A DNA stretch of 64,000 nucleotides from contig CM059452.1 of assembly GCA_030390025.1 (NCBI GenBank), positions 6,758,001 through 6,822,000 on the forward strand, in the 5' to 3' direction. The stretch comes from Squalus acanthias (lineage: Eukaryota). Position numbers and translations under genes: made by a program. A model generated the notes under the pieces. That model saw nothing but the letters and a program-made list of their open reading frames with translations. It ran no database searches and was not told the origin of the DNA. This document shows positions 1 to 64,000 of the stretch, in pieces; the first letter of the stretch is position 1, and each line of letters begins with the position of its first letter.

Positions 1-1080
1 GTTTCCTGGTCGAGTGACCGAGTGTCTGTTCACATGTGCTGATTATGGAGGCCTTGAGTGCAGACCAAGCGCTGTGGACACTTTTGTCTCTGCATTACTG
101 GGAGCCGTCACGTTGTTTTTGAGGCGCAGCCTGAATAGGGCTTTCTCAGCAGGGTGTTTGAGTGCTCCAGCGTTGATTTTCCTGCGCCATTATTTCTGTT
201 GCTGACGCTGTTTTGGGGCTACATTGATGGAGATGACAGAGCAGATTAGGCGGTGGTCTGTCCAGCAGTCGTCAGCTCCTGTCATTGCGCGGGTGATGTG
301 GACATCCTTGCTCGGACGATGACGTAGTCCAGCAGATGCCAGTGCTTGGACCGAGGGTGTTGCCTTGAAGCCTTGTACCTGTCTCTCTGACGGAACAAAG
401 TGTTGGTTTTGACAAGGCCAGGTTCTAAGCATTTCGTCAGGAGAGAACCGTTGGAGTTGGCTTTCCCTACCCCTTCTCTGCCGATCACACCTCCCCAGAG
501 GTCTGTGTCCTTTCCAACTCTGATGTTGAAGTCGCCGAGGAGGATCAGCTTGTCGCCCTTTGGGACTCGGGACAGGGATTGTTGGAGACTGAAGTACACT
601 TCCTCTTTGGTCTCCTCTGTGGCTTCCAGTGTTGGGGCGTATGCACTGATGACCGTAGCGCACTGATTCTGGGCTAGGGTGAGCCGTAGAGTCATGAGGC
701 GTTTGTTTATTCCACAAGGGGAGTCTCTGAGACATTCAACTAGCTCATTTTTTATGGCGAAGCCTATCTCATGGAGACGGCGTTCTTCTTCAGGTTTGCC
801 TTTCCAGAAGAAGGTGTAACCACCACCTTGCTCCTTGAGCTGGCCTTCCCCTGCCCACCGGGTCTCGCTTAGGGCGGCGATGTCCATGTCGAAACGTCTG
901 AGCTCCCGGCTAACAATAGCAGTACGGCCTTCCAGTCTGTCACTGTTGGGGTTGTCCATGAGAGTCCTGACGTTCCAGGACCCGAACTTCATTTTAAAGG
1001 GTGGAAAATGCCTGTGCGTGAATTCTTTTAACGTGGGGTGGCCATTGCACACCAGCTACCACACGGGCTTGACAAAGCAA
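1..1080 (-). mobile_element. RTE/BovB-like LINE, 5' part with apurinic endonuclease domain, frameshifted
   Basis: ORF 282-1052 reads FGSWNVRTL...DIAALSETR...SAYAPT...LLGDFN...LLDYVIVR. The WTDH motif continues in a second frame (ORF 190-735). Confidence 0.8.
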
Positions 1081-1264
1081 TGTCTTGGTCCAATGGAAAG
1101 GGGATCCAAGACGATTGGTGACCAGGCTCTGCTACATCGGCCGAGCACACACACACAAACATACTCCAACTGCCCTCCTCCCTCCTCCCGCAGGTCCTCT
1201 CTGCCTGGGTTTCACACGCTGCAGTGTGGTCCCCCCGACCCCGCTGCTGGTCCACGCTGCGCCA

Positions 1265-1660
1265 CTCCTGGGCCTCGACCTCGCTGCTGGGCTCGTCCTC
1301 GCTCCTGGGCCTCGTCCTCGCTCGTGGGTCCCGACCTCGCTCCTGGGCCCCGTTCTCGCTCCTGGGTCCCGACCTCGCTCCTGGGCTCCGTACTCGTCCC
1401 TGGGCCTCGTCCTCGCTCCTGGGCCTCGACCTCGCCCCTGGGTCTTGTCCTCGCTCCTGGGTCCCGACCTCGCTCCTGGGCCTCGACCTCGCTCCTGGGT
1501 CCCGAACTCGCTCCTGGGCCTCGTTCTCGCTCCTGGATCCCGTCCTCCTTTTCGTGTGTCTCCTTCCAGTGAGTGCGTCCCGCGGTGCGTCTCCTTCTAG
1601 TGAGTGTGTCCCACGGTGCGTCTCCTTCCAGTGAGTGTATCCCGCGGTGCGGCTCCTTCC
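1265..1660. repeat. GC-rich minisatellites (~20 bp gggcctcgacctcgctcctg unit, then ~31 bp cccgcggtgcgtctccttccagtgagtgt unit)
   Basis: Tandem periodicity is visible directly and produces spurious repetitive ORFs in several frames. Confidence 0.85.
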
Positions 1661-1669
1661 ACTTCTCAC

Positions 1670-1797
1670 CTTCACGAGAGTGACGGCAGTGCTGTAGGAA
1701 ATGCTCAGGACGAACAGGATGATGAATGTGGAAGCGGTTGTCCAGATGTTGCCGTTCTCTTCCTCATAGTCTTCAATCGAGATGTGGTCTGAGGAAT
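1670..1797 (-). CDS. IGHM: IgM heavy chain transmembrane exon TM1
   Basis: Acceptor cccgtag and donor gtgaga flank the exon. It encodes (D)SSDHISIEDYEEENGNIWTTASTFIILFVLSISYSTAVTLVK, the conserved Ig CART transmembrane motif. TM2 was not found in the window. Confidence 0.95.
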
Positions 1798-2439
1798 CTA
1801 CGGGGATGTAGAGGCGGAAATATATTAACATCGTTTATTAATCCAAGATATCATATTATTATTATATATTCTCCTTTCTTTTCCTTAAGTTATTAGTTTG
1901 TTCTCTAATTTAATTTTTAATGTGTCTCTTGTGTTAATTTAATCACTCTCAGCAATCTATCTCTGTTCCTAACTCCACAGCCGATCTTCCTTTATGATCC
2001 TCCTAAAGTCCGTGTTGGACAATATGACATTTTTTCTTCAATGACATACGCAAATTGATTTTGCATTAATTTCGTACGATTTATCAGTCGGGAATAATAT
2101 GATAAAATATCGAGGGATGTTTACTGACTAAAATCGATTATTTTAACGACAGGTTTTTATAGATAGTTATTTGGAGACTGTCAAGGGAGCTGGGAAAGAG
2201 ATCAGATGTGAGTTATAATCTTGCTTATTTGTTTCTTATGGCAATGCTCTGAACATAATTAACTTGTATCAGTTTCCAACAAGAACATTGATTCAGTGTA
2301 TGTGTAGGACCAGAATAGAGAAATGTGAGATGTTACGTTATGAGGAATTATTTATTCAGTACAATCGTTGAAGACTGTGTCCGTAAAAACTGCATTTTAA
2401 TTCTACATTCGTCGATAGCCTGACGTTTTTTGGGCGCTT

Positions 2440-2950
2440 TAGTGATTGTGTTTGTGTGTACGACGAACTTTTGTTTTGGATTAGTCTGAGTTTCTGTGTT
2501 AATGTGTGTGTTGATGTGTAAGTGTGTGTGTATTTATGTTTAAGTGTGTGCGTGTTTTGTATAAGTGTTTGTCTATATTTACGTGTCAGCACGTGCGTAT
2601 TTAGGTGCAACTGTGTGTGTTTGCCTGTATGTGTGTGTGTTTGTGTGTAATTGTGTATGTGTTTATGCAAGCGTGTGTGTGTGAATGCGTGTGTTTGTGT
2701 GTGTTTTGTGTAATTGTGTGTGTGTATTTTTGCTATTGTTCAAAGTTTCAGAGAGTACCAATAACTGGGTCTGATAATGACGCTGTGTATTGTATTCTGG
2801 GTATGTGTAATATACGGTGTCAGTGTGTTAATGTGTGTGTTTGTGTGTAAATCTGTGTGTGCTTGTGTGTAAGTGTGCACTTACAATAAACACACATACT
2901 TACACAAAATCGCAAACACACTTACACATAAACACAGACACACTCACTTT
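2440..2950. repeat. Degenerate (TG)n/(CA)n microsatellite
   Basis: TG-rich low-complexity tract followed by an inverted CA-rich tract. Confidence 0.85.
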
Positions 2951-3178
2951 ACACGCATTCTTCCCCGCTCTGTGTAAATGTGTTCTGTGTGAGACGCAAT
3001 GTGACGTCAACCGATGGAGTGCAATAATTCAACCGATGGGCCGCAGAACCATCAGAGACACAACCGTGAGAAACCCGCAGAGGATTCAATCAACATTTAG
3101 ATTTGGACTATTAAAATACAATCTGTTAGTTTACAAATAACAGGGACAGGTTTACTCCCAGCACTTGTTAAAGATAAT

Positions 3179-3902
3179 GGGCCAAAAATTCGGCACTTGC
3201 CGGGTGAGTACGCGCTGTGTGCTCACCCGGGCGGGGCTCCTGAAGTGCCGGTTTCCTGCATGCACTACGCAGGCGCGGGAAAACAGAACTTCCGGTCTCG
3301 TGAAGGGACCGGTTCAGAGGTGAACCGCGTGCGCAGAAGAGGCTCCGCGCACGCAGCGAACTTCGGTTATTTTTCAGGTTTCTCCGGGAGGGTAAGTATT
3401 GAAGAAGCTGTGCTTTTAAAAAGGAGGCGCGAGACCCGTTTTCAACAAGGTAAGTGGTTAATTAATTACAATTTAAATGTTTTTTCAACAGGTTTATCTT
3501 TTTTAGATGCTTTAAAGAAACGTAAGTTTATTTTTAGCACTTTTAAAAAGAATTTAAATTTTTTCAAAAATTTAAATTTTTGTTTAAAGTAGTTAATTTA
3601 TTTAACTTATAGTTATTTTAAAAATGTGATGTTTTTTAAAAATTTATTTGAAGTTTAGGTGTTGTTTTGGGGCCGATTTCAATTCATAGATTTGACAGGT
3701 CTTCCTGTCAAATCATTGAATGAAAGATGGTCTGCTGCCATTGGCTCTCCATGGCCCACGTGATCCCAGGGGACGCATGCAGTTGGGGGAGGCCCAGGAG
3801 CTGAAGTCCCCATGGGCCGAGAGGTCAACGCCATAACACCGTAGGTAGGTGCGCGCGGGATCCTTGCACCCGCGGGATGCCAGGGAGCCTAATTTCTGGG
3901 CC
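3179..3902. mobile_element. Putative non-autonomous DNA transposon (MITE-like)
   Basis: Imperfect terminal inverted repeats gggccaaaaattcggc ... gcctaatttctgggcc, GC-rich ends, AT-rich core, no coding capacity. Confidence 0.45.
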
Positions 3903-4049
3903 AATATGTTGACTAAATATTTATAACACAAAATGATTCCCATGCGGCAAGATTCATGTTTTCGGACATTGAGTTAGAAGCTGACTTACTACTGATGGCA
4001 ACTGAGTTCATATAATTGAGATTGGTTCACCACCCCTCTCTATGATGGG

Positions 4050-5750
4050 AGAGTGGGAGGAACAGTGGGTTCACAATTGCACTTCCCCCTCTCTCTGGTG
4101 AGCGAGTGGGAGGTGCAGTGGGATTACAATTACCCTTTCCCCTCTCTCTGGTGGAGGACTGGGAGGCACAGTGGGTTAAAAATTGACCTTCCCCCTCTCT
4201 CTGGTGAGGGAGCGGGAGGTACAGCGGGTTAACAATTGCCCTTTCCTCTCTCTCTGGTGGGGGAGTCGGGGTACACTGGGTTAATAATTGCCCTTTCCCC
4301 TCTCTCTGGTGGGGTAGTGGGAGGTACAGCGGGTTAACAATTGCCCTTTCCCCTCACTCTGGTGGCAGAGTCGGGGTAGAGTGGATTACCAATTGTCCTT
4401 TCCCCTCTCTCTGTTGCGGGAGTGAGAGGTACAGTGGGTTAACAATTACACTTTCCCCGCTCTCTGGTGGGGGAGTGGGAGTACAGTGGGTTAACAATTA
4501 CCCTTTCGCCTCTCTCTGGTGAGGGAGTGAGAGGTACAGTGGGTTAACATTTACCCTTTCCCCTCTCCCTGGTGGGGGAGTGGGGGTACATTCGGTTAAC
4601 AATTGCCCTTTCCCCTTTCCCTGGTGGGGGAGTGGAGGTAAATTCGGTTAACAATTGCTCTTTCCTCTCTCTCTGGTGGGGGAGTGGGAGGTACAGTGTG
4701 TTAACAATTGCCCTTTCCCCTCTCTCTGGTGGGGGAGTGGGGGGTACAGTGGGTCAACAATTGCCCTTTCCCCTCTCTCTGTTGGGGGAGTGTGAGGCAC
4801 AGTGGGTTAACAATTGCCCCTTCACCTCTCTCTGGTGGGAGAGTGGGAGGTACAGTGGGTTAACAAGTGCCCTTTCCACTCTCTCTGGTGGGGGAGTGGG
4901 GGTACAGTGGGTTAACAATTGCCCTTTCCCCTCTCTCTGGTGGGGGAATGGGAGGTACAGTGGGCTGACAATTGCCGTTTCCCCTCTCTCTGTTGGGGGA
5001 GTGTGAGGCACAGTGGGTTAACAATTGCCCTTTCCCCTCTCTCTGGTGGAGGAGTGGGGAGTACAGTGGGTTAACAATCGCCCTTTCCCCTCTCTCTGGT
5101 GGGGGAGTGGGGGTACAGTGGGTTAACAATTGCCCTTTCCCCTCACTCTGGTGGGGGAGTGGGGGTACAGTGGGTTAACAATTGCCCTTTCCCCTCTCTC
5201 TGGTGGAGGAGTGGGGGGTACAGTGGGTTAACAATCGCCCTTTCCCCTCTCTCTGGTGGGGGAGTGGGGGTACAGTGGGTTAACAATTGCCCTTTCCCCT
5301 CTCTCTGGTGGGGAAGTGGGAGGTACAGTGGGTTAACAATTGCCCTTTCCCCTCTCTCTGGTGGGGGAGTGGGAGGTACAGTGGGTAAACAATTGCCCTT
5401 TCCCCTCTCTCTGGTGGGGGAATGGGGGGTACAGTGGGTCAACAATTGCCCTTTCCACTCTCTCTGGTGCGGGAATGGGGGGACAGTGAGTTAACAATTG
5501 CCCTTTCCCCTCTCTCTGGTGGTGGAGTGGGGCTACAGTGGGTTAACAATTGCCCTTTCCTCTCTCTCTGTTGGGGGAGTGGGGGGTACAGTGGGTTAAC
5601 AATTGTCCTTTCCCCTCTCTCTGCTGGGGGAGAGGGCGTTACAGTGTGTTAACTATTGCCCTTTCCCATCTCTCGGCTGGGGGAGTGGGGGTACAATGGG
5701 TTAATAATTGCCCTTTCCCCTCTCTCTGGAGGAGGAGTGGGGGTACAGTT
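4050..5750. repeat. 52-53 bp minisatellite (~32 copies) in the secretory-to-TM intron
   Basis: Unit gggaggtacagtgggttaacaattgccctttcccctctctctggtgggggagt; period measured at 5176/5229/5281/5334. Confidence 0.95.
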
Positions 5751-6137
5751 CGTGTTCGTGTGTGGCCTCATTTCAGATCGCAGAGGTTGCGATGCTGCAA
5801 AATAAAATTGGCCCCAATTCTGAAGGGTTGGACAACACGAGAAACAGGGACACCGAGACCTAAATGTGCCGCGTTTGTTTGTCGGAAGTGGGAACTTTAC
5901 AGATTCCCCCCAGCGGGAGGAAAGTTGCTGACGTGACTTTGAGGAATCCTGTCATGAAAGAGCTTTAGTCTGTCTCTAACCCGTGGTGTATCTGAGCTGG
6001 GAGCGCTGGCTGTACAAGCCTTGGGCCCGAGACCGGCAAATATCCTGCTTCAGATAAACAGCCCTCCCCTTGGCCAAAATGGGAAACAAAATTAATCGAG
6101 CGGCTGTGTGTGTAACTGACGATTGGAAGAAAAGGCC

Positions 6138-6152
6138 TTTATTGGTTTTATT
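6138..6152 (-). terminator. Two AATAAA polyadenylation signals for secreted IgM mRNA
   Basis: Plus-strand tttatt at 6138-6143 and 6147-6152, about 30-40 bp past the secretory stop codon. Confidence 0.85.
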
Positions 6153-6180
6153 CAAGAACTGAAATGCAATCGAGAAATTC

Positions 6181-6572
6181 TCATTGACAAGAATTGACGG
6201 TGTCCATCAGAACAAGGGAAATGTTGACAAAACTGGGTTTACCGCTGGATTTATTAACCGTTCTGTTGATGATCTTCAAGGGGATCGCTTCATGTCCCAC
6301 CACACAGGAGTAAGAAGCGCCGCTGGCCCACTCCTCCGCTGCAATGGATAACAGGCTGTACATGAAGAAGGAACTGCTGCCGTTCTCCGCCATCACCTCG
6401 GTGTTCTTGTAGTTGCCGGAATTCACCGGCTTGTCATTGACGGTCCACTTGACGAAGATCTCTCGTGGGGAGAAACCTCTCACTAAGCAGGTGAGGCTGA
6501 CGAACCACTGAGCGGAGACTTCTTCTGCCGGGGGCAGGAGGACAGACACGGACGGTTCCCGCGGATCTTTAG
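6181..6572 (-). CDS. IGHM: IgM Cmu4 exon plus secretory tailpiece (internal donor for the membrane form after 6243)
   Basis: Acceptor ttctgcag. Encodes [15 protein letters not shown]...[10 protein letters not shown]...W...YSCVVGHEA...SSG|[19 protein letters not shown], with the penultimate Cys and NIS glycosylation site. Internal G|GTAAAC donor present. Confidence 0.97.
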
Positions 6573-7090
6573 CTGCAGAACAATTACAATAAAGGTCAAT
6601 AAACTGGAGAATTCCAGAGACAATGAAACCGGCGGTTAGATGTGAGAGAAATGTGCTTTGCGCTGAATTTTAAAGGACTCCCTTTTCCCCTCTGTGTCCT
6701 GTCCGGTTTTCCAGCCCGGAGCAGAGGGAGATACAATCCTTCTTTCTGGGAGCTTGAAGAGTTGGAATGGAAAATTACATGGAATTCACATCATAGAAAC
6801 AGACCATTCGGCCCAACTGGTCAATGCCGCTGTTTATGCTCCACACGAGACTCCTCCCACCTTACTTCATCTAACCCTAATAACATATCCTTCTATTCCT
6901 TTTTTCCTCATTGACTTATCCAGCTTCCCTTTAAATGCATCATCTCGGGTCCCAGAGGTTTTAATTAGTGGAATTACCCATTGAATTATCAGAGCAGTCC
7001 ATTAAAACACTGAATAGAACGAATTGGGCCGTGAACAAGCACCAGAAATAGTCACAGAGTCTCACTCATTGCTACAATCTCACCGCTCAC

Positions 7091-7399
7091 CTTTTTCCTT
7101 GTGGATGGAATCTCTTATAGGAGTCGCCATATCCTGATGGCTCACCACGCAGTAGAACTCATCCCCACTCAACCAGGCTTGTGTCGAGATGTTTAAGTTG
7201 CTGATCACACTGTTGGGAGCCTCTCCGGGTTGGACGGCAATCTCTGATTTCAAAGTCTCCTTTTCTCGGGTCCAGGACACGTTGACTCCATAAGGAGCAT
7301 TAGACACGACGCAGGTTAAGGTCACCGTCGCCTCCAGTAAGACCTGTTCCAGTGACGGTTGCGGAAGAGTGATTTCTGGATCGCTGCATGAGGAACCAT
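7091..7399 (-). CDS. IGHM: IgM Cmu3 exon
   Basis: 309 bp phase-1 exon with ag/gt ends encoding [32 protein letters not shown]...W...[22 protein letters not shown]. Confidence 0.95.
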
Positions 7400-8099
7400 C
7401 TGTGAACAGAAATGAAAGTCAAGCAAAGCTTCATCTTCAGAATCAGGACACCAGTATTCAGCCTTCACTCTCTCAGGGAGAATAAATCACCTTTGAGATA
7501 TTAACCTCTCGCTGTTGCATAAACACCATCGTTATTAGAAGGACAAAGAATTGACAACGATTCCGGGAGACTCTTTAACATTTCCTGTGTATTTGCTCCA
7601 TAGCCTCCTGTAATGGGCTGTGAAGCAAATAACCGGCGTAAAAACATTGAATAAATTCGGCCGCAATTTTATTAGGCAGTAAATAGCGCTCTTCCTGAAA
7701 TCCCTTGCTCCTTTACGCCCGTCTATAGATCCTTGTGCCCGAACGCATTCCCGATCATTATAATGGCTCCGCCCCCAGGGTCAAGAGCTCTACACGAAAC
7801 TTACACTGGTTCAAACCGAGTGTCAAATGAAATCCAGAATTTTAGGTGCAACAGGAAACAAAATTAATTTTCTGGTATCTTGTTGCGATTTTGGGGGCGA
7901 TGAAAATGTGCAGGAATCAGTTGCAGCCCCGCCAGAGGAAAAGTGAAAGGTCGGGTGTTGGAATTCCAAGGGGTCCTTTGTGGTGGAGAATAATGTGTAA
8001 TGCCGATGTGAAGTAGTTTGTTCATTTCTGTCATTAGTAAGCATTTAACATGTCTGGTGAGAGAGTCAGAAGGAAATATGACCTCAGGGCAGTAATAGC

Positions 8100-8640
8100 A
8101 ACATGGGAACAGGAGTAGGCCCTTCAGCCCATCCAGTCTGTTCCGCCATTCAATTAGATCACGGTTGATCTACACCTCAACACCATCTACCCGCCTTGTT
8201 TCTGTAACCCTTGATACCCTTGCCTACCAAAGATCTATCAATCTCAGTTTTGAAATTTTCAATTGACTCCCAGCCTCAACAGCATTTGGCGGGGAGAGAG
8301 TTCCAGATTTCGACTGTCCTTTGTGTGAAGAAGTGCTTCCTGACATCACCCCTGAACGGCTCAGTTCTAATTTTAAGGTTATGCCCCTTGTTCTGGACTC
8401 CCGCACCAGAGGAAATAGTTTCTCTCTATCTCCCCTATCAATTCCATGTATCAACTTAAACACCTCAATTAGATCACCTCTTAATCTTCCATAATCAAAG
8501 GAATACGAGCCTATTATGTTCAGCCTCTCCTCATTATTTAACACTTTTATCCCCGGTGTCATTCTATTAAATCTGCACTGCGGCCCCTCCAAGGCCAATA
8601 TATCCATCCTGATGCGCGGTGTCCAGAATTGAACGCAGTT
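8100..8640 (-). mobile_element. CR1 LINE 3' fragment
   Basis: RT C-terminal remnants (RLRGDLIEVFK) and the CR1-type 3' tail (ggcctactcctgttcc...). Confidence 0.8.
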
Positions 8641-8854
8641 CTCCTAAATAGGGTAGATGTCCTTTCTAGCATTGGGTCCCGAGACAGTTACCAGTAAAGG
8701 GTTCCAGACACCTACTGTCGCTCCGAATATGATCAGCCAACTCAGGATAAACCTGAGACCGAGGACACCTCACTCACTGACTGACATCAGAGCAGAAGGA
8801 AACCTTCTTTGGCGAGGTTATGGAATCATGAACCTGAGGTAACCTGATTCAGAG

Positions 8855-9275
8855 AGATCGTGGGTTCAAGTCTCACTCCAGATACTTGAACACATAATGT
8901 AAATTGACACACCCAGTGCAACACTGAGGGAGAGCTGCACTGTCGGAGGTGCCGTCTTTCGCTTGAGAAGTTAAACCGAAGCCCCGTCTGCCCTCTCAGG
9001 TGGACGTCAAAGATCCCATGGCACTATTTCGAAGAAGAGCGGGGGTGTACTCCCCGGTGTCCTGGCCAATATTTATCCCTCAACAAACATCACTAAACAA
9101 CAGGATTATCTGGTCATTATCACATTGCTGTTTGTGGGACTTTACTGTCTGCAAATTGGCCGCCGCGATTTCTACATTACAACAGTGACCACATTTCAGG
9201 AAGGACTTCCTTGGTGGTAAAGCGCTTTGGGACGTCCGGAGGTCGGGAAAGGCGCTATGTAAAGGCAGTTCTTTC
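8855..9275 (+). mobile_element. tRNA-derived DeuSINE-like SINE
   Basis: B-box gggttcaagtc followed by the core tgagggag..ctgcactgtcggaggtgccgtc...gatcccatggcactatttcgaagaagagc. Paralogous copies lie at 44270-44690 (-), 45760-45940, 49203-49360 and 50460-50640. Confidence 0.7.
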
Positions 9276-9583
9276 TTTTATTTTAAATCGGAAGAAAACA
9301 CAAACAGCATGATTGGAAATTAGAAATAGAGCTTTCTCAGGGTAAACCTGAGATTAAGGACACCTCATTCACTGTCTGACATTACAGCTGAGGGAAACCT
9401 TTGGCGAAGTGCTGGAATCCTGAACCGTGAGGAACCCTGAGTCAGCACTGACATCGGAAGGAAACACAAACTGTGTGATTGGAAATTAGAAATAATTCTG
9501 TGCTTTTTACTAATTCCAATAAAAGTCCTGACTGAGATCAGCGCTCAGAATGATCTGGAACTTCTCGGGGTTGTGTCTCTTAC

Positions 9584-9901
9584 CCGGAGATCTGGAGATG
9601 TTTCTGCTTTGGAGGATTCGTTCATGAGTGACCTGGCAGGTATAGACCGAGCCGGCGAACCACTCCCCGGCGGTGAATGTCAGCCGACTGGTCGCCGAGA
9701 AGTTCCCATTCACTTCAAAGACGGGAGAGGTGACGAAGCCCGAATCCATGAGCCGTCCATTCTTCAGCCAATTCACGGTCAGTGACTTTGGACGGAAATC
9801 GATGATTGAACACACGGCGGTTGCATATCTGCTGCTGGTGATTTCTTCATTGGAACTCAGGGTGAGGATCACAGTTGGAGGGACGATGTCCCGTTTCGAA
9901 C
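9584..9901 (-). CDS. IGHM: IgM Cmu2 exon
   Basis: 318 bp exon with ag/gt ends encoding [14 protein letters not shown]...[23 protein letters not shown]...YTCQVTH. Confidence 0.95.
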
Positions 9902-10019
9902 CTTCAAAAGAACACATGTTAATGACATTCCCTATTAAATAAATGATTAAGAAATGCAACGTGTCCTTATAATTTAACAGGTCCTTTACTGTCAGGCTCA
10001 CACTAAACTGGCACTTCCA

Positions 10020-10245
10020 GAGAGCAGAACAGTGCACAGTATTCTAAGAGCGATATGGAGACCGGAACTCGGCACAATACACTAAGTGTGATATGGAGAC
10101 CAGAACTGTGCACAGTATTGTAAATGTGATATGGAGAACAGAACTGTGCACAGTTCACTAAGTGTAATATGGAGACTGGAACTCTGCAAAGTACACTAAT
10201 GTGATATGAAGACCAGAAGTGTGCACAATACTCCAAGTGTGGACT
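10020..10245. repeat. ~40 bp tandem repeat derived from a CR1 RT motif
   Basis: Repeating cacagta...gtgtgatatggagaccagaactgtg; the minus strand resembles the CR1 EYCVQFWSPHY motif. Confidence 0.65.
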
Positions 10246-10320
10246 AAGCAATTTTCTGTAAAAGTTGAACATAACTTCTCTGCTTTTCACAGTTTTCCCC
10301 CTGTATCCCACAACACTAAC

Positions 10321-10620
10321 CTGGCATTTCGACGCTTAAGTCCGACCCACTTTGTCGAACCTGGCAGTAGATGGCGCTGCTCCCCACCTCTGACTCGGTG
10401 ATGGTTAACTGGCTGCTCAGGGTGTAGGTTCCCTTCTTGTTGAACACTGACGGGTAGGTCTTCAATCCAGTGGTGATCGGCTCTTTATCTTTGCTCCAGG
10501 AAAGGCTGGTGATTTCCGGGAAGTAGTCCATCGCCAAACAGCCGTAGGTGACGGGGCCGCCGGTGTTGGGTTGTTCACAGGAGGAGAGCAGGGCGTAGAG
10601 GGTGGGAGGAGACTGTGTCG
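10321..10620 (-). CDS. IGHM: IgM Cmu1 exon
   Basis: 300 bp exon with ag/gt ends encoding [36 protein letters not shown]...W...IYCQVRQ, including the N-terminal Cys for light-chain linkage. Confidence 0.95.
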
Positions 10621-12009
10621 CTGGGAAAGAATGGCCAATTGAACAAGTTAGACTCTGTAATCCGTGCTTATAACATAACCAAACAACTCGAAATGTGACT
10701 ACACGATAAACTAATTCCATCATTTTCCGATCAAAACCTACATCGGCATTTGAGCTTCTGTCAGTTCCATCATAAGCACCTGTCGATCCCCTGGTCAGGA
10801 ACACACCTCTCTGTCCCCGAGCTCTATCACATTACAAAAATAAGAACCTGTGCACGTCACCACGATAAATTATCTTTCATTGGATCATAAAATAGAAGAG
10901 CAGAGACGTTTTCCTAATATTTCGGCCAGCATTTATTTCTCAATCAACGCCACTTTTGTTCATTTATTTCATTGAAGTTTTTGGAAATTTGCTCTGTGCC
11001 AATTGAGTGCTGCGTTTCCCTACAAAACAACAGTGACTACACTTCAAAAGTAACAGCGTAATCCGCGCTTATAAAATTAGCGAAAAAACTCAAAACTTGA
11101 TGAACACAGAATTCAACAGAGAACATTTCCACTGCCTAGTTTCGAAGATTCAAGCTGTAGATAAATCGGGATTGATTCGAATCTATGTCTTTCCTTCTCA
11201 GTGTTTGAGGAAGACCGATGTACTTCAACACACTCTGATTTGTGCTCTATCCCATTCTATTGAATGGATGTCTCCTGAGTTTCCTCCTCCTTCCCACTCA
11301 ATTAATAATCCGCGTTCAATACGGTTCCTAAATCCGGTTTATTGAAGTTTCTCTTTAAAGGCTCCATTTCATTTACCAAAATACCTTCCGACCGCCCACC
11401 AGTGAGAACAGGCGCTGCTTTCTGGGTCGTTACAGTCACTTCTTGTTGCTGTTTGTACGGAACATAATCTAAACATCGGGACATGTTTCTTCACTAAATA
11501 TCTAATATTGGCAATTCTTCAACATTATAAATCTATAGGAGGCGGAGAGCAGTGGTGATCGGATGTGACACTAACTGGATAAAATTATGCAGTGCGGTCC
11601 CCCATTGAAGCAAATAATGGTTTCAAACATAAGGTTCCCATGATGGTTATTTGGAGCGGGAGTCTCGACATTCTCCATTTAAATTCTCAAAATAATTTCC
11701 AGCCTCCCATCAGATCAGAACAGGCGCTGCTTTCTGGAGCGTTACAGTCACTTCCTGAAACTGTTTGTTCTGAAAGTGAGCTCAGGATTAGGCCAATCTC
11801 ATTCAATCATTATCTGATTCTCAAAATGTTTAAATTCATTAAAATTTGGGCATTTGTTTCAGAAATAATGTTAACATCGATTAATGTGCGTTGTTCCATC
11901 TGGGCAATGGAACAATTTATTTGTATATACCTGGCTCGAGCACTCGCAGTTTATTGGTTAGCTGCAGATTAAGGTTCCTTGGAGACTGCCTGACCAAGCA
12001 CCATAATAT

Positions 12010-12925
12010 CAGATACAGCACGGATAAGATAGAGTAACGCTCGCTCTGCTCTACCCTGGCTGTCAGATCAGGTATAGCAAGGGTTGGATGCAGGGTGATG
12101 CTCCTCTACACTGTCCAGTCAGGCACTCCGGGTCAAGTATAGCAAGAGATAGACATATTTTTACACTGCCAGGTCAGATTCAAGACGAGTTAGATAGAGA
12201 ATACAACTCGCTATGCACAGCCCAGTCAAATATTCACGGCTCAAATACAGCAGAAGTTAAATACAGTGTAAAACTCCCTCTACACTGCCCTATCAAACAC
12301 TAAGGTCAGGTGAAGCTCGGATTAGATACAGCTAAAACTTTATCCATACTGTCCCATCAAACATTCCCAGCTCTAGTAAAGCACAGTTTGGAAAAAAATA
12401 AATTTCCCATAAAATGCGTTTTCAAATTGTCCAGGTTGGGGAAAGCACAATTATATACAAAGTAAAGCTTCCCATACACTGTCCCATTAAAGCTTCCCAG
12501 CTCACCAATAGCACTGATTAGATAGAAGGTAAATCTATACTGAAGTTGTCCATCAAACTCTACGTCCTTGTAAATAAAAGGTTATATATTCCCTCTGCAC
12601 TGCCCATCAAACGCATTCAGGGCAGGTACAGCACAGGTTAGATACAGAGTAAAGCTCCCTCTACACTGTCCCATTAAACACTCACAGGGCAGATACAGCA
12701 CGGGTAAGATACAGAGTAAAGCTCCCTCTACATTGTCCCATCAAACACTCCCAGGGCAGGTACAGCACGGGTTAGATACAGAGTAAAGCTCCCTCTACAC
12801 TGTCCCATCAAACACTCCCAGGGCAGGTACAGCATGGATTAGATACAGAGTAAATCTCCCTCTACACTGTCCCATCAAACACTCCCAGGGCAGGCACAGC
12901 ACGGATTAGATACAGAGTAAAGCAT
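12010..12925. repeat. 67 bp minisatellite in the J-C intron (degenerate toward the left)
   Basis: Unit cagggcaggtacagcacgggttagatacagagtaaagctccctctacactgtcccatcaaacactcc; period 12753 to 12820. Confidence 0.9.
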
Positions 12926-15900
12926 CACATTGTCGATTTAAATTCTCAAAATAACTTCCAGCCTCCCATCAGATCAGAACAGGCGCTGCTTTCTGGAGCG
13001 TTGCAGTCACTTCCTGAAACTGTTTGTTCTGATAGAGAGCTCAGGATCAGGCCAATCTCATTCAATCATTCTCTGATACACAAAATGTTTAAACGTTATC
13101 AATTCGTTATAAGTTGGGCAATTTTTTTGAAAGAAGACTAAACTCAATAAATGCGCGGATGTTTCACCGGAGAGATGGATATATTTTTAGATATCTGGCT
13201 CTCGCACTCGCGCCTTATTAGTTAGATGCCGATTAAGGTTCCTTCAACACTGTTGCAACAAACACTCAGGTCAGATACCGGACAAATACGATAGGGCACT
13301 GCAAAGGGAGATTTACTTCGTCATGCGCTGTAAGGTAAGGTTGAATTCAAATTAAATATCCTACTCCACTGCCCTGTCCGACACTCCAGGTATAGCAAGG
13401 TTTAGATTCCTAATAAAGTTCCCTTTACACTGTCCCGTCAAACATACCCAGGGTAGGTACAGCACAGGTTAGAAACTAATTAAAGCTCCTTCTATAGTCT
13501 CTCTGCCGTGTTTCTGAACTGCTCCATCTGAATGTCACAAACTGGGTTCCTGATCTCATTTCCGAGGCGCCTCCTCAACCTTAAAGTCAACCGTTCAAGT
13601 TTCTCACAGATACAAGTTTCATAATAATTCAGTCAAATTACACTTGCTGAAATACAGGAGCACGAACCAGCCGGTTTACAACCAGTCAGGAGGACTCCTG
13701 ATTCTCACACAGTGAGCAGGCGCACAGAAACAGAACAGACACAAACGGTGCAACAATCGTGCTCTCAGCAGATAGATCTGTTCAATCTGTCAATTTCAAT
13801 GAAGCTGATTTCTAATTGATCTCTTGTCAATTTCCGACCACCTCAACTCTGCACGTTTTTTTTAAACTTAAACTGGTATTCATGAAAAACACTTCAACAT
13901 CCAACCATTTCTCGTCTCTGTCGGCAATCTTACAAACCGAGTAAGATTTAATTTCCCTGAAAATAAGTAGCTCGAAATAATTCACATTCGAAGCAATTTT
14001 CTGCCCGTAACACAGGGACTCGGTGACAGAGTAAGAATTTAACAAACGAGGAGACACTTACATTGAAAACCGATTACACACTGATTTAATATAATTTCTT
14101 AATTAAATATAACCTTTAAAGTCACCGAGGGAAATCACGAAGTTAATTCATTAAAATCTGCGGCGACACTTTCTCGCGCTGAGCACAGCTGAGTCAGATA
14201 TGTATTGTTTCTGAATTAATTTTAGACTTAAATAAAAGTTCTCTCCAACCATTGAGATTTTGCAGTAACTGTATTCCTGTCCAGTGTGCAACGCAATTGA
14301 GAGAGGTCATTTATGTTTAATGAATTAGCACTGATGTTATATTGTAAGTTAACATTGATGTTAACTAATGTTACACCGTATAATTGAAAATATTCTTCGA
14401 GCCTGTCTGGCCCTTCCTCCTCAGAACCACGTGCACCTGTAACTTTTGTAATTAAATTAATCTGCTCGAATTTCAGTGTGTTATTTGTCATCTCCAGCCT
14501 TATTAATACAATTAATTAACAGTAATTTTAAACCTGTTTCTGCCTGGTAACTTATGAAATATTAGGGTTTTAATAAAATTGGCATGATAATTCATCATTA
14601 AAATATAAGCATCATATTTATACATAACGCAATCAGACAAATATATAATTTTTACTTAAATCAAATCATATTTGAATAATTAATACTGATCACAAACTTC
14701 TAATACTGTCCTGATCTCTACCTACACCTTTGTAAACTCTTCATGTTTCTGAACGCTCTGATATAACATAAACTCCGTCTATTCTCAGAGTGGATTTCAC
14801 ATTATGGATTTAGGAATGGGTTATTAAAAGAAAATTCAAAGTCCGGCCGGGGTCACATCTCACTAACTACCGATGGGCTGCAACACCGCCGGTTTACTAA
14901 AGCTGGACTCTCGAGTTGAAATATTCTTCTCAATCTTAACTTTAAAAAAATATTTTCATGAATTAAAAAACACCCGGGTAGTTTGCAGTCAGTAACAGAG
15001 CCTCCGCTATTTAATAACACGGACAACCTTTTATATTTTACTCCCGTAATTCACACAATGCCCGTAAATTAATAATTAAATATATTCCGCTATTTATTGA
15101 AAATAATCTCCAGAATGATCAGTGTAAAACTGGCAGAGAACAATTCATTCAGACCATCTGCGATACTGAAACTTAATGAGCAAATGGAGGAGAGACATTG
15201 TTAATCAATTTACTATTGATCAGAATTAAACATAACTCTCAGATATACTCCGTCCTTTGCCTATCGTTCTATCCCGTATACAGCAGGGCTATGGGAGATA
15301 GGATGTTGTTTTAAATTCAAAATAATATGAACCTTTTGTGAGTAAATTAATCGCCTTGAATTTCAATGGGTTATTTGTCTGTCTCCAGCCTTACGCAGTC
15401 TGAACCTTCCATGTATTAAAATAGAATCGCATGAACAATTCTTTGACTGCTTCTGTCTCTCAACCTTTGAACTTGCTGATTAGTTTAGTGATAATTGTTT
15501 CGCCATCAAACAACCAATAATATTGAAAGAGTAACAAGGATTCGGCTGCACAGTATGAATTTACTAACTCGGCAGATATGTTAAATTGACAAACTGCAAT
15601 TTACAACAAGGATTTAAGTTGTATTTAAATACAACCCGTCATTCATCTGTGTAAAACCGGAGGTAGCCAGTAATTGAGCGCCCCCAATCAAACTGAACAC
15701 AGCGCTGGAATCAATATGTTGTTATTAAAATAATTTCAGGCATAATGAAAAACTGTCTCCAGCCTCTAAAATGTTCCGCTCACGTTAATTGTTCCCACTG
15801 TAGAGCAGAATTGTGGAGGGCGAATAATGTTTAGTAAATTAATATTTATACTACAGCATATTTTAGTGACATTGGGGATATTATCGCATTACAATCGTTG

Positions 15901-17117
15901 ATTAATATTAATTTTATTTAACTACAACCTGAACACTTGTTAATTATGTAGGTCGTAATCACAGTAACATTTCACGCATTAAATATGAGCGTCGCAAAGC
16001 ATAGATTAATGGCTGAATGCATAATTATCACTTAAATAAAAAGATATGTTAAAATACCTTTCAATGATTTTTGATTTCTAAAACCTTCCTGTTTTCTGCC
16101 TACGATCTTCTTTCAAACAGTTTTAAACACATGTAATGTTTGCAATAGATCCGAAACCTGCTGCCGCTCGATGTGACCGAGATTAAACATTGTACAAACG
16201 CCAAATAGTTTCACAAATTCTAGTTATTCAGAGTAACACAGGCACAAACTCTCCTCAGCAGATCAACATTCTCGATAGAACCCTTCATGGAGCAGCAGCT
16301 TCATTCTATAAACCCTTTCCGCAGAATCAAATACAACATTGCAAAAAAATCTCAGTACAGAATCCAGCGAACAAGCCTATCACTCAAATAACTAATTATT
16401 TAAATTAACAGAAATATAAATAATGACAGTAGAACTGTGAGCAGACGGAACATGTTTAATACATTAATATTGATGTTGTAGCATTTTTGAAATAATATTG
16501 GGTAATATTACTAAATTACAATAATTTAATTTATATTAATTTAAATTTGTTCTGGCTGCAAATTTGTTAATTTTGTAGTTATTAATTACAGTAACATTTC
16601 ACTTATTGAATATGACCGTTGCTGTACATTAGATTAATAGATGACAATGTAATTATCACAAATAAAAATACATTAAAATATCTTAAGATTATTTTTGACC
16701 GCTGTAGATTTCTGTTTTCTGCCGACAATCTTATTTCAAACACATTTAGTCACATAATGTTTACATTTGATCAGAAAACCTGCAACCATTAGATGTCACC
16801 GAGATTAAACATTGTAGAAACGCCAAACAGTTCAACAACCGTTAGGTATTTAAAGAACTCCGGGCTCACAGTCTCATCAGTAGATAAACACCAAATCACA
16901 TCAATCAGGGACTCAATCCCTCAACAATATATTTTTCTGAAGAACCATTTTAATTCTATTATCCCTTTGTAGCAGAATCAAATAAAACATTGCAAAAAAT
17001 CTCAGTACATAATACACCGAACCAAAGTTTCAGTGAATGAATGAATTACTAAAATAAACAGAAATATAAAATAAAGACACAAATACAACCGTTACTGAAA
17101 GAGTGAATGTGTCTTAC

Positions 17118-17173
17118 CTGCAGTCACCGTCACCATGGTGCCTTGTCCCCAGTATTCGAAGTAGTTGGTATAC
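17118..17173 (-). CDS. IGHJ: IgM JH segment, apparently fused in the germline to a D2 remnant (DJ)
   Basis: Reads g-TAT ACC AAC TAC TTC GAA TAC TGG GGA CAA GGC... = YTNYFEYWGQGTMVTVTA, then donor gtaaga. It is preceded by a 12-spacer RSS rather than the 22/23 RSS expected of JH. Confidence 0.9.
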
Positions 17174-17201
17174 CACAGTGAGACTCGCCGTGCCAAATAC
17201 T
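17174..17201 (+). other. 12-spacer RSS upstream of DJ
   Basis: cacagtg (17174-17180) + 12 bp + ccaaatact (17193-17201). No nonamer-like sequence at 22/23 bp. Confidence 0.8.
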
Positions 17202-17514
17202 GCGGTGGACTTTTAACTGCAAAATACAGAGATGAAATTCCACAGCGCTCTCAAAACCCTGATTCCGACTCCCCTAAGAGTGAATCAGTGAGATATTTCA
17301 GTTTTTGCTGGTAATTATCTTTCTAAAGGAGATTAGAACACTTCTGAAGCACCTGTGCAGATTTAGCACGACAATCAACATTAATAAAGCAGAACACTTC
17401 CATACATTTTTACAAATCTTCATTACTTTTAACGATTATTTTAATTTAAGCCTAATGTTCTCCGACGCTCCTGCCGTGGCAGTGATCGCAGGTGTGAGCA
17501 AACTCCCTGTCTGG

Positions 17515-17552
17515 GGTTTTTGAATGAGGAGCTCGCTCTGTACAGCACCGTG
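17515..17552 (-). other. 22-spacer RSS downstream of VH-D
   Basis: cacggtg + 22 bp + tcaaaaacc on the minus strand. Confidence 0.92.
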
Positions 17553-17868
17553 ACCCCCTGTACGTCTCTTGCACAGTAATAGATGGCGGTGTCTTCGGTC
17601 CTCAGGTTCTTCATGTCCAAAATGAAGATGCTGTTTGAAGTGTCTTTGGACGCAGTAAATCGGCTCTGAATCCCTGGGGCGTAGCCATTGTTCGATGAAC
17701 TTTGATATCTAACCAGCCACTCCAGCCCCTGCCCGGGATACTGCCGGACCCAGTGCATGGTGTCGCTGCCAAGATCGAACCCGCTGGTTTTACAGGTCAG
17801 GCTCAGGGAGCCTCCGGGACTCCTGGTCTCTACCTCCGGCTGAGTCAACACGACATCCGACTGGACAC
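17553..17868 (-). CDS. IGHV: IgM VH exon with a germline-fused D1-like tail (VD)
   Basis: Acceptor ttacag. Encodes [12 protein letters not shown]...[24 protein letters not shown]...TAIYYCARD, then 11 extra nt gtacagggggt before the heptamer. Confidence 0.95.
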
Positions 17869-17995
17869 CTGTAAAAACAATCAAAAACCCCGAGGATTAA
17901 TCCTGGTGAAATGATTCCTGACTCTGTAACATTCCAGAGAGAGACTAACACTGAGACAGTAACAGTGAGAGACTTGGACAATAAAAACTACTCAC

Positions 17996-18041
17996 CGGAT
18001 AAGAAAGCCAGCAACAGACTGAGAGAAAGCGCCGACCTCAT
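17996..18041 (-). CDS. IGHV: IgM VH leader exon
   Basis: ATG...MRSALSLSLLLAFLS-G, phase-1 donor gtgagt. Confidence 0.92.
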
Positions 18042-18133
18042 CCTCCTGGCAATGTGTGGGAAATGGTTCTGACAAGAACTCACTGAGCAAACCCACTCCC
18101 GGACTGTTGTATTGCGGTCCCAGTGACCGGCAG

Positions 18134-18214
18134 TTAAATACCCGGTAGAAGGGGGCGAGGTTACAGGCGCCGCCTATTGATTCCCTGATAGAGGCGGCTG
18201 CTGGATCCACGTCA
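18134..18214 (-). promoter_or_regulatory. VH promoter: TATA-like TATTTAA and CRE-like TGACGTGG, no octamer seen
   Basis: TATTTAA at 18134-18140 and TGACGTGG at 18207-18214 (minus strand). Shark IgH promoters are known to carry a CRE-like element instead of the octamer. Confidence 0.55.
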
Positions 18215-19746
18215 CACCGTCCACATCACCAACAGAATGGACTTATATCTGGACTGTCAATGAAATCCCTTTATTTCCTCACTCCTTCACAGCGCATGTG
18301 AATCTCTCAGATTAAATTACATTATCAGGTTCTAAAGAGACTGCCAGTATGTGTTACTCCATCTCCCGCTCTCTATCCCTTCACTCTGTAACAATAAAGT
18401 ATCCCTATATTATGAATTGCTGTAGGTCTATGTATCTGAATGCGGGAGATGGGTAATGTGATTCTATTTACAATGTGGATGGCTATAGCTGCAGGATTTG
18501 GGTCCGGAGATGAGTAGAAAGCCCTCACATTATACAAGTGTCTCTCATTGCATTTCTCTAACTGCCCTTGAGTCTGTGACCCTAAGGCAGCCCTTTGAAA
18601 ATCAGTTGGAATATAAGTCGGCTTGCCTGATAATTAAGGAGTGAGTTGACGGAGACACATAAGAATTTTGGGGCCCGCCCGCTTCAGATCAGCTTTTGGG
18701 TAAAGAGAAGCTGGTGAATTTAAACTGATAATGCGATCAGCAAACCCCGGCTTCCAAATCCTTGCAGCAAACGTTAATAGCGCCTGACTGTGTAACATAC
18801 ACTGGTATCAGGAACACAGAATATCAGGACATAGCGGTAGGTTACAGAATATTACAAGAATAAATGCTTCATCTCCCGCTGAAACAGATCACAAACTGAG
18901 CATTTCTCTGCCCATTGGTAGCCGGGCTCTGAGAGGGGTTGTTTAGGAATTCAAATCAGCAAAATTAAACTGCACAGTGCGCGGCTGCTAATCAGTAATA
19001 AGGGAGCCCTTAGTTTCAATCAGGCTCACAACTCTGAGAATATTCAAGGAAGTGCAGCGGGATCGAGGCAATGCCACCTATTGTTTTATTTACTTTGCGA
19101 TTCCCACTGATCTCATTACAGTGTGGGTGTGGAGTCATTAACATCTCTCCCCAGCACTTCGTGCAGTGATGAATAAACCGACTGAATTATCTCGAATTAT
19201 CTTTATTTGGAATTTTTAATTAATTAGTATATGGATCCTATAATTTTTCTGATCATATTTTATAATATTGTGAGCAAGGAATTTACCGAAAGTCTTTCTT
19301 TAGATGTTATACCATGTAAAATGTTTCTTTCTTGTAAGAGCGCTGCTGAATAATTTAATGTTCAAATAGTTAAATCCCATCTTGTTTCCCAATTCATATT
19401 CACTCCAATCTGCTCCACACAGTATTTGGCAGCAGCCCAGCCGACTGCCGTCAGGGAGGCTCGAACACCCAATGTCATTTACAGGAAGCATCTGGCGGTT
19501 CTGTGCAGTGAATCAAAGATCTGTTTCCTCACTACTGACCGCTTGGCTGAAAGCCAACTTCAAACACTTAACATTGTGAGTGAGGCCTATTGATAAACAA
19601 ATCTGCCTAGCAACAGTACTGGAGTCAATTTTAATTATTTAGTTGTGTAACTGTGTGTAACTGTTCCCATCTCTCAGGATAGGAAATATATCCAGCGTCT
19701 CAGACATCCTGTCAGTAGCAGCAGTCAGCAGGAGGGTCTGTCCAGC

Positions 19747-19945
19747 NNNNNNNNNNNNNNNNNNNNNNNNNNNNNNNNNNNNNNNNNNNNNNNNNNNNNN
19801 NNNNNNNNNNNNNNNNNNNNNNNNNNNNNNNNNNNNNNNNNNNNNNNNNNNNNNNNNNNNNNNNNNNNNNNNNNNNNNNNNNNNNNNNNNNNNNNNNNNN
19901 NNNNNNNNNNNNNNNNNNNNNNNNNNNNNNNNNNNNNNNNNNNNN
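19747..19945. other. Assembly gap (~200 N)
   Basis: Run of N separating the IgM contig from the TCR V contig. Confidence 1.
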
Positions 19946-20939
19946 AGGCAGCCCCTTTACATTTGTGTCAGTATGGCGCCTCCAGTCCTTCCTGACTTTC
20001 TGTATCATTTCACTCCACACAGTGTCCATTTCTAACCAGCTGAACATCACGAAGAGAAGTCTGAAGGTATCCATGCGATACTGATGATCCTTCTATGGTG
20101 ATGGGGAATCTCCATCTCAGAGATATAAAGCGAGCACATGTCTGGGTTGAGAAGGGAGAAGTGTAATATTTGGAACATGTGGTCCTTTCATGTACAACAA
20201 AGCGCTCAATATATCCTCACCCGAATTACTTCAATCAATGCGGATACATAGCAGATCAATGGGTACATAATTTTTCTCCTTCCCTACCTAAATCCTTGCT
20301 CCTCTGTGAGCCTGGTGCAGTCACACCATTCTGATCACACGGATAAAAGGAGCATGAACAGTGACTTTCTTTACCGCCATACAGTCATTGTAAGTCATTG
20401 CCACAGTGAAATATGTCCCGTGGGTTTGGACATTGTGGCCGCAAATTGAAATGCCCTCAACTCCTTTAACCGGACTCCCCAGAGCCTTTCCATTTCAGCC
20501 CATTCACTCACTGAATGAATTGTTCACCAGTTGGGCGGGTAAGGTCAGTACATCACTGAGATGTGCTCAGGTTGATGGGGTCACCGGGATGAAGATATAT
20601 GGTTAGAGTGGACATGGAACATCATGCAGACAGAGCTGAGTCGGTGAAGTTGTTGAATTTGGTGATTTGAATGACAATTTTGGACAAGGTTATAGGCTCA
20701 GTGCTCTATGACATGAGGTTAAAGCAGATTCTCATTTCTCAGAAGGTTGCACTTCTTGTGCTCCTTGTGTAGGTTCGTGGAGAGCTGGTATAGGGATATA
20801 AAGACTGAAATAAGGTGCCATTATGAGAATATTTGGCAATTACTTATCCACGTCATTTTCTGCTCTAAATAAACAGCTTCAAACCGTTTCTTAATGCATC
20901 AAAGTGAGTTAAAATGAATTGATAATATTGCAGTGTTAT

Positions 20940-21370
20940 TGGTGATGTCCGCATGCCCGATACGAGACGCCCAAAACAGCGCTATACTCGGTGCTCCGAC
21001 ACGGCAAAATAGCCCCAGGTGGGCAGAGGAAACGCTTCAAGGACACCATCAAAGCCTCCTTGAAAAAGTGCAACATCCCCACCGACACCTGGGAATCCCT
21101 GGCCCAAGATCGCACAAAGTGGAGGAGAAGCATCCGGGAAGGCGCCGAACACTTCGAGTCTCTTCGCCGGGAGCAAACGGAAGCCAAGCGCAAACAGCAG
21201 AAGGAGCGCACGTCAACCCAAGCACCCCACCCACCCGCCCCTTCAACCACCGTCTGCCCCACCTGTGACAGAGACTGTAGGTCCAGCATTGGACTCATCA
21301 GTCACCTCCCTGAGAACTAATTTTTAGTGTGGAAGCAAGTCATCCGAGGGACTACCTAAGAAGAAGATTG
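20940..21370 (+). mobile_element. RTE-like LINE 3' end
   Basis: LRHGK..PGGQRKRFKDTIKASLKKC...W...CPTC.R...IGLISH (C-terminal zinc knuckle), ending in an aagaagaag tail. Confidence 0.8.
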
Positions 21371-21884
21371 GTGATGTGGTTTTCCGCGAATGGCTTCGAG
21401 TTGATTGGTTCCTGATTGACCCCCTCCCCCTTGTATAAGAGGCGCTCTCCCATAATCGATGGATTATTAAGGTGGTTTGTGCACAGTTCCCATTCCCGCT
21501 CAATACCCCGCACTCAGGAGTAACAAACTGTCTGTGCCAACTAACAGAAATAGCGACAGATGGACGGAGAGAGATTTCCGGTCCAATGGGTACTTCCCGG
21601 GACGTCATATTACTAAACAAATAATATTGCTCAATACTGTCGGCCTTCATCGTGTTTTTCAAAGGCTAAGGGATCGAATCGAGATTTTCTTAATTGCTAA
21701 AAGAGCTTTACTGGAGGGAAGATGGAAAGACTGATGCCTCTGCTTGAGGAGTCTGTAACCAAATCTTCATCAAATTAAAATAGTCAATAAGAGAGAGAGA
21801 GGTCAGGAGATATCGGGATGGGGGATTGTTGGAGCATTGGAATACTTTGCCAGATAGAATGGCCGAGGCAGAAAACATAAAAGG

Positions 21885-22330
21885 ATGCAGTAGTGTAGTG
21901 GTAATGTTACTGGATTAGCAATCCCGAGGCCTGGGCTAATAATATATCAATTAAACTCCCACCATGGCATTTCAATTCAGACTTTTAAAAGCTGGAAATG
22001 AATAATCTGGTGTTAGTGAGACTGATCATGAAATTATGGGATTGTGGTGAAACCCCAACTGGTTCACTAATGTACGTTTGGGGAAAGAACCCTGCCGTCC
22101 TCATCTGGTCTGGCCTATATACGACTGTAGTCCTACACCAACCTGGTTGACTCTTAACTGTCCTTTGAAGTGGCCTCGCGAGCCCCTCAGTTGCATGAAA
22201 CTGCTGCAAAGAGTAGAACTGCAGTCGTTGAAGAAGAAGGCCCCCCACCACCTTCTCAAGGGGCAACTAGGGGATGGGCAGTCAATGCCGGCCTTGTCAG
22301 CGGTGCCCACATCTCGGGAATTAATAAGAA
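21885..22330 (+). mobile_element. SINE-like element
   Basis: tRNA-like head gtagtgtagtggtaatgttactggattagcaatcc and a non-coding body. Family not determined. Confidence 0.5.
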
Positions 22331-23459
22331 TTGGAAAGTGTTAACAGGCAGTGGCATTCACTTCTGATTGCTGCCAGAGATTGATGGGTAGATGTTTGTA
22401 GGAAAGGGTATTAAGGGTTAGTAACCAAGGCCAGTGGATGGAGTTATGATACAGGTCAGCCATGATCTAACTGAATGGCGGAACAGCCTCGGGAGGCTGA
22501 AGGGCCTCCCCTGTGTTCCTATGTTCCTACTGCTTTATTAATATTGGATACAGAAATAAACAAGATCAAGATTGTCTTTTTTGCATGGACTGGTTGGCCC
22601 GAATGGCCTGTTTCTGTGCTGTATATTCTATGTAAATATGACCCGGCAAAAGATACATTTTATGGTTAGAAAACATGATTTACACAGAGCGAGGTGAGGA
22701 TGTGGAATTCTCTGCCAGAAAGTATATTTGACTCCGCCTCTTGTGGAAGAGTGAAGGGATTTGGGATTCCAGGTACTTTCTAGATCATATCAATTCGTGG
22801 TCAATAATAACAATATGCTCCGGTTACACATCTCTCTGTCTGTCTATCTGTTTATGACACCTTGAGGAAACATTGTGGATGGAAGAATTGTTATCCTTCT
22901 CCTTCGGACTACACCGTGAGATTGGACCATGTCACAGTCTCCCGCGACCTAACACCTGCAGTTTATGTGTCGGCTCTTGCCCTAAATACACCAGCGGGTG
23001 CGGTGTTAAAACACTGAAGTATTTCTTGGAATCCCCGGCTGTCACCTGTGGAACCCTTAAACTGACCGCTCGATAGGTTTTGGCCAAAGAAGAGGTGAAG
23101 TTGAATTTATAACAGTAATTTTAGACATTCCGCCTTTAATTCCTCCTGATCCATTGCCCCTCTTCTGGTTCGCCTAGGAAACTCCTCTAGGTGAACGTAA
23201 CCCTGTAAATGCGGAATTATGAATCATGTTTAATAAACTCAGGGGCCTGTAGTAGATAGAGTTCATCAGCAGGTGGCGACAGCGATCTTATTGAAACATG
23301 AATCCTGCAGAGGCCGATGTTGCTGTGCCCACAAGTCGCTGTCAGAACAAGTAATATCATTGCTATCAATATTGATAATACTCAGATTACTGCTCCGTCG
23401 AAGTTTAAGAGAGCATGTACCCTTAGACATAATCTGAAGGAGAAATAAATATTGCATTT

Positions 23460-23970
23460 ATTTCAATCCACACATTAGGAAGGATGTCAAGGTCTTGGAT
23501 AGGGTGCAGAGGAGATTTACTAGAATTGTACCAGGGATAAGGGACTTCAGTTATGTGGAGAGACTGGAGAAGCTGGGATTGTTCTCCTTAGAGCAGAGAA
23601 GTTTAAATGGAATTTAATAGAAGTGTTCAAAATCATGAAGGGTTTTGATAGAGTTAACAGTGTGACATGTTTCCACTGGCAGGAGTGTCGGTAACCACAG
23701 GATAAAGAATTAAGATAATTGCTAAAGAAACAGCGGGGATATGAGGAGATTTAAAGAGCGAGTTGTTATGATCTGGAATGCACTGTCTGAAAGGGTGGCG
23801 GAAGCAGATTCAAAAGTATCTTTCAAAAGGGAATTATATAAATACTTGAAAGGAAACATTTGCAAGGCTTTGGAGACAGAACAGGAGAGTGGAACTAATT
23901 GGATAGCTCATTCAAAGAGCTGGAACAGGCACAGGCACGATGGGCCGAATGGCCTCCTTCTGTGACGTAA
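23460..23970 (+). mobile_element. CR1 LINE 3' fragment
   Basis: Degenerate RVQRRFTR...LEKLGLFSLE...VVMIWNAL motifs and CR1 tail. Confidence 0.75.
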
Positions 23971-24679
23971 GATCCCATGATTCAGTGAATTTAAATTGCA
24001 CGAATCAAAAGTTTTGTAATTGTATTGTTGAAGTTACTATTTGTGATATTAGTATATGGACGCTGAATATCAACAATATTAACCGGTATTATTTTTAAAT
24101 AGTTTTGCGGAACTTTCTTTGCGTAAATGTCACCTAAACCCATTAAGCATTTTAGTAGCAGCTTGGCTAAAGTGACTTTATTCCGGTTTCAGAATCAGTA
24201 GATTGTAGACTTCACATCAACTTCAGAACCCAAGCACATTAACTCGGCGTCCAATCGGTGCAGCACTGAAAAGGAACTACCTTTCCTGAACGAATAATCT
24301 CTCCCCGCCCGCCGCACCTTGTCTGTTGAGGTGGACATTAAAGCTCCCAGGGCCCCAGACTGTGTCCGGGTCAACATTCCTCCCTTCAACCAAGTTCAAC
24401 AGAAATACAGTAACAGGAATCGAGCCACTTTGCTCTTTTGCTGATCTTTCTGTGCGCGAATCGGTCAAGTTCACCTGCAATTAGTTGCACTTTAAATCCT
24501 TTGGGAACTCACGTAGAATGTGATGAGGTGGTACTTCAACGCAAGCTGCTTCTTGATGCATTAATATCAGAAACAGTAACTGACATCTTAATTTTCCCAA
24601 TAGGAGCAATGGCAAAGTGTTGCCACCAGGTGGCAGCGAAAGCTCGATTGTTTACCTTCCACCAAACAGGCCCTGCCTC

Positions 24680-25700
24680 AATTATTACTGCACTAGAACC
24701 TGTCCCTATTTATATTACACCAGACTCTGTCTCAGTTTATATTACACTGGGCCCTGTCTCTGCTTATATTACACTAGATTATGTCTCTGTTTAGATTACA
24801 CTAGATCCTGTCTCTCTTTATATTACACTAGATCCTGTCTCTGTTTATATTACACTCGGCCCTGTCTCTGTTTATATTACACTAGGCCCTCTCTCTGCTT
24901 ATATTACACTAGATCTTATCTCTGTTTATATTACACTAGGCCCTGTCTCTGTTTATATTACACTAGACCCTGTATCTATTTATATTACACTAGACCCTGT
25001 CTCTGTTCATATTACACTAGGCCTTGTCTCATTTATTACTGCACTAGACCCTGTCTCTGTTTATATTACACTAGATCCTGTCTCAGTTTATATTACACTA
25101 GACCTTGTCTCGTTTATTACTGCACGAGACCCTGTCTCTGTTAAAATTACACGAGATCCTGTCTCTGTTTATTTTACACTAGACCCTGTCTCTGTTTATA
25201 TTACACTAGGCCCTGTCTCTGTTTATATTACAGGAGACTCTCTCTCTCTCTGTTTATATTACACAAGACCCTGTCTCTGTTTATATTACACTAGGCCCTG
25301 TCTCTGTTTATATAACACTTGGCGCTGTCGCTGTTTATATTACACTAGACTCTGTCTCTGTTTATATTACACTAGACCCTGTCTCTGTTTATCTTACACT
25401 CGGCCCTCTCTCTGTTTATATTCCATGAGACCCTGTCTCTGTTTATATTACTCTAGGCCCTATCTCTATTTATATTACACTATACCCTGTCACTGTTTAT
25501 ATTACACTAGACCCTGTCTCTGTTTATATTACACTAGACCCTGCCTCTGTTTATATTACACTAGACTCTGTCTCTTTTTATATTACACTAGACCCTGTCT
25601 CTGTTTATATTACACTAGGCCCTGTCTCTGATTATATTACACAAGGCCTGTCTCTGTTTATATTACACTAGACCCTGTCTCTGTTTATATTGCACGAGGC
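24680..25700. repeat. 27 bp minisatellite
   Basis: Unit tacactagaccctgtctctgtttatat. Confidence 0.95.
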
Positions 25701-26714
25701 CCATTTTCAGCTATCATTGTTCCAGACCATATCTCTGCTGGATGGATAGATAGGTATTAATGTAAATAAAGATATATGTGTGAGTGGGCAGGAGGATGCA
25801 AACATTTATGATTGGAAGCATACCTTTACTGCTGTTAATAAGTATCAGGAGCAGTGTACAATTTCTAATTGAACTGGTATTTTGTCGGTAATATTTATGT
25901 TGAAAGGATGGGGCGAATCTTGGAACAATCCCCCAGAGATGAACTGGGATTGAGGGGCAGGACTAAAGGTGAGAAATAGTGCACTGCCCTTTGCACTATT
26001 CAGTGGCAAACTCCGTTGTGTTAAAGTTTACTAATTCACACTTGTGTTGCAATGTGCCAATTGCTCACAATTTTTTTAATGTTAAGGATTTTTTCCTGCA
26101 GTATTTTCTATTTAGCATTCACGTCACCCACTGATTGTGTGACATTACCTGGAACCGTGACCTCACAGCACCACCGCATGGGCGGCTGCAGGGTCCTAAT
26201 GTCCAGCGGATCATTTACCATCTGTTTAAGAGGAACAGCTGAAAAAAGCACAGACAAAGTGTTTGCTATATGTGTGAGTGTGAGTGTGTGTGTACAAAAT
26301 ACATATTTTTTACTGTTTGCAAGTGCATTCTGCAATGATAAATGATTATCTTCACAATTATTTTTGAACATTTTCTTTTATTCAAAATGTAATTGCAAAT
26401 TGCTCAATATCTTCAACATTTATTAATAACCGATTCTCTTGAGTGCTCTTGTTTACAAAGCGATGTCACTGACCAGTCCGTTACCAAGTCAAGCATGACT
26501 GTCCGCGGTAATCAGTTGGAAAGGGGATTAAATCAGACCGAGGATAATGAGCAGCTACCCACCAGTCTCTGCGCATTATTGCCCAATGATCACCTCAGCA
26601 TCACACAGAATCTCCTGATATTTACCTCGAGTGTGTGATGATTGGTGCAAGTGATGGTAAAAATGAAACTGTACCTGTACCTGACATGAGGTTCATAAAT
26701 TTATAGTTATCTGA

Positions 26715-27300
26715 CTATTATTACACTAGACCCTGTCGTTGTTTATATTACACTAGACCCTCTCTCTGTTTATATTACACTAGACCCTGTCTCTGTTTAT
26801 ATTACACTAGACCCTGTCTCTGTTTATATTACACTAGACACTGCCTCTGTTTATATTACACTAGAACCTGTCTCTGTTTATATTACACTGGACCCTGTCT
26901 CTCTTTATATTACACGAGACCTGTCTCTGTTTATATTACACTAGACCCTGTCTCTGTTTATATTACACTAGACCCTCTCTCTGTTTATATTAAACTGGAC
27001 CCTGTCTCTGTTTATGTTACACTAGACCCTGTCTCTCTTTATATTACACTACACCCTGTCTCTGTTTATATTACACTAGTCCTTGTCTCTGTTTATGTTA
27101 CACTAGATCCTCTCTCTGTTTATATTTCACTAGACCCTGTCTCTGTTTATATTACACTAGACCCTGTCTCAGTTATTACTATACTAGACCCCGCCTCAGT
27201 TTATATTACACTAGTCGCTGTTTCAGTAATTATTGCACTAGGCCCTGCCTTATTTGTTACAGCCCATGACTTTGTTTATATTATAATAGGCCTCATCTCA
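26715..27300. repeat. 27 bp minisatellite (second block, same unit)
   Basis: Same tacactagaccctgtctctgtttatat unit. Confidence 0.95.
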
Positions 27301-27304
27301 GGTA

Positions 27305-27835
27305 ACATAAGAACATAATAAATAGGAGCAGGAGTAGGCCATTCGGCCCCTCGAGCCAGCTCCGCATTCAATAAGACCATTACTGATCCTCCACCTCAAC
27401 TCCACTTTCCTGCACTATCACCATATACCGTGATTCCTTTAACATCCAAAAATCTATTGATCACTAACGACTGAGCCTCCACAGCCCTCTGGAGTAGAGA
27501 ATTCCAAAGATTCACCACCCTCTGAGTGAAGAAATTTCCCCCCTCATCTCAGTCTAAATGGCCGACCCCTTATTCTGAGACTGTGACCCCTGTTTCTAGA
27601 CTCCCCAGCCAGGGGAAACATCCTCCCTGCCTCTAAACTGTCAAGCACTGTAAGAATTTTGTATGTTTCAATGAGATCACCTCTCATTCTTCTAAAATCT
27701 AGAGAATATAGGCCTATTCTACTCAATCTCTCCTCATAGGACAATCCACCCATCCCATAAATCAGTCTGGTGAACTATCGTTGGACTCTCTCTATGGCAA
27801 GTATATCCTTCCTTCAGTAAGGAGACCAAAACTGC
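27305..27835 (-). mobile_element. CR1 LINE 3' fragment
   Basis: GLSYEERLSRIGLYSL.FRRMRGDLIETYK plus 3' tail. Confidence 0.85.
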
Positions 27836-27899
27836 AGGATGCAGGGTGTCCTTGAAGCGTTTCCTCTGCCCACCTGGGGCTCTCTTGCCATGTCGGGAT

Positions 27900-28330
27900 G
27901 AAAGACTTCAGTTACGTGGAGAGACTTGAGGAACAGGTTTTGCTCTGAATAGAGCAGAGAAAGTTGAGAGGACATTTAATAGAAGTGTTCAAAATTATGA
28001 GGAGTTTTGATAGAGTAGATAGGGAGAAATTGTTTCCACTGACACAAGGGTCGGTAACTGGAGGACACAGATTTAAGATAATTTGCTGAAACAACAGAAG
28101 GGTTAGGAGGAGAAATTTGTTGAGGCACTCAGTCGTTATGATCTGTAACGCACTGCCTGGGAGGATGGTGGAAGCAGATTCATTAATAACTTTCAAAAGA
28201 GAATTGGATATATACTTGAAAAGCAAAAATGTGCAGGGCTGTGGGTAAAAAACCCGGGAACTGGACTAATTTGACAGCTCTTTCAAAGAGCCTGCACAGG
28301 CACCATGACCTCCTTCTGTGCTGTATGATT
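27900..28330 (+). mobile_element. CR1 LINE 3' fragment
   Basis: Degenerate SYVERL...RKLRGHLIEVFK motifs. Confidence 0.7.
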
Positions 28331-28419
28331 CAATGATTCAGCCCACAGGAATTGCACTCTGTGCTGCAGCTCTATCTGACCGCACTGAAACTCATCCTCC
28401 ACCAAAACAGACCGCAGGC

Positions 28420-28924
28420 AGCTTTTGTACGAGAGGAGAACTAGGTCATATCTCTGTGTCGGAGCGATGGGGCAAATCCACAGATGTACAGCGCCGTGTT
28501 ACTCAGCTGGAGATCAGTGACGGTTAAAGTAGACACTTCTGAGGATGTCTTTAATTCAGAAGTGAAGCGATTCCCAATATTTTTTGCTTTTCTCCAACTG
28601 GTGCTGGAACTTCTCCACACGATATTTCCAGAGGTGTATCGGGATACTTTCGGTACCAGTACAGGTCGTACCAGCCTGTTGTTGTTGAATAGCTACATTG
28701 CGTCCTGAAAGTCTGTCCCATTTTCAGGACTACAGCCGACCAATCCTGAGACAGAGAATCTCCCTGACTTAGATCTGTTGACAAGACTGAAAGTATTGAT
28801 TGGAGGTTAATTGTGGGTTTAATATGAAACTTTGTTTAACGTAGTTTTGTTCTATAACATCATTTAAAGACTTACTAAATGCTGAGCAGGTGAAGTTAAT
28901 CAAAAGGGTGAATTTGAAATGCAT
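28420..28924 (-). pseudogene. TCR alpha/delta V segment with a 1-bp frameshift (leader 28876-28924, V exon 28459-28774, 23-RSS 28420-28458)
   Basis: Leader MHFKFTLLINFTCSAF. V reads LSQGDSLSQ...QCSYSTT..YDLYWYRKYPD..LE, then after restoring 1 nt YIVWRSS...GNRFTSEL...LQLSNTALYICG. RSS cacagag-23-acaaaagct. Confidence 0.85.
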
Positions 28925-30838
28925 GATCTCCGACAGTCCCAGCCAGTGTGGGCCTCTCCGGGTCGAGCTGATTTCCAATACTCTCATTTGCTGGGAAGCT
29001 GACCAAGTATTTGCATTGAGCAGTTCGCAGCAATATTCTTCAATGACAAATCATGTGCTCAAGGTTAAACCAATCGTGACCGTCCGTTAACGGTCCTTGC
29101 GATGATTGGATATATGGGAGAGAGACCCAGTCTGATTGCATAAACAGAAGTGGAATGTTAATTCATTCTCGGGCTGGAGGTATCGTTGGCGAGGCCGCCT
29201 TTTTTGCCGGTCCCCCGTTGTCCTGAATTGGTGACTCCAGTCCAGTCCCAATGCGGTTGACACTTAGCTGCCTTATAAAGTGGCCCAGCAAGACCGTCAG
29301 TTGTAACATTGCAAGTAGAAGATGGAAAGTACATGCTGGTCTTGCCAGCGAGGTCAACATAAATTTAGAAAATGATTTAAAATTGTTCCTGAACCAATTC
29401 AACACGTGACCGACATCACCGCACCCTGATTATTGTATCTGCTCCCCTTCCTTTACCGTCAGTGGTCGTTGATTAAAGGCATACAGAATTCTCGGTGTCA
29501 CCATCTTGCTTTTTAAACAAATATTGTGCCAAACTGGTGACTTGTCGGGTCCTCTGTGTTTCAGATCTTCACATCAGGATGTTGATTTCGATCGAACCCT
29601 TTTCCACTGCAATAATTTCCGGCATCCGACTGGTTCCTCATATTCAGTTGACAAACTCCATCTTAAACTAAGGCGGGGACTTCACTGAGCGGAAGGGTGG
29701 AGTCCCGCCGCCCCCTGGTGGCTGGCCCAAACATTGCACGCGGTGCTCCGGGACAGACTCTTAAGAAAAAGCCAGATAAGAATAAGAAAAATGTGAATTT
29801 CGCCGTGTCCTGGCAATTAGAGCTTAAAAAAGAAATAAACTGCGCTTGCTAGAAAAGGTGATGCTAGTAACAGGAATAAAACAACTTTCAAAATTTAGAT
29901 GAATCAAAATAACCATGATAGGTGGTTTATTCAGATATAAATCAGTCTAAATATGTAACTCAATGATTACTTGACCACACACCAGAAGCGCTTTGGGGAA
30001 TCTGAACACACTGGATAAGGCTTTATGTAAATATATAGTTTCTGATCATGTTTGCTGCACACAATCAGCGCGTTTCCTCGGTGCTATAGACCTGCCACTG
30101 GGTTTGCCTGGTGTGTACAGCTCCTTGAACGGTTGGAGCACAACGTCACGTTGTTTGGGCAGAAGATTCTCTCTGTTAGTGACACCTGTAAGAGGAAGTT
30201 TGTGTATCTTGTGAACTTACCGGTTAATAGAGCTGCAGCTGCGACGACTGAGTAAAAAGACACACCCAACATGTTTGCAGAGAGTTGATGACGGATTTGA
30301 ACATAACGGGTTGAACATGTAATTGTTTTAGTCAAGAGCTGGGAAGATATTGAGTAATATCCGGTCTCACTGCCGATTGGTTCATTCCTGACAGAGTCAA
30401 CAGATGACATTCAATCAGCTCACGTGTCCTTTGTTCTCCAATTCATCCAATCATCTCACAGTTCCTTTGTTCTCCAACTCATGACGTCAGAGCGGGGAGC
30501 GGGGAACGGAGTAAAATTGTTCTCCTTACAACAGTGAACTGGAGTGGGATTAAACCCAACGTTGGCCCTTTAGCATGGTCATACTGTGAGGTGGAGGCAG
30601 CGAAGGGAAATAGTTCATGTTGTTTGGTATAAGTGCCGGAGAGTCCCATTAAAAGAGCTGCTCTCTGACCATGAGAACTCCCACAGCCGATATAAATGGG
30701 AATAATACATATAATTACAGAGTGTACAGCACAGAAACAGGCCATTCGTCCAAACTCGTCTTTATAATTTGGTTTGCGTTATATTATCTGATCATAATCC
30801 AGGTCCAAGATCTGATTCAATGAAAGGAGGTGAGAGTT

Positions 30839-31315
30839 TGTTTTTGTACGGACTGACTGCGCCCCTGTAACAGTGTGGGGGCTCAGCGCACAGAAATACA
30901 CGGCAGAGTCAGAGACAAGAGCGCCGGAGACGATTAAAGAACCGTTTTCTTGTCTTGGTCCAAATCAGCAGAGAATCGGTCTGGGGTATCTGGAGACCTT
31001 ACCCCCTGCCCCTTGCCGTATCTCTTCAGTAAATATATCGGAGCTTCCCCGGGGTACTGGATGTACCAGAAGAGAGTTGAGCCACCGTACTCTGCCGAGT
31101 AACTACAGTTCAGTATTATGGTCTGTCCTTCCTGAGACGTTAATTCTGGCGGATCCTGAGAAACTGAATCTTCGCCACTCGTTCCTGTAACAAAATACAA
31201 AATATGTGAAAAGCCTGTGAGTGAATACAACCCATGGAACACACACTGGCCATTTAAACATGGACTCACCGGGCAGCACGACCATTATTATCAATAATGA
31301 ACATGGGGAGCACAT
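30839..31315 (-). pseudogene. TCR alpha/delta V segment with a 1-bp frameshift in FR3 (leader 31270-31315, V exon 30878-31184, 23-RSS 30839-30877)
   Basis: Leader MCSPCSLLIIMVVLP. V reads GEDSVSQDP...LNCSYS...LFWYIQYPGEAP...DRFSADLDQDKKTV; the shifted frame continues LIVSGALVSDSAVYFCALS. RSS cacactg-23-acaaaaaca. Confidence 0.9.
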
Positions 31316-31580
31316 GGTGTCTGGTTTAGAGTTCGACAGAAAATAACACAAATTTCTAAACATGTGTGATATTAAAGATTACACCCAGATCAGGGGCAGG
31401 CTTCACTTATTGAGAAACTGAGGGGCGTCTCCCAGGGACAGGATTGGCTGGTCTCTCAGAACTGTCTTCAGTTTTGCACCAATGAGTGTTAATTGTGTCC
31501 AATTACTGCAGGATCTCTCTAAACTCTTTCCTTGCCTGTCTGTTTGTGGCATTGTCTCGCTCTATATATGTCTATTTAAC

Positions 31581-31584
<4 letters not shown>

Positions 31585-31650
<66 letters not shown>
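31585..31650. repeat. (CT)n(AT)n microsatellite
   Basis: Seen directly. Confidence 0.95.
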
Positions 31651-31651
<1 letters not shown>

Positions 31652-31829
31652 GTCTTTTCCTCTCATTGTATCTCTGTCGCTCTCGCATTAAGGTGAAAAG
31701 TGAAGAAATTCCTGCAGTCACTGTGTCCCATTAATAGTTGCAATCTTAAGAATATGAATTAAATGACATACACACACGCCAACATTAACAAAAATACACA
31801 GAATTTTTGATATCTGTGGAGGTTATTGA

Positions 31830-33930
31830 CGTATATTCAGTTGTACTTTGCTTGAGAAAGAAAGACTCTAAGAGAAGGATGAACCATCCGTGGCTAACTG
31901 AGGAAGTAAAGGATCGTATCAAATTGAAAACAAAAGCATACAATGTTGCGAAGAATAGTGAAAGGCCAGGGGATTGGGAAATTTTTAAAAACCAACAAAG
32001 TACGACTAAAAAAGAAAGGTTAAAGAGAGAGAAGATAGCTTATGAGAGTATAATAGCAAGAAATATAAAAACAGACAGTAAGAGCTTCTACAGGTATATA
32101 AAAAAGAAAGAGAGTAGCTAAAGTAAACGTTGGTCCCCTAGAGGATGAGTCTGGGGAATTAATAATGGGAAACAGGGAAATGGCAGAGACTTTGAACAAA
32201 CAGTTTGTATGGGTCTTCACGGTAGAATACATTAAAAGCATCCCAATAATGGACAATCAATGGGCTATTGGGTGGAGGGGGAACATAAAACAACCGCTAT
32301 CACTAGAGAGAAAGTACTAGGCAAACTAATGGGACTAAAGGTGGACAAGTCCCCTGGACCCGATGACCTGCACCCTAGAGTCTTAAAAGAGGTGGGGGCA
32401 GAGATAGTGGATGCATTGGTTGTAATCTACCAAAATTCCCTGGATTCTGGAGAGGTCTCAGCGGACTGGAAAACCGCAAATGTAATGCCCCTATTTAAGA
32501 AATGAGGGAGACAGAAAGCAGGCAACTATCGACCAGTTAGCCTAACATCTGTCATTGGGAAAATGCTGGAGTCCATCATTAAGGAAGTGATAGCAGGACA
32601 TGTGGAAAATCATAATATAGTCAAACAGAGTCAGCATGGTTTTATGAAAGGGAAATCATGTTTTACAAATTTGCTGGAGTTCTTTGAGGATATAACGAGC
32701 AAGGTGGATAAAGGGGAACCAGTAGATGTCGTGTATTTGGATTTCCAGGAGGCATTCGATAAGGTGCCACATAAAAGGTGCTACACAAGATAAGAGCTCA
32801 CGGGGATGGGGGTAATATATTAGCATGGATAGAGGATTGGCTAACTAACAGAAAACCGAGAGTCGGGATAAGTGGGTCATTTTCAGGTTGGCAAACTGTA
32901 ACTAGTGGTGTGCCGCAGGGATCGGTGCTTGGGCCTCAACTATTTACAATCTGTATTAATTACTGGGATAGAGGTACTGAGTGTAATGTAGCCAAATTTG
33001 CTGATGATACAAAGATAGGTGGGAAAGCAAATTTTCTGGAGGACGCAAATAATCTCCAAAGCGATATAGATAGGCTAAGTGAATGGGCAAAAATCTGGCA
33101 GATGGAGTTTAATGTGGGACAATGCGAGGTTATCCACCTTGGTAGGAAAATATAAAAGCAAATTATTATTTAAATGGGGAGAGATTACAAAATGCTGAAG
33201 TACAGTGGGATCTGGAGGTCCTTCTACATGAATCACAAAAAGTTAGCGTGCAGGTAAGCAAGCAATTAGGAAGGCAAATGGAGTGTTGGCCTTTATTGCA
33301 AAGGGAATGGAGTATAAAAGTAGGGAAGTCCTGTTACAACTGTACAGGGCGCTGGTGAGACCACACCTGAAGTACTGTGTACAGTTTTGGTCTCCTTATT
33401 TAAGGAAGGATATACTTGCATTGGAGGCAGTTCAGAGAAGGTTCACGAGGTTGATTCCGGAGATGAAGGGGTTGTCTTATGAAGAAAGGTTGAGCAGGTT
33501 CGGCCTATACTAATTGGAGTTTAGAAGAATGAGAGGGGATCTTATTGAATCATGTAAGATTCTGAAGTGGCTTGACACGGTAGATGCAGAGAGGATGTTT
33601 CGCCTCGTGGGGGAATCTAGAATTAGGGGGCATAATTTCAGAATAAGGGGAGCCCCTTTTAAATCGGAAATGAGGAGGAATTTCTTCTTCCAGAGGGTCG
33701 TGAATCTGTGGAATTCTCTACCCCAGAGAGCTGTGGCGGCAGGGTCATTGAATATATTTAAGGTGGAGATAGACAGATGTTTGAACGATAAGGGAGTCAA
33801 GAGTTACGGGGAACGGGCAGGGAAGTGGAGTTGAGGCCAAAATCAGATCAGCCATGATCTTATTGAATGGCGGAGCAGGCCCGAGGGGCCAAATGAACTA
33901 CTCCTGCTCCTACGTCTTAGGTTCTTATGT
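31830..33930 (+). mobile_element. 5'-truncated CR1 LINE (RT domain, multiple stops and frameshifts)
   Basis: KSPGPD, WKTANV, QHGF, YLDF.AFDKV, SGVPQGSVLGP, KFADDTK motifs and 3' tail cctactcctgctcc..ttcttatgt. Confidence 0.95.
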
Positions 33931-34019
33931 TGAAATGTAAGCTATTTAACAAGTGATCAGAGAGCGCACTCCTGCGTCAAGTACAAGCCTCACACAGAGT
34001 ACTGGAAACAAGCACATGA

Positions 34020-34440
34020 CCACAGACACCCACACACAGACACACGCACACTCAAACACACACACACACTCAAAGCACACACACAAGCACAGGCACACTC
34101 AAACACACACACAGACATGCACACATTCATACACTGAAACACACGCACACTCAAACACACACACACTCAAACGCACACAAAGACACACATACATAGACAC
34201 ACACACATTCGTACACTGAAGCGCACACACACTCAAACACACACATACGCAGACACTCTTACACACCCAAACACGCACCTAGACACACATTCACACACAC
34301 GCAAACACGCAACCAGACACACACTCATACATACACACGCACACACACACGCACACACACAGAAACACACAAACACAGATAGACACACACTCAAACACAC
34401 ACAGACACACATACCGGAATAACCACAGACTGGCACACAA
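34020..34440. repeat. Degenerate (CA)n microsatellite
   Basis: Seen directly. Confidence 0.9.
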
Positions 34441-34679
34441 TGATTCTTATCTTGTGGACGTTATTTATATATATTCAGTTGTAAATTGTTTGAGATGAAT
34501 GAGGAACAGACTCGATGTAAACTCTTCTAGAATTGGATTCATTCCGTCTCTCAACAATGTGCCAAAAGGTTTCCCAACCAATCAGACAATCCCTGAGGAT
34601 CATGTGACAAGCTGCACCCGCCCATCCCTGAGTCACGGGTTGTATATTTGTCCTTTCACACTTCTCTTCCTGGACACAA

Positions 34680-35130
34680 TCAGCACAGCCCCGTTCACTC
34701 GGTGCGATCTACTTGCTGCTGTCTTTACCTGATAAGTGCAGGTCCCTGAACGGATCAAATCATTAATCTCATATTGTTTGCGCAGCAACTTGTCCACATT
34801 CTGTTTTCAGATGCAATGGGATCTAAATTCACTAAACAGGTGCAATCTGTGCGATGGGGGCAGTAAAGGGAACGAGTTAATGTTGTTCTGGTATCAGTGC
34901 CGGAGGCTCCGATTAAAAGAGCTGCTCACTAATCATCAGATCTACCCACTGCTGATATAAACAGGAATATAGACGGCCAGCGGGTCCTGAGGGACTTGAA
35001 CACAACGATACGGTAAATTGTACAAACGCCACCTGTTATATGAATGAAATGGGGAATGACTGACATGTTTGAGCAGAATGGGAGGATGCGAGCAGCGGAT
35101 AGGCTCAGTGATACCACGGTGAGTTGGTCA
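34680..35130 (+). pseudogene. Possible highly degenerate V-gene relic, paralogous to patches at 30060-30300 and 30590-30720
   Basis: Leader-like RSLGAIYLLLSLP-G with a mutated donor (ataagt), acceptor ttttcag at 34810 and an FWYQ-like motif. No intact frame or convincing RSS. Confidence 0.3.
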
Positions 35131-36020
35131 TTAAAATATTTGCAACATGTCATTAATAATACATTAATAATTCACAATAATGTTAAAAATAAAACAATGC
35201 TTCCATTTGAAATTAATGCCTTTACTTCTGAATCTCTTTATTAAATAACGGAACTGAACGGTGTTGTCCGTCTGTAACTCGCCCTCACACTGAAACCAAC
35301 AGTGAACACATCCGCCCACTGCCCTCTGGTGGCGACTACCTGTAACTACAAGCTACAAATCCCGCCGTGTTGCAGTTCACCAGATCACTGAGAATGAGGG
35401 AGGCCATTCGGCTTATCTTGTCTCATCCATCCAGAGAGATCCTAACTCCCGCCCCTCACTGCAGCCTCAAACTTTTCCTTAAACGATTCCAGGGTATTTC
35501 CCTCGGCCACTCTATGCAGAAGTATATTCCACACATTAATCACTCTGTGTGTGTGAAGAATTTCCTGGTGCCCGCCCTAAAATGAGCTTTTATACATTGA
35601 CCCCGTGTCCCCAGCTTCTACTTCCACAGCTCAGTTTAAAGTAATATTGCGGGTTCGGATTTAATGCTGATACTCCTCTTGGAGTCATTGCAGTCGGGCA
35701 CTGGGACACGCTGCTGCTTAAAACAGCTCCTGTGTCATCTGCTTCATCATTCCACTTCAGAGAAAAGGCTCATTGCGAGAGAAAGTGAGCACCAGGCGAC
35801 TATTTCCTTCTTCTCACTCAATCTTCATCAGCCCCGCCCACAGCTTCCGTTTGCTGCTCTCGCTCTGACCCGCCTTGCCTGCCCTGTGTTATTGGAGGGA
35901 TTGCTGCCGCTGTTCCCTGTTTGGCATTGGTTGGATCAGCAGTGCAGTGGGGCGGGGATCTGTATTTCTGCTCCCACAGAGGATTTTCCGGACTGCAGAG
36001 TTACAGACTCAGGGAGCATC

Positions 36021-36335
36021 ATGCGGAACCGTCTCGCATCGCTCCTCATCATTATATCACTTCTCAGTAAGTATTTCCTCCCCAGTAAACAGCCATTCTC
36101 CCCCTGACTGCTGTAACCCAGGTGTTATTGTTGGTGAAATGGTGATGATGATGGTGGATCAACACACATTTCATCTTGTCTCTAATTTCCAACACGGTAT
36201 GAATCTGAATTTTAAAAACTCGCTGGTCTGTCCTTTTCCTGTTTCAACATGTTTTTTTCAGATCTGAATCATGGTGATTCTGTCATTCAGACGCTGTCTT
36301 CAAGAGTTAAGACAAAACGAGAAGCGGTGACTTGT
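36021..36335 (+). pseudogene. Orphan TCR V leader (36021-36066) plus truncated V 5' fragment (36262-~36335)
   Basis: MRNRLASLLIIISLL-gtaagt; acceptor ttttcag then LNHGDSVIQTLSSRVKTKREAVT, which ends abruptly. Confidence 0.7.
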
Positions 36336-36461
36336 GGAGTGTTCTGTTTTCTCGCCCTTTTTAGAAGGTCCCTGTGACTCTCACTGTGGAGACTGAATTA
36401 TCGCTTGTTTATCGGCGTGAGAGCGCCCTCTGGTGAGCACTAACCGGAACTCTCAGTGTGG

Positions 36462-36995
36462 GGTTTTTGTACGGGATGCGCTATATCTCTGAAGCAATGT
36501 GGGGCTCATGGCACAGAAATACACGGCGGTGTCGGAGATCCGGACTTTGCCGATCGTTAGCTCGGTAATCTTGGTAGTTTTATTAAACCTAGAATTGAAT
36601 CGGTCAGTAACGTCATGGTTCCGGTTCACATTCCCTCCGATAAGATGAAGTACGTACTGTGGTGGCTTCCCGGGGTGCTGACTGTACCAGTACACATAAG
36701 GGTTAGTATCGCTTGTTTTCAAGGTGCAGGTTAGTGTGACATTGCTTTCCTCTTCAACCGTCATTTCAAGGACCGTCTGTTCCACTGTGTCTTGGTGGCT
36801 CCATTCTAAAATAAAATAACAGTAATAGTCATCACCATCACATCATCATCACCATCAGTGTCATCTTAAGCAACATAATCATCATCATTTTAGCAACAAT
36901 AACATCTGGGTTACAGCAGTCAGGGGGAGAATGTGAAGGAAATACTTACTGAGAAGTGATATAATGATGAGGGGAGAAGTGATACGGGTCCACAT
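36462..36995 (-). CDS. TCR alpha/delta V segment, intact (leader 36950-36995, V exon 36502-36805, RSS 36462-36501)
   Basis: Leader MWTRITSPLIIISLL. V reads WSHQDTVEQ...VTLTCTLK...VYWYSQHPGKPPQYVL...DTAVYFCAMS. RSS cacattg-24-acaaaaacc. Confidence 0.92.
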
Positions 36996-37800
36996 GATCT
37001 TCCCTCCGTCTGTAAGTCTGCAGTCCGGGAAATCCACTTTCGGAGCAGAAATACAGATTCCCGCCCCACTGCACTGCTGATCCAAGCAATGCCAAACAGG
37101 GAACAGCGGCAGCAATCTCTCCAATAACACAGGGCAGGCAAGGCGGGTCAGAGCTAGAGCAGCAAACGGAAGCTGTGGGCGGGGCTACCGCGGGCAGTGT
37201 TACCGCAAGATTTGTCTCTATAATTTCCAGTTGATGACGGCGAGAAACACGTGACCACGGCGCCCTCTGCCGGTGACTCTGAGAATTTTACACTGTCGGG
37301 AAAATCGGTAGAGTAAAGTGTGAGTTTATCGGTGGGGCAGTTTCCAGAGGCCTGTTATTGTGAGACAATGTGTATTGTTTCAGACACTTCAGCTTTGTAA
37401 ACAGGGGGAAGGGAAATGCGAGTGAATTTAAAGGAAAGGACATTTTTCTTTAATTCTGAATCTCTTTATGGCTTTTTCTTACCTTTTAACTTTATGTTTC
37501 TCACTCGTTATTTCTCACATTCTTTCATTTCTCTTTCCCTCCTTTCCTAACCTGCTGTCCTCTACACTCTCATTATTACACCGCTTTTTCTCTTTCTCTC
37601 TCATTCTCTCTTTGGTGTATTCTCTTTCTTTTCCTCTGTCTATGTTTCCAACTCCTTCATTTCTCACTTTCTTTAAATCATTCTCTTCAATATATCATCA
37701 TTGTTCTGTGCTCAGTCCCTCTGCCCTCCGATTATTATAACCGGGCCCCTCCCAATCCCGTTGCTCCAAACACAGCAGAGCGGCGCTCACCCTCGGGGCA

Positions 37801-38173
37801 GGTTTCTGTGCGGACTCTCCGCCTGTTTGTTACACTGTGGGCTCACGGCGCAGAGATAGGTGGCGGTGTCTGTCACTCGCGCGTCTCTCACAGTCAGGGC
37901 ACTGAGTTTATTGCCTCCCCCGATTGAAGCAGTGATCCTCCCGTGTTGATCGGCCCCGCTTGTGGCCATCACCAGATGCTGGAGGGTCTGATCCGGGTCC
38001 TGTCTGTACCAGTGCAGGACGCTAAACGCAGCGGTAGTGGAGCAGTTGATGGACACGATTCCCTCTTCACTAACAACCACCCGCCGAGGGAGCTGCTTCA
38101 CCTCATCCTCGCCGCTCACATCCGTGCAGATCAGAGTGTAAATCAGCAGGGAAACTCTGTAAATCCGGAGCAT
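37801..38173 (-). CDS. TCR alpha-type V segment with leader and V in one exon (coding 37840-38173, 23-RSS 37801-37839)
   Basis: Continuous ORF MLRIYRVSLLIYTLICT-DVSGEDEVKQ...SINCS...LHWYRQDP...DTATYLCAVS. RSS cacagtg-23-acagaaacc. TATA-like aatataat at ~38243-38250. Confidence 0.88.
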
Positions 38174-38349
38174 TTTCCGATCAGATGAAGAGGAGGCTGA
38201 AAGAACTGTACACAGAGGTCGGGTTAGAACCAGGACACTGATATTATATTCAGGGTAATTAACAAAGAGACAGACTCTCGCTTCTTGTCCAACGCAGAGG
38301 TTTCTTCCTGTCGAAATAACGAAACAAGCTGTATCTCTGGGTTTACCCA

Positions 38350-38970
38350 CCCCGGGCCGCCCACACTCAGTGTTTCTCACTGACGCCAGCTCACACTGTC
38401 TCTGAGCTCACACTGGGCCGCTCACACTCAGTGTTTCTCACTGACACCAGCTCACACTGTCTCTGAGCTCACAACGGGCTGCCCACACTCAGTGTTTCTC
38501 CCTGACACCAGCTCACACTGTCTCTGAGCTCACACTGGGCCGCCCACACTCAGTGTTTCTCACTGACACCAGCTCACACTGTCTCTGAGCTCACACCGGG
38601 CCGCTCACACTCAGTGTTTCTCACTGACACCAGCTCACACTGTCTCTGAGCTCACACCGGGCCGCTCACACACAGTGTTTCTCACTGACACCAGCTCACA
38701 CTGTCTCTGAGCTCACACCGGGCCTCTCACACTCAGTGTTTCTCACTGACACCAGCTCACACTGTCTCTGAGCACACACCGGGCCGCCCACACACTGTTT
38801 CTCACTGACACCAGCTCACACTGTCTCTGAGCTCACCCCGGGCCGCCCACACTCAGTGTTTCTCACTGACACTAGCTCACACTGTCTCTGAGCTCACTCC
38901 GGGCCGCCCACACTCAGTGTTTCTCATTGACACCAGCTCACACTGTCTCCGAGCTCACACCGGGCCGCGA
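38350..38970. repeat. 61 bp minisatellite (~10 copies)
   Basis: Unit gggccgcccacactcagtgtttctcactgacaccagctcacactgtctctgagctcacacc. Confidence 0.95.
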
Positions 38971-40270
38971 TTCAACGGCCCTCCCTCACGTTAATCGTGA
39001 GCCCTATTTTATAAATAGTATTCGGTAACTTTTAAAACACAATTTGCCAAAGTGTTCAGCAGTGTTGGTTTACACCGCCCACCTGTGGCTGTTGTCTGAT
39101 TTACATTTCAACTTCCGGTGCAATGAATGTGCCGTTCATTTGTCTGTCAGGACAGCGGGAGATTTATTTTGGGTCGTTTATACGTCTCCAGTAAAATACA
39201 GAATCGAGACACTCTTCGGGAATTCAATCTCAATGAATCTTACTATCTTAAAACACAACAAAGATGATTAAGCCCATCAATTCTTCACTTCCGTTCTCGC
39301 TTCCTACACTCTTTAATAATTCTCTAATCCCCAAATATGCTTCTTTATAAAAGAAAAATTGATGGATCTGCGTCACTAACTGTGTCTGGCAGAGAATTCC
39401 ACATTCTGACCTCCCTTAAATAAGAATCCTTTTGCAGAATAAACTTCAGTTCGAAGGTTATTTTGCTGCTTTCCGAGCAGTTCCGGGGGGATGTGTCCAG
39501 GACATTGTGTGTGAGGCCGGTAACGATCAGACAGAATCCTCACCCATTCCCGGGATCGGATGATCAGATGTCCGGGACAAAGCAGAACAGCTCACGGAGC
39601 CTGTGTGCCGGGGCCGCGGGCAGTGATGATGAACACAGACAGCGACAATGATCAGCTGCAACTCATTGAAACCAGGCTCTTGGTTTGATTCAGGAAATGA
39701 CGGGGACTCCGTGTGCTGACAGAAACACTTCAAATTCTCCGCTTCAGTCCGAAAGCTGCAACTGAGAGGAGGCACCGGGTGAAGTGTGGGGTCCCAGTGT
39801 GGAGCGACTGCGGCCATTATGGAGTTTGGGGTTTGCGTCATTTGGGGCCCAACAACGTTGTTATTTGATTTGTTTATTTATTTATTAATCTGTGTCTGTC
39901 TGTCAATTCCACTATTCACACAACTGTCCTCTGTTCATCGATTTCTAGGTCTATCCACCTATCTGTCTAATTGCCTATCAACACGTCTGTCAACTTGTAT
40001 GCCCGTCAGTCTGCCTCTCTGTCTGTCTGTCTGTCTGACTGTCTGTATTTCTTGCTATCTGTCTCTATGTCTCTATGTCTGTCTCTCTATCTCTGATTAT
40101 CAACCTACCTAACTATCAATGTCGAGCCATTAATCTGATGGTTTCTCTTTCAGTCCATTTGTCTCCCTGTGTATACACAGAGAAATAGGTAGATATATTC
40201 TCAGACAAAGAGAAACGCGTGATCTGTTTTTCATTATGTTTCCATGGGTAACCAGTCATGTTTTCTGTAG

Positions 40271-41902
40271 GACTGAGTTCTGGAGACTCCGTCGATCAGT
40301 GCCCAACGGAACCCCAATATCTGGAAGGATTTTTAAAAATTAAGGGAGTGAAGGGTTATGGGGAGCGGGCAGGCAAATGGAGCTGAGCCCAAGATCAGAT
40401 CAGCCATGATCTCATTAAATGACGGAGCAGGCTCGAGGGGCCAAATGGCCTACTCCTGCTCCTATTTCTTATGTCTTAACCTCGATGAGCATTAATTGTA
40501 ACTATTCAACCTCCCTAGCGAGCTACTACCTGCAGCTTTAACGTCAGAACCAGAATACGGATCCACTCTCATAATTAGGATACATTCCTTTGGAAAGGGT
40601 GAAGTTAATAAGAACATAAGAAATAGGAGCAAGAATAGGACACTTGGCCCCTCGAGCCTGCTCCGCCATTCAATAAGATCATGGCTGATCTTGGGCTCAA
40701 AGCCACTTCCCCGCCAGCTCCCCATAACCCTTCACTCCCTTATCTTGCAAAAATTTGTCTATCTCCACCTTAAATGTATTTAATAACCCCGCCTCCAAGC
40801 TCTCTGGGGCAGAGAATTCCACAGATTTACGACCCTCTGATAGAAGAAATTCCTCCTCATCTCAGTTCTAAAAGGGCGACCCTTTATTCTAAAACTGTGC
40901 CCCCGAGTTCTAGATTTCCCCACGAGGGGCAACATCCTCTCTGCATCTACCTTGTTGAGCCCCCTCAGTATCTTATATGTTTCAATAAGATCACCTCTCA
41001 TTCTTCTAAATTCCAAGGAGTATAGGCCCAGCCTGCTCAACCTTTCCTCATAAGTCAACCCCCTCATCTCTGGCATTAACCTAGTGAATCGTCTCTGAAC
41101 TGCCTCCAATGCAAATATATCCTTCCTTAAATAAGGAGACCAAAACTGCACGCAGTACTTAAGGTGTGGCCTCACCTGTTTTTATACTCCAACCCCCTTG
41201 AAATAAAGGCCAACATTCCACTTGCCTTTGTGATTACTTGCTGTACCTTCATGCTAACTTTTTGTGTTTCATGCACAAGGACCCCCAGGTCCCTCTGAAC
41301 TGTAGCATTTTGTAATCTCTCTCCATTTAAATCATAATTTGCTTTTTTATTTTTCCTGCCGAAGTGGATAACCTCGCACTTTCCCACATTATACTCCATC
41401 TGCCACATGTTTGCCCACTCACTTAGCCTGTCTATATCCCTTTGCAGATTCTTTGAGTCCTCTGCACAACTTGCTTTCCCACCCATCTTTGTATCATCCG
41501 CAAACTTGGCTACATTACACTCGGTCCCTTCATCCAAGTTATGAATGTAGATTGTAAATAGTTGGGGCCCCAGCACCGATCCCTGTGGCACCCCACTAGT
41601 TACTGTTTGCCAACCGGAAAATGACCCATTTCTCCCGACTCTCTGCTTTCTGTTAGTTAGCCAATTCTCTATGCATGCTGATATATTACCCCCAACTCCG
41701 TGAGCTCTTATCTTATGCAGTAACCTTTTATGTGGCACCTTATCGAATGCCTTCTGGAAATCCAAATACGACCGTTTCTCTGTCATTTTGGAAACTTCCA
41801 GAAATATCGTTGTTTTCAACCTGACTGAGCTGACAGCGCCGTGTACTACTGTGCACTGAGGCCCAGAATGAGAATGGCCTCGGAACACCTTGTACAGTAA
41901 CC
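40271..41902 (+). pseudogene. TCR V pseudogene split into three pieces by two CR1 insertions
   Basis: 40271-40332 LSSGDSVDQ..EG; 40480-40607 SINCNYSTS..YYLQL*RQ; 41770-41863 DRFSV...DSAVYYCALR. Degenerate RSS cagaatg-23-acagtaacc (41864-41902). Confidence 0.8.
40608..41769 (-). mobile_element. 5'-truncated CR1 LINE inserted in the V pseudogene (a second short CR1 tail at 40333-40477 on +)
   Basis: YLDFQKAFDKVPH, GVPQGSVLGP, KFADDTK motifs and 3' tail. Confidence 0.92.
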
Positions 41903-42606
41903 ATGTTCTATGAGATCAGGTCAAAGAAGTTACTTTAAACCCGGCCACCAGGTAGCGCTGACAGAGCGCAGATTCCCACCGCCGGTCACCTGACATCAAC
42001 CAATACTGACTGACACTTCCTCGATACAAATGAACGTGTCATTTCTTTTCATCTCATATTGATGTTCATTAATATTATACTTTCCCTTGCAATTGAATAA
42101 CTTCACAAGTTCTTTAAGTGTAAGCAAGCTGTGCGCCTCCCGAACCTCGGATCGGTTGCCGTTTTGTTCTATTTCCCACCGCTAGTTTCAGCCACTGGTT
42201 TTTACCCACTTCACTGATGAAGATTTTGTTAACTATTGAATGATATAATAATTCTACAATTCCTGTCACGAGTCTGCTTGCCCCGAATTTTTAACGAATG
42301 TGAAACTAACGCAGCCCTTATACAGAGGCAGAGTTATGTAAAGTCCGAAGAGGACAATATTACTGAATTCAGTTCCTCACAGGTGGATCCTACGTGTGAC
42401 AACACTGCCCGCGGCAGCCCCGCCCACAGCTTCCGTTTGCTGCTCTCGCTCTGACCCGCCTTGCCTGCCCTGTGTTATTGGAGAGATTGCTGCCGCTGCT
42501 CCCTGTTTGGCATTGGTTAGATCAGCAGTGCAGTGGGGCGGGGATCTGCATTTCTGCTCCGACAGAGGATTTCCCGGATTGCAGAGTTACAGATTCAGGG
42601 AGCGTC

Positions 42607-43117
42607 ATGTGGAACCGTCTCGCACCGTTCCTCATCATAATATCACTTCTCAGTAATATTTCCTTCCCAGTAAACATCAGTTCTCCCTCTGACTGCTGTA
42701 ACCCAGATGTTATTATTGGTAAAATGGTGATGATGATAATGATGATAATCACTATTCTATTATTATATGTTAGAATGGAGCCACCAAGACACAGTGGAAC
42801 AGTCGGTCACTGAAATAACGGTTGAAGAGGAAAGTAATGCCACACTGAACTGCACCTTGAAAACAAGCGATCGGAGCCCTACAGTGTTCTGGTACAGTCA
42901 GCACCCCGGGAAGCCTCCACAGTACGTGGTTTATTTTATTGCAAGGATAGTAAACAGGAACCCCGACTTCACTGACCGATTCTCTTCTACGTTCAATCAA
43001 ACTACCAAGATTACCGAGCTAACCATCAGCAAAGCCCTGATCTCCGACACCGCCGTATATTTCTGTGCCATGGAGCCCACACTGCTGCAGAGATATAGCG
43101 GATCCCGTACAAAAACC
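42607..43117 (+). CDS. TCR alpha/delta V segment, intact (leader 42607-42652, V exon 42774-43077, RSS 43078-43117); paralog of the V at 36502
   Basis: Leader MWNRLAPFLIIISLL (donor gtaata). V reads WSHQDTVEQS...TLNCTLK...VFWYSQHPGKPPQYVV...DTAVYFCAME. RSS cacactg-24-acaaaaacc. Confidence 0.92.
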
Positions 43118-46100
43118 CCACACTGAGAGTTCCAGTTACTGTTCACCAGAGGGCGCTCTCACCCCGATAAACAAAAGCAATAATTCAGCCTCCACAGTGA
43201 GAGTCACAGGGAGATTCTTAAAAGGGCAAAACACACAATACTCAACATCAGCAGGTGAACACCACTGGCGGAGCTATATTAGCTGGTGATTTCAACTCCC
43301 ATTTATAATAAAAAAATAACTTCACAAATCGATCTGTGGCACCTTACCTCCCCTTTTGCCTTTCAATGCCCTTTCCGTGCCTGCCTGTCCTTCTCATATC
43401 TTGTCTCTACTCTTCACCCATAATCCTGTGAGCTTTCTTCTTCCAGTCTTTAGTTTAACGAGGTAAAACCTTTGCTGCTTCTCTGTACATTTATTCAGAA
43501 CCGCTCCAACCCAGCTTCCCATAAACAGGAACAGCAGCCAGGGCAGTGAATACACACATATACACCGACATCTGAACAGTTTTCAGAATATCCACCAGAG
43601 GGCGGAAGGTCACAATATTCCTTTTGTGGCTCAGACCCCGGGGCTTTGACTTAAATGCTGTTTCTCCAATAGTTGTGCAAATGTTGGAATGAATTAAAGA
43701 TTAATATTTCAAATCCACTTGCCACAATGGGCTGGGTCGGTACATCGGGCAATGATCATCAAAAAAGACATCCATCATATCTTGGATTGAATTCTGATAC
43801 TAACCAGTGGGCAGGACAAGAGAGTGGAAGAATGTGAAGATGGGGCACGGAATATTAAAATGTGAATGAAAGACACACCCTGAGATCTGATTTCTGAAGC
43901 CACTAACTGTGGAGATCGATGTTAAAGGGCGAAAGACAAACCAAAAACTCTTGTATTGTGTTTGCTTTTCTGCACCACGTCCTTTTCTAATATGAGTGAA
44001 AGTTGTAAGGGGTTTTTGACGCCCTGCTGATGTTGCGCTCTGGTTAACGAGGATCCGCCCTACACCTCACCCTGGGGGCTTTGAACCCGCTCCTGGCGCT
44101 CTGCCCCCCGGAAGTTAGAGCAGATGAGCAGTAATTAGCTGAAAAGCGCCGATGCGCCACTCTCTCGATTCTCCCTCATTGCAAATCCAAAATCTGAAGA
44201 TTATGGATCCCTAAATTGATCATTACAGGCCCTAAACAGGTCACACTCACCTGATAAAAAGAAAGTAAGCCTTGCACTTATATTGCGCCTTTCACGACCT
44301 CGGGACGTCCCACAGCGCTTTACAGCCAATGAAGTACTTTTGACGTGTTGTCACTGTTGTCATGTCGGATGCGCGGCAACCAATTGCGCACAGTAAGCTC
44401 CCACAAACAGCAATGTGATAATGACCAGATAAACTGTTTTAGTGATGTTGATTGATGGATAAATATTGGTCAAGACACCGGGGATAACTCCCCTGCTCTT
44501 CTTCGAAATAGTGCCATGGGATCTTTTACGTCCACTTGAGAGAGCAGACTGGGCCTCGGTTTAACGTCTCATCCAACAGCCAGCACCTCCGACAGTGCAG
44601 CACTCCCTCAGCACTGCACTGGAGGGTCAGCCTAGACTTGAACCCACAACCTTCTGACTCACTGGCGCGAGTGCCAGCACTGAGCCACACAAGACACAAG
44701 ATAACAAGATAAGACATTTTTCACACTCATTACCATTCTAAAAGCAGGATTTTTTATCAATTGATATTTGCATCAACTGATGCTTACAGCGTAACTGCGG
44801 CATTGTAGTGTTTCAGCACAGCTCCCACAATATCATCGTTTTGATGTTAATTATGGTTCTCTACAAGGAGTTAATGGAATATACTGTGAGACCAAACACA
44901 AAGATCAATAACTTCAATATTAGCAGCAAACCTAATTCTCAAAGTAATCATTGCTCTGCGTGGGCCATCTTCGGTGCCCCATACATTATTGCAAGTCCCA
45001 TGACACAGTTCAGTGCTCTGAGCAACAGGTGCCTAAAAGGTGTTAGCTTTTGGGGTCAGTTCCATGCTGAACTGTGAATCGGTGGGCAGGCAAAAGGTAT
45101 TTAAAATGTGAGATGGGTAGTTGTATTGCGCAGAGCTGAAACAAAGGACAATTTTTGAACCAAGTGCAGTTTAGGACCCTGCGGCAGCCGATCCGGCGGT
45201 GCTGAGGTCACGGTTCCAGGCTCTGTCCAACACGGCCATCTTTGCGTGGCGTACAGTCGGCCATGTTTCTGTGACGCACTGTCCGTCTGTGGCCCATAAC
45301 TCGCCTTTTGTCCTTTGATGTCCTTTCCGTGCCTGCCTGCTATATTGTGCGGCCCTTTGCACATCTCCCCTGTTCGTTTCCCGGACCCTTTGATCGCGGC
45401 CTGTGAATAGGGTTTATTTGATCAGAGTATGTTGCTGGGTCAGTAACAGTTTATACACAATGAATAGATTTCACAAGGTAGTGATTGTGCTCTTTAAAAC
45501 AAGCCCCAGCACAAAGTTCCCCAATGTCGATTGGCCTTCCGAGTAACGCCTCATTCACTGTCACTGCACCTGGAAACTCTGAATATTAGAGACTTGAAAT
45601 CAATCATTAGTTAATTGAAACATCATTTTAAATGCAAACCACAGAAGGGGGCGGTGCAGGAAACAATTGTTCAAGTTACAGGGAGAGTTTATTATTTATG
45701 TATATTGTGTGTATCTGCCTGTACATTGAAAATGGCCCTGGACTGTCTCATATTATAATCTGACACTCAGTTGCTGGACTGAGGGAGTGCTGCAGGGTCT
45801 GAGGCGCCGTCCTTCGATCAGACGTTTAACCGAGGTCCCGCCAGCCCGTTCAGCAGATGTTAACGAATCCCCGGCACTACTGGAATAAGAGCGGGTGATT
45901 CTCCCGGTGTCCTGGGCCCACATTCCACCCTCAACAAACACCACCCAATAAAACCACATGAACCGACCTCCCAGCTCATTACTGCGGGACAAAGGACAGC
46001 GGCAGCCTCTGCTGACAGAACAACTCCCCCCTGTACATCAGACTAATGTGGGAGGGGCTTTCACATCGGGCTCAGAGACCCAATGAAGCGCCAGAAAACT

Positions 46101-46319
46101 GCAGGTTCTTCTTTAAACCTGTCGCTTATTCACACAACACACAGCCAGAGATCCGGGAACCGTGCGGCCCATCAGTGATCTCCGGGACACCGCCCTGTGC
46201 TAATTAACTCGACCCTAAAGTATTTCAGTCCAGCTCTGAGGTACAGTCTCCCAGAACAGTCCAGGGCTGCAGTCTCCAGCTCCCCGTCATATAAACCATC
46301 AGCTCCAGGCAGCAGAACG

Positions 46320-46362
46320 ATGGGAATCCTCCTTGTTTTCACCCTGTGTGTCTGTTTACCCC
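46320..46362 (+). CDS. NAR-TCR V1 leader exon
   Basis: MGILLVFTLCVCLP with phase-1 donor gtgagt. Confidence 0.9.
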
Positions 46363-46509
46363 GTGAGTACCGATCAAACAAACCGACATTGTGTGGATTT
46401 AATATAAAGCTGCCCGGGTCCATCCGAATTGCGGACACTGTCTGGGTTTTAGCCCCGTTGTGTGGTTCGGCTCTGATGGCCCATTAAACTCTCTCTGTTT
46501 AATTTCCAG

Positions 46510-46796
46510 GCTCTTTCAGTCAGTCAGTGACACAGACCCCGCCAGCGGTGACCAGGGAGGAGTGTCAGTCTCTCACCATCACCTGCGTTTTCTATGGTGG
46601 TTCTTGGGATTATTTTGAAAATGGACATTTCTTCAGACAAACCCAGACCGGGACAGAGTGGGAGCGGATCTCGAGCGGAGGGCGATTTGTTGTGAGGACG
46701 AATAAGGCAAAAAATACATTTTCTTTGGAAATTCGGGATGTGCGAGTTGAAGACAGCGCCACCTATTACTGTAAAGCTGAGTACTGGTACAGACCA
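46510..46796 (+). CDS. NAR-TCR V segment (IgNAR-like V), unrearranged
   Basis: QSVTQTPPAVTREECQSLTITC...FFRQTQTGTEWERISSGGRFVV...FSLEIRDVRVEDSATYYCKA. Shows the NAR-type CDR2 deletion and a non-canonical FR1 Cys. RSS cacagtg-22-acaaaaact at 46797-46834. Confidence 0.92.
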
Positions 46797-47158
46797 CACA
46801 GTGATGGGCCTCGGCTTCCCGCGATACAAAAACTCTCACTGCAGATTGTGACAGAAACAAGTGAAGAAGCGGAGTTAATCTGCCGTTAAACCCACAGTTC
46901 CGCCTCGCACCGTCTGCCCCACAGTCTAGTTTATAATCAGATTGGATTATTGCAGTTAACACCTTGAGTTTTGTAAATGCTGAGTGTGTGCGGGCGGTGA
47001 CGTCTTTCCCGGGATTGGTGTCAATGAATGGCGATTGGGAATGACTGATCCCAGTTACAATTCCCGAACACCAGATGGGATCCTGTTCTAACAGCTGGAA
47101 CCGGGAACCGCGGTCCCCGCCGTGTAACTAATGTCCCCCCATCTCACCGAGTACCGGG

Positions 47159-47227
47159 GGATTTGATGCTGACTTGAAACACTGTGTTTACTGGAACCTC
47201 ACAGTGGATGAGACCTGAGCAAATACC
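47159..47227 (+). other. NAR-TCR D segment (47187-47199, tttactggaacct) flanked by 12/12 RSSs
   Basis: ggatttgat-12-cactgtg | D | cacagtg-12-gcaaatacc. Confidence 0.88.
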
Positions 47228-47583
47228 TGTGTACAATTAAAATATAAATTCCCCGGGCCCGGAACCTGAATTGTAGGTTTGATCTTATTATCGCTGTAAT
47301 CTGGTTTAATTTAATTGTAATTTCCTGCTTTCAGTTATCTTTCTTTGATATTTTGCTCCGTTTCTATGAAGCGCCCATCTCCGGCCCGTGTTCCTGGGCC
47401 ATTTTACTGAGAGCTCAGAGTCTCACAAACAACAGTTTGAACCGACGGGGACTGTGGAACACGGAATATTGTTTATTGATCCCTGGAATAATTGGGCAGC
47501 GCCGACTGTCTGGTGATGTGTGGCCGGCAGATTGAGGTGTCGGTGGTTCTTGTACCGGGGTGACTGAGAGCGGTGTCACTGTG

Positions 47584-47631
47584 GTTCTAGATATGTGGAT
47601 GGATCCGGGACGGTGGTGACTGTCACAGCCG
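47584..47631 (+). CDS. NAR-TCR J segment with 23-RSS (47545-47583)
   Basis: ggttcttgt-23-cactgtg precedes SRYVDGSGTVVTVTA-G|gtaagt, with a NAR-like DGxGT motif. Confidence 0.92.
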
Positions 47632-48159
47632 GTAAGTGACTCCAAACCCCGCCGTGTTGCAGACTGTCCCGGTTAATGTTCACCGTCAGTTTATTATTGT
47701 GATCAGTATCACCTCAACCCCTTCAAATCAAACAGAGCGGTTTTCTAATGGGGGGGGGGGGAGGGTTCATTGCAGTTCTAGATTGGGGAGCAGAATATGA
47801 ACCGGGATCGGGTCCGCGTCCGGGTGTTAGTCCGGAGAGAGGAGATATGAGACCTCCACGGAGCAGGCAGTCTGGGGCGGTTTGACCCCATATGGACCAT
47901 CATTGGTTTAACGGGGACCTCGGGGGTCCCATGAATATACAGGACTATCACTCTGATCCCCAGTTCGTTTAAATGAGCGCAGATTGCCGAGGCTCCGGCC
48001 TCCGCTCTCGGTGTTAACTGTGACTGAGGGAGCTCTGCCTGTCCCTGTGAGCAGGGCAGGGGGTCACAGAGCTCCGTCCTGGGCAGGAGATTGCAGTCCG
48101 CGCCAGGTAGTGTGAATGAGGTACCCGGAGAGTGAACCCAATACAGCGGCCCATCCGAA

Positions 48160-48435
48160 ACCCACTGCGGCGCGTCCGATACCCGCAGCGGCCCGTCCGA
48201 TACCCGCAGCGGCCCGTCCGATACCTGCAGCGGCCCGTCCGATACCCGCAGCGGCCCGTCCGATACCCGCAGCGGCCCGTCCGATACCTGCAGCGGCTCG
48301 TCCGATACCTGCAGCGGCCAGTCTGATAGCTGCAGCGGCCTGTCCGATACCTGCAGCAGCCCTTCCGATACCTGCAGCGGCCTGCCCGATACCTGCAGCA
48401 GCCCGTCCGATACCTGCAGCGGCCCGTCCGATACG
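48160..48435. repeat. 21 bp minisatellite
   Basis: Unit ccgatacctgcagcggcccgt; only ~2 units remain at 52045-52083 in the duplicate. Confidence 0.92.
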
Positions 48436-48749
48436 TTATTGCCGGAACAGTTAATGCCGGCTGTGGGAATGTACTTCCGAGAAGAGTAAAGAAACTAAGA
48501 AGCAAAACGTTCTATAGCATCATGTTTAGCAGTGAAGTGGCTAATTCTGTAATACTGATCAAACATATCAAGACGGATAATTCTTGATATTTATCGGTGC
48601 CATTTTCCCACAACAGATTATTTAGTGTGAGAACTCCTTCGCTGCATAGTTCACATCATATGAATCATGTTTGTATATTAATATTGTTCTTGGACAAGTA
48701 TGAACACTATCTTTATAATCTCTGGCAAGAAAAGGTGATTTCAAGCAAA

Positions 48750-49200
48750 GGTGGGATGAGAGGGCTGTCCTATGATGAGAGATTGTGTAGAATGGGCCTA
48801 CACTCTCTGGAGTTTAGAAGAATGAGAGGTGATCTCATTGAAACATACAAGATTCTGAAGGGGATTGACAGGGTAGATGCTGAGAGGTTGTTTCCCCTGG
48901 CTGGAGTGTCTAGAACTAGGGGGCATAGTCTCTGGATAAGGGGTCGGCCAATTAAGATTGAGATGAGGAGGAATTTCTTCACTCGGAGGGTTGTGAATCT
49001 TTGGAATTCGCTGCCCCAGAGGGCTGTGCATGCTAAGTCTTTGAGTATATTCAAGGCTGAGATAGATAGATTTTGGATTCTAGGGGAATCAAGGGATATG
49101 GAGATCGGGCGGGAAAGTGGAGTTGAGGTCGATGATCAGCCATGATCTTATTCAATGGCGGGGCCGTATGGCCTACTCCTGCTCTTATTTGTTATGTTCT
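48750..49200 (+). mobile_element. CR1 LINE 3' fragment (duplicated at ~52400-52845)
   Basis: GLSYDERL...FRRMRGDLIETYK...RVVNLWNSLP plus tail. Confidence 0.85.
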
Positions 49201-51016
49201 TATGTCCACTTGAGAGAGCAGACTGGGCCTCGGTTTAACGCCTCATCCAAAAGCCAGCAACTCCGACAGTGCAGCGCTCCCTCAGTACTGCACTGGAGTG
49301 TCAGCCTAGACTTGATCCCACAATCTTCTGACTCACTGGCGCGAGTGCCAGCACTGAGCCACACAAAACACAAGATAACAAGATAAGACATTTTTCACAC
49401 TAATTCCATTCTAAAAGTAGGATTTTTTGCAATTGATATTTGCATCAACTGATGTTAACAGCGTAACTACGGCATTGTAGTGTTTCATCATAACTCCCAC
49501 AATATCATGGTTTTGATGTTAATTATGGTTCTCTACAAGGTGTTAATGGAATATACTGTGAGACTAAACGCAAAGATCAGTAACTTCAGTATTAGCAGCA
49601 AATCCAGTTCTCAAAGTAATCATTGCTCTGCGTGGGCCATCTTCAGCGCCCCATACATTATTGCAAGTCCCATGACACAGTTCAGTGTTCTGAGCAAAAG
49701 GTGGTTAAAAGGTGTTAACTTTTCGGATCAGTTCCATGCTGAACTGTGAATCGGTGGGCCGGCAAAAGGTATTTAAAATGTGAGATGGGCTGTTGTATTG
49801 CGCAGAGCTGAAACAATGGCCAATTTTTGAACCAGGTGGACATTAGGAACCTGCGGCCGCCCATCCGGCGGTGCTGAGGTCACGGTTCCAGGCTTTGTCC
49901 AACACGGCCATCTTTGTGTGACGGACATGTCAACCATGTTTCTGTGACGCATTGTCGGCCTTGATTGTGTGACCTACAATCGGTCTGTGGCCATTAACTC
50001 GCCTTTTGTCCTTTTATGCCCTTTCGGTGCCTGCCTGAAATATTGTGCAGCCCTTTGCACATCTCCCCTGTCAGTGTCCCGGACCCTTTAATCGCGGCCT
50101 GTACAGAGGGTTTATTTGATCAGAGTATGTTGCTGGGTCAGAGACTGTTTTTACACAATGAACAGATATCACAAGGTAGTGATTGTGCTCTTTAAAACAA
50201 GCCCCAAGCACAGAGTTCTCGCAATGTCGATTCGCCTTCCGAGTGTCGCTTCATTCTCTGTCACTGCCCCTGTAAACTCTGAATATTAGAGACCTTGAAA
50301 TCAATCATTAATTAATTGAAACATAATTTTACAAGCAAACCAAAGAAGGGGACGGTGCAGGAAGCATTTCTTTAAATTACAGGGATAGTTTATTCTTTGT
50401 GTATATTGTGTGTATCTGCCTGTATATTGAAAATGGCCCTGGACTTCTCAAATTTTAACCTGACACTCAGTTGCTGGACTGAGGGAGTGCTGCAGGGTCT
50501 GAGGCGCCGTCCTTCGATCAGAGGTTTAACCGAGGTCCCGCCAGCCCGTTCAGGGAGATGTTAAAGAATCCCCGGCACTATTGGAATAGGAGTGGGGGAT
50601 TCTCCCGGTGTCCTGGGCCCACATTCCACCCTCAATAAACACCACACAATAAAAACACATGAACCGACCTCCCAGCTCAGTGCTGTGGGACAAAAGACAG
50701 CGGCAGCCTCTGCTGACAGAACAACTGCCCCCTGTACATCAGACTAATGTGGAAGGAGCTTTCACACCGGGCTCAGAGACCCAATGAAGGGCCAGAAAAC
50801 TGCAGGTTTATAACTGTCGTTTATTCACACAACACACAGCCAGAGATCCGGGAACCGAATGGCCCATCACTGACCTCTGGGACACCGCCCTGTGCTAATT
50901 AACTCGGTCCCATAAAGTATTTCAGTCCAGCTCTGAGGTACAGTCTCCCAGAGCAGTCCTGGGCGGCAGTCTCCAGCTCCCCGTCATATAAACCATGAGC
51001 TCCAGGCAACAGAACG

Positions 51017-51059
51017 ATGGGAATCCTCCTTGTTTTCACCCTGTGTGTCTGTTTACCCC
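51017..51059 (+). CDS. NAR-TCR V2 leader exon
   Basis: Identical to leader 1 (MGILLVFTLCVCLP), with the intron retained. Confidence 0.9.
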
Positions 51060-51206
51060 GTGAGTACCGATCAAACAAACCGACATTGTGTGGATTTAAT
51101 ATAAAGCTGCCCGGGTCCATCCGAATTGCGGACACTGTCTGGGTTTTAGCTCCGTTGTGTGGTTCGGCTCTGATGGCCCATTAAACTCTCTCTGTTTAAT
51201 TTCCAG

Positions 51207-51548
51207 GCTCTTTCAGTCAGTCAGTGACACAGACCCCGCCAGCGGTGACCAGGGAGGAGTGTCAGTCTCTCACCATCACCTGCCTTTTCGATTGTGATTT
51301 TTGCGCTCGTTCTTTAACGCGTGGGGATTTCTTCAGACAAACCCGGACCGGGACAGAGCGGGAGCCGATCTCGAGCGGAGGGCGATTTGTTGTGTCGACT
51401 AATAAGGCAGACAAGACATTTTCGTTGGAAATTCGGGATGTGCGAGTGGAAGACAGCGCCACCTATTACTGTAAAGCTGAGTACTCGTACCGGAAGGATC
51501 ACCATGATACTGTGGATGGATCCGGGACGGTGGTGACTGTCACAGCCG
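51207..51548 (+). CDS. Germline-joined, in-frame NAR-TCR V(D)J exon
   Basis: 342 bp exon with ag/gt ends encoding ...EECQSLTITCLFDCDFCARSLTRGDFFRQ...YYCKAEYSYRKDHHDTVDGSGTVVTVTA-G|gtaagt. No RSS remains between V and J. Confidence 0.93.
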
Positions 51549-53509
51549 GTAAGTGACTCCAAACCCCGCCGTGTTACAGACTGTCCCGGTTAATGTTCAC
51601 CGTCAGTTTATTATTGTGATCAGTATTACTAGAATCCCCTCAAAATCAAACAAACCGGTTATCTAAGGGGTTTCATTGCAGCTTTAGATTGGGGAGCAGA
51701 ATATAAACCGGGGCCGGTTACGTGTGTTAGTCCGCAGAGAGGAGGTGTGAGACCCCCACGTAGCAGGCAGACTTGGGGTTTACCCCATCTGGACCATCAT
51801 TGGTTTAACGGGGCCCTCGGGGATCCCATGAACATCCCGGAATCTCACTCTGATCCCCAGTTGGTTTAAATGAGCGCCGATTGTCAACACTCCGGCCTCC
51901 GCTCTCGGTGTTAACTGTGACTGAGGGAGCTCTGCCTGTCCCTGTGGGCAGCGCAGGGGGTCACAGAGCTCCGTCCTGGGCAGGAGATTCCAGTCCGAGC
52001 CGGGCAGTGTGAATGAGGTACCGGGAGAGTGAACCCAAAAATACAGCGTCTGGTCCGATACCCGCAGCGGCCCGTCCGATACGTTATTGCCGGAACAGTT
52101 GATGCTGGCTGTGGGAATGTACTTCAGAGAAGAGTAAAGAATATAAGAAGCAAAACGTTCTATAGCATCATGTTTAGCAGTGAAGTGGCTAATTCTGTAA
52201 TACTGATCAAACATATTGTGACGGATAATTGTTGATATTTATAGGTGCCATTTTCACACAACAGATTATTTAGTGTGAGAATTGTTTCGCTGCATAGTTC
52301 ACATCATATGAATCATGTTTGTATATTAATATTGTTCTTGGACAAGTAGGAACACTATCTTTATAATCTCTGCAAGAAAAGTTGAATTCAAGAAAAGGTG
52401 GGATGACAGGGCTGTCCTATGATGAGGGATTGTGCAGAATGGGCCGATACTCCTGGAGTTTAGAAGAATGAGAGGTGATCTCATTGAAACATACAAGATT
52501 CTGAAGGGGATTGACAGGGTAGATGCTGAGAGGTTGTTTCCTGGCTGGAGTGTCTAGAACTAGGGGGCATAGTCTCAGGATAAGGGGTCGGCCATTTAAG
52601 ACTGAGATGAGGAGAATTTTCTTCACTCAGAGAGTTGTGAATCTTTGGAATTCTCTGCCCCAGAGGGCTGTGGATGCTGAGTCTTTGAGTATATTCAAGC
52701 CTGAGATAGATTTTTGGACTCTAGGGGAACCAAGGGATATGGAGATCGGGCGGAAAAGTGGAGTTGAGGTCGTTGATCAGCCTTGATCTTATTGAATGGC
52801 TGAGCAGGCTCGAAGGGCCGTATGGCCTACTCCTGCTGTTATTTCTTAAATCATTACCATACATTTGAAAGTAAAAATAAAAGATCACGATCTAAATTAA
52901 GACGAGGAAGGGACTTTCATCCTATTTAATTTGTCTATCCAAAAAAAAGACAAACTCGGTGCTGGAATCAGGGGTTTGGAGGTTGGGCGGGTGGTGGAGG
53001 TGGGGGTGGGGTGAAGTAAGCAGCGATCCATTCGGCCTTCCCTCAGAATCGCTCTCAGTCAGCGCGCAGGCGTCCAGCACAGACACAGCACTTAAAGCAG
53101 CACAGCTCGACTTGTTTTTCCATCTCTGTCCCTCCTCCATCTCCCACCCCCAAATAATCTTTCCAACACTAGAATGATTCTTTATCTCAATGTCCTAATA
53201 ACCCCTGCATTGCCCACAATTATTGTGTTTATTTCAAAATTAATGTCAACAAGCCAATCAGGTCCGATACCTGCAGCGGCAGAAATACTGGAGCACAACA
53301 TGGCGGGGCTTCAGATACACGTGATCCGCTTGTAGGTCTGGATGGCATTTCATTATTGGACACTCAATGACTGAAATTAGTTGTATTATATCTGACATTT
53401 ATTCCAATTGCTTTTATATAAACAATCATTTTCCCTCCACGTTTCCCGTTTAAGTCGAAAAGTAAAAGCTTCGAACTACAGACGCTGTTAATTTTTTTTC
53501 TATTTTCTA

Positions 53510-54620
53510 ATCAATCCAATGGGGAATTTACGAGGAACTTCTTTACCCAGAGAGTGGTCAGAATGTGGAACTCGCTGCCACAAGGAGCAGTTGAGCCGAA
53601 TAACATCGATACATTTAAGGGGAATCTAGATAAGTAGGTGAGGGAGAAAGGAATCGAAGGATCTGTTGATGGGGTGAGATGGAGTAGGGGTGGGAGGAGG
53701 CTCGTGTGGAGCAGTAACACCGGCATGGACCGATTGGTCCCAATGGCCTGTTTCTGTGCTCTACATTCTGTGTAATTCTCTGTAATATTTAATGTTCATG
53801 TTTGAGAGATCGGATTGCAGTAATTTATCTGTATCCATGGTTACTGTTAACTGAAACAACACTGGGCAGTGAGCGAGTGAGGGCGAGGTTCTAATGTTCC
53901 TATAAAGGAGAGCAGGAACACCCGAGGGAACAAGTACAGACTGGAGGGAAGCCCATTTAGAACCAGCAAGAAATCATTCACCGAAAGGGAGAGAAATATC
54001 GGACTTCACCGGCCGGGCGGGGGTGTGGAGACACCGGTCTCTGGGCCGTTCAAAGCACAATCCGACACCGGGGCAGTGAGATTTACTGGAGGGACGGGCT
54101 GCGATTGGGCTCCGGCCCTTTTCTCAGCTTTGGATTTCTTGCACTCCTGAGAAAAGACATCAGCAGCAATCCACACATTTCTGGAAAGATTGAACAGGCG
54201 GGGGTCTATTCTCTGGAAAAGAGAAGAAAACGAGGAGACCTGATGGAGGTGATTAAAATGATGAAGGGGTTCGATAGGGGCACGTGGGGAAACTGTTTCC
54301 ATTGTGGGTGAGTCCAGAACAAGGGGCCACAAATATAAGATAGTCACTAACAGAACAAATAAAGACATTGGGAAGAATTTATTCACACAGAGAGGAGTCA
54401 GAATGTGGAACTCGCTGCCACACGGAGCAGTTGGAGCAGATAGCGTTGATGCATTTAAGGGGAGGTTTGAAAAATACAGGAGGGGGGGGAGGAATCGAGA
54501 GATACAGGGGTCAGAGTGTGAAGAGGTAATTAGAGTGGGGGGAGGCTCGTGTGGAGTATAAACACCGCACAGACGAGTTGGGCCGAATGGCCTGTTCCTG
54601 TTCTGCAGATTCTGCAAAAT
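53510..54620 (+). mobile_element. Cluster of CR1 3' fragments
   Basis: FTQRVVRMWNSLP-type motifs at ~53540 and ~54380 with tails. Confidence 0.7.
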
Positions 54621-55607
54621 GTAAAACTCAGAGAAAACTCCGCCCGGAGAACACGGGAGAGAATCAGCCAAGGGCTGAAGGAATTGAAGTTGTCAGAGAG
54701 CCGGAAGAGCCAGTTCCCAGTGAGTAACAGTAAAACCACTGCGGAAACTGCACAGACTGAACCCAACCGACAACTGAGAGACTTTGCGACAAGTTCTCAG
54801 GCTGGCAAAAAACCACAAACAGCACAAAGTGAGCGACCCAGATGTAGAAATAAAATGAAACTAACTGTAAATAATTCAAATTAAAGTGAAATGGAGCAAA
54901 TGGGGCCCCACTGATGGAAGAAAAGAGACAAATAGAGCGAGAGGCAGACAGGAGCTCCCGTGAACTGTTAAACTGCAGTAAAAGATTGACCTTTGACCCA
55001 CAGATTTTCAGTGTCAGTTTGGCTCAATCGGTGCTGATGAATCTCACTAGTTTCTGTTGGATCTTGCTGTGCGCAGTGACATTACACAGCCGGGTCACTC
55101 TCGGTCAAACATCATCGGAATGTGGTTGTCTCAGTGAGGAGGAGAATGGACTATTATTTTTTCGGCTTTATCTTTCACCAAGAAAAATAAACACAGACAT
55201 TTATAGAAATCATAGAATCATACAGCAGAGAAGGAGGTCATTCGGCCCACCTTGCCTCTGCGGCTCTTTGAAGGAGCTATTCAATTAGTCCCACTCGCCC
55301 CGCACTTTCCCCATAGCCCTGACAAATTTTCCTTTTCCAGTATTGATCCAATTTCCTGTTGAAAGTTGCTATTGAATCTGCCCCCACCACCCTTTCCTCA
55401 GCGCCCCCACCCGTCCACACGCCGCCCCACCCCCCCCCCCACCCCCGCCCCCGCCGGTCCCTTTGCCAATGACAGTGAATAAAGTTGGAACAGGCTTCGA
55501 AAGAAGAACCGCATTAGCGCGAGAGGCAGAACTATTCCTGTGATTGACAAGTGTCCCCGGGTAAACAGCAGCCAAATAAAAAACATTTCCACATTTTAAT
55601 CCTGCAG

Positions 55608-55913
55608 ATTCCAGTTTCTCGGTGTCCCAGGGTCCGCCTCTACAATCCTCTGCTGCCGGTGACACCGTTACTTTAAGCTGCGAATATTCAGGGTTCTGTC
55701 AGCACACAGTACACTGGTACCGTCAGTCCCCAGGGCAGGCTCCGAAATACCTGCTTCAGAGACACACTTCAGGAGAGGGGAATAAAGAAAACGCTGCCGG
55801 GGGCCGAATTTCTGCTTCTGTCGATGGCGCGCAGAAAATCAGCCGGTTAAACATCGCGAAACTGCAACTGAGTGACTCCGCTGTGTATTACTGTGCACTG
55901 AGTCCGCGCACAG
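55608..55913 (+). CDS. Supporting TCR-delta V for NAR-TCR (no canonical leader seen; CDR1 Cys)
   Basis: Acceptor cctgcag, phase 1. Encodes DSSFSVSQGPP...VTLSCEYSGFCQHTVHWYRQSPGQAPKYLLQR...LQLSDSAVYYCALS. The CDR1 Cys is the known partner of the NAR-TCR FR1 Cys. RSS cacagtg-23-acaaaaacc at 55914-55952. Confidence 0.9.
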
Positions 55914-57980
55914 CACAGTGATACAGAGCACGGAGAGAGCCGTACAAAAACCTGAACATGGTGGGGATTACAGACACACAGTGATACAGAGCACGGAGAG
56001 AGCCGTACACAAACCTGAACATGGTGGGGATTACAGACACACAGTGATACAGAGCACGGAGAGAGTTCACAAACCTGAACATGGTGGGGATTACAGACAC
56101 ACAGTGATACAGAGCACGGAGAGAGTTCACAAACCTGAACATGGTGGGGATTACAGACACACAGTGATAGAGAGCACGGAGAGAGTTCACAAACCTGAAC
56201 ATGGTGAGGATTACAGACACACAGTGACAGAGAGCACGGAGAGAGCCGTACAAAAACCTGAACATGGTGCGGATTACAGACACACAGTGATACAGAGCAC
56301 GGAGAGAGTTCACAAACCTGAACATGGTGGGGATTACAGACACACAGTGTTACAGAGCACGGAGAGAGTTCACAGTCTGAACATGGTGGGGATTACAGAC
56401 ACACAGTGATACAGAGCACGGAGAGAGTTCACAAACCTGAACATGGTGAGGATTACAGACACACAGTGTTACAGAGCACGGGAGAGTTCACAAACCAAAA
56501 CGTGGTGGGGATTACAGACACACACAGATACAGAGCACGGAGAGAGTTCACACAGCTGAACATGGTGGGGATTACAGACACACAGTGATACAGAGCACGG
56601 AGAGAGTTCACAAACTTGAAGATGGTGGGGATTATACACCCACAGTGATAGAGAGCACGGGAGAGTTCACAAACCTGAACATGGTGGGGATTACAGACAC
56701 ACAGTGATAGAGAGCACGGAGAGAGTTCACAAACCTGAACATGGTGGGGATTACAGACACACAGTGATACAGAGCACGGAGAGAGTTCACAATCCTGAAC
56801 ATGGTGGGGATCACAGACACACAGTGATACAGAGCACGGAGAGAGTTCACAAACCTGAACATGGTGAGGATTACAGACACACAGTGATACAGAGCACGGA
56901 GCGAGTTCACAAACCTGTACATGGTGGGGATTACAGACACACAGTGATACAGAGCACGGAGAGAGTTCACAAACCTGAACATGGTGGGGATTACAGACAC
57001 ACAGTGATACAGAGCACGGAGAGAGTTCACAATCCTGAACATGGTAGGGAGTACAGACACACAGTGATACAGAGCACGGAGAGAGTTCACAAACCTGAAC
57101 ATGGTGGGGATTACAGACAAACAGTGATAGAGAGCACGGAGAGAGTTCACAAAGCTGAACATGGTGAGGATTACAGACACACAGTGATACAGAGCACGGA
57201 GAGAGTTCACAAACCTGAACATGGTGGGGATTACAGACACACAGTGATACAGAGCACGGAGAGAGTTCACAAACCTGAACATGGTGAGGATTACAGACAC
57301 ACAGTGATACAGAGCACGGAGAGAGTTCACAAACCTGAACATGGTGGGGATTACAGACACACAGTGATACAGAGCACGGAGAGAGTTCACAAACCTGAAC
57401 ATGGTGGGGATTACAGACACACAGTGATACAGAGCACGGAGAGAGTTCACAAACCTGAACATGGTGAGGATTACAGACACACAGTGATACAGAGCACGGA
57501 GAGAGTTCACAAACCTGAACATGGTGGGATTACAGACACACAGTGATACAGAGCACGGAGAGAGTTCACAAACCTGAACATGGTGGGGATTACAGACACA
57601 CAGTGATACAGAGCACGGAGAGAGTTCACAAACCTGAACATGGTGGGGATTACAGACACACAGTGATACAGAGCACGGAGAGAGTTCACAAACCTGAACA
57701 TGGTGAGGATTACAGACACACAGTGATACAGAGCACGGAGAGAGTTCACAAACCTGAACATGGTGGGATTACAGACACACAGTGATACAGAGCACGGATA
57801 GAGTTCACAAACCTGAACATGGTGGGGATTACAGACACACAGTGATACAGAGCACGGAGAGAGTTCACAAACCTGAACATGGTGGGATTACAGACACACA
57901 GTGATACAGAGCACGGAGAGAGTTCACAAACCTGAACATGGTGAGGATTACAGACACACAGTGATACAGAGCACGGGGAG
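55914..57980 (+). repeat. ~60 bp tandem array (~34 copies) derived from the V's own 23-RSS
   Basis: Nearly every unit begins cacagtgatacagagcacggagagag, and unit 1 is the bona fide RSS. Confidence 0.97.
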
Positions 57981-58369
57981 AAAATACAAGTATTCTCCAC
58001 GAAAGTATTCTCGAATGAATCTTAGAATTTTACCGCACAGAAACAAGTGATTAATCCCACCAAGTCTGCATTTTCCTTCCCGCTGCTCACACCCTTTAAT
58101 ATTCCCCTTTTGAGAATCTCCTATCTATTTCCCCTGTTAAAATATTTCATGTATTTATTCCACAATTACACCTCCTTCTGTGTAAATAATTGTTTTTCTC
58201 ACGATAAAATTGTATATTTTGCCGCATCATATTTCACCCTAGGGGTTACATTTATTGTTCCGCCTGTTTCCACAGGGACCAGTAGAGTTTCTTCTTTGCT
58301 TTTCTTTGGTTCTTGGTGTAGATTAAAGGATATACGTGTTCCAAATTTTAAAAGTAATTCATTAATTAA

Positions 58370-58928
58370 CTGAGATGGGAGACCAGGCAATGTGATGTTG
58401 TTGCTGCATGTGGGAGCTGGTGGACACCATTGAGGTCCACGGTGACCACTTCTGCAGCAAATGTTGGCTGCTCGAGAAACTTCGGCTCAGATTTGATGAG
58501 CTGGAGTCCGAGCTTCAGACACTGCGACACATTAGGGAGGGGGAACGTTACCTGGACACTAAGTTCCAGGAGGAAGTCACACCCACTAGAGTAATTACTT
58601 CCAATCTGGCACATGGTCAGTGACAGGAGGGTGTGACTATAAGCGAGGCAGGTATTGGGATGCAGGAGGTAGTGATGGATGAGCCTCAGCCCTTGGCCTT
58701 GTCCAACAGGTACGAGATTCTTGTTCCCTGTGTGGACGGGCGCAGGGACTGCAGGGAGGATGAGCAATCTGACCACAGCACCGTGGTAAAGGGAGCCATT
58801 CAAGTGGGGGGAGTAAAAAGAAATGTTGTAGTGATAGGGGACAGTATAGTTAGGGGGATAGATACTGTTCTCTGCAGCCGAGAGCGTGAGTGCCGGAGGC
58901 TGTGTTGCCTACCCGATGCCAAGGTTAA
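58370..58928 (+). mobile_element. CR1 ORF1 (zinc finger and SGNH esterase), host element; continues at 63267-64000
   Basis: CCCMWE...HFCSKC, VIGDSIVRG, CLPDAKV | KDISSG...VHVGTND...DGLHLN, then the endonuclease start LYLNARSIRNKIDEL. Confidence 0.85.
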
Positions 58929-61900
58929 TAGAGTCATAGAGTTATACAGCACAGAAAGAGGCCGTTCGGCCCATCGTGTCCGCGCCGGCCATCAATCCCT
59001 GTCTATTCTAATCCCATTTTCCAGCACTTGGTCCGTAGCCGTGTATGCTATGGCGTTTCAAGTGCTCATCTAAATGCTTCTTGAATGTTGTGAGGGTTCC
59101 TGCCTCTACCACCCTTTCAGGCAGTGAGTTCCAGATTCCAACCACCCTCTGGGTGAAGAAGTTTTTCCTCAAATCCCCTCTAAACCTCCTGCCCCTTACC
59201 TTGAAACTATGCCCCCTGGTTATTGACACCTCTACGAAAGGGAAAAGTTATTTCTATCTACCCTATCTATGCCCCTCATAATTTTGTACACCTCAATCAG
59301 GTCCCCCCTCAGCCTTCTCTGCTCTAAGGAAAACAACACCAGCCTGTCCAGTCTCTCTTCATAGCTGAAGCGCTCCAGCCCAGGTAACATCCTGGTGAAT
59401 CTCCTCTGCACCCTCTCCAATGCAATCACATCCTTCCTATAGTGTGGCGACCAGAACTGCACACAGTATTCCAGCTGTGGACTAACTAACGTTTTGTACA
59501 GCTCCATCATAACCTCCCTGCTCTTATATTCTATGCCTCGGCTAATGAAGGCAAGTATCCCATATGCCTTTTTAACCAACTTATCAACCTGTCCTGCTGC
59601 CTTCAGGGATCTATGTACATGCACACCAAGGTCCCTCTGACCCTCTGTCCTTCCTGGGTTCCTACCGTTCATTGTGTATTCCCTTGCATTGTTATTCCAC
59701 CCAAAATGCATCACCTCACATTTTTCAGGGTTAAATTCCATTTGCCACTGTTCTGCCCATATAACCAACCCGTCTATATCTTCCTGTAGCCTGAGGCTTC
59801 CCTCCTCGCTATTCACCACTCCAACAATTTTCGTGTCATCTGCGAACTTACTGATCATACCTCCTACATTCATATCTAAATCATTACTGTAAACTACAAA
59901 CAGCAAAGGACCCAGCACCGATCCCTGCGGTACACCACTGGACACAGGCTTCCAGTCACAAAACAACCTTGGACCATCACCCTCTGCCTCCTGCCACTAA
60001 GCCAATTTTAGATCCAATGTGCCAAATTGCCCTGGATCCCATGGGCTCTTACCTTCTTGACCAGTCTCCCATGCGGGACTTTGTCAAAAGCCTTACTGAA
60101 GTCCATGTAGACTACATCAACTGCACTACCCTCATCCACGCAGCGAGTCACCCCCTCGAAAAATTTAATCAAATTGGTTAGACATGATCTCCCCCTGACA
60201 AAGCCATGCTGACTATCCTTGATTAATCCTTGCCTCTACAAGTGGAGACGAATTCTGTCCCTCAGAATTTTTTCCAATAATTTCCCTACCACTGATGTTA
60301 GGCTCACTGGCCTGTAATTCCCTATTACCCTTCTTGAATAATGGTACTGCGTTAGCTGTCCTCCAGTCCTCCGGCACCTCCACTGTGGCAAGAGAGGTTC
60401 TGAAAATTTGTGTCAGAGCCCCTGCAATCTCCTCCCTTGCCTCATACAGCAGCCTGCGATACATCTCGTCTGGCCTGGGGATTTATCCACTTTTAAGCCC
60501 AGTAAAACCGCTAGTACCTCCTCCCTCTCAGTACTAATTTGTTCAAGTATATCACAATCCCCCTGCCTGATTTCTATGCCTACATCGTCCTTCTCCATAG
60601 TGAACACAGATGCAAAATATTCATTTAAAACCTCACCTACATCTTCCGGCTCAACCCAAAGATTGCCACTTTGGTCCCTAATGCGCCCTACTCTTTCCCT
60701 GGTTATCCTCTTGCCCTTAATATACTTATAAAACACCTTGGGATTTTCCTTTATTTTGCCCGCCAGTGTTTTTTCATGCCCCCTCTTCGCTCTCCTAATT
60801 TCTTTTTTAAGTACCCCCTTGCACTTTCTATACTCCTCTAGGGCTTCCACTGTTTTTAGTTCTTTGTATCTGCCAAAAGCCTCCTTTTTTTCCCTAATCC
60901 ATTCTTGTATATCCCTTGACATCCAGGGTTCCCTGGGCTTGTTGGTTCCACCCTTGACCTTTACGGGAACATGTTGGCATTGTACTCTCTCTATTTCCTT
61001 TCTGAAAGATTCCCACTGCTCTGATGTGGATTTTCCTACAAGTATCTGATCCCAGTCCACTTTGGCCAGATCCTGCCTTATCATATTAAAATCGGCCTTC
61101 CTCCAATTTAGAAACTTTATTTCCGGTCCATCTTTGTCCTTTTCCATGACTACCTTAAATCTCACTGAATTATGGTCACTGTCCCCAAAATGCTCTCCTC
61201 CTAACACTTCTACCACTTTCCCGGCTACATTCCCGAGAATTAGGTCCAGTATTGCCCGCTCTCTTGTAGGACTTTCTACATGCTGGCTCAAAAAGCTCTC
61301 CTGGATGCACTTTAAGAATTCCGCACCCTCTAAGCCTTTCACAATCTGACTATTCCAGTTAATATTGGGGAAGTTGAAATCCCCTACTATTATTACCCTA
61401 TTATTTCTGCACTTCTCTAAGATTTGCCTACGTATCTGTTCCACTATCTCCCCCTGACTGTTTGGGGCCTATAATACACTCCCAGCAAAGTGCTTGCCCC
61501 TTTTTGTTTTTTAGTTTTACCCATATGTCCTCATTAGAGGAACCTGCTAAGATATCATCCCTCCTTACAGCAGTAATTGACTCCTTGATTAATATTGCGA
61601 CAGCCCCTCCTCTTTTACACCCCCCTCTGTCTCGCCTGAAGATTCTATACCCCGGAATATGGAGCTGCCAGTCCTGCCCCTCCCTCAACCATGTCTCTGT
61701 GATAGCAACAATATCATACTCCCATGTGTTCATCAACACCTTCAATTCATCTGCCTTACTCGCAAGACTCCTTGCAATAAAATAAATGCCATCCAGCCTT
61801 GCCAGACTCCCTTGTGCCATTACTTATTTGCTCTTCCTTCCAGGCTGACTTGTTTTTCCCTCTATATTTGGCTGTGCATCACCCCCTACTATAACTCGAC

Positions 61901-63266
61901 TCCGTATCCCATCCCCCTGCCAAGTTAGTTTAACCACCCCCCCCCCCCCCACCCCCCCCAGCAGTACTAGCAAACCTCCCCGCAAGGATGTTGGTCCCGT
62001 TCCGGTTCAGGTGCAACCCGTCCGACTTGTACAGGTCCCACCTTCCCCAGAAGCAGACCCAGTGATCCAGGAAACTAAAGCCCTCCCTCCTGCACCAACT
62101 CTTTAGCCACGCATTCATCTGCTCTATCCACCTATTCCTATACTCACTCGCACGTGGCACCGGGAGTAATCCAGAGATTACAGCCTTTGAGGTCCTGCTT
62201 TTTAATCTGCTACCTAGCTCCCTAAATTCTTGTTGCAGGACCTCATCCCTCTTTCTACCCATGTCGTTGGTACCAATGTGAACCACGACCTCTGACTGTT
62301 CGCCCTCCCCCTTCAGAATGCCCTGCAGCCGTTCAGTGACATCCTTCACCCTGGCACCAGGGAGGCAACATACCAACCTGGAGTCATGTCTGCGGCCACA
62401 GAAACGTCTATCTGTTCCCCTTAAGATAGAATCCCCTATCACTATTGCTCTCCCACTCTTTTTCCTCCCCTCCTGTGCAGCTGAGCCACTCGTAGTGCCA
62501 CGGACTTGGCTCTTGCTGCATTCCCCTGAGAAACCATCTCCCCCTGCAGTATCCAAAACGGAAAATCTGTCGGAGAGGGAGATGGACCCAGGGGACTTCT
62601 GCACTACCTTCCTCGTTCTTTTACTCTGTCTGGCGGTCACCCATTCCCTGTCTGCCTATGCACTCTTTACCTGCGGTGTGACCACCTCGTTGAACGTGCT
62701 ATCCACGAAGATCTCAGCTTCGCGGATGCTCCACAGTGACTCCAGCCGCAGCTCCAGCTCCGAAACGCGGATTTCGAGTAGCTGCAGCTGGAGACACTTC
62801 CTGCACATGTGTTCGCCCTGGACACCGAAAGTGTCCCTGACTTCCCACATAGCACAGGAGGAGCATTCCACGCTGCCGAGCTGCCCTGCCATGTCCTACC
62901 CTTAATTTACTCCCTTTACTTCCTTTAAATTAAAGAATATTAAATACACTAGGGACCTTACTTCCCTTTAAACACTACTTACTCTAAACTAGAGACCTTA
63001 CTTTTACTTTAACGACTGGACTGTAGAAATACTCACCAGGTCCTACTTACCAATCAGCTCATTCCCTGGTTGTGACGTCACTTTAGCGGTTTCGCAGTTG
63101 TTGTTGTTTGACTGCTCCCGCTCTCGGACTCTTTCCTTGGTGTAAAGTAAGAACCAATTCCTACAGGGTGAAAAGTTAAGAAAAACAAAGGCGAAGCAAG
63201 GGAGCTCCTCCTTACACTCCTCACCTAACTCCCGACTCACCCAACTCGCAGCACTCTGTTCAAACC
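58929..63266 (-). mobile_element. Near full-length CR1 LINE (ORF1 zinc finger and esterase; ORF2 endonuclease and RT, frameshifted), nested in another CR1
   Basis: ORFs 62656-62892 and 61930-62640 (GDS, GTND, DGLH); 61428-61820 and 60413-61444 (ETWL, GDFN, SDH); 59232-59966 (PQGSVLGP, FADD). ggttaa is duplicated at both ends. Confidence 0.93.
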
Positions 63267-64000
63267 GGTTAAGGACATCTCCTCTGGGCTGGAGTGGAAC
63301 TTGGAGTGGGAGGGGGAGGATCCAGTTGGCATGGTCCACGTAGGCACCAATGACATAGGTAGGACCAAGAAAGAGATTCTGCTGAGAGAGTATGAGCAGC
63401 GAGGGGCTAAATTAAAAAACAGAACCACAAATGTAATAATCTCTGGATTACTACCTGAGCCACGAGCGAATTTGCATCGGGTAAATAAGATCAGAGAAAT
63501 GAATGAGTGGCTCAAAGACTGGTGTGGGAGAAATGGGTTTCGATTTGTGCGGCACTGGCACCAGTACTGGGATAAGAGGAAGCTGTTCCGTTTGGACGGG
63601 CTTCACTTGAATCTTGCTGGGGCTAGAGTCCTGTCGAATCGAATAACTGGGGCTGTCGAGAGGGCTTTAAACTAAATAGAGCGGGGGGGGGGGGCGGAGG
63701 TTCCATGTGAGCGGGAATTTTAAAAGTCAATGAGAAATTAGAAAACAATAGAGCAGGATAGAGATGGGAGAAATAATAACCAGAGTGTGACAGGAAGGGA
63801 CAGAATGTTTACAAATAAGAGTGCAACAGAAAATGGGCCAAAACAAGGAGAAATGGTGAAAAGACAAAGTTAAAAGCTCTATATCTAAATGCACGCAGCA
63901 TTCGTAACAAGATAGATGAGTTGATGGCACAAATAGATACAAATGGGTATGATCTGATCGCCATTATAGAGACGAGGTTGCAAGGTGACCAGGGCTGGGA
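63267..64000 (+). mobile_element. Continuation of the host CR1 (ORF1 C-terminus, ORF2 start)
   Basis: VHVGTNDIG...IISGLLP...DGLHLN and YLNARS motifs. Confidence 0.85.

Follow-up and report, generated by a model that had tools for sequence, protein, structure and literature searches.

Tandem repeats with RSS-like units have been described in the mouse gamma (major) satellite, which contains cryptic recombination signal sequences (RSSs) (Cowell 2003, PMC2193808). Two of three cloned cryptic RSSs recombined, RAG-dependent breaks were seen, and the authors' "safe site" idea is akin to a decoy (PMC2193808). However, that satellite is a 234-bp repeat making up about 6% of the genome, and its signals are chance-like, with no V-gene origin or attachment (PMC2193808). 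The shark array analyzed here differs in that its unit reproduces a genuine V RSS and lies inside a receptor locus. Use of an alternative RSS outside a segment's own is known for mouse TRBJ1-7 and TRBJ1-2 and for human TRGVB, where germline DNA is retained in the joint (PMC6857471). Two units of the shark array, units 2 and 6, would act in the same way, but the mouse and human cases involve one or two unrelated signals rather than tandem RSS copies (PMC6857471).

The described shark NAR-TCR resembles our locus in that a NAR-type V sits on a supporting V-delta, rearrangement occurs twice, and the genes belong to an IgH-TCR alpha/delta complex (PMC5931798, PMC12227049, PMC6795676, and PMC3457774). 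The available portions of these four papers make no mention of a repeat at the supporting V RSS or of a germline-joined NAR-TCR V exon. Literature searches, whose coverage was incomplete and took in few subscription papers, returned no V gene with a tandem array built from its RSS, and such an array is apparently undescribed. Ordinary minisatellites (VNTRs) have interspersed variants, ancestral units at one edge, and one homogeneous end. The 59- to 63-bp shark unit shows the same polar variation and is additionally a recombinase target. What we describe is a minisatellite with a true RSS as its unit, common to a lineage; any function is putative.

The supporting V-delta and the array behind it

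Besides a supporting V, the window (the whole 64-kb stretch of DNA that was analyzed) contains a minus-strand IgH cluster, two NAR cassettes, and, distributed over both strands, five TCR-type V segments. This layout agrees with what is described for cartilaginous fish, in which IgH and TCR alpha/delta form a linked complex (PMC12227049). The supporting V and the array that follows it are as follows.

55608 to 55913, plus strand: supporting V-delta exon, leaderless, in an open frame, with an extra Cys in the CDR1 region
55914 to 57981, plus strand: minisatellite in which, by TRF and unit parsing, 34 units are full and a 35th, from 57957, is partial
55914 to 55952, plus strand: unit 1, the V's own consensus 23-RSS, with nonamer ACAAAAACC and a 23-bp spacer ending CCGT
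55977 to 56015, plus strand: unit 2, a complete 23-RSS with one nonamer mismatch (ACACAAACC) and no coding segment of its own
56220 to 56258, plus strand: unit 6, a complete consensus 23-RSS (ACAAAAACC) with no coding segment of its own
56040 to 57956, plus strand, with unit 6 among them: 31 short units of 59 to 60 bp, the heptamer mostly intact and the spacer 19 to 20 bp

The extra CDR1-region Cys of the V at 55608 to 55913 is in the motif CEYSGFC. No leader was found in the ~4 kb upstream (51550 to 55607), where the best candidate had a hydropathy of 1.25, compared with 2.85 to 3.36 for the leaders found for three of four control Vs. A leaderless exon and an extra CDR1 Cys are marks of a NAR-TCR supporting V-delta. 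The exon also lies downstream of a NAR V-D-J, and its splice phase matches that of the NAR exon. On these features, we identify the V as a NAR-TCR supporting V-delta, and the NAR-TCR context proposed in an initial annotation of this DNA holds. The nearest named protein was a Callorhinchus Ig-like domain (52%; protein search, three matches among nine candidates). The PDB matches to the supporting V were generic antibody chains, which do not reveal its type.

TRF of the 64-kb window placed the array at 55914 to 57981, with a period of 60, 34.4 copies, and 94% matches. Each unit consists of an RSS (39 or about 36 bp) and a 24-bp tail. By parsing, the 34 full units are 60 bp (25 units), 59 bp (6 units), or 63 bp (3 units) long and comprise 18 distinct types. 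Thus, the units are between 10 and 100 bp, run head to tail, and include interspersed variants, as in a minisatellite. All but two of the 35 units start with CACAGTG, the exceptions being unit 11 (CACACAG) and unit 21 (AACAGTG). A perfect 23-RSS pattern occurs twice in the window, versus zero times in 100 shuffles. An origin from other satellites of the window was ruled out; unit 1 has matches beyond the array solely at other V RSSs. The RSS-derived array in this window is real.

Much of the initial annotation is borne out by this parsing. It had derived the array from the RSS of the supporting V-delta, and the unit is indeed that V's 23-RSS plus 24 bp. It had nearly all of ~34 units beginning with CACAGTG (33 of 35 by our count), complete 23-RSSs in three 63-bp units at 55914, 55977, and 56220 (each parsed with a 23-bp spacer), and most other units at 60 bp with a 20-bp spacer, which agrees with the 25 units of that length. 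Its view that the array begins exactly at the V heptamer is right as to the start at 55914, but the 5' border is less sharp than that, since a copy of CACAG at 55909 to 55913 precedes the first heptamer. That copy and the ACAG/CACA at every unit junction constitute microhomology for slippage. The V frame ends in YYCALSPRTAQ and then, as had been claimed, meets a TGA at once (55919 to 55921, in frame). Beyond its YYC motif, this V is about three codons longer than four other TCR Vs of the window.

As recombination signals, the units are of unequal quality. Units 1, 2, and 6 have CACAGTG, a spacer of 23 ± 1 bp, and a consensus-like nonamer, whereas 31 of the 34 full units lack such a spacer from a consensus heptamer. 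Among those 31, 23 have a 20-bp spacer before TCACAAACC, 2 have a 19-bp spacer, and 6 have a further decayed nonamer. Spacers short by 2 to 3 bp reportedly reduce RAG cleavage severely (PMC7753069, citing Steen 1997), and the 31 short units should therefore be poor partners. Because the units end in GACA, 26 short units can also be read from two bases upstream, as CACACAG, a 22-bp spacer, and TCACAAACC or a variant of it. With four to five mismatches, this reading is a weak, putative cryptic signal. No 12-bp-spacer reading of the short units was found within three nonamer mismatches, and the minus strand of the array units gave no useful signal (best candidate, six mismatches). Several published findings argue that the short units need not be wholly silent: CAC is required for cleavage and a consensus nonamer is not absolutely so (PMC10536018), cryptic RAG targets are frequently without a canonical nonamer (PMC12711392), scanning RAG uses convergent cryptic signals (PMC13190342), and cryptic RSSs in satellite DNA can be cut in cells (PMC2193808).

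The array in sequencing runs

We compared run contigs with positions 55465 to 55976 (the V and unit 1) for 4 of 23 listed runs, namely, the DNA runs X1, X6, and X13, plus X15. The three DNA runs carry the organism labels A, B, and F (X13 is F), and X15 is under label B. Contigs with the V, the unit, the junction from a unit end to the next heptamer, and the shortened spacer were present in all three DNA runs. Short spacers made up 0.93 (X1), 0.86 (X6), and 0.82 (X13) of the total, against 31 of 34 in the window. Because the unit, its junctions, and the short-spacer majority occur in three DNA runs under three labels, the array is neither an assembly artifact nor confined to this genome. The assembly itself may derive from X1. 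Several listed positions (55499, 55502, 55603, and 55619) set all X13 contigs apart from the window, and label F is therefore probably another species. Unit depth at 55940 was 24 (X1), 10 (X6), and 35 (X13) times the median V depth; contig depth is not copy number, and these are orders of magnitude that fit tens of units per V copy.

Many variant contigs cover the V in the three DNA runs. In X1, single variants had depths of 10 to 32, and the contig shared by the V end and unit 1 had a depth of 340. The supporting V is a multigene family. Thus, the earlier statement that this is the only supporting V for both NAR cassettes is true within the window but not genome-wide. The listing for the target region (V and unit 1) covered 28 of 375 piece rows and 17 of 28 loose-end rows; it contained no contig from the V to unit 2, and no unique sequence directly after unit 1 appeared in those loose-end rows. 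We infer that arrays sit behind V copies in those three runs. Loose ends at 55902 come from more distant V relatives that continue into other sequence. At 55581 and 55828, the window has a letter that none of the compared DNA-run contigs shares, reflecting either private alleles or consensus errors.

The tandem could be real and the length of this copy still wrong, for example, if it were merged from paralogues. The V is multicopy, the window differs from all compared DNA-run contigs at the two positions just given, three units differ by just one G in a run, and none of the contigs listed spans 55465 to 55976. However, 18 unit types in a clear 5'-to-3' gradient, depth ratios (10 to 35) of the same order as 35 units, and junction contigs in every DNA run make such inflation very improbable.

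X15, which we guess to be an RNA run, yielded three contigs, with a 164-bp variant V at a depth of 4.85, the unit at 586, and no joint; DNA carry-over would look alike, so these contigs carry no information on expression. In one X15 contig, a repeat unit directly abuts sequence resembling the 3' flank of the array (58254 to 58283), which suggests a larger duplication of array and flank under label B. There was no RNA run among the matches listed in the run search. A metagenome scan gave three weak loci, none with the unit, and viral contigs gave no matches.

Proposed origin of the array and its likely effect on V joining

The 63-bp form of the unit is ancestral, as its spacer ends in CCGT, as in three of the five other TCR V RSSs of the window (the other two end in CCGC and TCGT). 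Compared with it, the majority unit has lost three spacer bases and has two nonamer changes. Both extra 63-bp units are within units 2 to 6 (P = 0.019), and the first 17 units lie 2.35 changes from the majority unit, compared with 0.88 changes for the last 17 (P = 0.009). Judged from the letters, this order fits edge retention of ancestral units and recent 3' growth, as in ordinary minisatellite turnover. Sites that vary among the 60-bp units number 3 of 7 in the heptamer and 16 of 53 elsewhere (Fisher P = 0.67; a low-power comparison of 25 related units). Per base, the nonamer-like part is among the most variable (0.027, versus 0.010 for the spacer). TRF found nine other minisatellites with a period of at least 19 in the window. 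When arrays were placed at random, 13% of placements put an array end inside an RSS, and 4% put one no more than 5 bp from a heptamer border. The ancestral units retained at one edge, the homogeneous 3' half, the absence of extra heptamer conservation, and the nine other minisatellites point to neutral slippage and unequal crossover.

The account that we favor, and consider probable, is that a working RSS gave birth to a locus-specific minisatellite that is now mostly an inert passenger, at the price of a few dead-end joins. A 63-bp tandem duplication of the RSS and its 24-bp tail would have arisen by slippage at the ACAG/CACA microhomology around the heptamer. As the sequence shows, one copy lost the three spacer bases and acquired the two nonamer changes seen in the majority unit, and this 60-bp variant may have spread by unequal crossover and slippage, latest in the 3' half, while ancestral units were kept at the 5' edge. 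The run contigs in part suggest that expansion preceded the split of the lineages under labels A, B, and F, and the array probably moved with duplicated V copies. RAG would join the V mainly at 55914. Some dead-end cuts would go to units 2 and 6, with a weaker pull from the cryptic readings, and these cuts are presumably a cost that is tolerated rather than a function. Because units 2 and 6 are good RSSs, a certain number of dead-end joins is to be expected there.

The initial annotation was right that joins at downstream units would be nonproductive, since they would carry in the TGA, and we judge it right that the proximal RSS would stay in place after such a join. Its suggestion of a dedicated function is not upheld, given that 31 of the 34 full units are without the RAG spacer length, conservation of the heptamer does not exceed that of the remaining unit, and the unit order fits minisatellite turnover. 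The decoy and loading-platform roles that it raised are hypothetical. It had also suggested a retry reservoir, from which we see no gain. Every downstream join would be dead and would spend the partner 12-RSS, so that a second try would need another and would yield nothing beyond the first try at 55914.

A junk array could also have been shaped by selection if complete RSSs farther downstream divert joins and so inactivate the allele, leaving only spacer-dead units free to multiply. This would agree with the predominance of short-spacer units (82 to 93% in the three runs and 31 of 34 in the window) and with the in-frame TGA in any downstream-unit join. However, a single variant can sweep an array without selection, and two complete spare RSSs persist. 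We regard such filtering as unlikely.

Several points count against a passenger. The array has been kept under three organism labels, and persistence could reflect selection; its 33 perfect heptamers are all in the orientation of the V RSS, and scanning RAG uses convergent cryptic signals (PMC13190342); and cleavage needs CAC but not absolutely a consensus nonamer (PMC10536018). A selected array would be a RAG sink or holding site that lowers, delays, or raises supporting V joining, with array length as a dial, and it may, for example, time that joining against the NAR V-D-J joins. The retention under three labels at depths fitting tens of units per V copy, the single heptamer orientation, the 26 weak 22-bp readings beside two full RSSs, and the cutting of satellite cryptic RSSs in cells (PMC2193808) are all consistent with this idea. 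However, there is no excess heptamer conservation, the nonamer-like part varies more than the spacer, the other seven V RSSs of the window are all single copies, and D-delta and J-delta were not found in the 64-kb window. Selection for regulation is a doubtful explanation. We give equally little credence to its fullest form, in which a heritable, variable-length array of a gene's own RSS on the NAR-TCR supporting V-delta genes of this shark lineage absorbs or holds RAG and sets the frequency or timing of V joining, possibly having been seeded by germ line RAG nicking.

If the array is inert, as we favor, then a V gene tolerates more than 30 consensus heptamers and two spare complete RSSs directly behind it. 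The array would then be a natural measure of RAG's spacer-length strictness in chromatin, as well as a trap for RSS annotation and for the assembly of shark TCR loci. If it is active, it would be a new way of tuning V usage and might bear on the ordering of the NAR-TCR's two rearrangements. Nature has here supplied a test of whether RAG is distracted by spare signals, and paralogues with different array lengths would make that test internal to one animal.

The NAR cassettes and the wider locus

The two NAR cassettes lie upstream of the supporting V.

46320 to 47631, plus strand: NAR cassette 1, unjoined, with a leader and a V (46510 to 46796) that has a 22-bp RSS
47187 to 47199, plus strand: D of cassette 1, flanked by two 12-RSSs
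47584 to 47631, plus strand: J of cassette 1, with a 23-RSS
51017 to 51548, plus strand: NAR cassette 2, with a leader (51017 to 51059) and a germline-joined VDJ exon (51207 to 51548) that has an open frame and matches the supporting V in splice phase

The cassettes are 86 to 92% alike in three blocks, and the top PDB matches of the cassette 2 VDJ exon are VNAR domains. Cassette 2 has extra cysteines in the CDR1 region and adjoins its unjoined sister, cassette 1. The germline-joined exon, 4.4 kb upstream of the array, implies that RAG has acted on this locus in the germ line. With its border near the RAG cut site and this exon beside it, the array leaves room for a RAG-started origin.

Several other features of the window were seen. 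A short sequence at 41829 to 41870 was rejected as a second supporting V; it has 14 codons and no RSS and is a 3' V stub (ADSAVYYCAL) behind a dispersed repeat. The closest relative of the supporting V in the window is a frameshifted TCR V with an intact-looking 23-RSS (30872 to 31167, minus strand). The V at 38 kb has a 61-bp minisatellite (38348 to 38968) just upstream, and no leader turned up within 1 kb of this V. The TCR Vs at 36333 to 37201 and 42401 to 43247 are inverted duplicates (83%), both with 24-bp spacers. On the minus strand at 17119 to 18041, an IgH V with a 22-bp RSS faces a single 12-RSS that precedes a fused, D/J-like segment, and the interval lacks a free D; this IgH cluster is partly germline-joined, and its C exons appear near 6.5 to 7.4 kb.
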